From assembly GCA_951406725.2 (NCBI GenBank), contig OX597816.1, positions 127,224,001-127,288,000 of the forward strand: a DNA stretch of 64,000 nucleotides, written 5' to 3'. The DNA comes from Octopus vulgaris. Its lineage: Eukaryota. Shown here one piece after another: positions 1 to 64,000 of this stretch. Each line of letters opens with the position of its first letter. Positions within the stretch are counted from its first letter, which is position 1. Position numbers and translations under genes: made by a program. The notes beneath the pieces are model-generated. The model was not told the DNA's origin. It ran no database searches and saw only the letters and a program-made list of their open reading frames with translations.

Positions 1-432
1 TACTATTGCATACAACCTTGAGAAGATACAGGATTGATCATATTTAATATCAACCTGGGATGACAAATTCACTTTTTCCTAGGCATAGTGGAAAATTGTT
101 TTAGTGCTGCATTTCCTTCATATCTCTATCAAGTCAATTAGCATTAAAACTTCTTGTCAGTCAATCAGAATATTGTAAATTGAGTTGTGTCTTACCCAAT
201 ACAGTATCTATAATAAGGTTTCAAGTCCTAACTATGAAGTTAAAGTTCTAGTAGGTTATCCCATGGGATCTAATTATAGTTCTATTAAAGGAAAATAATA
301 CATTTTATTTTAAAGGAATTGTTAATAGATGTCTCCTTACATGCAATTAGTTATTATATGGTAAAAGACCATGATTTGTTATTTCTTAATATGAAAATTA
401 ATTTTATTTGCTGAAATTAATTGTGATCCATT

Positions 433-655
433 TCTTTTATTTTATTTTACTTGTTTCAGTCATTTGACTGCAGCTATGCTGGAGCACTGCCTTTAGTCGA
501 ATCATATCGGCCCCAGGCCTTATTCTTTGTAAGCCTAGTACTTATTCTATCGGTTTCTTTTGCCAAACCACAAAGTTACAGGGACCTAAACACACCAGCA
601 TCGGTTGTCAAGCGATGTTGGGGGACAAACACAGATACACAACATATACACACAA

Positions 656-698
<43 letters not shown>

Positions 699-870
699 CA
701 CATATATACGATGGGATTATTTCAGTTTCTGTCTACCAAATCCACTCACAAGGCTTTGGTCAGCCCAAAGCTATAGTAGAAGACATTTGCCCAAGGTGGC
801 ATGCAGTGGGACTGAACCCAGAACCATGTGGTGGTAAGCAAGCTACATACCACACAGCCACTCCTGTGCC
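433..870 (-). mobile_element. tRNA-derived SINE, family A, full length, with internal (CA)n/(TA)n
   Basis: Minus strand starts GGCACAGGAGTGGCTGTGTGGTA (A box) ... GGTTCAGTCCC (B-box-like). Near-identical copy at 26377-26800 and partial copies elsewhere in the window. A-rich tail. Confidence 0.9.
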
Positions 871-1029
871 ATTGTGTAATTTTTTAAGCTCTCTCATCAA
901 AAATTCCTGTAAAGGAACATTGACTTACAAATATTTCTATTAATTATGAGTCAATAGAAATAAATAAAGTTCTAAACAGATAAAAACAAAAATTGATGAA
1001 ATAATGTTATCTAATCATTTTTTCCTGGT

Positions 1030-1470
1030 AATGTTTCCCAGTAACCTAAGTAAGATTCATTGTGTCAGTATCTCTAAAGAAGAAGCTTCTGTCTACGACA
1101 ATTCATGGGGTGCACTTCAAGACACTATAGTGTTTCAAAGTCCACATACACTAGTTATGAACACATGTCACTTTAAGGGAGATGTTTCTAATAATGAATA
1201 ACAACAGTGGTTAGATATTCATATTTGAATCTGTCAGAATGTAACTTGAATGAATAGATATGTTATTGCTTGGATCCTTGCTGTTTTTTGTGCATCCCAT
1301 TAATCGTTATCTATTTGGCAGACATCTGCACAAACCAACAAATAGTTTGTTGATTCCAGTAAAAACGAGCTCATGCTCTTGTGAGATTCATCATTTCAAG
1401 GTAAATTTGATTGAAGAGGTGCACAACACAGTTGAAATACCATGGTCTTTTGAAGTCTCCTTACACTGAT
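1030..1470 (-). mobile_element. Possible highly decayed gypsy LTR-retrotransposon integrase relic
   Basis: Minus-strand frames with stops and frameshifts give RA*ARFYW, YEYLTTVVIHY and APHELS*T. These resemble, in the right order, the integrase motifs RAR..vYWP, YLvvVDyYS and G.P.elssDgG. Confidence 0.3.
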
Positions 1471-3179
1471 GAACCTTGTGAGTTATGAATCCTCATCACT
1501 TCAAGGCCATAGTTATATTATTCTTATGTCTGTGCTTAATGTTAAATTATATTCCTCGCTTGTTTTGCTTGTTGATATTTTGCAGTAATTATAACTGTAG
1601 GTATATCTATATTAAATTTGAGACTAATTAAGTAAGTTTCCTGTCACTTAATAATCATTTTTTGATGTAAAATCTTTAAACAATTATAAAGTAACAGAAG
1701 TGTAACTATATATAACTTCTTGTATTATTCTACATTCTTAACACATTTCTTCATCATAAATCTTTGGTATGCATAAGATATTTCACAATATCAAATTATC
1801 AACCAGTATGTCCAGATGCACATTTTACTTGATAGAAGTTGTAAAATAAAAATCATTTCATGTATTGAGGATTAAAATAGCGATTTTTAAATTATTATTT
1901 TCAAAATGTGTAAAGAGAAAAGCAACTTCAATTTTCAGTGTAGACTGTCTTTTTATTTCCAGTTTTTATTGCAGTTAATTTAGCAACTGCCTCATCTATT
2001 AAACAACTAGTTGCTAGTTCTCTTTACTGTATAATTTTTATTTTATCTTATTTACTAATTTTTTTTGCCATATTGATTAGCCAATAAACTATTTCAAAAT
2101 GATCTTCAATATTTCTTAATTTCATTTAGTTGGACTATTTAGATTTCTTCCCACTCACTTATTCTTGCTAACTTGTTTGACCCACAATTCAAGTACTTTG
2201 AAACAGAATATTTTCTTCATATGAATATTTTCAGCAATGCATCTGAAAAAAAAAATGGTAAGTGTCTAAACTAATAAGAACATTAAAAGTTTATTTTTCT
2301 GCATGAAAAGTGGGTTTCAATAATTTCATACGAATTCTTTTTTCATCCATAAGCATCTGGAGCACATAGTATGTGACTATAATTATAGTTTAGGAATTCT
2401 GAATAGAAACTAATTTATATCTGAATTTTTCTTTAATATATTCTTATAACCTATCTCAATCTTTTATGCAAAAGATTGGAAATATGTACATGAATGCATT
2501 ATTTATAAGAAAGCTTCAGCAGAGCATTATGAATAAATTCACTACTGGAGTGTTTTAAATTTTCTTTGAGTTACAAATAAAAAAGAAAATTAATGATTTA
2601 TTATAATTTATTTTACTCACAAGAACATTCCAAATAAAGATTAAATCTGATTATGGGGATATCTTACAAGCAGAAAACAAGTGAATTACTTAGATTTTTG
2701 TTATATATGAATGTCTGCATCCTTTAGTCATTATGTTGATTTTAAAGCTAAGCTATCTTTAAGAAATAATACATTTTCATTTTTATTTTTATTTTTATCA
2801 AAAGTAGATTCATTCTTTTAGTGGGAAACATAAATTAATCTTTCCATTGTATTTATTTGTATATAATTTCTATTTTTCTTTTTTTTTTAGGGAAAAATAA
2901 ATTTTATCAATAATTTTTAGTACTTAAGATCATATAATAATATGAAAAGTATTAGCAATATTAGAATTGTTAAGTATATAATATGTATTTAACTTAGGTA
3001 TTTCAGTATTATCTATAAAATACTATTAAAGATATCTGAAGGCAACCCATTTCAAGTCCTGATTGATTTAGGATGGAAGATTTTTAAACATACTCTTTTC
3101 TTGAATATTTCCTTCTGATACAAACATTGCCAGTAACTAGAATGTTTCAAGTATAACTATTTAAACCTTAGTATTTCTA

Positions 3180-3960
3180 AGGTACACACAGATATAAACC
3201 ATTATTAATAAGTAAAATAAAACACTCCAAGGTGTTGAAAAATGTTGACATTTATCCAGAGACATACCATTCAAATAAGAATAGCTGGATTACAACTGAA
3301 ATTATTAAAGTCCAGAGCACACTGCAGACAACTGTCAAATTCTTCTTATATTGGACAACTGTTGAAACTGAATTTCTAGTTAAGAAAAATGTTTATACAA
3401 TGTATTTACCCCCCAACTACATGTCCCTTATCCAACCTTAAGAAAAAGGACTACTATACTCTTTAAATGAAGAATATCACTAATTTTTCACGAAATATGT
3501 TAAATGCTGCAAATAATGGCAGGTCTGTACTGACATTTCTTAAAGAATTTATCATGAAGGATGTTCTTTAGTTCATTGCTAAAGGATAAGAGAAGGTGAA
3601 AGCATCAACACTAAAGAAAAGCTGGAATAAGTTATGACTTGCCTTGGTGTTTGATAATCTGCTGAAAATGTTGACATCAGTTTCACAAACATTAATTTAT
3701 TAAAAGGGAAATGTGTTTGTGAGTTCCTTGAGTAAACAAAGTGTTACAGGGCCTGTTTCCAAGGATAAAGTAACATAATATTAATGAAGAAAATCTTGTT
3801 AAGTGGATGAATATTAATGATGAAACACTGTTTTGAATGCTTATAAAGAAACATGGGAAGTGATGAAGATAACAATGTTGAAGATAAAACAGCTATAATG
3901 TAAGGATTTCTGCATGTTAGGTTGAGTTGCTGAATGAAGCAATCAAAGAGATAGTGTAAC
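3180..3960 (+). mobile_element. Tigger/pogo (DDE_1, Jerky/TIGD-like) transposase relic
   Basis: ORF 3232-3441 contains YHSNKNSWITTEI and VYTMYLPPNYMSLIQP, matching pogo Y..NkkAWMt..if and FLPPNtTSliQP. Downstream VKASTLKKSWNKL matches V...TL...W.KL. Multiple stops. Confidence 0.75.
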
Positions 3961-4211
3961 ATGCTACCTTTTCCAAACAAGTAGTAGTGAATTTACTTTT
4001 TTGTGTGAAAAATTACACTAGGAAAGATGAAAGCACATGAAATAACTTTGCATATACACACTTGATATTCCACCAAATCCAAGATCAAATGATCAACTTT
4101 AAAATGGACTGTAATCATGATAACATTCAGCTTCCAAACCTTCAAGATTAGCTTTACAGTTTCAACAAAATTCTAATATTTGCCAATTTGAGAAGTGGTG
4201 CTGGAACATTC

Positions 4212-4305
4212 TTGGTTTGAAATTTTGGCACAAGGCAAACAATCTCAGTGGAGGGAGACAACCAGTTAATGGATCCTGTGCTCAACTAGTTCATATTTTA
4301 TTGAA
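4212..4305 (-). mobile_element. SINE family B, 3' fragment
   Basis: GGTTTGAAATTTTGGCACAAGGC matches the ends of copies at 12170, 35940 and 47165. Confidence 0.6.
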
Positions 4306-4472
4306 GCAAAATCAAGCTCAACATAATTTGAACATAAAACATAAAGAACTGAAAGAAATGTCATTAAGCATTTTATCAGTGTCAGACATGATAACGATTC
4401 TGCTAGTTTGCCACCTTAAGCAAACAAAACTATCGAACAAAAATTAAATGTAAATTTATTAATTACTATACA

Positions 4473-4642
4473 GGCACTCCATAGGTTATGACAATGAGGG
4501 TTCCACTTGATCTAGTCAACAGAACAGCCTGCTCATAAAATTAACGTACAAGTGGCTGAACACTCCACAGACATGTGTGCCCTTAACGTAGTTCTCAGCA
4601 TGGGACGGAATGTGACAAGGCTGGCCCTTTGAAATACAGGTA
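4473..4642 (-). mobile_element. SINE family C, 3' part
   Basis: Reverse complement matches the bodies of 9716-9945 and 9959-10182 (TACCTGTATTTCAAAGGGCCAGCCTTGTCACATT...). Confidence 0.75.
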
Positions 4643-7600
4643 TATATAATCAGTTAGTTGAATAAGATATCTGCCTCTTTGACAGCCTTGAGGCATAAGT
4701 CTCTTTTTTCTAGCATGCAATGATTTGTTTCAACAGAAATTAGCAACTGAGAAAAAGATACTACTAGCCTAATATTTTGATTTAAGAAAAGCCCAGGAGG
4801 AGTCTATTTTAACAATGAACAGCATATATTCACCTTTAGCTTTCACAGACTTTTTAATAGTTGTTTTGAATTAATGGATAGTTGTTGCAGCTTCCTTTCT
4901 TTGTGGAAACAAATCACTGATTTAGGATTTTTTTTTCAGAAAACCCAGAGAATAATATTAAGAATTTATCTATACTAATAAGCAAGCAAGCCCATGATAA
5001 TGAATAATGATTGTTTATTAATACAAACATGTCCATTTCTTTATGTGGAGTTAAATGAGAAGGGAGCTAGACAATTCATTATGGTTAAATTGTTAACGTA
5101 GAATTCAGATAGATTCTGTTGAAAATATATTGTTTGCTATTCAGTATTATATGAGTTTTATGAATGTTTTGTGAATTTAGATGAAATTTTTATTCTTTGG
5201 TGTTACCACATAGAGACTTTATGTAAATTGGTATATGTGTTCCAATTTGTTGTATTGAATGAGAATGTTAATATTTTTTGGAAAATGAAGCACTATTTGT
5301 AATTTCAATGCTCAAACATTTACCTCTTGTTACACATTTAAACAGAAACAATAGTTCATCTTCTTCGGATTGATGCTACACATTTGACAAACTAGGTGAT
5401 TGAATCAGGAGCCCTCATTTAAACTTACTCAAAATTTCTATACTTTTGAGCATGAAAAATTAACAATAAATGTGAGGTCAGTCCCAGAACAAAAAAGGAT
5501 CTGGCATGAAATATTTCAAACTGCACTCAACAAAAGATTTACTCAGTGATCGTAAAACTATATATTTTTTGCTTGCAATTCAATTATAATTTTTCGAGTG
5601 CATTTTCTAATTTGAATGATGGTCGGAGGATGTTGCGAAAACATTTCATAAGGGTTTTTCATTGTTGGTTTTGAGAGAACAGGGTGCAAGGCTGGGAAAA
5701 TAGTGTTCACATTGTAAGGTTAGCCTAGGGCACTGATTTCTCTGATGCTGATCCTGTGTCTACCTTGAAAGTGAAAAATATTATTGCTGAAGTTGCTTTA
5801 CTGCACAATAGTGCCTGCTAAGTCAATAGTACCAAATGCTTCATAAGAAGGTATTTTGTTAACTAAGTCATGACACTTGGGTAATTCAGGAATAAACTGA
5901 TTGGAACACTCCGTGTCAATGAGCACCTTCAGAGAGGTTTTTGTGAATAATTTAAGTCAGTAACAAAGCTTTATTTTAATACAAAAGAAGGAGTACAGAC
6001 AAGATTAGTAATATTTGATAACAGTCTATTTAGTAATAACCATTTAAATGGCTCAACACTGTCTCAGTTACATTCAGCATGTTTATAAAGAAGGTACTTT
6101 TCTACTTTTAAAATAAAATGCATCGTTTCATTCAAAATACTTACCTAAATACCTTTTCTGAACAGCATTTTTAAAATTTACAAATATTTAAAGTAAATAT
6201 TAACTATATTAGGCCACTTTAATGTTAAAGTATTTTCTGCTCTCCTTTTCTGGGGGCGTTTCTAAAAATATAAACCCAAGCAACATTTTCCCATAATAAA
6301 TTAACAGTATAGAATGTTGTTCTTAATGAATGTGCAATGAAAAGCTTTTTTATTATTCAGCAATTAATTGCTGTACTTATCCGTAAGTATAATCATTTCA
6401 TCTGCCCATTGGTTCCTCAAATATTGGTTTTCCAGATCAACAAAGATATATAATGTATTTATCCTGCTGATACTTTTCTATTTTATTGGCAAATATATTT
6501 TTGTGTAGTGAACATGTATGTTGTACATGAAGCAAAACATATATTGGTTGTAAATTACATTTAATAATCAATAATAATGTTTAAAAACTGGGCTACATTA
6601 CTGTTCAAGGAGACAAAAGTGCTGGTATACTATATACAAGCATTACGGTTTTTAATCTTTTTAGATGTTGTTGCATATACAAGTATATTGGCACATCTTT
6701 TAATAGCATATTGGTGTGTCTACTTAGAATGTACAAAATGTTATTGATATTTTCTTTTAAAAATTGATAAATTACCAGAACTGCTGTTTTCTACATTTAT
6801 ATAGAAGGAATTCATTTTTGTGTATGTGGACATTTTGATAACTATCTAAACCAAAACCATTCAATCACTTGAGACTGATTAAATGAATATCATGTGAGAC
6901 AAGCTCTGCAAACAATTTTTATTTTTAAATATTTAAAGATACAAATATATAAAAATTATACATATATTGGCATTTAAGGTGTAAATTTATGTTTAACAAC
7001 ATTGCCAATACTTCTGTATCCATAGAAAAATGCAGATAATTTCAATATGCCTTTTTTTTTAATTAAGAAAGCTGCTTCATATTACAAATCGAACATTCAG
7101 ATTGTCAAGTATTGCTGACTTTCTGTCCAATTAACATGCACAAATTCATTTTGTTATATTGATAGAAAATGCTGATTTGGTTAATAATTAAAAGCATCTT
7201 GTGACCAATTGTTTCACTGTCACATTTTCAATAGTTTTGTTGTAAAAGTAAATTCTGCATGGAACTAATAAAATCTTAAACATTTTCATTTAACATCTTA
7301 ATTAAATAAAACAATGACAGTGGTAGCTGCTGCCCCTGTAGTGATAATGAATTACTAGTGTAACAGAACTTACCTCCTACATTCAGGACATATCTGTCTC
7401 AACAATCTGAATTTTGAAATGAATTTTTCTTCTTAATACTTGAAATTACATTTGCTTCCCCATATACTCTCATATATTTTTGTCTTATATAATTCTAAAA
7501 AGTTGCTTGCATTACCAACTATATGTTCTTCACTATATTTGATATTTTGAACATTGTTTCTAGGAAACAAAATTATTAAAAGAAGGCTTTGTATCTTAAT

Positions 7601-8174
7601 CTGTTGAACATTCCACTAATTACTGAGTTGAATTGTACTTCAGCTCACATCGTATTTTCTTTGTTTTCTCTTCTTTTTTTCTTTTTCAAGATAATATTAA
7701 ATTAGTCTTAGCTTCATTAATATTATTTAATATTTTGAAATGCAGACTACAAGAATTAAATTTCTTTATCACAAATTTTACCATATTCTATTATATTTTT
7801 TCTCCTTGAACTATCTTATATAATCTATAATGTATAGTTTTTTATTTTATTCATAGTTTTCTGTATTCTAAAGGGGACACCTTTTGTATTCATTAATTCA
7901 AGAACAATATTTTCTACATTTTAATGTATGCAATATTCAGTATATATTGTCTATAAGACATAAATAATATATTGCATCTCCCACCATAAAAATTATAATT
8001 ATAAATAGATGAATTAACAAGTAAGCAAATAAATAAATCAGATATCATTTTCACAAAAGAAAAATGGAAAACAGAATTAAATCTGAAATCAGCAACAAAC
8101 TCTGCAAGTAAAGTAATTCAGAAAAAAATATTTTAAACAGCTGTCCTCAAGAAGATCTGTCCACAACAGCAGAG

Positions 8175-8395
8175 TTGCTGGTGCCACATCAAAATCACTG
8201 GTGATGGCACCACACAAAAGCTCTCAGTACACTTTGTGGAGTGGTTGGCATTAGGAAGGGCATCCAGCCATAGAAAACATTCCAGAACAGACAATGGAGC
8301 CTAGCACTGCCCCTGGCTTTACCAGCTCCAGTCAAACCATCCAACCTATGCCAGCATGGAAGGCAGACATTAAAAGTTGTTGCTGTTGTTGTTGT

Positions 8396-8438
<43 letters not shown>

Positions 8439-8440
8439 AA
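8175..8440 (+). mobile_element. RTE LINE 3' UTR fragment with (GTT)n(GAT)n tail
   Basis: GGAGTGGTTGGCATTAGGAAGGGCATCCAGCC ... CCAGCATGGAAGGCAGACATTAAA followed by (GAT)n. Same 3' end as the RT-bearing copies at 42398 and 45180. Confidence 0.85.
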
Positions 8441-8889
8441 CAACAGCAGCCAATGGTCGAAAGAATACATTTGAAGACCTATCTACCAAAGATCTGCTGT
8501 ACTTAACATTATGAAGATTTGCCCTGTCTAAAAGCATTACAAATAATAACCATTTATCTTGAAATTTATGCTTGAAAGTTATTAACTGTCTTAATAAATA
8601 GAAACGAAATTAAGAATTTGTTAAATATTCAAAGTTAAAGATACTTTACAACAGTAATAATGCATCTTCAGAAGTGAGTAAGAAAAATAAAGACGACAAA
8701 CAAATAAAATATTCCTTCAGCCTGTATGAACTGACCAACAACTGACAAAGAGATGCAGTAAATAAGTGTCAGGTGCTAGAATGGCTGATACCTTATAGTA
8801 TATATCTAATAGAGAAGTAAATGGAAAATGTTGTAACATCTCTTCCAGGGTTTCAATTCCACATCTGCTGTAAACTGTATAGTTGTGCT

Positions 8890-9218
8890 AGGTAAAGATT
8901 CCCTATGGTTATCAATGGCCATGGAATTACACCTAAAAAGTTACCTTCCAAGGCACAAGTCCAGGCAAGGTTATTTATAGAAACCAGCAGTCACCCACCC
9001 ATGCATTCCAGTCTCCACTCTCCATGCCACCGATGTTATCCAAGGGAAAGGCAAAGGCTGATATAGCTTGGTACCAGTGACATCAGAATTCATTTCTACA
9101 GCTGAGTGAACTGGATCAATGTGAAATAAAGTGTCTTGTTCAAGAACACGACACACAGCCCGGTCTGCGAATCGAACTCAATACCTTATGATTGTGAGCC
9201 CGATGCTCTAACCACTAC
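8890..9218 (-). mobile_element. tRNA-derived SINE, family D
   Basis: Minus strand: AGTGGTTAGAGC (A box), GAGTTCGATTC (B box), then CTTGAACAAGACACTTTATTTCAC (MetaSINE-like central domain shared with family C). Second copy at 28611-28844. Confidence 0.85.
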
Positions 9219-9715
9219 ACTAAAGTGAGGCCTTGATCCCCTGTATTTGTAGATTTAAATTGAATAGCCACAGAAATATATTAGTGACCAATCAACAGGA
9301 GTCTCAGACCACATTGTATTACATATATTTAATGTATAAGATGGAAATAATCATAACATCACTAGTAAAATTCAAATACCACATCTGCTGCAAACTATTA
9401 GTGTTAAACACTGCATCTAAGTGAATCACAAACTTTGACTACCTACATCAGTAGATGTAAATTAAGTAGCTACAGTAACATACTGTAATATATTTTAAAT
9501 GGTTTGTAACTATCATCTGTTTTACCACTTCTATCACAGTCCTTAATCTCTATGTTTAACTTTTTATCTCTCTTCCTGCCCTACATGGAAAGTCTTGCTT
9601 TTTGAGTATCATATTCTCTTTCTTTCTCTACCTCAATTCACTTTCATTCTTATTCTCTCACTCTTTTTCTTACTCCATTATTGTTTATTTCTATATTTCT
9701 TCTGTGTTCTCTCTG

Positions 9716-9945
9716 GTGAAGGCATGTGGCTTTTGACTTACAATTGTAAAGTTGTGAGTTCAATACCTGATGGCATGTTTCCTTGAGCAAGACACTTTAT
9801 TTCATGCTGCTCCTGTCCATTCAGCTGGCAAAAATGAGTAGTACCTGTACATCAAAGGGTCGGCCCTGTCATATTCTGTATCACACTGAATCTCCTTAAC
9901 AACTGCATTGTGGTTATGTATGTTTGTGGAGTGCTATCCACTTGC
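9716..9945 (+). mobile_element. tRNA-derived SINE, family C (first of a tandem pair)
   Basis: GGTGAAGGCATGTGGC head, GAGTTCAAT B box, CCTTGAGCAAGACACTTTATTTCA central domain. Confidence 0.8.
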
Positions 9946-9958
9946 TTGCACATTCTTG

Positions 9959-10182
9959 TGAAGGCATGTGACTTAGTGGTTTGTGTATGTGGCTCATGAT
10001 CATTTAATTTTGAATTCAATTATCAATAGCACGTTGTGTCCTTAACCTAGACACTTTATTTTACATTACTTCTGTCCACTCAGCTGGCAAAAGTGAGTTG
10101 TACTTGTAGTTAAATGGACCAGCCTTGTCACATTTGATATGTCACGCTGAATCTCTCTGAAAACTATATTAAGGGTATGCAT
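9959..10182 (+). mobile_element. tRNA-derived SINE, family C (second of a tandem pair)
   Basis: Same head and body as 9716-9945, independently diverged. Confidence 0.8.
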
Positions 10183-10259
10183 ATTAGTATCACTATACTA
10201 TATAGTATCACTATACACACACACACACACATCATATATACATATACATAATATGCACA

Positions 10260-11140
10260 TATAGGGTATGATGGGTACATTGTCACCATTTTATATTTTT
10301 AATTTCATGCATGCACATTGTTTCATTTTGTTTTTATTGACCACACAGTATAGTAGAATTAGTTGGGCACTGTCTTTGAGAAAAACAGCACCTGACACAC
10401 TTCACCCTGCATAAATTTGGAAATGACATGCTGTACTACTTGGCATTTGCTCTGGAAGCTCTAATGCAAACATTCAGAGTGTTTAGATGTCAATCTGAGG
10501 ACAGTGCAATCTAAGGACATGTACTGAGAGTGATAAAAATCAAACATCCAGTCAACATCATGGTGTTTGGAGTGATCACTAGTGATGGTGACATTATGCC
10601 TCCATTCAATTTCCCACACAACCTCACACTCAACATGGATGTCTACATTAAGTGCCTGGAGGAGGTAGTGCTATCCTGGGTCAAGAGGGTGGCTGCTGGA
10701 AGACCCTGTGCCTAGCAACAGGATTCTGCACTATGCCTCACAAGCAGGAGAACCCATGGCTGTCAGACAATTTCTGTGACCACATCGCCCTAACGTCTGA
10801 CCACCTAACTCTCCAGACTGCAACCCCTTGATTATTATGTGTGGGGAGCAGTTGAGTGAGAGACCAACAAAACTCCTTGTAACACCAAATATGAACTGAA
10901 GACAAGGATTATGGCATTCACCAACTTAAACAAGAAGACCGTCCAGAAGAGCTGCAGAAGATTTCGAAGTCATCTGGAGGTTGTGATTGAAGCCAATGGC
11001 GATTTTATTGAATAAATTTACTCTTTAGCATTTCAAGATACTTTTATGTAATTTTGGTAAATATATCTATTAAAATGAGATGTCAGTGTTATTTTCCTTT
11101 TTGCATAATTTTGACAACAATTTATTCACAGAACCCTGTA
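10260..11140 (+). mobile_element. Tc1/mariner DD37D (maT-like) DNA transposon, internally deleted and decayed
   Basis: Imperfect TIRs (left TATAGGGTATGATGGGTACATTGTC; right end GACAACAATTTATTCACAGAACCCTGTA). Transposase pieces across frameshifts: KHPVNIMVFGVITSDG, QQDSA, PPNSPDCNP, DYYVWGAVE, EANGDFIE*. Confidence 0.85.
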
Positions 11141-11238
11141 TATATAGTGTATGTGTAATAAACATACATATAGTGTATGTGTAATAAACATACATACAGT
11201 ATATGTGTATAATATACACACTTATATATATATGTATA

Positions 11239-11274
<36 letters not shown>

Positions 11275-12169
11275 AACTCATTTATTGGATGTTGTCTTTA
11301 ATCTATTTTTTTTATGCCTCTGTTATTAAAATAAAGAAAGCATTCAGTATCCTGCAGTGATGTCATCCAGAATTGCTATGGCTAAGGTGGATACAGAACT
11401 AATAGCATATAAACTAGGGCTCATCATAACTCTTCACATAATTTCCTTTACAGTTCCAGTGGTTTTCCTCTGAGTCCTCTGACGTTCTAATGTTATCAGA
11501 ATGACTTTATTTCCATGGCTGGCTTACTTCCTAACACTCAGTTCTATACTCACATTCCAAATTATTTTGATAATTAACAAATATTAGAAATATAAGATAA
11601 TATATGTTCAGTGATATTTTTAAGTAAAACAACACTGTTTTCACATTAATTTAATCCACTGTTCCTATCCAGAAGTAAGATATATGTCACTTTCACACTT
11701 AATTTACAAAATATACTACTGATGTTGACTACCTATCAATAGCACCATGCAGTAGATACAAGACTGCTATACATGTTCTGAAAAACAATTTCCTTCCATA
11801 TATGAAATTTTCAAAAGAAATGTCCAGCGTTCTATTTAGCCAAATTGCCCTCTACTCTGGTACTAATGACAACTAAGTGCCTTAAGTTAGTGGAAAAACT
11901 GAAGTAAACAAATGATAAAGGGTTAAAAGGAAATGAAAGAAAATTTGTTGCTCTCTTTAGAAAATACGTGACTGAATAATTCCCTTTGGGGATATATCAA
12001 AGCAAAACTTGGAATAAAGCAGAAGTTAGAGTAGATATAAGTACAAACTGAAGAATATTTTAATTAAACAGTTGATCAACATTTTAGTTTTTATAGATTC
12101 TAATCCACTCATGCCAACTGTTAAAATAAAGAGTTATATTTCTTAAATATAATTATATCAGATATTAGT

Positions 12170-12385
12170 ATTGGTTTCAAATTTTGGCCCAAGGCCAGCA
12201 ATTTCAGGGAGTGGGTAAATCGGTTACATCAACTCAAGTATTCAACTGATACTTATTTTATCTACCCATAAAGGATGAAAGGCAAAGTCAACATCAGCGG
12301 ATTTTGAACTCAGAATATAAAGACAGGCAAAATGCCACTAAATGTTTTGCCTGGGATGTTAAAGATTTTGCCAGCTCACCACCTG
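12170..12385 (-). mobile_element. tRNA-derived SINE, family B (CORE-like)
   Basis: Minus strand: AGGTGGTGAGCTGGCAAAATC head, GAGTTCAAA B box, GACTTTGCCTTTCATCCTTT core. Multiple copies in the window. Confidence 0.85.
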
Positions 12386-12689
12386 ATATCAGATGTTAAT
12401 ATTAACTTGTAATCTGATTGCGAATATCTGATATTCAAATAAAATTTCTGTTTCATATGCCAAGAAATTATAATTAGAGATGGAAGGAAAGAAAATATTT
12501 CAAATTAATAGTTAATGAACTTCTAACTTTTGGCCTAATATTCTCATATGTTTTAAATACAATTCTGCTATTGTTCTAACAACTTTGATTTTAGGATATC
12601 CAGTATGTATTCACCCTCAAATAATTTCAATGATAAATAGTCTTCATCTGTTGGATGCAAGTGGAAAGAATTACATAACCAACAGCTTT

Positions 12690-13175
12690 TTCTAATAAAT
12701 ATTATTCATTTGCAACAGTTTAACCACAAAATGATAGAAAAATCTTTTGAGAGACACTATTAATTCACCATTAAATCCATGGTAACTAAAACAAACTTCT
12801 ATACTTGCGAGGAAAATTGTCCAAATTATAATGGTCAGCAATTTTGATGACCTTCTTTCAATGCTCTCACCCTCAATCCTAGTTTGAACGTCTAGTGCTT
12901 CAGTTTTCATGACCTTAGTTTAAAATATTGATGCTTCCCTTTGTTTCACACAGAGGTGTTAAATTGTACCATTTTTCCTATAGTCATTAAAGAGTAATAT
13001 AGCAGATTCTAATAATTTACAGAATGATAAAAATTTTCTTTTATGTGCGTTAAAGCAATTTTTACGTGCCAGAATTAGTGATGTATAAATGAAAAGTAAA
13101 TTATCAATATCAAGCAGATTTATGTCCTCTTTCATACAGTCAAGATTTTTACAAGCCTTAGGTCTAGCTTTCACT
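12690..13175 (-). mobile_element. Possible hAT transposase relic (ZMYM1-like hAT region)
   Basis: ORFs 12959-13174 and 12692-12910 give LLESAILLFNDYRKNG and TIFLASIEVCF, resembling the l...l..yRnnG and iD...ssl..RF regions of hAT transposases. Confidence 0.35.
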
Positions 13176-14544
13176 GTCCATAATAATAATACAGAAATGT
13201 ATTAGAAATAAAATAAAAAGAGCTATTTCAGAAAAAAATTGAGCTAAAATATATTATGGATATTTCCTTACCTATGTCAGTTAACTTTTCAACAATGGGA
13301 CAATCAATTATTTTTCAGTTGAGCAAATGCTGGTATTTACAATTTCATTGCCAAAATTAATGGTTGTTTGACATTTGTAGAGTTTACTATTGTAGAATGG
13401 TATATCAATTTTTGAATATAATAAGAATTTGGAATAATTTTTTAAATGCTCACAAGTTAGTATTGATTCAATTTATGAATTCTATATATGTGCTGATATT
13501 GTCATTTTCTTTTTTTTTTTGTTCTTTTTGCTGTTAATGTTTTTTTTGCACAATTTAATATGAGACTATTTCAAGTATTCCTCTCCTTTTTAACCAGCAG
13601 ATTTTTCATGTGATCCTCTTTCAGTGGCATAAAATTCAATAGGTAATAAACCACATGTCATTATTTGAATAAAAAAAATTATTAACAAACTAAAACTCAG
13701 ACAATATAAACAATGCAGATACAATGCCACAAAACTTTGCTAATAGCAAAAGATATATGAATTTTTTGTAATAGGATGAAAGTATTTAACATTTCTCACT
13801 TTATAGGGCATATTTCCATAATTCATTTTTTTTTCAAAACACATTTGTTTTTACCTTTCAAAGGGAAAAGATTTGTGATCTCTTGCGGGGACATATTAAG
13901 TTTATTAAGGTTTCATATATATCTGACAAAGAACATAATAATACTAATCTTGAAAAAAATTCTTACCTGATAACAACAACATTACTTCAATTTTAAATGT
14001 AGTAGTTTTCACTTCTATTGGTAGTAAAAGTTTGCTGATTTAGAACCCATACACTGGCACAGATTTGCAAATAAACAACTATTTTATAGTTTGTGTTTCA
14101 ATGAAGTTGATAATTTAACTTGATATCTTGTATTCCTGCACTTAAATCTGATGGTATTTTTAGCCACAAATTCTTTGTGATGAATCATGAAGTAAGTGAA
14201 TGTAGGAGAAACACTGCTTAGGTTTACCTTGAAATCTTAAAATTTTACCCCATGTTGCTGCTAAGCCATCAGTACATACACAAACATTGTTATTCCATTC
14301 AGACTGTGATTCCTAAAAAATAATTTTCTACTTTCAGGAAAACATCTTTCCTTGTTCTATTTTCACTCTAAAGATCAACAAGCAAAGCACAATGTCCTTA
14401 ATACTAATATGTGAGAAGCATATGTAAAATCAATTGATTTGTTCAACTGAATCACAAACTTCGGCCCTCTTTTAATTATTTCAGTAAATTACACAATGTG
14501 GTTATTGTTTATTACTACAAAGATTTTTTACATGCCTTTTCATT

Positions 14545-14738
14545 TATCTTTTAATTGTTTCAGTCATTGGACTTTGGCCATGCTGGAGTGCCATCTTGAA
14601 GCACTTAGTTGCACAAATAGACCACAATACTTATTCTTTTTTTTTTGCTTGGTACTTATTCTATCAACCTCTTTTGCTGAACCATTAAGTTACAGGGACA
14701 TGAACAAACCAACACTGGTTATTAAGCAGTAGTGGGGG

Positions 14739-14745
<7 letters not shown>
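14545..14745 (-). mobile_element. SINE family A, 3' half
   Basis: Matches 433-640 and ends in (TA)n. Confidence 0.8.
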
Positions 14746-14789
<44 letters not shown>

Positions 14790-14874
14790 GGCAGTGCATC
14801 AGCATGGCCGCAGCTCTGAGCTGAAACTAAGAAGAAAAAAATATATATATATATGTGTGTGTGTGTGTTATAGT

Positions 14875-15356
14875 GAGGAGACCAGTTTATGTGGTTACAA
14901 TTGGTTTCTCACTCATAAGGGGACCTCTTTAAAATATGGAGGGGGAAAAAACCTTATTTTAAAGGTAAAACCCAAGGTGATTATCTCTCTTTGCCATTGT
15001 TCATCGATCTTGGGCCATGCCACCATCTTGTGGTCACCAAAGCACTGCAAAGGTAAAGGATTGTCTCCCTTCAGCCTCACCTATTGGTTTCCAGCTATAG
15101 TGCCATCCTGTGGATTCCAAAATGCCAGAAGGAATTTCTAAAATGCAAGCATGAGCCCAAAATCTCCCTCCTGGAGTACAAGATGCTCCTGGCATGAATG
15201 AGTCTTTAAGGATCCTTCTGCATTTGGCAATGCATAACTTGCACCATTTTGTCCTGTTGATGTAGGGGCCTGGGTTCTCAAGTATATTCCATGCAATCGA
15301 GTATGAAATTTCTTTGTCTCTTAGTTGCCAGATATGGCTGGCCAGCGAAGTCACGT
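14875..15356 (-). mobile_element. Penelope-like element (PLE) 3' fragment: C-terminal endonuclease region plus terminal repeat
   Basis: ORF 15034-15354 TSLASHIWQLRDKEISYSIAWNILE..PY.N.TKWCKLCI matches the PLE C-terminal signature T.LSkHiW.Lkd....y.i.W.il....pY....krC.LC. Flanked by (TG)n and (TA)n. Confidence 0.8.
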
Positions 15357-15780
15357 ATATATATATATATAAGTTAGTTGTGTTAGAGGTTAAAATAACT
15401 GTCTAAGGGATAGAAGTATCCATTACACTACCAGTATATTACCTATTTTTTACCATGGGCATGCATATGCAAGCATATTATGCTCATAGATTAGTCCTTT
15501 ACTTAGTGTCCCTAAGAATACTCAAGCAAAATGCAGTGATTACAACCACATTCAACTTTTCCCTTTTTCTTCTCTGTGCTCTTCATTATTTATTCTTCAC
15601 TCTGATGAAGCTCCATGTTTCAGATCAGTTTTATTACCAAATATGATAAATATTTTAGCATATCAATGGAAGCAGAAACACCTGTTAGATGGGATGCAGA
15701 CTATTTGTATTGAATTAATGAATAATAATTGATGTAAGTCAATTGTTGTTCATCAATATTTCTCCATTTTCTGTCTTCTT

Positions 15781-15816
<36 letters not shown>

Positions 15817-15824
15817 ACAGTTTT

Positions 15825-15910
15825 CTAGCAAAGACACTCACCCACGGTGCCATGCAGTGAGACTGCAACTAGAACCATGTGGTTGAGAAATAAAATTATT
15901 ACTACACAAC
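15825..15910 (-). mobile_element. SINE family A, head fragment
   Basis: GGTGCCATGCAGTGAGACTG..AGAACCATGTGGTTG matches 795-835. Confidence 0.6.
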
Positions 15911-16009
15911 CAAATCTAGTTGTGATTTTTAAAAAATTTTATTCACGTCAATCATTCTGTAAATATATTCAAAGGTAGTCCATTTAATATTCTATCCTTG
16001 TTCAATTTT

Positions 16010-16175
16010 CATTCCATCTTTGCACTTGTCCTATATTATCATGTTTGGTCTTATTGTCTCAATAGTATGGCCAGTCTTTATAGTGAAGTCTCACAAGGTA
16101 TTGTAATTCTTATTTTCTGTCACTGCTTCTGGTTCATATTCATACCACTTTTCTGTTGTTTTGAAGCCAAACACT
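16010..16175 (-). mobile_element. R4/Dong-clade non-LTR retrotransposon fragment (restriction-like endonuclease region)
   Basis: Minus frame reads FGFKTTEKWYEYEPEAVTENKNYNTL*DFTIKTGHTIETIRPNMII*DK, matching the R4/Dong motif KWYeh.P..v.En...kilWDf.iqTD..i.arRPDivi.dK. Confidence 0.7.
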
Positions 16176-16244
16176 CAACTAACACCTTTCTTATTGATTA
16201 TTAACCTTTGTCGAGGGTTACATTAATCTTTGTTTATTTATTTT

Positions 16245-16261
16245 TTTATTTATTATTATTA

Positions 16262-16320
<59 letters not shown>
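16245..16320. repeat. (TTA)n microsatellite
   Basis: Direct reading. Confidence 0.95.
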
Positions 16321-19300
16321 AAGTGTCATTCTTGACTGTTGAAAAATAAATTCAATATGAAGAGTTCAGACTGACATACTTTCCATCATATATTATTTAA
16401 GTATCCAAGAATGCAGATTTATACATTGTTTCTTTATTTTGAAATGTTTAAAGAAATTGATTCAAAATTCCTTGTGGATTTTATATTGTGCTTCTTTGGC
16501 ACTGATCATACTTGTTCTTAAACCTCATTTTATTTTTTAAATATGAATATTTTAGTATAACATACATGCAATATTATGATCTTCAAGTATAGAAACATCG
16601 TTTATAATACTTGTTTTGATTCCTTTATGAATTACCAATGTCAGATATACTTTCTAAATTCTAAATTCCTGGTCACCAGGATGTTCAAATCTCATGTATT
16701 GACTCATTTCTTTTTCATGGAAATTTAAACTACTATTACTACTACTATTTCTGCTACTACAGCTACTACTACTATTGCTGCTGCTTTAATTGTTGTGCTT
16801 AGTAGTTGAAGTAGTGTATATCGTGACACTAAGATAATTGGCAACCAAAAGTTTAGCCCCCACCACTTAGGACGGCTAATAAATTTGTTTTGTAGACAGT
16901 GCTTCTCTTTTACACATTAAAATAATTCTGTTATGACTAGCTTAACATCTACCAGTAGTTTTCTAGTACACCTTCATTTTCAAACTGTCAATGAATTAAT
17001 GAAAAATCTATCTTGATATTTCTGTTATCAAAGATCACATCCAATACCTACTTACTTCTTCCAGTACCAAGCAGTCAATTTGGTTTACCATTTCTTTCTT
17101 TCCCAAAAGCACCAATAGTATTAATAACCTGCTTTAACCAGAAATCAAAACTAGTTCATAACTTGGCTTCCCAGTCCTCTGACTCTAAGCATTTGTTGTA
17201 TTCACAACTGTTTTATAAAGCATAACAGGGTTTAATCTTAAACACTTTCTCATATTTTAGCACGCATCATTCTTAGTGTTAGTATTTAATATAGCAAAAA
17301 TTGTAATTGACAAATAATTTTCCCAACACTGTTCCATTATTGTTTTGCTATTGATATAAATATATTTTCATACTTTCTATGTGATCATGTTGCTAACTTA
17401 AGTGTTGTTTGCCTTGAAACCATTTTATGCTTTTTAACTTAAACTTTAATTAATGAAGAATTAATTGAGTAACGTTTGTTCTCCATTAAATTCCTCCAAT
17501 CTTTTAGATTCATGCTTTTGAATTCAATATTTGATCCATCTTCTGTAAATAGGCTGAAGAAAATCAGAAATAAAATCTAACAACAAAAAATATGGACCTG
17601 TATTATACTATATATATTTTTTAAAATGAAAAGGATTATTAGTGTTAGAAAATATGATTAAGTTAATGAAATTATAATCAGTAATAAAAGAATACTGTAA
17701 AAACCCAACAGAACTATTAACACCTGATGGAAAATTAATAGTCAGTTTTGAAATTCCCTTGTAAATTTCCTATTTGTGTTATCTTTAAAGAGCTTTGAAT
17801 GAAACAGGATATCTTTATGAACATGATAGGTTACTTATATTGGAAACCACCACAGAGATAGTGGGATAATTAATACTTTGATTGTTAATGCTACCATAAA
17901 CACTGGTGCTAACCTCACTATTGTTACTATCCCTATAATATTCACTATCATTACAATTATCATTGACACCAATAGTATCAGCATCATCACATTGTCATTA
18001 ACGTCATCTACATTATCAACAAAAACAAAGGGAAGAACATTTTCTAAATTAAATGAACTGTAAATCAATAAATAGATTTCACTCAATAAAAAGTGTGCAT
18101 ATGTCACTATAAAAGGAAGTAATTATGATGAGAAGAGAAAATGAAGCAGATGGGGTGAAAAGGAATTAAAAGCAAAAAAACCATCATCTATTGAAATAAG
18201 AAATTATACAAGCAATCTGAAGAGGAAAGAGAGAAATTGATCAGATATGAGGAGGAAAAAAAATAATAAAAGATCAAAACTGAAATAGCAATGAAAAAAT
18301 AAATAAAATAAAATAAATGGAGGAAAAAAGAGTCAAGTAGAAAAATATTATTGAAGAGAATGGATAAAGCCATTCCTATCTTATTGAATCATACTATGTT
18401 TATTGCACCCACTTATTGTAGATTAATTTTTACCCACTTATAAAGAATAAATAAGAAAAGTCAATGTAAGGAAATACTTCCTTTTATATTTGCTTTCACT
18501 TATTTTATTTTATTTTATTTTAAATGCATGTTTTAAGAGTGATGATTGCTGATACTTTTCATGTGCAAACTAATTTCCCTTGTATGGTTTACTATTTTTC
18601 TTAATCTAATTTTTTTTTTATGATTTTTAATTAAAAATAAATGCATGTTAGAAAAACTTGTAACTGTCAATGTTTGTTATTTTGCATTGCAAAAAAAACC
18701 AAAAAAAACTCACGACTTTGTCACTATAAATAACATTCCTCAGAGCAAACCATTATCTTTATTAACACACTTTACAAACAAAATGAGTTAAAGAAAAGAA
18801 AATTCCAGCAATAGTAGGTGGCTAATACTTTGATCAGAGTGAAAATTTAATTATTTGTTTATTTTAAATCTAGGGAATGATATAAATTCACTAAATACAA
18901 GAAGATATAGGGTTATAGAATACAGAATTAAGTTCCCATTTCCTCTGAGTCTTCCTTTATCTGATTTTCATTCTTTTTCTCCTTATAACACACATATAAT
19001 TCCATCTCTGCACTGATACAGAATGATCTACAATGAATGCCAGCTTGCAATTTGCATCAATAAAATGCATTCATGACCGTTCAGTTAGGCTTAACCAGTA
19101 AAAGATATGATTGAAGAGAAATTTCTGTTTCTTATTAAAACTGTGGCGTAATTAAATTGGGTATGCAAATTCTGAAGTTATTGTGAAACTTTTTCATTTG
19201 CCATGATTGCTACCACCACCATCAACATCATCATTACTAGCAACACAGCCAACATTATTTTCATTATCCCCGTTATTATCAGGATCATCCTTCTTAATTC

Positions 19301-22300
19301 AGTTTATGGGTATACATGTTATATGAATTTATCATGTTCTTATTTACTCTTGTTTTTTCTGGCCTTGGTGTTTTAAGTATTTCAAAGTTAACTCTCCATT
19401 TAATTCTATTCTTATTCTATTCTATTCTTATTCTATTCTATTTAATTCTTCTTATTCGCAACTTACATACATACATGCTGTATGCATACATATTTATGTG
19501 TGCACATATATGTTGTATATGTATATATATATATATATATATTAGAAAGGACTAGAAAGTCCTTGGTACAGTATTATATATTTGGATACTGTTATGGTTT
19601 AATGTTAGAATAAAAATACTTGCTCATCTGAAAGCTAGTAGCTAGAAAGCAGCATATTTTGTTTATCTGGTTGGACACTTGCTTAAACACAGAGTAGTGT
19701 CAACAATTTGTAGCAGTAACATAACACATACTAAATTGACATTTTTTGCATTTGTTCAGTAACCTCTGTTCACTTTGCTCAAGGAAATTTATAACATAAA
19801 TGTAATCAATTTCAAGTTTGGCTTCCAACTTTAACCATACCAGAAACTGGCCTCCTAACACATTTCATAGTCCTTCAAGAAATAATTTGGATGGAACTTT
19901 AATGCTTGTTAATCAAACTATTGATGGATAAATAAATGGAGCAATTTTTTTTATATTGGCGTATCAACACGTATGGATTTGTACCTGTTTCCATGCTCAT
20001 ATATTAATACATCTAGAGATATACTTTATAGAAAAATGAACATAAAAATTATAATAAACAGGAAGTAAATTAGTGAGAGAATCAAATTGGCACTTCAATC
20101 CTATATTTTGTTTAATGTATGCACACACATTATGTGCATAATGTCACTGATTTGCAAGAAATACACAGCCAGAAATATTTTAATGGGCCTCCTAAGCTTA
20201 TTGCTTATAGTAAAATAGGTAGCAAATGTGATCTAGAAGGAGAGTGAGAATAAAAAAAAAGAATGAAAAAATGTGAAAATGTAAACTGATTTTTATTGTT
20301 ATCAGTAACTGATTGTTCAGTCAGTTAAGGCTTTGAAATATTGTTTTGAACTGCCAAGGTCACAAGCTTCTCATATTTCTTTGGCTTGTTGATATGTACC
20401 AGTAATATAACAAAGTTCATGCAAAACTGTCTATTTGCTTTCCATTGTATAATTGATTAAGTGCCTAATAATGCTTTATAGAGTTACCTATTCTGTATCT
20501 TAGCCTAAATATCACAGGATTATTTCATATGAGTTTCAGTCTATATTTAATCATTCAGAGAATTTCTTAATATGTTTCATATCGACATAAGGCTGAGATA
20601 ATTTATTTTATTAGTCTGTGAGTCAAGAAATACTGCAATGCAAGTATTTTGAAAGGTAAGTGGCTCTCTTACATCAACCTTTTTAAGTTCATGTCTTGGA
20701 TAAATACATTGGTTGTTGGTTCTGAGGAAGTTTAGCTGAAAGTAAAATAATGACTTAAATTATGTTAATATATTAATATTTTGGGATCATTTATGGAAAA
20801 CAAAAGTGCTACATAAATATAAACATCCATTAACGTATATGAGCAAGGGAAAAAAATAATTATGTAATTGTTTGGTTTTAATGCATGAACTCAGATCAAG
20901 TCACTTGCAAACAATTAAAATTGTGCAAGTTATAAATTAGATGATAATGAGGAAGTTAACTAAACATATTCAAAATTATAACTATAACTGAAAACACAAA
21001 TGATTAACATCAAAGAATCCCATCTCTCTGTTATTGAAAGGACATTGTAGCTAGTTTTTAAGGAAATTTAAAACGTTGGTATATTCTTGCAAAATCAAAA
21101 TTATGTCAAAAAGAAGGTATATATTTAGTGCAATCTAATGATTGAATTGTAATTATGTTGTTCTGTAATTTCATGTATGTCCTTATATATTCATACATGC
21201 ACAATCATTCTCCAAAAGCTTCTCAGTGCACAATAGAACACATTTTTGGGTGTCAGTAGCTTTTGAAGAGTTATGATTAAAATCTAGTATCTGTCTTTGG
21301 TAAGAGAACCCTTGCTTTCTTGTGGGGAGGAATTTCGTTTCATATTGTGTGTTTATGAAACACTGATCAATTTAAGACTATTTCAGTTGCTTACAGAAGT
21401 GAACGATTTTATCCTCATGTAAATAATTTGAGCTTGACTTTGATATACATTCATTGAGAAATAAGTGTCTTGACAATGTACACAATGCGGCTCTGGTGAT
21501 GTAACAAAAACTGCCAATCTTACAGTTAATTTCCAATATAGTTAAATATTTATTTCTATTTATTGTTCTGTGTATGTGACATACCCAAGATAATTCAAGA
21601 TGTTGAAAATATTAAGATTATCTGGGACATTTTTCCTGATATATTGATTTAAAATACGCTACCAATGTGGAGCACCCTTTCAGTATTTTTTCTTATTTTT
21701 TTTTATATGAACTCAAATTTAATTGACATTAGAAAAAGTTTCTAAATGTTTATCTAAGGAAATCAATTTTTTTTTAATTAGATATTTTCAGTTCTTTTTT
21801 TATCTTAAGAATACCAATCACCTTATTATTCTTTTCTTATTCTATTCCCATTTTCATCCATTTAAAGTTCTTTTTATTTTCATTCTATCTTTCCTCTGAT
21901 TATCTTTGGTTAAGATATAAAATTTCTCTTGATGATAAAATCTGTCTTGATATAAAAGGATATTTCATGATATTATCATTGACTTAATGTCTACATTCAA
22001 GCTAACATAAAACTCACGAAATGATTATATATCTGAGAATCTTCTAAATTAAATAATCATTTCAGCAGGTTTCAAACTTAAGGAAGCTCATCCTACTGCA
22101 TTAACTTATTTTATACTATTCTTCATCTGGTAGGGTACTAATGTTTATTGATTATATCAAGGAGTATGTTGAAATGACTGGAAAATCTATTTACATAATG
22201 ATATCATTTATTCAGTAGCTGCATTTTTGTTTTTGCTTTTTATTAGTAGAAATATATTTTCTTTTAATTTTAATCAATAAATAACTTTTTTAAAAAGTGA

Positions 22301-23023
22301 ATATTGGGAAAACTGAAAAGAAAAAAGAAAACAAATAAATCAATAAAGGTTTGATGGATAAATGAATTTAGATTTTGAAATTCTTTATACTTCTAGAATA
22401 TAATTTTATGTACATAAATTTTTATAGATTAAATTTTTATTAATTGTTTTTATTTCTCTGATGAGGAAGAACAGTGCCTTTAGCATTCTAGTCCTTCAGA
22501 GATTGAGCCATCTAGCTTTGTAGAGGAAATTTTGATTTCATGAATCTAAATGAAGAATTTTATGTTGCTATGAAAGACAATTGGAGATTATGAAACCAAT
22601 CATTTAAAAGAAACATGATAATTGCATTCTTACATAGAGAGAATTCAATGCTATGAGCTTCTTTGTGATGTTGTAGTTATTGCTGATTGATCTCATATGA
22701 GTGCTGATTTACAGGTATGTGACTGAAGTAATCCAGCCATTGCAATCTCATTTTTTTCCTAGTTTAGATTTTAGATTATTTATTAGTTAGATTGATGATG
22801 AAGAGCAGTGACTCTGCTAATCTAACTCTACAGAGACTGAGTAACTATGCACCTAAGATCACATCATTTTGTATGCCTTTTTATTCTTTACAGTAGTAGC
22901 CAAGACCCTTCAGGGAAATGACCTTGCTTGATATATAAGTAGAGTACTGGTAGAAACTCCATACGTTGTACCCAGCACAAGCTTTGAACACATAAGGGGT
23001 GATGCGGTATCACAGGAAGGTTA

Positions 23024-23029
<6 letters not shown>

Positions 23030-23057
<28 letters not shown>

Positions 23058-23280
23058 GCATGTGTATCTTTGTGGTTGTTTGTCCTACACCACTGCTTGA
23101 CAACCAGTGTTGGTGTGTTTGCATTCCCAGAACTTGGCAGTTTAATAAAAGGGAGTGATAGAACAAGTACCGGGTTTAAGAGAAAAATAAGTACTAAGGT
23201 TGATTCATTCGACTAAAATTCTACAAGGTGGTGTCCCAGCATGGCTGCAGTTTAATGACTGAAACAATTAAACGATAAAA
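23030..23280 (+). mobile_element. SINE family A, 3' half
   Basis: GCTTGACAACCAGTGTTGGTGTGTTT ... CAGCATGGCTGCAGTTTAATGACTGAAAC, the reverse complement of 450-620. Confidence 0.8.
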
Positions 23281-23689
23281 ATAATTAAAAATCTTATCTG
23301 ATTACAAATAACAAAAACTGAAACTCCAGTAATCTTTATATACTATCATGATCATCATGAGATTAATTGAATTTACATGTGCCCAGTTTTCTTTAACATT
23401 ACTCATCCTATGGATCATGTTCAATTTAATTTTCTTTAATAACTGTGCAGTTAGTTATAGAGTTTCATATTTATAGATGCTTGATATTTACTATCTTTTT
23501 TCTCAAGAAGATGAATATTTTGTTGTCAATAGTGATAGCAATTTCTTGTCATTAACAAGCCCTAAATGCTAAACTGTTACTAACGTCTAGTAACATCTAG
23601 CATGAACTGAGTTTCTTTAATGACAGAGCTTTTTTTTAAAAAAAAGAGGAAAATAGATCTAGTTGGCAGTAAATCAGTCTAACAGAATA

Positions 23690-23713
23690 ATCTCTCTCTC
23701 TCTCTCTCTCTCT

Positions 23714-23785
<72 letters not shown>

Positions 23786-23839
23786 TATGTATATATGTAT
23801 GTATGTATGTATATGTGTACATGTGTGTATGTATATATA

Positions 23840-23873
<34 letters not shown>

Positions 23874-23910
23874 CATGTATATAGAGTGAGTGAGTGAGTG
23901 AGTGAGAGGA
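23690..23910. repeat. Compound microsatellite (TC)n(TA)n(CA)n(TG)n(GAGT)n
   Basis: Direct reading. Confidence 0.95.
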
Positions 23911-24484
23911 AAAATAAATTTAGATAGATAGAAAATATTAGCTTGTAGCCAAAGTGATAAGAAAAGAAGAAGGCAAGTTATTTCAATAATGGGAGACTAT
24001 AGTGAAAGATCTAAAATAAATATTTATGATGACAGATAGAAGCTTACATGTATCTTACATAAGATAGGCTCTTAAAATCTCTGAAAAATGTTTAAGGAAA
24101 ACCTTTTTCTCCCCAAGATTATGATAATTCTACACATGCAATGCTCAAATTACTCTGTTGGAGAGAATTTAAATGGCTGACTGACATTTATATGGTGGAA
24201 AGATATTAAGAAAACATTTATATATATTGAATGCAAATGCAGATATTGGATACATAAGGATATAATCTGTCTAGTGCTTAATTTTTGTTTACTTTTAATC
24301 TTTCTCTTTATACTTCATGAATATAATGTCTCCATTTATACTCAATATGTAAAATTTGATAAGTTGAATAACGTTTTTTGGATAGTCATGAATTAATTAA
24401 ACATTTAGAAACAACTTTATAAGTACTGACAACATAGTGTACTATATTTTCTTCATTAAAATGGTTATTTTATTTGCAGTTTAA

Positions 24485-24531
<47 letters not shown>

Positions 24532-24532
24532 A

Positions 24533-24817
24533 GTAAATGTAATATGAGACAATTATCCGGTAGCCATAATAAAACTCTGAGTTTCGGATGCCGCGGTGGA
24601 AATCCACGCTGCCATCTTTTCAGTTATCCAGCCATTGGAAAAATGACATCGGAAAAAGTAAATAGGTGATATCTTTTTTCAGTTTCTGTTGGAAAGTAAA
24701 TAGGCATTTTTCCGATGGCCAGATAACTGAAGAGATGGCAGCATGGATTTCCACCTCGGCATCCAAAACTCAGAGTTTTATCATGGCTACTGAATAATTG
24801 TCTCATATTGCATTTAC
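24533..24817. repeat. Long inverted repeat / fold-back element (arms 24533-24645 and 24705-24817)
   Basis: The ~113-bp arms are near reverse complements (GTAAATGTAATATGAGACAATTAT... versus ...ATAATTGTCTCATATTGCATTTAC), with a 59-bp spacer, between two (TA)n tracts. Confidence 0.9.
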
Positions 24818-25289
24818 AGATAAATTCCTCTATTTGCATAATATCGAGGTCTCTTTCTTTCTTTTGTTGTCTTGCCATTTTTATCAATATATATATATAT
24901 ATATGTAGAGAGAGGAAGACAGACAGACAGTAAATGTAGGAGAAATTACTATGAACACAAATTTGTATCATTTGTTTCCTATGTATGTTTCTCCATTATG
25001 ATTGCTGGGAACCTCTGTATTCTATGTTTCAAGTGCAATTGGATGCTTAACCACTATGGATTATCAGGCAACATGCACTAGTTGCTGTTGAGCCAGGATG
25101 TAACAGATGTGCAGCTAGCTCCAGTATGTCTTCTCTGGCTGGCACTGGATTTAGAAAAGACAGCAGAATAGTGATTAATGAATTAGACAAGAAAGTATAA
25201 AATGCATATATGGTAAAGTTCTAAACTGAGAGCAAATGACAATCTTTCAGTGAGTTATAAAATAAAAACTGTTTTGAACACAATGGGTG

Positions 25290-25640
25290 GGTGACAGGAG
25301 GTTGTGTTGATGTATTTGGCTTGCAGTAGGGCCTGTATGTACTGGATCCCTAGTCAAGCATGACATCTAAGAATTCCATGGTGGTGAGATTGGTCTCGGT
25401 AGTAATTTTCAGTCCCATGGAGCCAAGTGTGCAAATTAGATCTTTCCTAAGCCTGTCTAGGGTGTGTTCGTTTGCTCCTCTAGAGATGGCCAGGGTGTCA
25501 TCTCTACAGAGTCCAAAGAGGACAAGGGGGAACTTTTTTAAGGGTATCAAGAATATGCAACCCTATGAGGTTACATATATCAGCAGTCATAGGCCCCCAT
25601 CGCTAGATTGTGAGTACAACATCCTTACCCCTAAGGCATG
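25290..25640 (-). mobile_element. Penelope-like element reverse transcriptase fragment
   Basis: ORF 25350-25550 GLCRDDTLAISRG..TLDRLRKDLI....MGLKITTETNLTTMEFLDVMLD corresponds to the PLE RT motif GLYRDD.L...rK.ii..F...GLkIti.tNlk.vdFLDVtldL. Confidence 0.85.
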
Positions 25641-25649
25641 CAACCTCAC

Positions 25650-25740
25650 TACACATACACACACAGACACACACACACACATATATATGTATGTATATAT
25701 ATATATATATATATGTGTGTGTTTGTGTGTGTATATATCT

Positions 25741-25771
<31 letters not shown>

Positions 25772-25830
25772 CACACATATATATATACTCACACACACAT
25801 ATGTGAGTGTGTCTGTGAAATGTGTGTGTG
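25650..25830. repeat. Compound (CA)n/(TA)n/(TG)n microsatellite
   Basis: Direct reading. Confidence 0.95.
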
Positions 25831-26376
25831 TAATATGAAATGTATTACTAAATTTTTAGTTTATGTGTAAATAGATGATGATAATTCATAATTTTTATCG
25901 ATATTCTTAATTTATGTCCTTTTCATTTCAGAAATTTCTCACATCATTGGTTGGCTAATTTACAAAATTTTACCAGTTTATACACCCAAATTCCATAAAT
26001 TATCTACTTTTATAAGCTTCATTATTTTTTATATGGATAATGTATTAAATTTGTCAAAACTGCAAGACAGACGAAAGCTTTACGGAATGATGTGATATAA
26101 TAATAGATAGAAAATGATATTTACTTACATTTCTGCTAAATCATTTTTTTTAAGTCTTATCAAAACTCTGTCTTATAATATATTTTTACTCCAATAGAGA
26201 TAAATTAATCATGCTTCTTCTTCTTCTTCTATACAAAAACAATAAAATCCTTGTAGCAATTTCACTTCTACAAAAATATCAAGTACAATGAGTAAATGAC
26301 AGGAACCTTTTCTAATACAAAGCTATTTTTGTGATAGAAAATTGATTTTACTTCTTTTAAATACCTTATTAAGGTA

Positions 26377-26800
26377 TTTACTCTTTACTCTTTTAATTGT
26401 TTCTGTCATTTGACTGTGGCCATACTGAAGCACTGCCTTTAGTCGAGCAAATCGACCCCAGGACTTATTCTTTGGAAGCCTAGTACTTATTCTATCGGTC
26501 TCTTTTGCCAAACCACTAAGTTACGGGGACATAAGCACACCACTATCGGTTGTCAAGCAATGTTGGGGGGACAAACACAGACACACAAACATACACACAA
26601 ACACACATATATATATATATATATATATACATATATACGATAGGATTCTTTCAGTTTCTGTCTACCATATCCACTCACAAGGCTTTGGTCAGCCCAAGGC
26701 TATAGTAGAAGACACTTTCCCAAGGTGCCACACAGTGGGACTGAACCCGGAACCATGTGGTTGGTAAACAAGCTACTTACCACACAGCCACTCCTATGCC
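26377..26800 (-). mobile_element. tRNA-derived SINE, family A, full length
   Basis: Highly similar to 433-870. Candidate TSD TATTTACT at 26375-26382 and 26803-26810. Confidence 0.9.
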
Positions 26801-27099
26801 TATATTTACTTCTTTCTTTTTTTTTAAGTTATAAAAGCCATGTTTGTCTGAATTAAACATATCAATATTTCCAGTACATGTGTTGTTAGGTTCTCACTTT
26901 ACAAGTCATAACTATTTCTTTTCACATATATTGTTTATACCATTTAGAAAGTCATAAATGTCATAAAACACTGAAATCCTTGTAAATATTTAAAGATGCA
27001 GCCGTCTCTCCTGCTCCCACAGATTACTCCTTATTAGCTTCATAATGCTCAAGCTATCACACATTCCCATAACTACTCAGCTCCTCCATTGCCCCTCCC

Positions 27100-27432
27100 C
27101 TCTCAGATTCCTTGTCTTGCAAAGTTACTTGGTATCCCTGCCAGTGCAGGTGTCACTTAAAAAGCATCCACTTCACATTGTAAAGTGGTTGGTATCTGGA
27201 AGGGCACCCAGCTGTAAAAACCATGCCAAAACTGACCTCACCTTTTCAAGTGCCACATAAAAAGCAATCATCCCACTCTGCAGAGTGGCCGGTGTTATGA
27301 AGAGCATCTAGCCATAAAAACCATGCCACAAGCATGGCACAAAATGGACACAAGCATGGCACAGGCTCTTGCCTGGCCAGCTCCTGTCCATGCCAGCATG
27401 GAAGGAGGACATTAAAAGACAATGATGATGAA
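27100..27432 (+). mobile_element. RTE-type 3' UTR modules (two in tandem) with (GAT)n tail
   Basis: Two copies of the module AAAAAGCA..C..AGTGG..GGT...GAAG.GCA.C.AGC..TAAAAACCATGCCA, then CCAGCATGGAAGGAGGACATTAAA and GATGATG. Confidence 0.75.
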
Positions 27433-28409
27433 AATTCATCTCTCATGCTCTCTTCTATCTTTACCTTCCTATGTTGCTAACCACCACTCCCTCTCTCCCC
27501 TATTACTCACTGTTGACAGCCATACTACCCTCTAACTAAGAAATATGTAACTGCCAAGTGTCTCTATCCCACTACCCCTTATAATTTGTCTCTTTTCATT
27601 GCACCTTACATTAGTGCCTCTCTTCCATTACTCTCATCTCTCCTTCAATTACACCAATGCCAGAGTAATTATCATTGTTTCTCTTGTCTGTGTTTGTTTA
27701 TTTGTTTCATTCCCACACAACATCTGGATTTATAGAAAGGAAAATTTTTATCCATTCACCCATACAATCATGCATTACTGCCTTTCATCACAGAGGTAGC
27801 ATGGTGGGGAAAAGAGGGTGTGATAGAAAAAATAAGATTCACAAGCACAAGAGGATGGCAGAGGAGAGGGTAATGGATGAGAGCCTAATACATCAAATGG
27901 GATAGAAAATAGTAATAGAAGAGGGCAAATAGTAAATCATTAAGGAATAGAAGAGTTGGTAATGGAAGCATGAGAAATTGATAGAGTGGTAACTAGAAGA
28001 GTGAGAAAAGGAAAATGATGGAAGGTAGCAGAATGAAAATAGTGTAAGAGAGATAGAAGAGAATTAGCAGAGAAGTGACAAGATACAAAGAGGGTGAAAA
28101 TAAAATGTGGAAGGTAGCAGCAAGGGTAAGAGAAAGTGATAAGAGTGGACCAGGGTAAAAATATAGAAAAGCACATAACAGAGAATGCAAGAGAAAGGGA
28201 AAGAAGAAAGTCAGGAATAAAAAAGATGGCAAGAGAAAGCCATAGAAGAGATACAGGTTGATTAAATTGGGAGTAAATGGAGAGAATCAAAGTGAGTGAC
28301 GGGAGAAAGAGTATGATAAGGATTCAATGACAGAGGAGAAGGCCATGAAGAGAGGACAATGATAGGCTTTGACATGATAGTTGACTATAGGGAGCTTTAA
28401 TGAGAACAT

Positions 28410-29085
28410 TTTTTATGTTCGTTTTCATGTGTACAAAAGGTTAGATGGAGAATCCTTTGACATCTTCATAAGGTTCAATGTCTTGAGATCTGTTTTCATT
28501 ACTTCTTCTCACTTCCTTCTGTGTCCTCCTTTCATAGGTTCCATCCACTTAAAATGATCGGCACTCCTTTATACAAGTGACATTTTCCTTACATATCACA
28601 TGTCTATACTAGGGTAAAGACCCCCTTCGGTCATGAATGACCATGGGATTGCACCTAGAAAGTTACCCTCCTAGACACAAGTCCGGGCAAGGTTGTTTAT
28701 GGAAGACCAGCAGTCGCCCATGCATACCGGCCTCCCCTCTCCATGCCACCAGTGTTATCCAAGGGAAAGGCAAAGGGGCCGATACAGCTTGGCACCTGTG
28801 ACATCGCAACTCATTTCTACAGCTGAGTGAACTGGAGCAACGTGTCTTCCTATGTCATACATCTCTTATATCCAGTTTCACTTTCAGTTTAATTGTGCTT
28901 CATTTATTCATGCACACTAACATTATTCATCCAATAGAGCATGGTTCCTTCATTTCTTTCCAGTTTTTGCGAGGCCAGTACCTTCTTACTGTGCAGCATC
29001 ATGCTTCAAACACAAGCATTGTACAATCTATACTTCATTTCAAGAAAGAAGCATTTATTGTTAGTAGAGGAGTAGTTATCTGAAT
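28410..29085 (-). mobile_element. Old RTE LINE C-terminal fragment interrupted by a family D SINE
   Basis: Minus frames give RLYNACV and KLERNEGTMLYWMNNVSVH, homologous to the RTE C-terminal region at 42400 and 45300-45600. Confidence 0.6.
28611..28844 (-). mobile_element. SINE family D, 5'-truncated and CpG-retaining (younger) copy
   Basis: Matches 8890-9120. Confidence 0.85.
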
Positions 29086-29481
29086 ATTATGTATATATTT
29101 TTTCATTCTGTTTTATGTTCATTTACATATTGAGGCATTGTTATACAGCTAGATGCCCTTCCTGTCATTAACATTTACTAGTTTTGCAAGTAAGGAATCT
29201 TATATGCAACTTATCTTTGATGGCACAAAAACAACACACAATTTCGTAAACTGAAGAAATGAAAACTACCTCTCCTTGAAATTCAGTGTAAGAAGCACAA
29301 ATGTAAAAAACACCCAGACATCCTCTGAGCCCTCACAACCACAAATGTGGACTGGTGTTGATAATAATCAGGATCAGCAACAAACCTGTAATTAGGGACA
29401 TAAGTTACAATTATGTTGTGATCTTAGAATCGAAACTTGAATGATAAAATTGTATTGCAGAGTGCATCCATTCTCCTATAA

Positions 29482-29580
29482 TATGATATGATATGTGATG
29501 TGATGTGACGTGACGTGACGTGACGTGACGTGAAGTGAAGTGAAGTGAAGTGAAGTGATGTAATGTGATGTGATAGTATA
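29482..29580. repeat. Compound pentanucleotide microsatellite (ATATG)(TGATG)(TGACG)n(TGAAG)n
   Basis: Direct reading. Confidence 0.9.
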
Positions 29581-32500
29581 TTATTGTACAGTATAGTACA
29601 GTATTGTAAAACACAACACAAAACAACATAATTGAGTACATTCAAAGTCAAAGTACCAGTGTGTTTTAAGAGATGGGAAATGATAGGAAGGAAACAAAAT
29701 GTTTTCTTTTTGTTTGCACCAAATGAAGTGATATTTATTTATTCTAATTATTCCTTCCATTTGTAACTTACAATAATTTCGTAGTAATTTCGAACTCCAT
29801 ATTTTTTTAAATATTGTAAAACTCCTCATATTCAGCAGAAGCCTGTAGCATTGTTTAATCTTCTTTCATTTGCTCACATTTGTTTTAGAATACCTGCTCT
29901 TAATTTTTCCATTCACCCTTTGCCTCAGTGTTTTTCTGCTCATCTTTCCACCACAGCTTTCCATTCTATTCATGCAACAGAGGAATGCTGAAAATATTCC
30001 GTGCAATAGACAACTTATGTATCATTAACTTCTTTAAAACACTATTTATAATTATTTCTTTCGATAAAAAAAAGTTAAATCAATAGTAGTAGATCAGGTG
30101 TTAATTTCAATAGAAAATTTAATATTAATTAATTAATTTAATTTGTTTTTGTAATACTAGTGAATTACAATGTTTTAAGTGAAGTGTAATATCTCTTACA
30201 ACATGACATGTTTCTCAAGAAATATATCTTCAATATGATTCAATGAATAAATTTAAATTCATTTTCAAGTTTAGACGATAACAATAGAAAAAGGCACAAA
30301 TTAATAAAAATAAAATTCAGGACTTCATCTGATATCAGATTTCAGGTTTTGATCTGATAAAAATATAGTTATACTCCATGATTTTTTTATTGTATGTAAT
30401 GTTGATGAAGATGATAATGATGAAGCCACCACCAATGATGCCTACGATGATGCGGAGGACCATGGCTACTGTGACAAATATGATGTTATTTAACATTGAA
30501 TTCTGGAAGCATCTATTTTTAATAATTGCTTTCAAAACTTCATAAATTATTGGGTTTCAGGCTAAGGGTTAGCAAATTTTCTACAACTTTACTGCTCATT
30601 TTAGACAGTATTCAATTATCATAATTAAATTACTGCTAATTAAAACTAATGATAGATGCCATATTTGTGAGTTGCTTCAATATGTTATCTCATGGATTAA
30701 TCATGCTTGAATAAGTTGAGGTAATGATATGAGGTTAGAAAGGATGAAAAATGATAACCTAAAGGACTTGGGTTCTGGTTATTGTAAAGAGAATATTTTA
30801 AATTGATTTAATGAATAAAGCTAAATTTGTCTAAATTTTAAGATGTAAGATAACAACAATAGAAATGGTTCAGACATATATTTCCATATTGTAGGTCTTA
30901 ATCAGATATAAACTAATAAGGATGCAAAAAAAAGAACTTGTGATATTTTGTGAAGAACTTTAGATTAACCACTTTAATGTAGACTATTTATATAAAACAT
31001 TAGTTTGACATAATTCAGATTAATCATATACCATCTACATAAATTAGAATATTTCATAGATAAAATTCTGGGGAAAATATAGCACCTGTTCCTAATAGAT
31101 AACTAGAGGTAGAAATAATAGAATTTGATATACATTTTGTGTCTGAATAAAAAAATTTAAATGCTGAGTACAAGAATTTGGTGTTGAATATTTAAAATTT
31201 AGCTATTTTGTTTCTGTAGAATAAATAATACTTGATTCTGATCTTGAAGCATTAAGAATTATTATTATTTGTTATATGTAAACTATAGCAAACAGAATTA
31301 TGTATTACACAGAATAAGAGTAAAATGAGTTTTTGTTTTCCTTTGATCCTTGTGATAGTCTTAATGATTAACAAAACTGTTATATTTATCAAAAACATTA
31401 AAGAGTTTTTTTTATCAAAAGAAATAATAATTATAAATACTGTTTTAAAGAAGTTAAACGTTGTCTTTTGTGAAAAGATTCATTGAAATACTACTTAAAA
31501 GCCTTTATCAAATAAAAGATGATGTTTAGTTTATTTATCAAATTGTGTTCATTTTAATCCTTGAACAAAATATTTATCAAATCCTTTGTCAAAATATTTC
31601 ATTTGATATTAGATGAGTTCTCTTTCTCGGACTTTTTACTTCGATGTAAGCTTTCGCTTTTGCTTAAAATATGAGAGACTTTATTTAGAAACTTAATATA
31701 TAAATGCATTTCTAAATAAATGTATTTCTTGATTTTATTAAACAGAAACATATAAAAAAAAGTGTTTTAATACATTCTATTAGATTAACAATTAGTAGTT
31801 AATTACACGTGGAAATGCTTAAGCTGATATAAGTAGGAGCTAAATGATATAAGCAATAAGCGTTAAATGAATCTCAATTATTTAAGCAAGTGTAACTAAT
31901 ATAGAGTTTTAATTTAAGCTTTTCCTTTAGTAATGCTGTGATAACAGAATGATTCTACTTCTTGTAGATATTACTCCATCATATGCAAAAATGTGAATTA
32001 GAATGAGAGTCATAGAAGAAAAACATTGCCATGACTAATTATTTTGCTAAATTTTCTGAAAATATATTTAGTGGAGGATCAGATAAACTGAAAGTAATAA
32101 AAACAAATGATGATGGAAGATGACAAAAGCATAAGTTGGCAAAGGGTCAAGTATCAAACGTGTCATGAATCATTGCTTATGGTTCACATTTGACATTACA
32201 AGTGGAAATCAAAAATTAAAGAGCAATGAAAAGAGGATATTGAGGAAATCAGTTATGTAATCTGAAAGTAGAAAGATTTTTTTAAATTATTTCAAGATTT
32301 AAAAAGCTTAATAACATAAATGTTGGATACTATTATTAGTTTGAATGAACATTTGAAAGATGTAAAAATATGACGAGAATTAAAGATACAAAGTAAAAAA
32401 AACACTGTTTATTGAAGGCAGGATTTATATTATTAAATGTGAAAGGCCAAAGAAATTTAGCGTGAAATGAAATAAAAAAAAAAAAACAATGTGAATATTG

Positions 32501-32663
32501 CAAAAGATTAAACGTGATAAATAGCTGCATGAGCCAATGAAAACTTCTGATAATCTTTCATCTTCATCCTTTGTTAAAACTTTATAACAAAATTTGCTAC
32601 TAAAATACTATTTAATAATATTTATAATGCAAATATTAACACATTTATAAAACTATAATATAA

Positions 32664-32664
<1 letters not shown>

Positions 32665-32729
<65 letters not shown>

Positions 32730-32746
32730 GTATGTATGTATATATA

Positions 32747-32779
<33 letters not shown>

Positions 32780-33012
32780 GTATGTATGTATATATATATA
32801 TGTGTGTATGTATGTATATATATGTATATAAATATATATGAATGTATATATATATATATTACAATATATATGCATCAATTTATATAATCCACACACATAT
32901 ATATGTATATATATATAATATATATATATGAATGTATATATATATATTGCAATATATATGCATCAATTTATATAATCCACACATATATATGTATATATAT
33001 ATATATACATAT
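32665..33012. repeat. (TA)n/(TATG)n microsatellite with a ~90-bp higher-order duplication
   Basis: ATGAATGTATATA...ATATATATGCATCAATTTATATAATCCACACA occurs twice, at about 32838 and 32927. Confidence 0.9.
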
Positions 33013-35013
33013 TGCCTGTTTAGAAAGTAGCTCCAGCTTGTAATATAATTAACAGAGTATATTCATCTTTTTATATCTTTTGAGGCTTACAGAAATTTTC
33101 TCCAAACAAAAAAATGAGAAACATTAATAATATTAACTGTTATATCACATGACTGATAAAAGTAACACTAGTTCTAAAAAATATATAATCATAATATTTT
33201 AGCCATTGGTTTGACAGCAATTATTGATATTCATGTCTGTGGTATATTTCTTACCCCTGTAAAGATAATATTTTTTTCTTTGATCTATGTTTTCTTTTGT
33301 GTGTTTTTCTTATAATTTATTAGCTATTTCTCTTTTTGAAAAAATACTACACTAAGAATTTAAGCTTTATAAAATGCAATGGAATGTTTATGCCCCAATA
33401 GTCCTTTCTATTGCACATTTCAAGTTGAACAGTTTATGCCATAGTGGCAAAGTTTATGGTTGAAGGACCACATCACACAGTGATTTTATCTTATCTTTGT
33501 AAACAGCAACAGAAAAGAAGTGAAATTCTTCTGTAACAGAAAAATAGCAAATATCATTACATCTTGTCTGGTGTCTGTGTGCAGGAATAAAAATATGCAA
33601 CTTATTCCCAGGCTGTTAGAAATGAAAATTTGCCAGTCTCTCCTGTTGACTCTAGAAATATAAGTATTCTGATGAAGTTAACTATGTGTTGACTAAACTG
33701 ACCTTTTCAGCTAAATATTTTTATTACTTTGCTTGAATGTAGATATTTCCCTATTTTAAGTTGGTTTCATATACCACAAAACTTGAGTATTCAGAAATAT
33801 TCATTCATTTAGTTATAAACTATGGACCAAGTAGAAAATATCAGGACTATCAAATGATTCAGTCTGATTGAATGTATGTGCTTTCATTTAATTCACATGA
33901 ACATAGAAATGATTATTTTCTGAAATTCTGGCTGAAAATCAACCCCTGAACCCATCCTATATCACCTGCTTTCTTTATTGCTCCACAATTCCTTCCATTC
34001 ACATCTAATTCTTGCATTGTCTTCATGAACTTAGATCATCAGTCAGAACTGACGACTATCTGGGATAATACTACTTTACCATGCACATTTCTTCATAATT
34101 CAGGAAGATGGTGATTGCATTCACAAAAACAATTTTTTGCTAAATTAGATTTGCCTTTTAGTTGGAGAAGGAAAACAAAAACTGAATAGCAATTTTCAGT
34201 TATTCTCAAAGGAAACATATTTCATGAAGTTAAAAATTTGACAGAAAATGAGTTTTCATATCCAAAGGACTTAGTGCCTAAATAACAACTACATGCATGG
34301 TTTTGTCTTATTAGACCTCATGAGCAAAGCAATGGATACTCTCAATTCTTCATAGTTGTCCCCATCTAATTACAGAAAATTAGCTAGAACACAAGAAAAC
34401 AAGACAAAGTCTTTTCAATAAAGTCAGCTGATTATCTCACTTCATATTCATAAATGATGCATGAAACATTATTTAAAACCCTCTTATTATCTAGTCTTCC
34501 TTATTTTATTAAATTATTCAGCAACACTACTTTTGAGTCTCTTTGCCACTGCATTTATCTAAGCTAATTTATCAATTACATTACCAAAATGCCACTTTTA
34601 TAAAAGAGTTCACATGAATCATTTTTGCTTTATTCCAGAGATTGTTTTGTTGTCTTGTGTTGGTATTTAGTGTTTCAACTAAGCACCATGTAGAATATGT
34701 GGTATGTGAATTGTGTTATTTTGTTTGTTGCAGATTAGAGTTGGTATGTGCTGTGTGAATTGTTGATATGAGGGATGTATTATAGTATTGACAAATGATT
34801 ATATAAGGGTGTTTGCTATGTTATTTTGTTGTAGGGGTGGATGTTAGACTATGTACTGTGTGGTTGTGCTATGCTATCAGATGATAGATTGCACTTTTTT
34901 AGTCACATTAATGCATTTACTGATGATTATATGAAGTATGTGTTGTGTAAATCATTCTGTAGAAATGAAAGTTCCTTAAGTCAGGGGGTGGGGCGTATTT
35001 TTAAAACCGTTTG

Positions 35014-35634
35014 TAAGTCCTGGAGTAAAGTCATTATAAGTTATGGAGTAAAGATTGTTTGTCAACATAACATGGCAGTCCTGGTTTAGGAAGAATGTTG
35101 CTGTAATTTAGTCCCAGGAGACATCGTCTCCAGCTGGCTATATAACATGATGTGTCCTTTTATTTTCAAACAAGAGAATCTAGGACTGCATTATTATGTT
35201 GGCAACAATCTTTACTCCAAAGTACAGTTGCTGAATATCTCTCGTGGTGAGATTTACAAATAGTAATTTTCTAATGTATAGGTCAGTGACTAGCTGTCAC
35301 TTTGAAAACTATATATTTCGAATGGGAATTTGGCAGTGCCACCCCTAGCTGAACAATTATTCTGTGCTGATGAAGGGAAATAACCAAGAAATTGTGATAC
35401 ACAGATATTGTTTTGAGCTTAGTGGGGATGTTAGATTCCCTTGTTTGAAAATATAAGGACACAGATCATGTCGTATAGCCAGCTGGAGACGATTCTCCTG
35501 GAGCTATATTACAGCAACATTCATCCTAAACCAGGACTGCCATGTTATGTTGGCAAACAATCTCCAAAGTACTGTTACTGAATATTTCTCATTGTGAGAT
35601 TTACAAATAGTAATTTTCTAAGTTATAAGTCCTG
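35014..35634 (+). mobile_element. Penelope pLTR / retrozyme-like repeat: ~350-bp partial tandem unit plus inverted arm
   Basis: 35182-35274 is directly repeated at 35533-35621. 35045-35182 is the reverse complement of ~35432-35565. Candidate 9-bp TSD TAAGTCCTG at 35014-35022 and 35626-35634. Contains a hammerhead motif. Confidence 0.75.
35361..35405 (+). ncRNA. Minimal type-I hammerhead ribozyme motif
   Basis: TCTGTG-CTGATGA-A-GGGAAATAACC-AA-GAAA-TTGTG-ATA-CACAGA. Perfect 6-bp stem I and canonical CUGAUGA/GAAA core, with AUA cleavage triplet. Stem II is weak. Confidence 0.7.
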
Positions 35635-35939
35635 ATATGTATGTTTTTTATTTTGTTCTTTAATGTACATAGATTACTAACTGTTATTGGTACTGTTTTT
35701 AATTTCTTATTCCTTGTCCTACTTATTTCCATTTCAATCTCTTTTGATAGTTTCTCAACTTCCTTCATGACAATATTTTATTCAATGTACTTAGATATTC
35801 ATGCTTGTCTTCAATAATTATATTTAGACATTTTCCTTATCTCTTTATTAGTTTAGACCATCACGTTCCAGATTGTTATAACTCGATCACTATCATGTAA
35901 TATGTTTGAAACATGTCAGTCTACCTCAAAGGTTTCATA

Positions 35940-36150
35940 CTGGTTCCAAATTTTGGCACAAGACCAACAAGTTGAGTGTTAGGTCGATTACTTCAACCCT
36001 AATGATCAACTAGTACTTATTTTATTGAACCCGAAAGGACGAGAGGAAAAATTGGCCATGGCGACATTTGAATCTCAGAACATAAAGATGGATGAAATAC
36101 CACTAAGCATTTTTCCAACGTGGTAACAATTCTGTCTGCTCACCACCTTA
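35940..36150 (-). mobile_element. SINE family B
   Basis: Matches 12170-12385. Confidence 0.85.
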
Positions 36151-37069
36151 AAGGCTTTTGTATTGCTATATCAGCATATAACCTAATGGTCATTGCTGAC
36201 AACTTGATAGCTATGGATATATTTTGATTTTGTTAGAACTAAGTCACTAGATATCATATATTCAATTGTATATTGTTATTTGAGCTTTCAGTGAGTAGAT
36301 AACAGATCCACAGCAACCAGTTTCAGATCTTTCACTTCTATATTTAAACCATTATAGGCATTCTGTCTAAGTTATTTCCTCTTTCAAATCATGCAGGACA
36401 TTAACTATGTAGTAGTTTTTCTTTAACCACACTTTTTCTGTGGTATATATTAAAATTCCATTGTGATTCTATGAATATATGTTAATATGTGTATGCATGT
36501 ATGTATGTTTGCACATGTACACACACACACACATATTTATATATATATTATATATATTATATATATATTATATATATATATATATATATGTATGTATATA
36601 CGAACACACATAATTTTTTGTTTTTGTCTATCTAATTTTTTTCTGCAGTGTCTATGAGTACATGTATGAATGTGTGTGTATGTATATATATATATTAGTT
36701 TATAAATTCTTTGGTTGGTTTGTCCTTATCTAAAGATTTTTCTTCACCATAGTTACTTTCTTGTCTATATTTTATTGATTACTTTTATATAATGAAAGCG
36801 ATTTTTCCTTTGTTCATATTCCCATATCACACTAAACAGTTTCTCTTTTATTTTCAATATGTCTTCTTAGATCAAATCATTTAGAAAACAAATTTCAAAA
36901 ATGGATTGTTTTAATTTGTCTTACTAAATTTTGTATCACCATAATATTAAAAATTAATACCCACCCCAACACATCCACTGTTCACATTGTAAAATGATTG
37001 TTTCAATGAGCATAGAAAGTGTAAGGTTATGTGGTCCGTCACTCCAAGGACTGTTCAACCTCCCAGCGT

Positions 37070-37265
37070 TGGTACCATAAGAAAATGCACCCAATACATT
37101 CTGTAAGGTAATTGACATTAGGGAGGGCATCCAGCTGTAGAAATTTAGCCATACAAATGGCACATACAAGTATCCTGTCTTTGGTAGCTGTAGATCTCAA
37201 TGGAAGGTAGCTGAGATCATAACATCCCATCTAATTTATACCAACATGGAAAATTATTGTGATGA
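37070..37265 (+). mobile_element. Degraded RTE 3' UTR
   Basis: ATTAGGGAGGGCATCCAGCTGTAGAAA ... CCAACATGGAAAA..GATGAT. Confidence 0.6.
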
Positions 37266-38099
37266 TTAGCTTTAAATTTATTCTGAATGTTTGGTAATAT
37301 TTCCTTTTCCCTTTATGAGTCATTAAGGATTCTTTGTGTTCTTTCTCTAACCAAAAGGAAAATTTCAGCTGATTAAAAAACTTTCTCATTCATCATTATG
37401 TACATCAACATCTACATGATTTATATAAAATAGTTTAATTGTTTAAAATCTGAATTTTATTTTTCAAGGCAACTTTGGAGAAAATATATTAGTAACCATA
37501 ATAGGATTATAAAAATTATATAGATAAGGACACTCACTTGAAGAGATAAGAATGAATGTATATATTGTAGCATTGGAATGAAATAAGGTGTTTTTTCAGA
37601 CAGGGTTCTTCACACACACACACACACAAAATGTACATGTATACAGGAAAATTATTCTAGAGACTTTTCTAAATAAACATGTCCTTCACCTGAAGAAAAA
37701 AAATCTAAATTACCTTCTCAAAAAGTGAAGTGGCCATCTTTTAAAGACATGGAATTTAGTCAATAATTTTTAAAGTATCTATATCCAAGAATGATTGACA
37801 AAAATCATTGTTCGCTAACTCCACCTACCAAACATTTGTTTGAATATTAAGCTATAACCTACTTTTTAGCCAATCAAATTCATGTTTGAAAGAAAATCTT
37901 TTTTATATAATTGCTTCATTTTCTCTCAAAATTTTTTCTATCTATTTTCCAAATGAAATAGATGACAGTGCTAAAATTTTTAAAAACGCCATATCAATTC
38001 ATATTTTCATTGATGTTAAGTGAAGATTATTTAAATATTCAAAAGAAAATTGGAATAATTTTGTTGTTTTTTAGTAGTTATTTTCCTAAAGTATATAGT

Positions 38100-38260
38100 C
38101 ACAAGCATAGCTGGATGATTGAGATGTTTGCTTCCTGACTACATGATTTCAGCTCGGTCCCACTACATAGCATCTTGAGCAAGTGTCTTCTACTATAGTC
38201 TTGAACCAACCAAAATCTTGAGAGTAGATTTGATAGACAGAAACTGCAACAGGCCAATTG
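38100..38260 (+). mobile_element. SINE family A, 5' half, diverged
   Basis: CTTGAGCAAGTGTCTTCTACTATAG ... GAGTAGATTTGATAGACAGAAACTG. Confidence 0.75.
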
Positions 38261-38440
38261 TAGATATATGGGTGTTTGTATATAATTATATGCATACATA
38301 CATGCATATATAATTATATGTGTACATACATACACACATGTATGTATATATGTATTAATGTTTGTTTTTATGATATGCTATAAACAATTTTACATTAAAT
38401 TAAAGGATTAATCAAAGCATTTTGTCGAGTACACATTTAG

Positions 38441-38572
38441 TATTCTTTAGCAAGAATATTTTTGACAGGGACTTCAAAGTTTCAGTCAGCTAATCCACTA
38501 CTAGACTTCCGCTTTTGAGTTAGCTGAGCAAAACTTTTAAGTCACTGTCAATGCTATTCTTGTCAAAGAATA
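38441..38572. repeat. Palindromic MITE-like hairpin (~55-bp imperfect arms, TA ends)
   Basis: TATTCTTTAGCAAGAATATTTTTGACAGGGACTTCAAAGTTTCAGTCAGCTAA pairs with TTAGCTGAGCAAAACTTTTAAGTCACTGTCAATGCTATTCTTGTCAAAGAATA. Confidence 0.8.
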
Positions 38573-38692
38573 ATATGTATATATATATATATATATAAGA
38601 TGGATGGAGGTGGAAATAGCACAAAAGTAAATCTGAGACATTTCAGTTTAAGAAGCAATGTAATAACACGGTTTAATATATTATATAAAGAA

Positions 38693-38735
38693 AATATTAC
38701 TGGTTTCGATGATGAATCTCATCTTATCAAATATC
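38693..38735 (-). ncRNA. Minimal type-I hammerhead ribozyme motif, U3/A8 core variant
   Basis: Minus strand GATAT-TTGATAA-GATGA-gattca-TCATC-GAAA-CCAG-TA-ATATT. 5-bp stem I (one G-U), perfect 5-bp stem II closed by G-C, GUA triplet. Lies in a ~140-bp insert between (TA)n tracts. Confidence 0.6.
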
Positions 38736-39059
38736 AGTATATATATACACTTATGCATAGCCATGCATACATGTGCAGTAATATTAAAATGCAGAATTTT
38801 ATTTCCTAATGGAAACAAGAATTGAAAAGGTTGTCAACTTTGTACAAGGAAAATTCATAATTATAGATAACTGCTAAAGAATTCTAAAAAATTAATTATA
38901 TATTCTTTATTAAAAGCAAGATAACAGACTGAACCTAGTATCAAATAAAAATTGAAATGAGATGTCAAAATACTTATATTCTTCATTATTATAGTTATAT
39001 TGGGACAGAAAGTTGCTTTCAAATTAAAATGCTAATTTATAGATGTATATCATAATATC

Positions 39060-39300
39060 AAGATTTGGAAATTATGATTTCGTTGATGAAGTAACAGACA
39101 ACAGTGTTTAAGTGAAATTTTTATTGTTTACAAATATAATTTGGTTAAGAATATTATGAGGGAAATGTCAAACTTACTTGTCACTCTGTCTCAATATTTC
39201 AAAAGAAGCAACTTCAGGAACTTTAATTTACTTGACTAAAAAAAAATAATGAGATGGATTTCTGATAAAATATTTCACTTGAAATGAGTAAAAGGAGATA
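39060..39300 (+). mobile_element. Possible very degraded mariner transposase N-terminal relic
   Basis: SRFGNYDFVDE and NIMREMSNLL resemble the mariner motifs rFrsGnfdleDe and TtRElae.l. Confidence 0.25.
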
Positions 39301-39449
39301 CTGGGTTTTGAAATAGAAGAAGTACTCCCTGTTTCGCTGAATATTTTATAAAAATTTAATTATTCTTTATCACCACCTAAAAGTGAATGTTGTGTTAAAA
39401 CACAGAATACTATAATAGTTACCATGAGAAAGCAGAAGTAGTTATATTA

Positions 39450-40015
39450 CCAAAAGAAAGGCCAAAATTATGTGATCTGCTACTCTTGGTGGCAGTGATG
39501 GTGGTGATTGTTTCCCTCTATGTAAAGAAGAGTGCTTATATGCACCATGAAACTATATGAGAGGTTCTTCCATGGTAACTATCATAGCATTCTGTATTCT
39601 AACACATCCTTTTTTAAGTGGTGATAAATAGTACCTTTCAGTATTAATCTGCTTCTGTCTCTATTGATTATTTTTTAATAAGACCCTTGGTTATTTGCAA
39701 TACCAGTGTCTGATTAGACCTTGTAATCCTATATACATTGCTGACAGAGAGCATTCACTGCTAATTCCAGCAGTCAGGTGTCCACCATTAACAAGGCCAA
39801 GAAAGGCCAAAATTGCATGTTCTGTTAGCATTGGCAACAGTGACGGTGGTGATTATCTTCCTCTAGCGATGTAAACAAGAGTGCATATATGCACCAGAAA
39901 ACCATTTGAAAGGTTCTCTCATAGTAATTATCACAGTATTCTAACACAACATCCACTTTTAAGTGGTGATAAATATTATCTTCTGGTGTTAATCTGCTTC
40001 TGTCTCCATTAATTA
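39450..40015 (+). repeat. Diverged ~220-bp direct repeat (39450-39670 and 39797-40015)
   Basis: Shared AAGAAAGGCCAAAATT ... GGTGGTGATT ... AAGAGTGC.TATATGCACCA ... TTTTAAGTGGTGATAAATA ... TTAATCTGCTTCTGTCTC. Confidence 0.85.
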
Positions 40016-42092
40016 CTATTTATTTTTATTCATTTCAGTGAATGAGTGACTTTCAAGAGTCCTAAATCATCAAGTTATAGGATGCATAGTATTACTGCAA
40101 TTTAATAGACATATCCTGTATAAGTGATATGGGAAATTTTAATATACAATATATTTCACTTGCAAATATATTGATGCCTCAGTAACATTTCAATGGAAGC
40201 GCATAATGCTTGCAGCTTTATGATATATATAGAAAATAAATTATATTCATATTTTTAATTGATCTTCATTTAATAATCTTGTAGTTATTTAATTGACAAT
40301 CTTACAATTCAAAATGTTTTGCTTTTGTAAGTAATTTCAAATTTTATAATGAAGAGTACAATGTTTGAAGCATTTTGTTTATGATAAAATAGTTTGACAC
40401 TCCATTTGAATTGCAAGGTACATGATATTTATGTACAACTAGGGATTTTTCAGAGATCTTCATGAGGGAAATTTTCAGCATGATTTAATAATACCAAGAT
40501 TTGTCTTCTACCCAATGATTGTGGCTTCAAATTACTTCATCATTCTCTCTTTGAGCACTTCATTAATTTTTACTATAGACCTGTTATTCATCTGGAAATT
40601 TTCACTAAAATTCTTCTTCTTATGCTAATAATTTGTGACATTTAGATACACTGTTAAACATTTATATATGATTAAAAATATCTTCAAGGATTATATAAAT
40701 GTACAGTTTTTTTTTAATGACTTAGTATGAGATGGAAAAAGTGTACCTATGACAGATGATTTTTTCAAGGCTCTTAAGACTGATAGAAGTGGGGGAGCTA
40801 TCCTCAAACCAGAAATGTGATCTGAATGAATATTTCTGAGTATTCTCCACTAAAAGCTCCCAATGACTAGGTGATCATGCTAAAATGGGCCATGGATTGA
40901 GTCTACCACAAAAGAACTCAGAATACAAATAGCCAAAACAAACTAATCACCTTGTCTGATGCTCTAACAATGACACTGGTTCACTACCCTGGAGTGGTAC
41001 TTTGTTTTAGCATTCACAAGTAGATTAAAGACAATCACTCAAAATGTAATCTATTTACATCAAATATCAACACAAGCAGAGTCTACCCATTTCATTCAGT
41101 ACTGAACACTACACACAATACATACATTAAATCATTTGCAATCAACATGTTTGCAATGTCTTTCATTATTATTCAGGTATTATACTCAGTTTCCTGTCCT
41201 TTCAACTCATTTTCCACATGTTCTATCATACTTCTCACAAATACTAATAATTGTGTGAAAGAACTATATGTGATTTAACATGAAATAATGTATATGAAAT
41301 GAAGAATTATCTCAAGATTCACCCTTACTTGTAGCAAGCACTAGAGTAATAATATTCATTCTCCTGGCTAAGTTACCCGACAAATCATGAATTTCTTTAC
41401 AACTACAGCTATTATTTCAGATGTAACTGAAAACATTTTAAAAAAACAATGTGACCCAGACTAATATGTCTTGTCACACATTTAAGTGCAAATATTATTC
41501 AATATTCTAAAACAAAAAATAGCTTAAAGAATAATTGGTTGATTATTTGATTAATCTTTTTTATCAAAATGTTTCTGTGATGAACACTATTAATTAACAC
41601 CTGGTGCTATTCACAAAATAAATTGTTGGCAGCAATAATATTTTGCAGTCATCATCTGGTAATATTTTGGTTTTAAGTCATTGATAAAAGGCATTTTTAT
41701 GGCTAACTTACAAAAATATCCATAATCAAAACTGTACAGTTAGATATTATGCTTGAATCTAAGAAGCCAATGAAAATGGGCAAAGTGAAAGATAATCTTT
41801 CAGTTAAGCATTGATAGATTGTTATGCCTACTCTCAGTATCATCAGGATACCAACAGTGCTATTTTAATCTCCATATATTTCAAAATATGGAATCTTCTG
41901 AATATGGTGTATTAATTTTGATAATTGTCAGTTTAATCAGTTATACTAAATAATGGTAAATTAGTATTAATATATTTTAAAAAATTTTATCTAGTTTCAG
42001 CTCATGAGCTGTGGCCATGCTGGGGCACCGCCATTTACATAAATCATCATATTATTTACAAGAAAACGATATTTTTAATAGAAATTAACTAA

Positions 42093-42250
42093 CATAGGTG
42101 CAGGAGTGGCTGTGTGGTAAGTAGCTTGCTTACCAACAACATGGTTCCAGGTTCAGTCCTACTGTGTAGCACCTTGGGCAAGTGCCTTCTTGCTATGGGC
42201 TGACCAAAGGCTTGTGAGTGGATTTGGTAGACAGAAACTGAAAGAAGCCT
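42093..42250 (+). mobile_element. SINE family A, 5' half
   Basis: GGTGCAGGAGTGGCTGTGTGGTAAGTAGCTTGCTTACCAAC... to GAAACTGAAAGAAGCC. Confidence 0.9.
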
Positions 42251-42253
42251 TTC

Positions 42254-42392
42254 AGGAGTGCTGACAGAAATATTAGCACACCGGGCAAAATGCCTAGCAG
42301 TATTTTGTCTGCCGTTACGTTCTGAGTTCAAATTCCACCAAAGTCGACTTTGCCTTTCATCCTTTCTGGGTCGATAAATTAAATACCAGTTT
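42254..42392 (+). mobile_element. SINE family B, 5' portion
   Basis: GCTGACAGAAATATTAGCACACCGGGC ... GAGTTCAAATTCC ... GTCGACTTTGCCTTTCATCCTTTCTGGGTCGATAAA. Confidence 0.85.
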
Positions 42393-42397
42393 GCTGA

Positions 42398-43158
42398 AAG
42401 GGTAATGTCAGTGTGCATGTACAACAGAGTAGAAGAATCTTCAGAGAAAAGTTGGGCATAAGAGGCATGAGATGTGGTGTGCAAGAGAGATGATTGTGTT
42501 GGTATAGTCATCTGATGCATATGGATGTGAACAGCTGTGTGAAGAAGTGCCAATATCTAACAGTGGAGAGAGGCTGTGGAAAAGGGAGAGCCAGGAAAGC
42601 ATGGCATGAAGTGGTGAAGTATGATTTTTGAATGTTAGGCCTCATGGAAGCAATGACTAGTGACTGATACCTTTGGCAATATGCAGTGCTTGAGAAGATC
42701 TATCAAGCCAATGTTGTCGGTGTCACATAACTGGCATCCATTCCAGTGGCACATAAAAAGCACCTTTTGAGTGTTGGGCCTCACAGAGGCAATGTGGCCG
42801 ATGCCAGTGTCACATAATCAACACCCATGTCAGTAGCAAGTAAAAAGCACCTTTCAAACATTGGGCCTCATGGAAGCAATGACAAATGACCAAAATCTTT
42901 GGTAATATGCTGTGCTAGAAAAGAAAACCCATCATGCCAAGTGAAATTGTAGTTGTGCCAGATACTGGTGTCATGCAACTGGCATTCACGCTGGTGGCAC
43001 ACAAAAGCATCCATTACACTCTCAGAGTGGTTAGTATTAGGAAAGGCATCTAACCATAGAAACTAGAGTCTGGTGCAGCCCCACAGCTCACCAGCCCTGG
43101 TCAAATCATAGAACCTATACCAGCATGGATAACAGACATTAAGTGATGATGAGGATGA
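42398..43158 (+). mobile_element. RTE LINE, 5'-truncated: ORF C-terminus plus modular 3' UTR
   Basis: NVSVHVQQSRRIFREKLGIRGMRCGVQER*LCWYSHLMHMD..SCVKKC...GKGRARKAWHEVVKYD (RTE rLrWyGHv.rm ... GRprktW). Repeated UTR modules and a GATGAT tail. Confidence 0.85.
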
Positions 43159-43169
43159 TTATACACAGT

Positions 43170-43320
43170 GTTTTTTTTTCAGTTTCTTTCTCAACCAGAC
43201 CCACTCACAAGGCTTTGCTTGTCCTAGGGCTAAGATAGAAGACACTTCCTCAAGGTGACAGACATTGGGATTGAACCTGGAACCATGTGGCTGCAAAGCA
43301 ACCTTCTTAACCATGGAGCC
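43170..43320 (-). mobile_element. SINE family A, 5' half
   Basis: Reverse complement of 42093-42250. Confidence 0.85.
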
Positions 43321-43845
43321 ATATATATATATATATATGTGTATATATATAATGGGAAGCTTTATGAAAATAAACAAAAGACGAAGGCAGGTGGAATACA
43401 AACAAACAATTGTATTAGTATGGCGCTCTATATATATATCTTCTGATTTATGATGTGTTATAAAATAGACATTCTTTAATTGATGACAGGCTATCGGAAG
43501 CATATACATGCTAATTAGATTATCCCCTAATGTGCTAACCTAATTTGTGATGGCTTTACATAGAAGCTGACATATGCTATTGAACGAAGAAGGAAGTTGA
43601 GGAAATCATTTATGAGGAATTATTAATAAACTGTGAAATGGTCAACTTGTAGACTTTCTTTTACTTTTTGCCACACATAAATAGTATAGAAATTATGTGT
43701 TTACTTTCTTATCAGAACCTCAGTGAGGTTTTCTAATGTTTAAGTTTCTTTTGATTCTTCTGATTTATAGTGTTATTCATGATATAGATGTTATACACAC
43801 ACACAAACACACACACAGATATATATATATAAACATACACACACA

Positions 43846-43888
<43 letters not shown>

Positions 43889-45016
43889 GTATATATAAAA
43901 GGGAAATCAGTAATCAATCTAAAGCTTAAATTGCCCTGTATGTTCAGTTACAAATGTATTTATCTACAAAGGTTAGAAAACATAATGTTAGACGAGCAAA
44001 TGCAGTTTTAATTTCATTGCAGGTTACTGATTTATTTCATATTGGTAAAAGCTTAAATCTATGTAAACAGTATCAATTCATATTGACAACTGGCCTTAGA
44101 GACCTAACATAAAGGAAATTTCTATAATAAGGCCACTGAACCAAAATAATTCAGAACACAAAGAAAATGTATTGAAGAAATAAGAATTAAATATTTTTTT
44201 CTTTGTGTTTCTGAATTCTTTTATTGAAGAACTTGTTTTACAAAATATACAGCTTACAAATATTGAGTTTTGTTGAGAAAAGATGTCTGCAATCTTTATT
44301 GTTGACAACTGTTGCATGGAAACAGGAAATATAAAAGGCAGAGAATAACTCTTTGTTTGTAACTCTACAATATTTTTTCATTTAATATGACACAAATAGA
44401 TCAACTATGTTGAACAATACATGTAACACTTTATTTAGAATTTCTGAATATATCTGATGATATTTATTTTAAGGTTAACATGTTTAGAAGGTTCTTATAT
44501 TGTAGCCCAACATATTTTCGTTCAAGTTATTCATTCTTATTTTATCATTAGATATTATCAAATAGTAAAAATAAGAGGATGTGATATAAAAATAATAATT
44601 TCTGTTTACTGCCCTAGAAAATTTGCAGTTAAATATTGATATTATATGTTTTGCCTTGGAAAGTTTATTAGAAATGTATTGCCACAAAAATAAATTTAAA
44701 AAGAAAAAATAGGTAGAACATAGTTATATCTATATATCTATTTATGTACAATACTTTTACCATTATTTCCAAACAATTAAAATCTTATTCATTGACATGA
44801 TATACTTTTATACATAGTATCTGAAATAAATTCTATGTAAAATTTGTAATTTTTAAAAATATTTAAAGCCATTATTTTATATTGTTATTACTGAAGTTTT
44901 TTCAGAAATACTGTTAGTTAGGACATATGTTTATTATAGAGAACTTTCTTCTCTTGTAATGACAACTCTTTAATTGGGAAGTACTGATGCTGATAGCAAA
45001 ATATAGTTAGATAGAT

Positions 45017-45056
<40 letters not shown>

Positions 45057-45179
45057 GTATATATAGACAGATAAATAGATAAGCACATTTGTGCCCATGT
45101 ATGTACGCACACACATGTACCCATTTGATGACGATATGTATTCCTTCATCATTGTGTGTTTGTGTGTGTGTATGAATAT

Positions 45180-46715
45180 ATCATCATCATCGTTCAATGT
45201 TCACTTTCTATGCTGGCATAGGTTGTACGGTTTGTCTGAGGGCTGGCAAGCCAGAAGGCTGTACCAGGCTCCAATCTGATCTGGCAAAGTTTCTCATCCA
45301 TATGCAACACATAACCATACCAATGCAGTCTCCTCTCTTTCATACCACATCTGATGCTTCTTATGTCCAACTTTTTTCTCAGGGTGCTTACACTCTGTTA
45401 TGTATGTACACTGACATTACACATCCAGTAAAGCATACTAGCTTCATTTCTTGTGTATGCAAGTGTATGCATGCCCTCAGCAGTCATGGCCCATGTTTCA
45501 CTTTCACGTAACATGGCTGTTCACACACATGTGTCATACAGTCTACATTTTACTCTGAGTGAGAGGCCCTTTATCACCAGCAGAGGTAGGAGCTCTCTGA
45601 ACTTTACCCAGCAGCTACACTCTCAGAGCATCCACGCCCACTACTGATTTGGTCACTTAGGTAACGGAAGCTATCAACTACTTCTAGTTTTTCCTCCTGG
45701 TATGTGACAGAAGCTGTTTTCTTTATATTTTCAGTGATTATTGCCCCTGAGCATTTGCCACATGCAAAACTATCTTCCTACTTAGCCTTCCCTTGATATT
45801 ACTACACCTCTTCTGTGTCCATAGCTTACACCGGGTACATCTTATGGAGTTTCTACCTACACCTTTTCTACAGATCGAGCAGGAGCATCTAACTGAAAAG
45901 ATTTGTGATTTGTCTGCCTTCCTACTTATTAAGACTTTAGTTTTTGCTAGTTTCACTCTATGGCTCTTCGATTCTATGCCTTGTTTCCACACCTGAAACT
46001 TCTCTAGTTCTGATAGTCACTCAGCTATTAGAGCAAGGTCATCAGCATAGAGAAGCTCCCACGGACATCCTGTCTTGAATTCCTCTGTTATTGCCGGGAG
46101 GACTATAATGAATAAGAGTGGGCTGAGGACTGATCCTTGGTGGACCCCTACCTAGAATTCTTCACTATACTCGTTGCCAACCCTCGCCTTACTGACAGCA
46201 TCTCTTTACATGGCTTGTACAGCTCTCACCAGCCACTCATCTATCCCTAGTGTTCACATTGACCACCAGATAAGGGATCAGGGGACCCTGTCAAAGGCTT
46301 TCTCCATGTCAACAAAAGTCAGGTACAGAGGTTTATCTTTGGCTAGGTATTTCTCCTGCGGCTGTCTTACCAGAAATATAGCTTCAATGGTGCTTTTCCC
46401 TGGCACAAACCTAAACTGCATCTCACCTAAACTAACTCTCTCCCTAATTAGTTGGGTTATGACCCTCTCTGTAACTTTCATTACCTGATCCAACAACTCG
46501 ATACCTCTCTAATTATTTGTATCTACTGCATGACTTTTACCTTTGAAGCAGCAGACTATGGTGCTGCTACACCAGTCATTGGGTATGACTCCTTCATGTG
46601 TCACCTGATTGACTATAGAGGTGACTAGACTATAGCCAACACCACTAGATATTTTACACATCTCTGTGGGGATTCCTGATGTGCCAGGGGCTTTCCCCGT
46701 CTTCATACCCTTAAA
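45180..46715 (-). mobile_element. RTE-clade LINE, 5'-truncated RT pseudo-ORF plus 3' UTR
   Basis: MKTGKAPGTSGIPTEM, IPNDWCSS, MQFRFVPGKSTIEAIFLVRQ, FVDMEKAFDRVP, GVHQGSVLSPLLFII, PWELLYADDL, KTKVL, then a Cys-rich block. (GAT)n tail at 45180. Frameshifts and deletions. Confidence 0.92.
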
Positions 46716-47164
46716 TGATTTATTTCCTTAATTGATCTTTACCGAGGACCAAGTTCACAGGGTAAAAAGTGGCAAGAAGAGGAATCCAGGGGAGCAGATA
46801 TAGAAATAGTGATGCAAATAAACAAATAAAACTGCTTGCTTGGATTAGATATACAAAACATATATACAAGTATATATGTAAATAGAGAGAAAGCAAAGGC
46901 TGAAAATTTTCAGGCAATGAATATTCAAGTATAAATATATAGATATTTATATTTTAACAGAACAAACTTGCACAGAGTACACAGATACAGAAAATTAAAG
47001 AGGAGAAAGTATCATGTTATAAATCTGACAGCTGTTTCTGGAGGCTTGGAGCTATTCATAATGTTGGCAGACATAGTTCACAAAAATATACAACCAGTAA
47101 TGGTAGCAAATAAACATTGGTATGCTAATGATTCTGCCACCTCACTGTCTTAATAATAATAATA

Positions 47165-47380
47165 ATGGTTTCAAATTTTGGTACAAGACCAGCAAATTCA
47201 AAAGAGTGGTTAAGTTGATTACATGGATCCCGGTTCTCCATTGGTACATATTTAATCTATCCTGAAGAGATGAAAGACAAAGTTGATCTTGGCGTAATTT
47301 GGACTCAGAATGTAAAGACAAACAAAATGCCATTAAGCATTTTGCCCCAAATGCTAACAATTCTGCCAGTTCACCAACCC
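47165..47380 (-). mobile_element. SINE family B flanked by (TAA)n and (CTA)n
   Basis: Matches 12170-12385. Confidence 0.85.
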
Positions 47381-47381
47381 A

Positions 47382-47415
<34 letters not shown>

Positions 47416-48249
47416 ATAATAATAATAATAATGATAATGATGATGATAAGAAGGAGGAGGAGGAGGAAAGTAGAAGTATTAGTTGTAGTAGCAATAATAA
47501 ATATCATAACGGTATTTATTTAGCAATATTTATAATATCCCTATAGAAAATATTTCACACAATTTGTACATTGCTACACAACTGAAATGAAACAGTAGTC
47601 CAATTTCTCTTAAAATCACTTTTTACTGTCTTCAAAAAAGAAATGAGATATACGTATCTAGAAAATATTGACCTTAAAGAAAAAGTAGAATGATCACTGA
47701 TCAAACATCTTTGGTGTTAGATCTAGTCAAGCAGGGGCTGACATGAGGCTAAAGAACAACAGCAATGAACTTCATGAAATAGTTTTTCTTTTTATCTTTT
47801 TATCAAAGCATATTGAACAAATATTTATTTCTCTTCCATTTTCATCTTTCTGACTAAGGCACAAAGGGTATACTCTTTGGGAGAAGATATTGTTGATCAT
47901 ACTTGAATATAGTTGACCCCAGTGCTTGAATAAGGATCTTGAGAACTAAATATGGCGAGGCATTTTGTGAAGTATTATCTTGATTTTTGCCAATTCTTTA
48001 AAATTTTTTAATTGACATATTGATAATTAAACACCTGTTCTAATGGCAGATAAGGATTTATTAGACTTACATTGAGTTTTCAATATTGATCTGTCATTAT
48101 TTTATTTCTTAGTTTTTAGTGGTATTGTTCCCTATACATTTTTAGTCACAATTCTTCTCTTTCAATTATAGGTCATTTTTTTCAACCAATCTCAAATCAA
48201 ATTATTTCTGTACATTAATAATTATCAAAAATGCTGCCGACATATTCTT

Positions 48250-48737
48250 TTATTCTTTTATTTGTTTGTTTGTTTCAATCATTTGAAACGAACTGACCCC
48301 AAGACTTATTCTTTGTAAGCCTAGTACATATTCTAGCAGTCTGTTTTGCCAAACTGCTAAGTTACGGGGATGTGAATACACTAACATTGGTTATCAAGCA
48401 ATGGTGGGAGGACAAATACAGACACACAAACATACACACACACATACACACACATATATATGTATGTGTATATATGTAATAATATAAATAATATATAAAT
48501 ATATACACATATACATACATATATGTACATACCTACATATATATGTATATATACATGAATATATGGGTACAGAACATCAAAAAACCTTGAACACAATGAG
48601 AAACGAAAACATAAAAACAAAAATATAGCAACAAACTTTTTTTTCAAACAACGAAAAAACAGAGAAATAAGACATACAACATAAGGAATATTCCCTTCTT
48701 CAGTTGTCCCTGTTTCATCTACTCCGTATTTCGAAGG

Positions 48738-48776
<39 letters not shown>

Positions 48777-48897
48777 ATGGGCTTCTTTCAGTTACCCTTT
48801 CCCAAAAGCACTCACATGGCTTTGGTCAGCCCAAGGCTACAGTAGAAGACACTTGCCCAAGGTGTCACACAGTGGGACTGAACCCAGAACCACGTGG
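48250..48897 (-). mobile_element. SINE family A with a ~170-bp foreign insert (about 48567-48740) in its central microsatellite
   Basis: The 3' half (48250-48440) and 5' half (48775-48897) match 433-870. An unrelated A-rich segment lies between the (TA)n tracts. Confidence 0.8.
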
Positions 48898-51389
48898 AAA
48901 AACAAAAAAACATCCACCATATTTATGGCAATACTGTAGACTGCCACTAATATGGTAACCTGTAATCCAGCAAAATCAGTAATTTAGCATTAATTTCAGC
49001 AAAAAAAATTTGAAATAATTTAAAATTTCTCTGGTCACCACACCAGCTAGCCACTACAATTTGTTGGTGCTACTTGCTGCATAAACACACTCACATCATT
49101 TGTAAACAAAGGCAGGCGTTTCCAGTTTGTTTGTTTTTCTTTTTTTCATTTATTACTATACCTTTTTCAGCTTTAACCCCAGCCATGGTTCCAATGCATA
49201 AAAGAAGTGCTTCCTATTTTGTAAAGCATAAGAAAATGTTGAACTGTAGAAAAAACTTGACAATGGTGTGTCTGGGAAATTTCATTTGATGTTTCTCTTT
49301 TCCTTATTAACCAACTTGTACCAATTTACATGGCATTTTACCTAACCTAACCTAATCTACCATACTTGATTAATAATCTGGCAAAATCACTAATCCAGCA
49401 CTCTCCAGGTTAATTGTATCCATATGTTAAGGATTTTTTCCTTAGATAGAAGGCTTAGTGGTTAGATAGAATGGTTTAGTGGTTAGAATATAAGTAATGA
49501 GTATATTCTGGTACTTATTTTAAGATAAAATGCTCTGTCTGTTGAGTAAAGTGTCATCCAAGCTGATGTTTGTTGCTAATTAAACTTAATTTGCAACACC
49601 TGTGCATATTTATCAGCTTTGTTTTTGTTGGTAATTCCCATCAACAACTTTTCCTGTGATTGTGATTTTAGAAGACATACTACAGTATACTCAAGATCGG
49701 AAATAATCTCTTTTGAGCAAGAAATGTAAAATAAAGTTTGTTGTAAACAACACAAACACTTTAATAGCTTTCAATGTGATACCTATTAAACAGAAATTAT
49801 TTTTATTTGAGGAAAATTTAATAAAATCTAGTCATAAGTAAGTGAAATTATGCTGAATACAACTAAACTGAAAACCCTTTTCCCCTGACCATATTGACAA
49901 TTCTGAAAACTTTTGGGTAAATTTTACATGAGTAGAAAATTTTTTTAACAAATTTCATTCTGAAAATCACCTGCGTAAATTACATAGGTGTGCAATTTAC
50001 ATGGGTTTTACAATAGCTATTTTATTGTGAATAGTGATTTGAGACAAGTGCCATGGAGACTAGTAGTTTTTGTTGTATAATTAGTGATGGATGTAGTGTA
50101 TAATTCACTACAAATATATGCTAATGGGTGTATTGCTTTTGTTTTCAAATGTTGACTGAGAGAGAAATATTCTTTTCCATCTTTAAACAATTCAGTTTTA
50201 GGTTTTGATGCATTCGTTCATTTTTAAGATTACTTGTAAAAATTGTGTGAAGAACAGCATTTTATATATCATCCAGCTACAAGATTCTTATAATGTAATG
50301 GTTGTAAAATGAGTTATATTGTTATATATGATATCTTATCGCCACATATAATGACACATCATTTTTTCAATATTGAAAATAGATTATTTTAACCATTTAT
50401 AAAACTGGAATGTATAGTTTCTTTTTACTTTTTATTTAATTAGATATTCCTATAAAAATTGTGAGCATATATTTTATTAAATTGAGGTCAAATAATGCAT
50501 TATAGCCATTAAACTTAGTTGAGTGATCTCATATTATATTCATTAATGTTTTATAAATGCTGATAGTACAAGATTAAATTATGTCTAAAGTGGCTCTTTT
50601 AAACTTGAGTTTATTCATCGAAAAATTGTTTAACTTCTTTTATGCTTTCTGAACAATTAACACACTTTCTTTTTGTTTCTCTCTCTCTCTATCTATCTAT
50701 CCCCCCCTCTCTCTCTCTCTGATGTACTTTCTCTGTGCCTCTCAACAGCAGTGTATCTGTCTTATTAAAGTTTGCTGTATGTTAAACTTCTTGTTTGAAA
50801 ACAATCTTTCATTTCTTTTTTTAAATAACCAAGAACTAATTTGACAGAACCAATATAACAAAGTATGGTACTAAACAATGAATAAGATACAGATATTAGT
50901 GTATCAACTTGCACAACAAATATTTCATGGTTATAACTACATTAAAGGTTTGTATACTCTTTGAAGAAAAGTAATTTCCTAATGCAACTACCTTTGATTT
51001 TATATTTTAATCTTTATTTTCACAAAGTAAAAAACAAAATAAAAGAAATCAACAGACTGTAGCTTAAAATTATACATGAAAGGTTTTCATAAAATTTGGC
51101 AAAATACATTTTGTATTTTTACCATGTACAGCAATAAGGAAGATTAAAAAATAAGCTGTATGGGCAATGCATGTAACTAAGAAACTCTTGCCTCATTGTT
51201 GAAATTCCAGTGAATTTTGATAGCCTTAGAAAAGATTAAAAGCAATACATATTGAGGAAAATGTATTTATATTTATAAATGGTGAAATATACATGGCTTA
51301 AGTAATCGTGGATAAATTATCATAATATATTGTAAGCTTTAAACTGAAACGATGTCTTTTTAAAAAGCTATCTAATGGTATATCCCGTA

Positions 51390-51565
51390 TGTCTCTGACT
51401 CTCTCTCTCTCTCTCTCTTCATATATGTATATATATACACACACATACATATATATATACACATATATATATACACACACATACATACATACATATATAT
51501 ATATACACATGCATACACATATATATATATATACATACATACATACATACATACATACATACATA

Positions 51566-51635
<70 letters not shown>
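51390..51635. repeat. Compound microsatellite (CT)n(TA)n(TACA)n(CA)n
   Basis: Direct reading. Confidence 0.95.
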
Positions 51636-51640
<5 letters not shown>

Positions 51641-51811
51641 AGAGTAAAGAACATGAGAAAAATGGTATGTTTCTGTTTTTGGCAACACATGATATCACAC
51701 TATAGATGCAACCAGTAGATGCAGCTTACAAGACCAGCATGGAGCAAGTATGTCATCAGACAGTCAAAAAAGAAATACAAGTCAAGGACAATCAGCAACC
51801 AATTTTAAATG

Positions 51812-51889
51812 TACCAGTGGTGTGTTTAAATTTGGCTTACCAGTGGTGTGTTTAAATTTGGCTTACCAGTGGTGTGTTTAAATTTGGCT
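51812..51889. repeat. Perfect 26-bp tandem repeat x3
   Basis: TACCAGTGGTGTGTTTAAATTTGGCT three times with no spacers. Confidence 0.95.
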
Positions 51890-52079
51890 GTTGCTTAAAT
51901 TTAGTCACTGTGCTCTTTGTATTACATCATTGTCCACAATCAAATATGGACAACCTGTGTGTGCTTGTGTGTACAAGCAATGGTGGGAGTTTTATGTTTA
52001 ACATTAGAATCAAAACCTATGGGGTTTAATTGCCATGTGTCAAGCATCTAATCATACATATATATGTGTGTGTGTGTGT

Positions 52080-52117
<38 letters not shown>

Positions 52118-52539
52118 CGTGAAGTAAATGAGGATGTGTTTTCCAAAATGGAAGTGAACACCTTTCCCCATGTAACTGGATTGAAAAATTGTTAAGACAC
52201 TAGGATTTTTTCCTACTTTTCTTAACATGAAACCAATGGTAGCCTTAATTCACAAATAAAGAAAGTATATTCACTTATGTGGTGTTGAGTAGTCATTTTC
52301 ATCATTTGACAATTACATATATATAGCATTGCATTGCTTATACATCTCTTTCTCTTTCTCTTCCTTTTTCTGTGTATTCAAGCATATATGTGTGTAGTGC
52401 ACAATTATTTACTTTCCATGGAGTTCCTGTAGCTATATATTCTACATGTGATTCTACATGAACCATTTCTCCTCAATAAAATCCAGAAAGTATTGAACAA
52501 GTTTTTTACAGTTGCATGGTTTTTCCAGAAGACATTTGC

Positions 52540-52682
52540 ACATACATACATACATACATATACATACATACATACACATATATACATACATACATATATA
52601 TACATACATACACATATATACATACACATATATACATACATACATACACATATATACATACATACATATATATATATATACT
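52540..52682. repeat. (TACA)n/(TA)n microsatellite
   Basis: Direct reading. Confidence 0.95.
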
Positions 52683-53070
52683 TATCAAATTAAATATATT
52701 TAAGCAAAACTCACGATGCTATTTATTACATTTTTTGCCCAGAAAATTTATATCATATTCAGTCACTCCTGAATTGAGAAATTAAAGTACCAGTCATGTA
52801 CTGTGTTCAGTAACATCGATTAGCGTTCTCTCAAAAACTATTTGTGCCTCAATTAAAGGCCATTATTATCATCATCATCATCATTATTATTTTTAAAGTT
52901 ATTTCAACACATTTTCTGGAGTGATAAGCGCTAGCACTGAAAGGTACAATGTTTTGTATATTAATATATCTATGTAAACAAAGCAAATGAAGATAGAAAA
53001 TAGGTAACACATATGCATATTTCAGGAATTCTTTCTACTTCTTTAGCACCACATCCAACTCATTAATCAC

Positions 53071-53336
53071 CTGCAAACCCTTGACTGTTGTGGGTGTTAT
53101 GTTCCAAAAACCCCTGGTGATAGGTGAAAATCTGTGAAGTAGAAACAGTACTGTGCTGTATATTTTTTTTATTATTTCTATGATTTGTATATATTTATTT
53201 TATTATAAATGCAAAAACAACACCATGGAGGAATTAATGTAAGCTTAAATAATAAACCATGACAGGTGAACCGTGATAGTTGAACCACAATAGGTGAACC
53301 ACGATAGGTGAACTGCAATATGGCAAAGGATTACTG
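53071..53336. mobile_element. Tigger/pogo-type MITE with subterminal repeats
   Basis: Imperfect CAGT-type ends (left CTGCAAACCCTTGAC; right GGCAAAGGATTACTG). About four ~14-bp tandem GATAGGTGAACC(A/G)C units near the right end and one near the left. Confidence 0.65.
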
Positions 53337-53767
53337 CATTGCACTTTTGATAAGTGTATACTTTCTGTCATTGATAATGATGTCAAGAATGTTGGCTTTT
53401 ATCTTTCTGTCAGTGTAGATGAACATATCCCACAGGCTGCTAATATCATTGTGTCAGTGACCATGTTTGGTTGATGATCATACATACCATTTTTCACTTG
53501 TCTTGCTTTATTAACTTCTGCATATTTTCCAATGTAGGTATACTGCTGCTTTGTTATGCCTGTTGGTGTATTCAGTCATTGTTAGTTCTCATGGTCCAGA
53601 GACAAATGTAAATAGCCCTTCACTTCTTATCTTTTTAACTATCACTTTAATAATAACAGCAGCAGCCACAGCAGAGGCAGTAATAAGCAGCAGCAGTAGC
53701 AGCAGCAGTAGTAGTAGTAGTAGTAGTAGTAGCAGTGGCAGTAGTAGTAGCAGCAGCAGCAGGAAGT

Positions 53768-54332
53768 GGAGGCGCAATGGCCCAATGGTTAGGGCAGCAA
53801 ACTCGCGGTCAGAGGATCACGGTTTCGATTCTCAGACCGGGCGTTGTGTGTGTTTATTGAGCGAAAACACCTAAAGCTCCATGAGGCTCCGGCAGAGGGT
53901 GGTGGCGACCCCTGTTGTACTCTTTCGCTCCAACTTTCTCTCACTCTTTCTTCCTGTTTCTTGTCCCTGACTTCCTACGTAACCACTGAGCCTGGAAGCG
54001 CATTCATCCATCCGTCGATGCTCTCGGTGTCGGGGGTTGTCCTGCTTTCTCTTCTGCGGGACTTACGAATAGCAAAGGACCATGTTTCGGACTTCTCCCA
54101 CTGGATGAAGACCGCTACGCTCAACAGCAGCAGCAGTAGCCATTCAAGAATTTGGACCTGGAGATCTCCATTTCCAGTGACTTCGAGGGCCACCTCCTAG
54201 TGGTGTTGGGCATCAAAGAAGAGCCCTCGACTACAACTAGACAACCAAAGTTTTTTTTTCCAAGGTCTGGGGTCTCCCTAGACCATCACCTAATCATCCT
54301 TACCCATCTTGTTGCTTAACAACAACAACAAC
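53768..54332 (+). mobile_element. Long GC-rich tRNA-headed SINE (family E) with (AAC)n tail, inserted in an (AGC/AGT)n tract
   Basis: TGGCCCAATGG A box and GGTTTCGATTC B box, GACCGGGCGTTGTG also seen in the family D head, many CpGs retained, ends AACAACAACAAC. Confidence 0.7.
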
Positions 54333-55768
54333 AGCAGCAGCAGCAAATCGCAATAGCTCTTACTTAGAAATTTAATAGTAATCATATGAAAAAAGACTAA
54401 CAGTTTTCATATAATATATTCAAGTAGACAGTATACATAAAACATGTAAAACTAAATTGAAATAGAAAATATATTTGTGGTGATACTATCTTCTACACTT
54501 AACACAGTAACTGACCAATATTATAGTATAAAATATTAATATCAAACAAAAGTCATTGAAAAATTCTAGTATTGTAGTTTTCCAAAACTTGCAACTTTTT
54601 ATTAACTTACAATTAAGTCCGAATTAATAGAAGTAAACTTCGATATTAAAACAGAATAGGCTTAATTGAAATTTTAATGTATTGTACATAAAACTTCAGA
54701 AAATTATATCAATCATAAATGGACTGGTGAGGTGTGTTTGAAGTAAAAGTAATAATGCATTAATAATAAGGGAAATAAATAGTGAGATTAAATAGACAAG
54801 ATACTAAATTAAAGACAAAGGCATCTTCTGGCTGATTTCCACTAGTCATTCATTTTATGTTGTTATATGCTTCACAATGCTTATTCACTTACATCATATC
54901 TCTACCATCTAGGATTTGAAGAATAGTAGAAAGACTAGATTTCACTGAGGAGGTCTAACAAGATCAAAACATGTCTGGAGTAGTCATTGTACTTTGTAAA
55001 CACCAGACTCACTCCCCACTACACTACCTGTTAATTTTGAATGTACATTTTAGAGAGTCGTCTCCCTTGCTTTTCTACACAATATTGTAATTTTGATTTA
55101 CTTGAATTAAAATTTTTACTCATTGAATTAAGTTTTGTACATTAAGTATGTGAGAATCTGCTTAAATGTACACACACACTGAGACACAGACACGTATACA
55201 TATATATATAGTCAGTTAAGTGCAGTTCTTGAAACTCACAACCTTTGACTCACTTATGGATCTTTATTTATGTATATCAGTTGTGATGGATTTATAATAC
55301 TGTACCCTTCGATAAGATACCCCCTCTATTGACAGTTATACGAGTGCATCTTTTTCCTGACTTATGGACTTTTAGATGACTTATACACATACACACATGC
55401 TACCACATACTGTAGAGTATAATGTAATAGGTTGTCTGTGTCTTGTGCCATATATATATATATATTTATATATTTAAATACAAACCTTGACTCTGCAACA
55501 CTGTATATATATTCCCTACTGGGAATGACCAAGTTTAAAAATCTGCTGGATCTCACTCATAAGGGAATCATACATTGCTTATAAACTCTACATTTGGAAG
55601 GACTCATATTAAACTCTGTTGAACTTTTGGATTTTACTCAAAGCCTATAAAATGGATTTACAAATTCAATACCCATACATATCTTACATTTATTTTCTTC
55701 CCTCCACCTCACTCTCTATTTTGTATCACATTGAAACTAACTATGACTTAATTTTTCCTCTCACACCA

Positions 55769-55818
55769 TCTCCGATGAAGGGATATTATTAATTAATATC
55801 CTAGAAACAGCTGTAAGA
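55769..55818 (+). ncRNA. Minimal type-I hammerhead ribozyme motif, U4C core variant
   Basis: TCT-CCGATGA-A-G-GGATATTA-ttaat-TAATATCC-T-A-GAAA-C-AGCT-G-TA-AGA. 3-bp stem I, 8-9-bp stem II, palindromic stem III CAGCTG, GUA triplet. Inside a segment bounded by (TA)n (~55470-56010). Confidence 0.65.
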
Positions 55819-56009
55819 CCTTCTATCTATAAATACTCTGTCTATTCAGCCTTGGTTGTTTATCTTATTATGCAAAAAATTCTTATATACACACACTGAA
55901 ATAGAACCAACGTTGAACCCTTTATTTGCAATATTACCGAATCTGGGTCTGTCTATAGCACTTATTCAGCATTACCTGACACCTTTGGGTCTCAATGACA
56001 CCATTATCT

Positions 56010-56048
<39 letters not shown>

Positions 56049-57119
56049 TATTAAGGTTGCTATTCGCAATTTAGAACTGAAAGGCAGAAGTATAGCCATC
56101 ACTAAAGTGACTGATGGTGCTGGTCAGCACCAGCATTGCTAGAAATAAGAATCAAAAGAATTCTTAGCCATGTGAGAGCACTTTTCTAACAACTGACAAG
56201 AGAGACAAACTCTCTTATATACAGAGAGAAAGAGAGAGTGTGTGAAAGTCAAGATCTAGAGATAATATAGAAAACATATAGTAGTGCTCAAATGATTTGC
56301 TTACACTCTGAAGTCTTTATCAAGGACTAAGTCTACAGGGTAAAGAGTGGCTATAAGAGAAATCCAGGTGAGCTGATATGGAGATAGTGATGTAAGTGCC
56401 AATATTTCTACCTTGACAACAGAGACTAGTTTTATAGTAATGTTTATATGCATCCACTAATAGTTGCATATCTGACTTTTTTGTACACTCCACCTACCAT
56501 TAGGAACATTATAACTATTATGTAATTCTTAGCCTCCAGAAACAGCTGTCGAACTTGAAATATCATGCCTTCTCCCATTAGTTTTCTGTATTTTTTGTAC
56601 TCCATGTAAATTTGTTCTTTAAATATATAAATATTTACATGATTATACATGAGTGTTCATCTGAATATTTTCAGCTTTTGCTTCTCTCTATATATACACC
56701 CCTATATATATATATTTACATGTGTATATGTATGTAAATATATTTTATAAAACAAGCCCAAATGTATTATCTACATCACTCTGCCTCTCCCCCTCCCCTC
56801 TCTCTCTTTCTTACTCACTTTATATATATTTATATATATATATGTGCATTCATGTGTGTGAAAAATCTATAATATATATGCATGTATATATACATGCACA
56901 TATATTTATTCATATAATATATAAATATATTTAAAACTCATACACCACCATACATTTTCCTCATGCTCTATTAATTTCAATAATAATAATAATAATAATA
57001 ATAATGATGATAATAATAATAAAATAATAGTAAGATACAAATTGATAACAGAAATAACTCCAGAGTAGCAGATCACTAGACCAGTTTGTATAAGCTAATG
57101 CACTCTAGTTTGTATTGTA

Positions 57120-57300
57120 TACTCCTTGCATCTTTGTGTTTTTCTCTCACCACCTGACAACAGATGTTTATGTCCCTGTAACTTAGTGTTTATGTCCCTG
57201 TAACTTAGCAGTTTGTCCAAAGGAAACTGATATGACATGTATCAGACGTAAGATATAAATACTAGGGTCCATTTGATCAACTTCATAGTAGTGCTCTATA
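57120..57300 (+). mobile_element. SINE family A 3' half, diverged, with an internal 22-bp tandem duplication
   Basis: TGACAACAGATGTTTATGTCCCTGTAACTTAG, the duplicated unit, then CAGTTTG. Confidence 0.65.
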
Positions 57301-57479
57301 TACATGTATATATTGATGTACATGTAAATAATATTAGTTATTTAGAAATGAAATGTCTTTTCCCTAAATGATGATACTGAAGTGTAGTCTTTTAAATTTA
57401 AAAGCTGCAAGTTTTCTCATAATGAATAAATATCATATATGTATATTTTTTGGGTGGGAGGACAGACTGGCATTTCCTA

Positions 57480-58060
57480 TTGTTTCCATTTACTGTTATA
57501 ATATTATCCCTAATTACATGTGCTTGTGATTTGGTATTTCTTCTTTCAATTTGAAGTTTCACTATAATCTATTTTAACTGATCAATGTAATATTCTTTAA
57601 ATAGAATTGAAGTATGTTTTTTTAAAACTTTGAGTCTTTATTAAACACTGCACCATGAATTGTATTTGTTTTTCATAAACTTCCAGAATATTGCTCTCCA
57701 TTTGTAAAACTTACTTTCATTGTTTGGTATTTTAAGGAAAATGTATTTTTCTATCTTAAACAATAATTGCCATTGATCAAACGTAACATTATTTTTTTCA
57801 AATCTACTTGTGGCAGTTCCATTCTTTGGTTCTTCTTCATAGCCTTAATCATTTTTGAAAAACTTATTCGTAGTTTCAATCACTTGTGTAATGCCACTAA
57901 CACAGTAAGCAAGACATATTCAAAAACAAATTCTATTGCTTGCTACCCAACATTTCTAACCAAAACTATTTATAATTTTCTCTCCTTCTAACACTAATTC
58001 TTTTCACATTTATGAATATTTTCATATATCCTTAGTTTAAAACAGATCCTCTGGTAAATA
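57480..58060 (-). mobile_element. Possible Sola2-like DNA transposase relic
   Basis: Minus frames give IYENI, ICF*ICLAYC, NVTFDQWQ and IDYSE in the order of the C..HeN, Cm...C..C, i.y.qW and vDFsENY motifs. Very degenerate. Confidence 0.3.
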
Positions 58061-58609
58061 TTTGTGTACTCTGTATACTTATAAATAGAAGAAGCAGACT
58101 TATGTTATCTCTAATGTGTAAAAAATTATTCCAATCCTTCATGCACTTGTAATTATTATCTTCAATAAATGTATTCAGACAATACATTGGTCTGAACTGT
58201 CCTTTGAAAGTAAAATATATTTCTTAAAAAAAATATTAGGAGAACAAATGAATAGAAGTTAGAGGATGCTATACCTCCATATTGCTGAATATTAATAACT
58301 GATAACCAGCCAATGCAGATATTTTAGTTGCATTTATCAATATTAAATAAAATAAACTTAAGGTGAGTGACAGAAATAGTCGAGTACTGGGTTAAAACCA
58401 TGTAGAATATAAATAAACACTTTTAATTTGATCTCAGATTTAATTTGATTACACATTTCGCTACATATTGACTCCATATTGGAGATGACTACACTTCATT
58501 TTTCATAAGCTAAGAAATACTAGTTATGTACCAGGGTCAATTCAACTGACTTCTAGAAATATATGTCATTATGTCAATAAGAGATACTCCATACAAAGTA
58601 AAGTGAAGT

Positions 58610-58800
58610 TTAGTGGAATGGTAGAATCGTGAGAGAACCAATTTGCAGTCTTCACAGTATTTTGTTCCATCTTCTTATATCGTGAACTGAAATTTTGCTG
58701 TGGTTGACTTTATCATCAATCTATCGAGGAGCAAGAAATTAAGTCTTTGTCTTGTATTTGGACCAATTCAACTGACTGTGCCTCTTCAATGCCTTTACAA
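58610..58800 (+). mobile_element. Degraded SINE family B
   Basis: GGTAGAATCGT ... AAATTTTGCTGTGGTTGACTTT. Confidence 0.5.
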
Positions 58801-60585
58801 CATGTTAATCAAAACACCAAATCACAAAACAAGAAATTGTCTTTACCCCAGACCTCTTGTTGAATAAAACACATTTCTGTTCAAATTGTTTCTGTTTATG
58901 CATTGCATATCAACATAAAATTTCAAAATATATATATATAAAATAAAGCATAAAGAGTGTATTTTCATAAGTCACAATATTAAAATTATCAAAAAACATA
59001 GTCTCAAAAACTTCACACTTCACAGAATCTAGTTAAAATTCACCTCTAGACATGTATCTGCATTACAATAAAAAATGTATGCAAATATAATTACATACAA
59101 AATATACTGCATAAAAACTTGCTATAAGTCATAAAGTTTAAGAAATAAAATATTTTTACAATGCAAGTTTAATATATATTGATTCAATATTTTATTCACC
59201 CCAAAACAATGCTTTTCAACTTTTTTTTTTATTTTACAGTTTTATTAGTTTTTCCATTAAATTAATATCTGAACATGAACATTCCAAATTTTTCCTTTTA
59301 TTCTACAACTATTTTATTTACAACTTATTCTAGATCATTATCTAGAAAATGTTGCAATTTCCATCTACATATCTCTGAGCTTTTTTTTATTTATTATTAT
59401 TTTTTATTTTTTTTGAAAGTAATATTCCTTAAAAACCAAATTCCTTTGCAGGAAATCTGCATGCTGCCTTTTTATTGTAATGTTTTTCCCCAACTAGAGT
59501 GGATAGAATGACTTATGAAAAGGTAGACATTTGATAGAATGATTATTTTGATAAAGACATAACATTTAAGTAACTAACCATTCAATCATGTAGCAGAAGT
59601 TTTAAAAGAATCTGTTTACCTGCACTAGAGTACTTGAAATAAGCAGAGTTTTGTCCCTTTCTTAAAAGTACACAACAATACCTGACATAAATATAACCTG
59701 CTGAAGATATAATCAATCCTTTTGATACCAACCTGTCTAAAACTGTCCCTGGTTCTGACATAAATTCTCTGTTTTATAGTGATCTATATAGTAAGACCTT
59801 CCATCAAAATTAATTGTTAGTTTACACTCAAAACACTATCTTAATAATTACAGTTATTTCAATAAATCCTTCAGTATTTCCAAACATTTAAAAAAGGTAA
59901 TTCATGTACGATATTCTATACTATATTTTCTTTAGAATATAAGAATATTTAAAAATAATATTCCAAGTAAAAAAGTGAAATATGAGTATTCATAGATTTT
60001 TTAACTATATTTTCTTTAAATGTAATTGTAAAAAATTCCTAGAAAATATTTTAAAAGCAAAGACTTGATATTTCAGTTTTCAATTTATATTGTCAGTAAT
60101 TCAAAAAAAGAATTTAATATTTTCATTTTCTAGTAATATTTCAAAATCTCGCCCATTACTAAAACATTAAATTTGATTCCATCACTTAAATTTCTGTGGA
60201 GGAAATTATGTCTTTTGACATTACAGTGTACATTGTTATCTAGGCAAAGAAATCAGACCCGCATCATCTAAAAAACAATTATCTATAAAATTATATTGTA
60301 TTTTCTTCTACATTCTTAAATATCTCATTAGAGTTTGCAGTTCTAGGTCGTTTAAATATAATATGGTAAATGTTGTACTGAGAATATTTAAATATTGGAC
60401 TTATGTTGATGCATATCTGCATTTAAGCATGTGCACACACACACACACACAGGTGAAATTCAGAGATTCTCCTCATAGAAGACACTTAGTAGAACTCAAA
60501 TTATTCAAATTTCCACAAGGTAAAGAAAAGCTATAAGAGGGATCAAGTTGAGCAGGTATAGAGGCAATTATGTGGATAATTGCCT

Positions 60586-60620
<35 letters not shown>

Positions 60621-60798
60621 TACGTTTAAATATTTGTTGTGCAAGATTTTTTATGTGAAGTCGTGTGTTGAAACAGATATTGTTATATTTCGGAATGGTC
60701 ATATTGCCAGTTTAGCCAATAAAAACACGCGCACTATATATTTGGTGTTATTTTGCTTCAGTGATATTTATTTTTTACATTAATCTTAATCTTATTTC

Positions 60799-60842
60799 GG
60801 CCAGAGTTCTTTCGTCACACTCCTGTGACTGCATCAGTGGTC
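60799..60842 (-). ncRNA. Hammerhead-like motif with CUGAUG-C-A core variant
   Basis: Minus strand GACCA-CTGATGCA-GTCACA-ggag-TGTGAC-GAAA-GAAC-TC-TGGCC. Perfect 6-bp stem II, stem I 4 of 5 bp. Inside a CpG-retaining ~340-bp insert between (TA)n and (TG)n. Confidence 0.55.
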
Positions 60843-60997
60843 CTTTGTTTTCTTCTCACTTATTTGTGTCTCTCCTTACTAACCGTCAGCCATTTTGTAT
60901 TTCTATTGTATGTCTTCATTTGCGCATGCTTATATCTCTATGTGCGTCTATGTTTATTTAGTGTGTGTGTGTATGTATGTGTGTGTGTGTGTGTGTA

Positions 60998-61030
<33 letters not shown>

Positions 61031-61439
61031 ATAACCTACATGATAAACATGCAAATAGGGCAAGTGTAACTAATTCTTTTTAAACTGTAAAAAATGATAA
61101 ACAGCCTTAATTTAATTTTGAACCTTATTGTGTTTTTGGCAGAGCTGTGTACATCACTTGACCAAACCCCAGAGAAAGAAGTAGCCAGTCTTTTTATATA
61201 CACAACAAATCTAGCAGCTTCAGCAAATTAGAGCTACTAATTTGCATACTATAAGTAGTTAGCACTTTATCTAATATTAGCAGCCTATCAACAGGGATCC
61301 CAGTTCACACAATATGATATAATACATAGAACCTACATAACAGACAAACAAACAGGGCAAATTTAATTATTTCTCCATAGACTGAAAAAAAAAATGTCAG
61401 ACAGCTTTAATTGATTTTCAAACTTTATTTGGTTCTCAT

Positions 61440-62070
61440 CAGAGTTCATCACCATAATCCACACCATCATCTTTTTAGCATCCACTTTTTCATGCTTGCA
61501 TCTGTTAGGTGGGTTTCCTCTAGCACTGTATCACACCAATTGTTGTGTTTCAATCTTTTAAAATCAGCTTTTGTCACTTCCTTTCATGTGTTTCTCAGTA
61601 TTCCTCTTTCACATATCCATTCCATTTGGATCTCTTCATACATTTTTTTTATCCAGCTGTTATCCTTCATTCTCATCAAATATCACACACGACTTCATCT
61701 TCTTCCTTCCACACTATGTTTGGTTCATTTTATACCCAGTTTTTCTCCTCGCTCATTTGTGGTTCCTTCATTTGTTTTTAACCTTCATACACCCTCTACA
61801 TTCAGTACAATAAACATCACAGTGTATACATAAATACTATACAATTTTCTTCTTTCAAAGAGAGAATCCTTTTCATTGTCAGAAAGGGTAGTTATAACTC
61901 CCTGAATTTTTTACCTCATTATTACTCGTTACTACGATTCCAGACACTAGTCTCCACTTCCAATCAGGTGACCTACATAACAGAATCTACAAACTCCTTC
62001 TCTGATGCTTTCTAAGTATTTGAAATACTTTATTATATGATATTTTTGTTATTTACCATCTAAGTGTATC
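61440..62070 (-). mobile_element. Old RTE LINE C-terminal and 3' fragment (left of the mariner)
   Basis: Degenerate 3' end (TTTAGCATCCACTTTTTCATGCTTGCAT) and remnants homologous to 45300-45680. Confidence 0.55.
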
Positions 62071-62072
62071 TA

Positions 62073-63332
62073 TTGAATTGGCAACTAAGTTCCTGCCATT
62101 TATTTTTAATTAAAATTATTTAAAAGGTTTAATAAAAAAATAACAACTAATTAATCAATAATGTATTCACACTTGTTGTTTACAACTTCTTCCCAACGTT
62201 CAACAAGATTTTCAGTACCTCATTGGTAGAAATCATCCGATTTCAACTCAAAAAATTGATCCAACCAAGCTCTCAATTCTGCATCAGTATTGAATGAAAC
62301 TTCACACATAGCATTTGAAAGAGATCGAAAGAGGTGGAAATCCATTGGTGCCAAATCAAGAGAGTACGGTGGGTGTGGCAGCACTTCCCAGCCATGCATT
62401 TGAATGGCTTCCTTGGTCATATTGGCGATATGAGGGTGGGCATTGTCATGCAGCAGAAGAACTCCATGCTACCGATTAGGTCTTTTCTCTTGAATAGTCA
62501 GCTATTGAATGTTTGGTTCCATTCAAGCAGTTCATAATGGATAATCCCTTCCCAGTCCCACCATACGCAGAACATCGTTTTACACAGATGAAGATCTTGT
62601 TTCATGTGTGGTGTCGCTTGTTTTCTGGGGCTAAGCCATTCTTTACGTTGCTTCATATTGATGTACAGGCACCATTTTTCATAGCCAGTAACGATTCAGT
62701 AAAGAAATCGTTGCTTGTGTCCATGAGTTGAGCAGTGATGAGCAAGCAAACTAGCAGAGATTGTGGCTCAATGATTTTTGTTGTTGTCACTTAAAGCATG
62801 TGGAATCCATGCTCCATACTTCTGAACCTTTCCCATCAAGTGAAGATACTTCTCTGTAGCAGTGTGGGAGCATTTCATTTTCTCTGCTAGTTCCCTTGTC
62901 GTTTGACGAGAATTTTCATGCAAAAGTTGGTTTAATCGCTCTTCATCGAACTCAACTGGACAGCCAGAAAGAGGTGCGTCTTTGAGGTCAAAATTTTCAT
63001 TTTGAACTTGGCATACCAATTATAAGCAGTTCTTTCAGCTATGGCACCCTCTCCATACACAGCACAAATGTCCCAAGCAGCTTTTGCGGCCTTAGAACCT
63101 TTATTAAAAACAAAAAGAAGGTGTCGAAAATGCTCTTTTTTTCTTAACTTGGCATTCCATTTTAATGATTTGAAAATAAGCAAAAATTAACTAAAATTAA
63201 CTAGTAAACAAGACAAAATGGATTACAAAATGATTCAAAAATAGTATTCTCGAAAAAAATAGATTCCAAAATTTAAAAACGCAATAAATTCCAAAATTTA
63301 AAAAAACTATGGTAACTTAGTTGCCAACCCAA
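62073..63332 (-). mobile_element. Mariner (DD34D) DNA transposon, near full length, inactive
   Basis: TIRs TTGAATTGGCAACTAAGTT (62073) and TTGGGTTGGCAACTAAGTT (reverse complement ending at 63332), with TA on both sides (62071-72, 63333-34). Length 1260 bp. Confidence 0.95.
62151..63160 (-). pseudogene. Mariner transposase pseudogene
   Basis: MECQVKK..EHFRHLL, ICAVYGEGAIAERTA, WIPHAL, IVTGYEKW, VWWDWEGIIHYELL, LLHDNAHPH, HPPYSLDLAPMDFHLF, ERWEEVV...EYIID*. Has stops, frameshifts and a small deletion near 62510. Confidence 0.93.
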
Positions 63333-63334
63333 TA

Positions 63335-63830
63335 CTACATATAGTCATTCTTTCCCTGTCAGTCTGCTTCACATCTCACTACATTTCTTGTGCATCTTTC
63401 ATTTACATTTAGTACAGAAATCCTGTCTAATCATTTTACATACTCATCTAGACCACATCCCTGATAGCAGTAGAGTTTTTTCTACTTTGCTGCTAACAAG
63501 AATTTTTGTCTCTACTGAATTTAATTTGAAGCCTGTTGATGCTAAACTTTCATGACCAAAATCTCTTCTCTAATTCTTCAACAAAATCAACTCTATAAAC
63601 TAGACTTTTGCTATATAGAAGTTCCCACAGAGAGCTGGTTTCCCCCATATTATGACATTAAAAATGGTAACAAACAAGATAGGACTGACAACTGCCTCAA
63701 ATGTTAAGTTCCTCATTGAAACTTATTGCTAACTTACATATTACTTTTTGAATCTCTGCACATAATTTGCATATCTCCACAAACCATTCATCAACACCTA
63801 CTTTTATAACCACCATCCCATCACTGACCA
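63335..63830 (-). mobile_element. Old RTE LINE RT fragment (right of the mariner)
   Basis: GVDEWFVE...SFNEELNI, VVSPILFVTIF and LWELLY match the RTE RT motifs GV.EWlV, vlSPllF and pWelLYADD. Confidence 0.65.
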
Positions 63831-64000
63831 CAGAGCATAGATTGTTTTCAGGTTTAGGAAAGCAGCCAGTTAACACCACCAGTCAGAGACCCAGTTTCTT
63901 AGTCAGTTCAGAGTTGCCTCTCTTCTCAGGGTTTGATGATGCTGAGAAGATAACTGCTTCAAAATGCATGCATTTATCAATCTGGCTAATGAGCACTTCA

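Follow-up and report, generated by a model that had tools for sequence, protein, structure and literature searches.

The window, that is, the whole stretch of DNA that was analysed, comprises 64,000 nt (G000:C3:127224001-127288000) of a 2.8-Gb genome represented by 227 contigs, and it contains an insertion in which an inverted arm is followed by about 1.25 plus-strand units (35182-35621) of a 353-nt repeat (Table 1). The inverted arm runs from unit position 248 to 39, the plus-strand arm ends at unit position 94, and the 55 nt separating the unit ends 39 and 94 correspond to a Penelope-type tail. An earlier note on this DNA had claimed a period of about 351 nt, an inverted arm and the absence of an open reading frame (ORF), and all three were borne out: 35182-35284 recurs at 35533-35631 (351 nt apart, 84% identity), 35052-35182 matches 35432-35563 at 91% with the arm extending to 35044, and the longest stop-free frame in a trimer of the family consensus has 48 aa on the plus strand and 73 aa on the minus strand. 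The inverted arms form a long hairpin (fold z=-19.5). Both junctions are bridged by contigs of two other organisms and a contig of a third organism reaches the junctions with fewer than 31 letters inside, indicating that the insertion is old and common to them; no empty orthologous site was found among the matches listed. The insertion is very probably one old copy of a dispersed, protein-free hammerhead repeat of 353 nt, i.e. a retrozyme.

Table 1. Features of the hammerhead insertion in the window, and one LINE nested in another copy of the repeat
Feature	Position	Strand	Remark
Left copy, most likely target-site duplication	35009-35020	+	11-12 nt, one mismatch/indel; within the family range of 6-13 nt; ambiguous
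Left junction	35021-35043		Element end of 10 nt, filler of 13 nt resembling the target; local duplication of 23 nt
Inverted, 5'-truncated arm	35044-35186	-	Unit 248-353 plus 1-39; ends at the family short end (~39)
Full monomer	35182-35532	+	351 nt (consensus 353); ~92% identity to consensus
Motif resembling the proximal sequence element of U2 genes	35282-35293	+	Predicted snRNA-type promoter; first base mutated here
TATA-like element	35309-35317	+	~30 nt upstream of predicted start; also in two sister families
Equivalent of unit ~160	35340-35349	+	Predicted transcription start; site of L1/Tx1-like LINE in other copies, empty here
Type I minimal hammerhead	35361-35405	+	Undamaged core, lesions in stem II and in the stem III palindrome; predicted to be cleaved after 35399
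Partial second unit (1-94)	35533-35621	+	Ends at the family long end
Right copy, most likely target-site duplication	35622-35632	+	
L1/Tx1-like LINE in retrozyme repeat	L195:3430-8057	-	

The 9-mer claimed earlier as target-site duplication is present at 35014-35022 and 35626-35634, but the 11-12-nt duplication listed in Table 1, which it overlaps, is the better reading and abuts both family-typical ends. Given the local duplication of 23 nt at the left junction, and a rival 8-mer pair at 35034-35041 and 35623-35630, the target duplication of this copy is ambiguous. About 15 nt of the left junction are missing in one related organism's contig. A very high-copy interspersed repeat, unrelated to the insertion, lies 300 nt downstream (35925-36150). 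At 39450-40030 there is another tandem member of the hammerhead superfamily that has decayed further, with a period of about 345 nt, 77% identity between repeats, an inverted piece and a degenerate core.

The hammerhead of the window copy had been called canonical with a perfect stem I. Stem I (6 bp, strands 35361-35366 and 35400-35405), the core (35367-35373) and the GAAA (35388-35391) are indeed present, but the term canonical is too strong: in stem II 2/3 G-C pairs are left under an A.A mismatch, and the palindrome of stem III is gone, its duplex being calculated at +1.2 kcal/mol as against -10.1 for an intact palindrome. Having lost a pair of stem II as well as the palindrome of stem III, this copy is probably catalytically inactive. 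A scan with Rfam gave no hammerhead match at E<=1, the fold of the 45-nt segment is no better than chance (z=0.03) and the bare hammerhead motif occurs in the window at chance level (7 matches vs 7.6 expected).

A dispersed family of hammerhead repeats

An exact 25-mer across the hammerhead was found in 352 copies in the genome and a control in 0, and the family size, counted in this way, is at least 352. A similarity search of the genome yielded 3758 first-look candidates, 40 of which were scored, and 34 near-complete monomers have an average identity of 94.2% to a 353-nt consensus. The loci analysed numbered 115 (28 picked for their similarity and 87 for carrying the exact 25-mer, with 5 duplicate loci removed); one near-duplicate pair remains in the counts for these 115 loci and was left out of the 64-locus duplication test and of later analyses. 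Head-to-tail arrays, which the earlier note had proposed to look for, do exist: units run head to tail without an ORF, the arm exceeds one unit in 59/115 loci and holds one unit or less in 56/115, and at least two units, with at least two hammerheads, are present in 4/115 loci (L004, for example, has three), the window copy carrying a single hammerhead. Homology along the unit links at least six sister families, in which ORF-free tandem copies have periods of about 345-363 nt. Those seen in TA repeats at L188:440-990 and L081:1-640 have a U3-A8 hammerhead core and a tandem period of 360-363 nt.

The hammerhead reading was to be abandoned, according to the earlier note, if a conserved core or stem II were missing from the family consensus. 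The consensus has the core, a stem I of 6 bp, a stem II of three G-C pairs below an A.G mismatch at its base, and a palindromic stem III, the palindrome being eroded by CpG decay (142 copies). Among 7 family representatives, stem I is kept with a mean of 4.9/5 pairs vs 3.2 across families and stem III is self-complementary in each, the sequences differing; the covariation of stem II alone is modest, its score being reached in 17/500 shuffles. Judged from these alignments, the hammerhead is retained with compensated stems in all sister families, and it is on this family evidence, not on the window copy alone, that the motif is accepted as real. In the first 28 loci, 13/36 hammerheads were intact on all criteria. 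A dimer-type layout with palindromic stem III has been described for Penelope hammerheads (PMC4209133), and in published tests 8/9 predicted Xenopus dimers failed to cleave (bioRxiv 10.64898/2026.07.22.740005). The consensus folded as a circle gave z=-8.7 (60 shuffles).

Insertion ends, predicted promoter and templates

Two back-to-back arms, one of them the inverted 5'-truncated copy expected of Penelope-type insertion, were observed in 89/115 loci. In 65 of these 89 inverted loci a unit end at about 39 is paired with a unit end at about 94, so that two fixed 3' ends give a one-sided tail, and two long ends occurred once. Target duplications of 6-13 nt flank 33/64 paired-end loci, as compared with a mean of 0.57 and a maximum of 3 after shuffling, and 31/64 yielded none; TGT/GTC is enriched 7-16 nt outside the ends, occurring in 32 and 34 of the 64 as against 11 and 16 farther out. 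An inverted 5' copy with a one-sided tail is known for Penelope-like elements (PMC8557442), for which the tail was traced in vitro to two internal starts of reverse transcriptase (RT), with nicking of both strands and AT-rich targets (PMC11167929). A young Neptune-type element of the same genome with a 775-aa ORF shows comparable geometry, as among 8 loci examined there were 6 inverted insertions with both arms seen, and 6/6 had one short end and one end about 28 nt longer; this family inserts in TA repeats and has no sequence in common with the 353-nt unit. The back-to-back shape of many copies makes it likely that the 353-nt family was inserted by a Penelope-type retrotransposon enzyme. The reading put forward in the earlier note, a retrozyme-like, non-autonomous element mobilised by Penelope-like elements (PLEs), is thus supported at the level of the family, by ORF-free tandems and Penelope-type insertion marks.

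In U2 genes of the same genome a promoter motif lies at -57 to -61, and the best match to it in the unit lies 58 nt upstream of the insertion site of a LINE. With a U2 promoter matrix the best site falls 80-90 nt upstream of the hammerhead core in 5/5 families, which are homologous and hence not independent, and the score for the 353-nt family alone is borderline (reached in 24/500 shuffles). An internal snRNA-type promoter that would start RNA near unit 160 is predicted; a snRNA-type Pol II promoter has been reported in newt satellite 2 (PMC2220036). Resemblance between the 3' flank of U2 and unit 55-94 was considered and discarded as not significant (25-117 of 200 shuffles). A U6 copy was seen immediately 3' of retrozyme-like sequence in L361.

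LINE-type inserts at about unit 160 were found in 5/115 loci, with duplications of 13-19 nt where these could be seen, and one nested insert, 4.6 kb long, contains endonuclease-like and RT frames. An L1/Tx1-like LINE and a relative of about 1.7 kb (L195, L191-L194, L230-L289) sit about 20-31 nt upstream of the core in several retrozyme families. A loose hammerhead motif follows 10-40 nt after the 3' ends of the inserts in 26/47 cases, vs 3.1% background. With a profile made from the consensus sequences of three families and a single locus as a fourth reference, non-seed LINE 3' ends fell within the hammerhead superfamily in 19/25 and 6/19 cases, in several families; both shares exceed the 20% of flanks of one type above which target preference has been assigned to LINEs (PMC4494074). 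A younger sibling LINE is mostly found at another target (3/29 ends in the superfamily). The nested LINE has an RT match, relatives carry PF03372, PF00078 and PF13966, and it is a putative member of the Tx1 clade. The 3' ends of related LINEs abut the U2 start in 2/15 loci, and the homing of the LINE to the predicted retrozyme start may be likened to these LINEs at U2 genes; in L368 and L375 the LINE 3' ends lie about 5 nt upstream of the first base of U2 genes. A young LINE with an intact 1148-aa ORF forms tandem arrays of about 5.3 kb at one fixed non-hammerhead target (L319-L347).

Where the arms stop bears on the templates from which they were copied. Among 94 hammerhead-containing arms, 62 continue past the predicted start into the promoter, and since a single-unit linear RNA could not supply these, the arm stops fit a mix of linear templates starting at about 160 and circular or multimeric ones, circle and multimer being indistinguishable. 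Variants are common to both arms of one insertion in 71/824 cases vs 3.8% between insertions (2.3 times), and to tandem units in 51/480 (2.8 times the between-insertion level); the two arms of the window copy have 0/9 variant sites in common. It is conceivable that the repeat is mobilised by a Penelope-type enzyme but copied from linear RNA only (primary transcripts and read-through multimers), with no circle and with the hammerhead as a passenger. For such a route speaks that the other 32/94 arms stop within the 22 nt of unit 160-181, near the predicted start, that the longest arm seen has about 3 units, that insertion by Poseidon in vitro did not need hammerhead cleavage (PMC11167929), and that 3 unstranded RNA runs gave no sign of a dominant monomer. 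However, arrays derived from linear multimers cannot outgrow their source, all sister families keep the hammerhead with compensated stems, and a second cluster of arm stops exists at unit 72-91, for which reason the cluster at 160-181 may represent microhomology joins. On balance, copying from linear RNA only is considered unlikely, and templates that include self-cleaved, possibly circular RNA are preferred.

RNA reads came from a related organism (3 runs of one study, about 6% read, unstranded) and were mapped to one monomer, which received 1928, 1608 and 1489 reads per run. The depth per strand was about 360-630 over unit 1-36 and most of 300-350 and about 14-37 over 110-145, that is, high over the 3' part and low over hammerhead and promoter, and no pile of read ends was detected at the predicted cut site in these 3 unstranded runs at about 6% read. 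Head-to-tail reads numbered 427, 254 and 290 per run, but tandem DNA gives such reads likewise, and the library type is unsuited to circles. The pattern is what truncated copies would produce by passive read-through, and it is hardly informative on circles. The commonest differences of RNA reads on L004:2320-2669 were A>G and T>C; inverted-arm hairpins could be edited, divergent copies explain the differences equally well, and without matched DNA the A>G excess was not accepted as evidence of RNA editing.

Search for a Penelope-type partner

Linkage to ORFs of PLEs, which the earlier note had named as the mark of an ordinary Penelope long terminal repeat (pLTR), was observed in 0/115 loci for the families queried (Neptune-type ORFs and one endonuclease only), and with its units running head to tail without an ORF the repeat is not simply a pLTR; in 1/115 loci a Penelope RT fragment lies in the flank, about 500 nt beyond the insertion. 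Neither blastn nor profile search revealed a homologous terminal repeat in the PLE loci L061-L120, L181-L199 and L408-L415, a partial and mostly Neptune-type set. Several candidate partners were rejected for the same lack of a homologous terminal repeat, namely a family that has only the endonuclease and a hammerhead of its own, the best 30 GIY-YIG loci, and the two Neptune families (781 and 775 aa). A 15-nt match in L111 is antisense within an ORF and was attributed to chance, and sequence shared upstream of unit 160, considered as the 3' end of a partner, proved to consist of nested LINE-type inserts. In contrast to the 353-nt family, the Neptune families observed insert in TA microsatellites.

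Some observations on Penelope-like sequences were made in passing. The window contains at 15034-15402, on the minus strand, a fragment resembling a Penelope-type endonuclease of a very abundant family (10044 candidates); loci related to it have their own hammerhead downstream, with no RT seen beside them, and homologue searches from this fragment retrieved no full-length element. Two young Neptune-type families with intact ORFs of 781 and 775 aa (L181-L184, L378-L415) both end in TA microsatellites, and the 781-aa family has an upstream ORF of about 479 aa and a U3-A8 variant hammerhead. In L223:884-1300 a fragment of Penelope RT runs straight into a 5'-truncated unit of a sister family, and the RT sequence is not resumed beyond that unit; the junction reflects either chance nesting or a switch of template from one RNA to the other, element and retrozyme.

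These results bear on the idea that the copies are truncated solo or tandem pLTRs of an unsampled autonomous PLE, with no independent small RNA element. The insertion geometry equals that of autonomous elements (PMC8557442), 56/115 loci hold one unit or less, and the ORF search covered the families named above, all of which would suit such an origin. Against it, what follows past position 94 is the next unit and not an ORF, more than one unit is present in 59/115 loci with up to 3 units, sequences shared upstream are nested LINE-type inserts and common repeats only, and sister families likewise have ORF-free tandem periods of about 345-363 nt, so that this origin appears very improbable. Least probable is a SINE/MITE-like repeat whose tandem and inverted forms arose by later DNA rearrangement (unequal crossover, fold-back): local tandem growth from terminal sequence is discussed in bioRxiv 10.64898/2026.07.22.740005 and a small local duplication exists at the left junction of the window copy, but target duplications enclose the entire two-arm structure and the strict 39/94 pairing (65 vs 1 with two long ends) is unexpected from random rearrangement and largely refutes it.

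Proposed cycle and comparison with known systems

With a small, ORF-free RNA element inserted by a Penelope-type enzyme as the preferred reading, a cycle of four steps may be proposed. The unit-internal snRNA-type promoter would start RNA near unit 160; where a copy carries two hammerheads, their palindromic stems III would pair and the RNA would cut itself, after unit 218 as predicted, to a monomer that is possibly circularised. A Penelope-type RT/GIY-YIG protein would then nick AT-rich DNA on both strands, with about 10 nt between the nicks, and begin copying on each strand from a different internal site (39 or 94); the two cDNAs would join at their meeting point to give the inverted pair. 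The promoter, which is lost from a single transcript, would be regained if a circle or a multimer is copied, and a copy such as that in the window, with one damaged hammerhead, would be a dead end. Because two RT start sites and a predicted promoter are named, the cycle is directly testable. As a wider and tentative reading, which may well not hold, the superfamily of at least six ribozyme repeats could be a minimal replicon in which a snRNA-type promoter is kept by copying of self-cut circles, insertion is by twin Penelope priming, and LINE parasites home to the start.

Mobilisation of animal retrozymes by PLEs had until now been proposed from co-occurrence and sequence similarity. To this the 353-nt family adds marks at the level of the insertion, i.e. 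fixed ends that occur in pairs, arms in inverted orientation and, because the family lands outside microsatellites, readable target duplications of about 10 nt. Among the papers listed in searches of the open literature, none was found on this family, on twin-arm geometry in retrozymes or on the LINE target; the supplements of PMC7229834, PMC4209133 and the bioRxiv preprint may list related cephalopod elements.

The family is a member of a kind already known, the animal retrozymes. Metazoan non-LTR retrozymes have been described in coral, Mytilus (350-390 bp) and axolotl (330/350 bp) (PMC7229834; bioRxiv 10.64898/2026.07.22.740005), and the family shares with them, as far as these sources describe them, a non-coding unit of 150-450 bp (353 nt here, with frames of 48/73 aa), a type I hammerhead (in the consensus and the sister families, damaged in the window copy), tandem copies, GC below 50%, target duplications of more than 4 bp without LTR architecture (6-13 nt in 33/64 loci), a predicted circle that is strongly self-paired, and co-occurring PLEs. 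A mismatch at the base of stem II is also reported for one axolotl retrozyme family. In contrast to the retrozymes as presented in those sources, the 353-nt family consists mostly of dispersed insertions of 1-3 units and not of long arrays, it has the inverted two-arm structure with two fixed ends, no terminal-repeat match in a partner was found for it among the PLE loci sampled, and its cleavage and circles are predicted. The partial tandems, the inverted 5'-truncated copy, the tail at one end, the palindromic stem III and the AT-rich targets are those of pLTRs of EN+ PLEs (PMC8557442, PMC11167929, PMC4209133); unlike EN+ PLEs in these accounts, the unit has no ORF, let alone the RT plus GIY-YIG ORF between terminal repeats of an autonomous element, and the tail is 55 nt vs their 30-40. 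Schistosoma minimal hammerheads are described with a stem II of 7-8 bp, whereas that of the family has 3 bp.

Chlamys elements such as MRC1 are likewise non-coding and Penelope-dependent with head-to-tail insertions, but they are green algal and resemble their autonomous partner at the 3' end, according to the account in PMC8557442, a resemblance with no counterpart found here among the PLE loci sampled. Newt satellite 2 is described as another hammerhead repeat that has a Pol II promoter of the snRNA type within it; in the present family such a promoter is predicted from sequence only. The nested LINE, finally, resembles Tx1L in Tx1D, Keno in U2 and Tx1-Mar as APE-RT LINEs residing at one position of a multicopy element, and the target-specific Tx1-clade LINEs also in its 13-19-nt duplication; it differs from the Tx1-clade targets listed in these sources in that its target is a hammerhead repeat at the predicted start of transcription (PMC4494074, PMC4640811).
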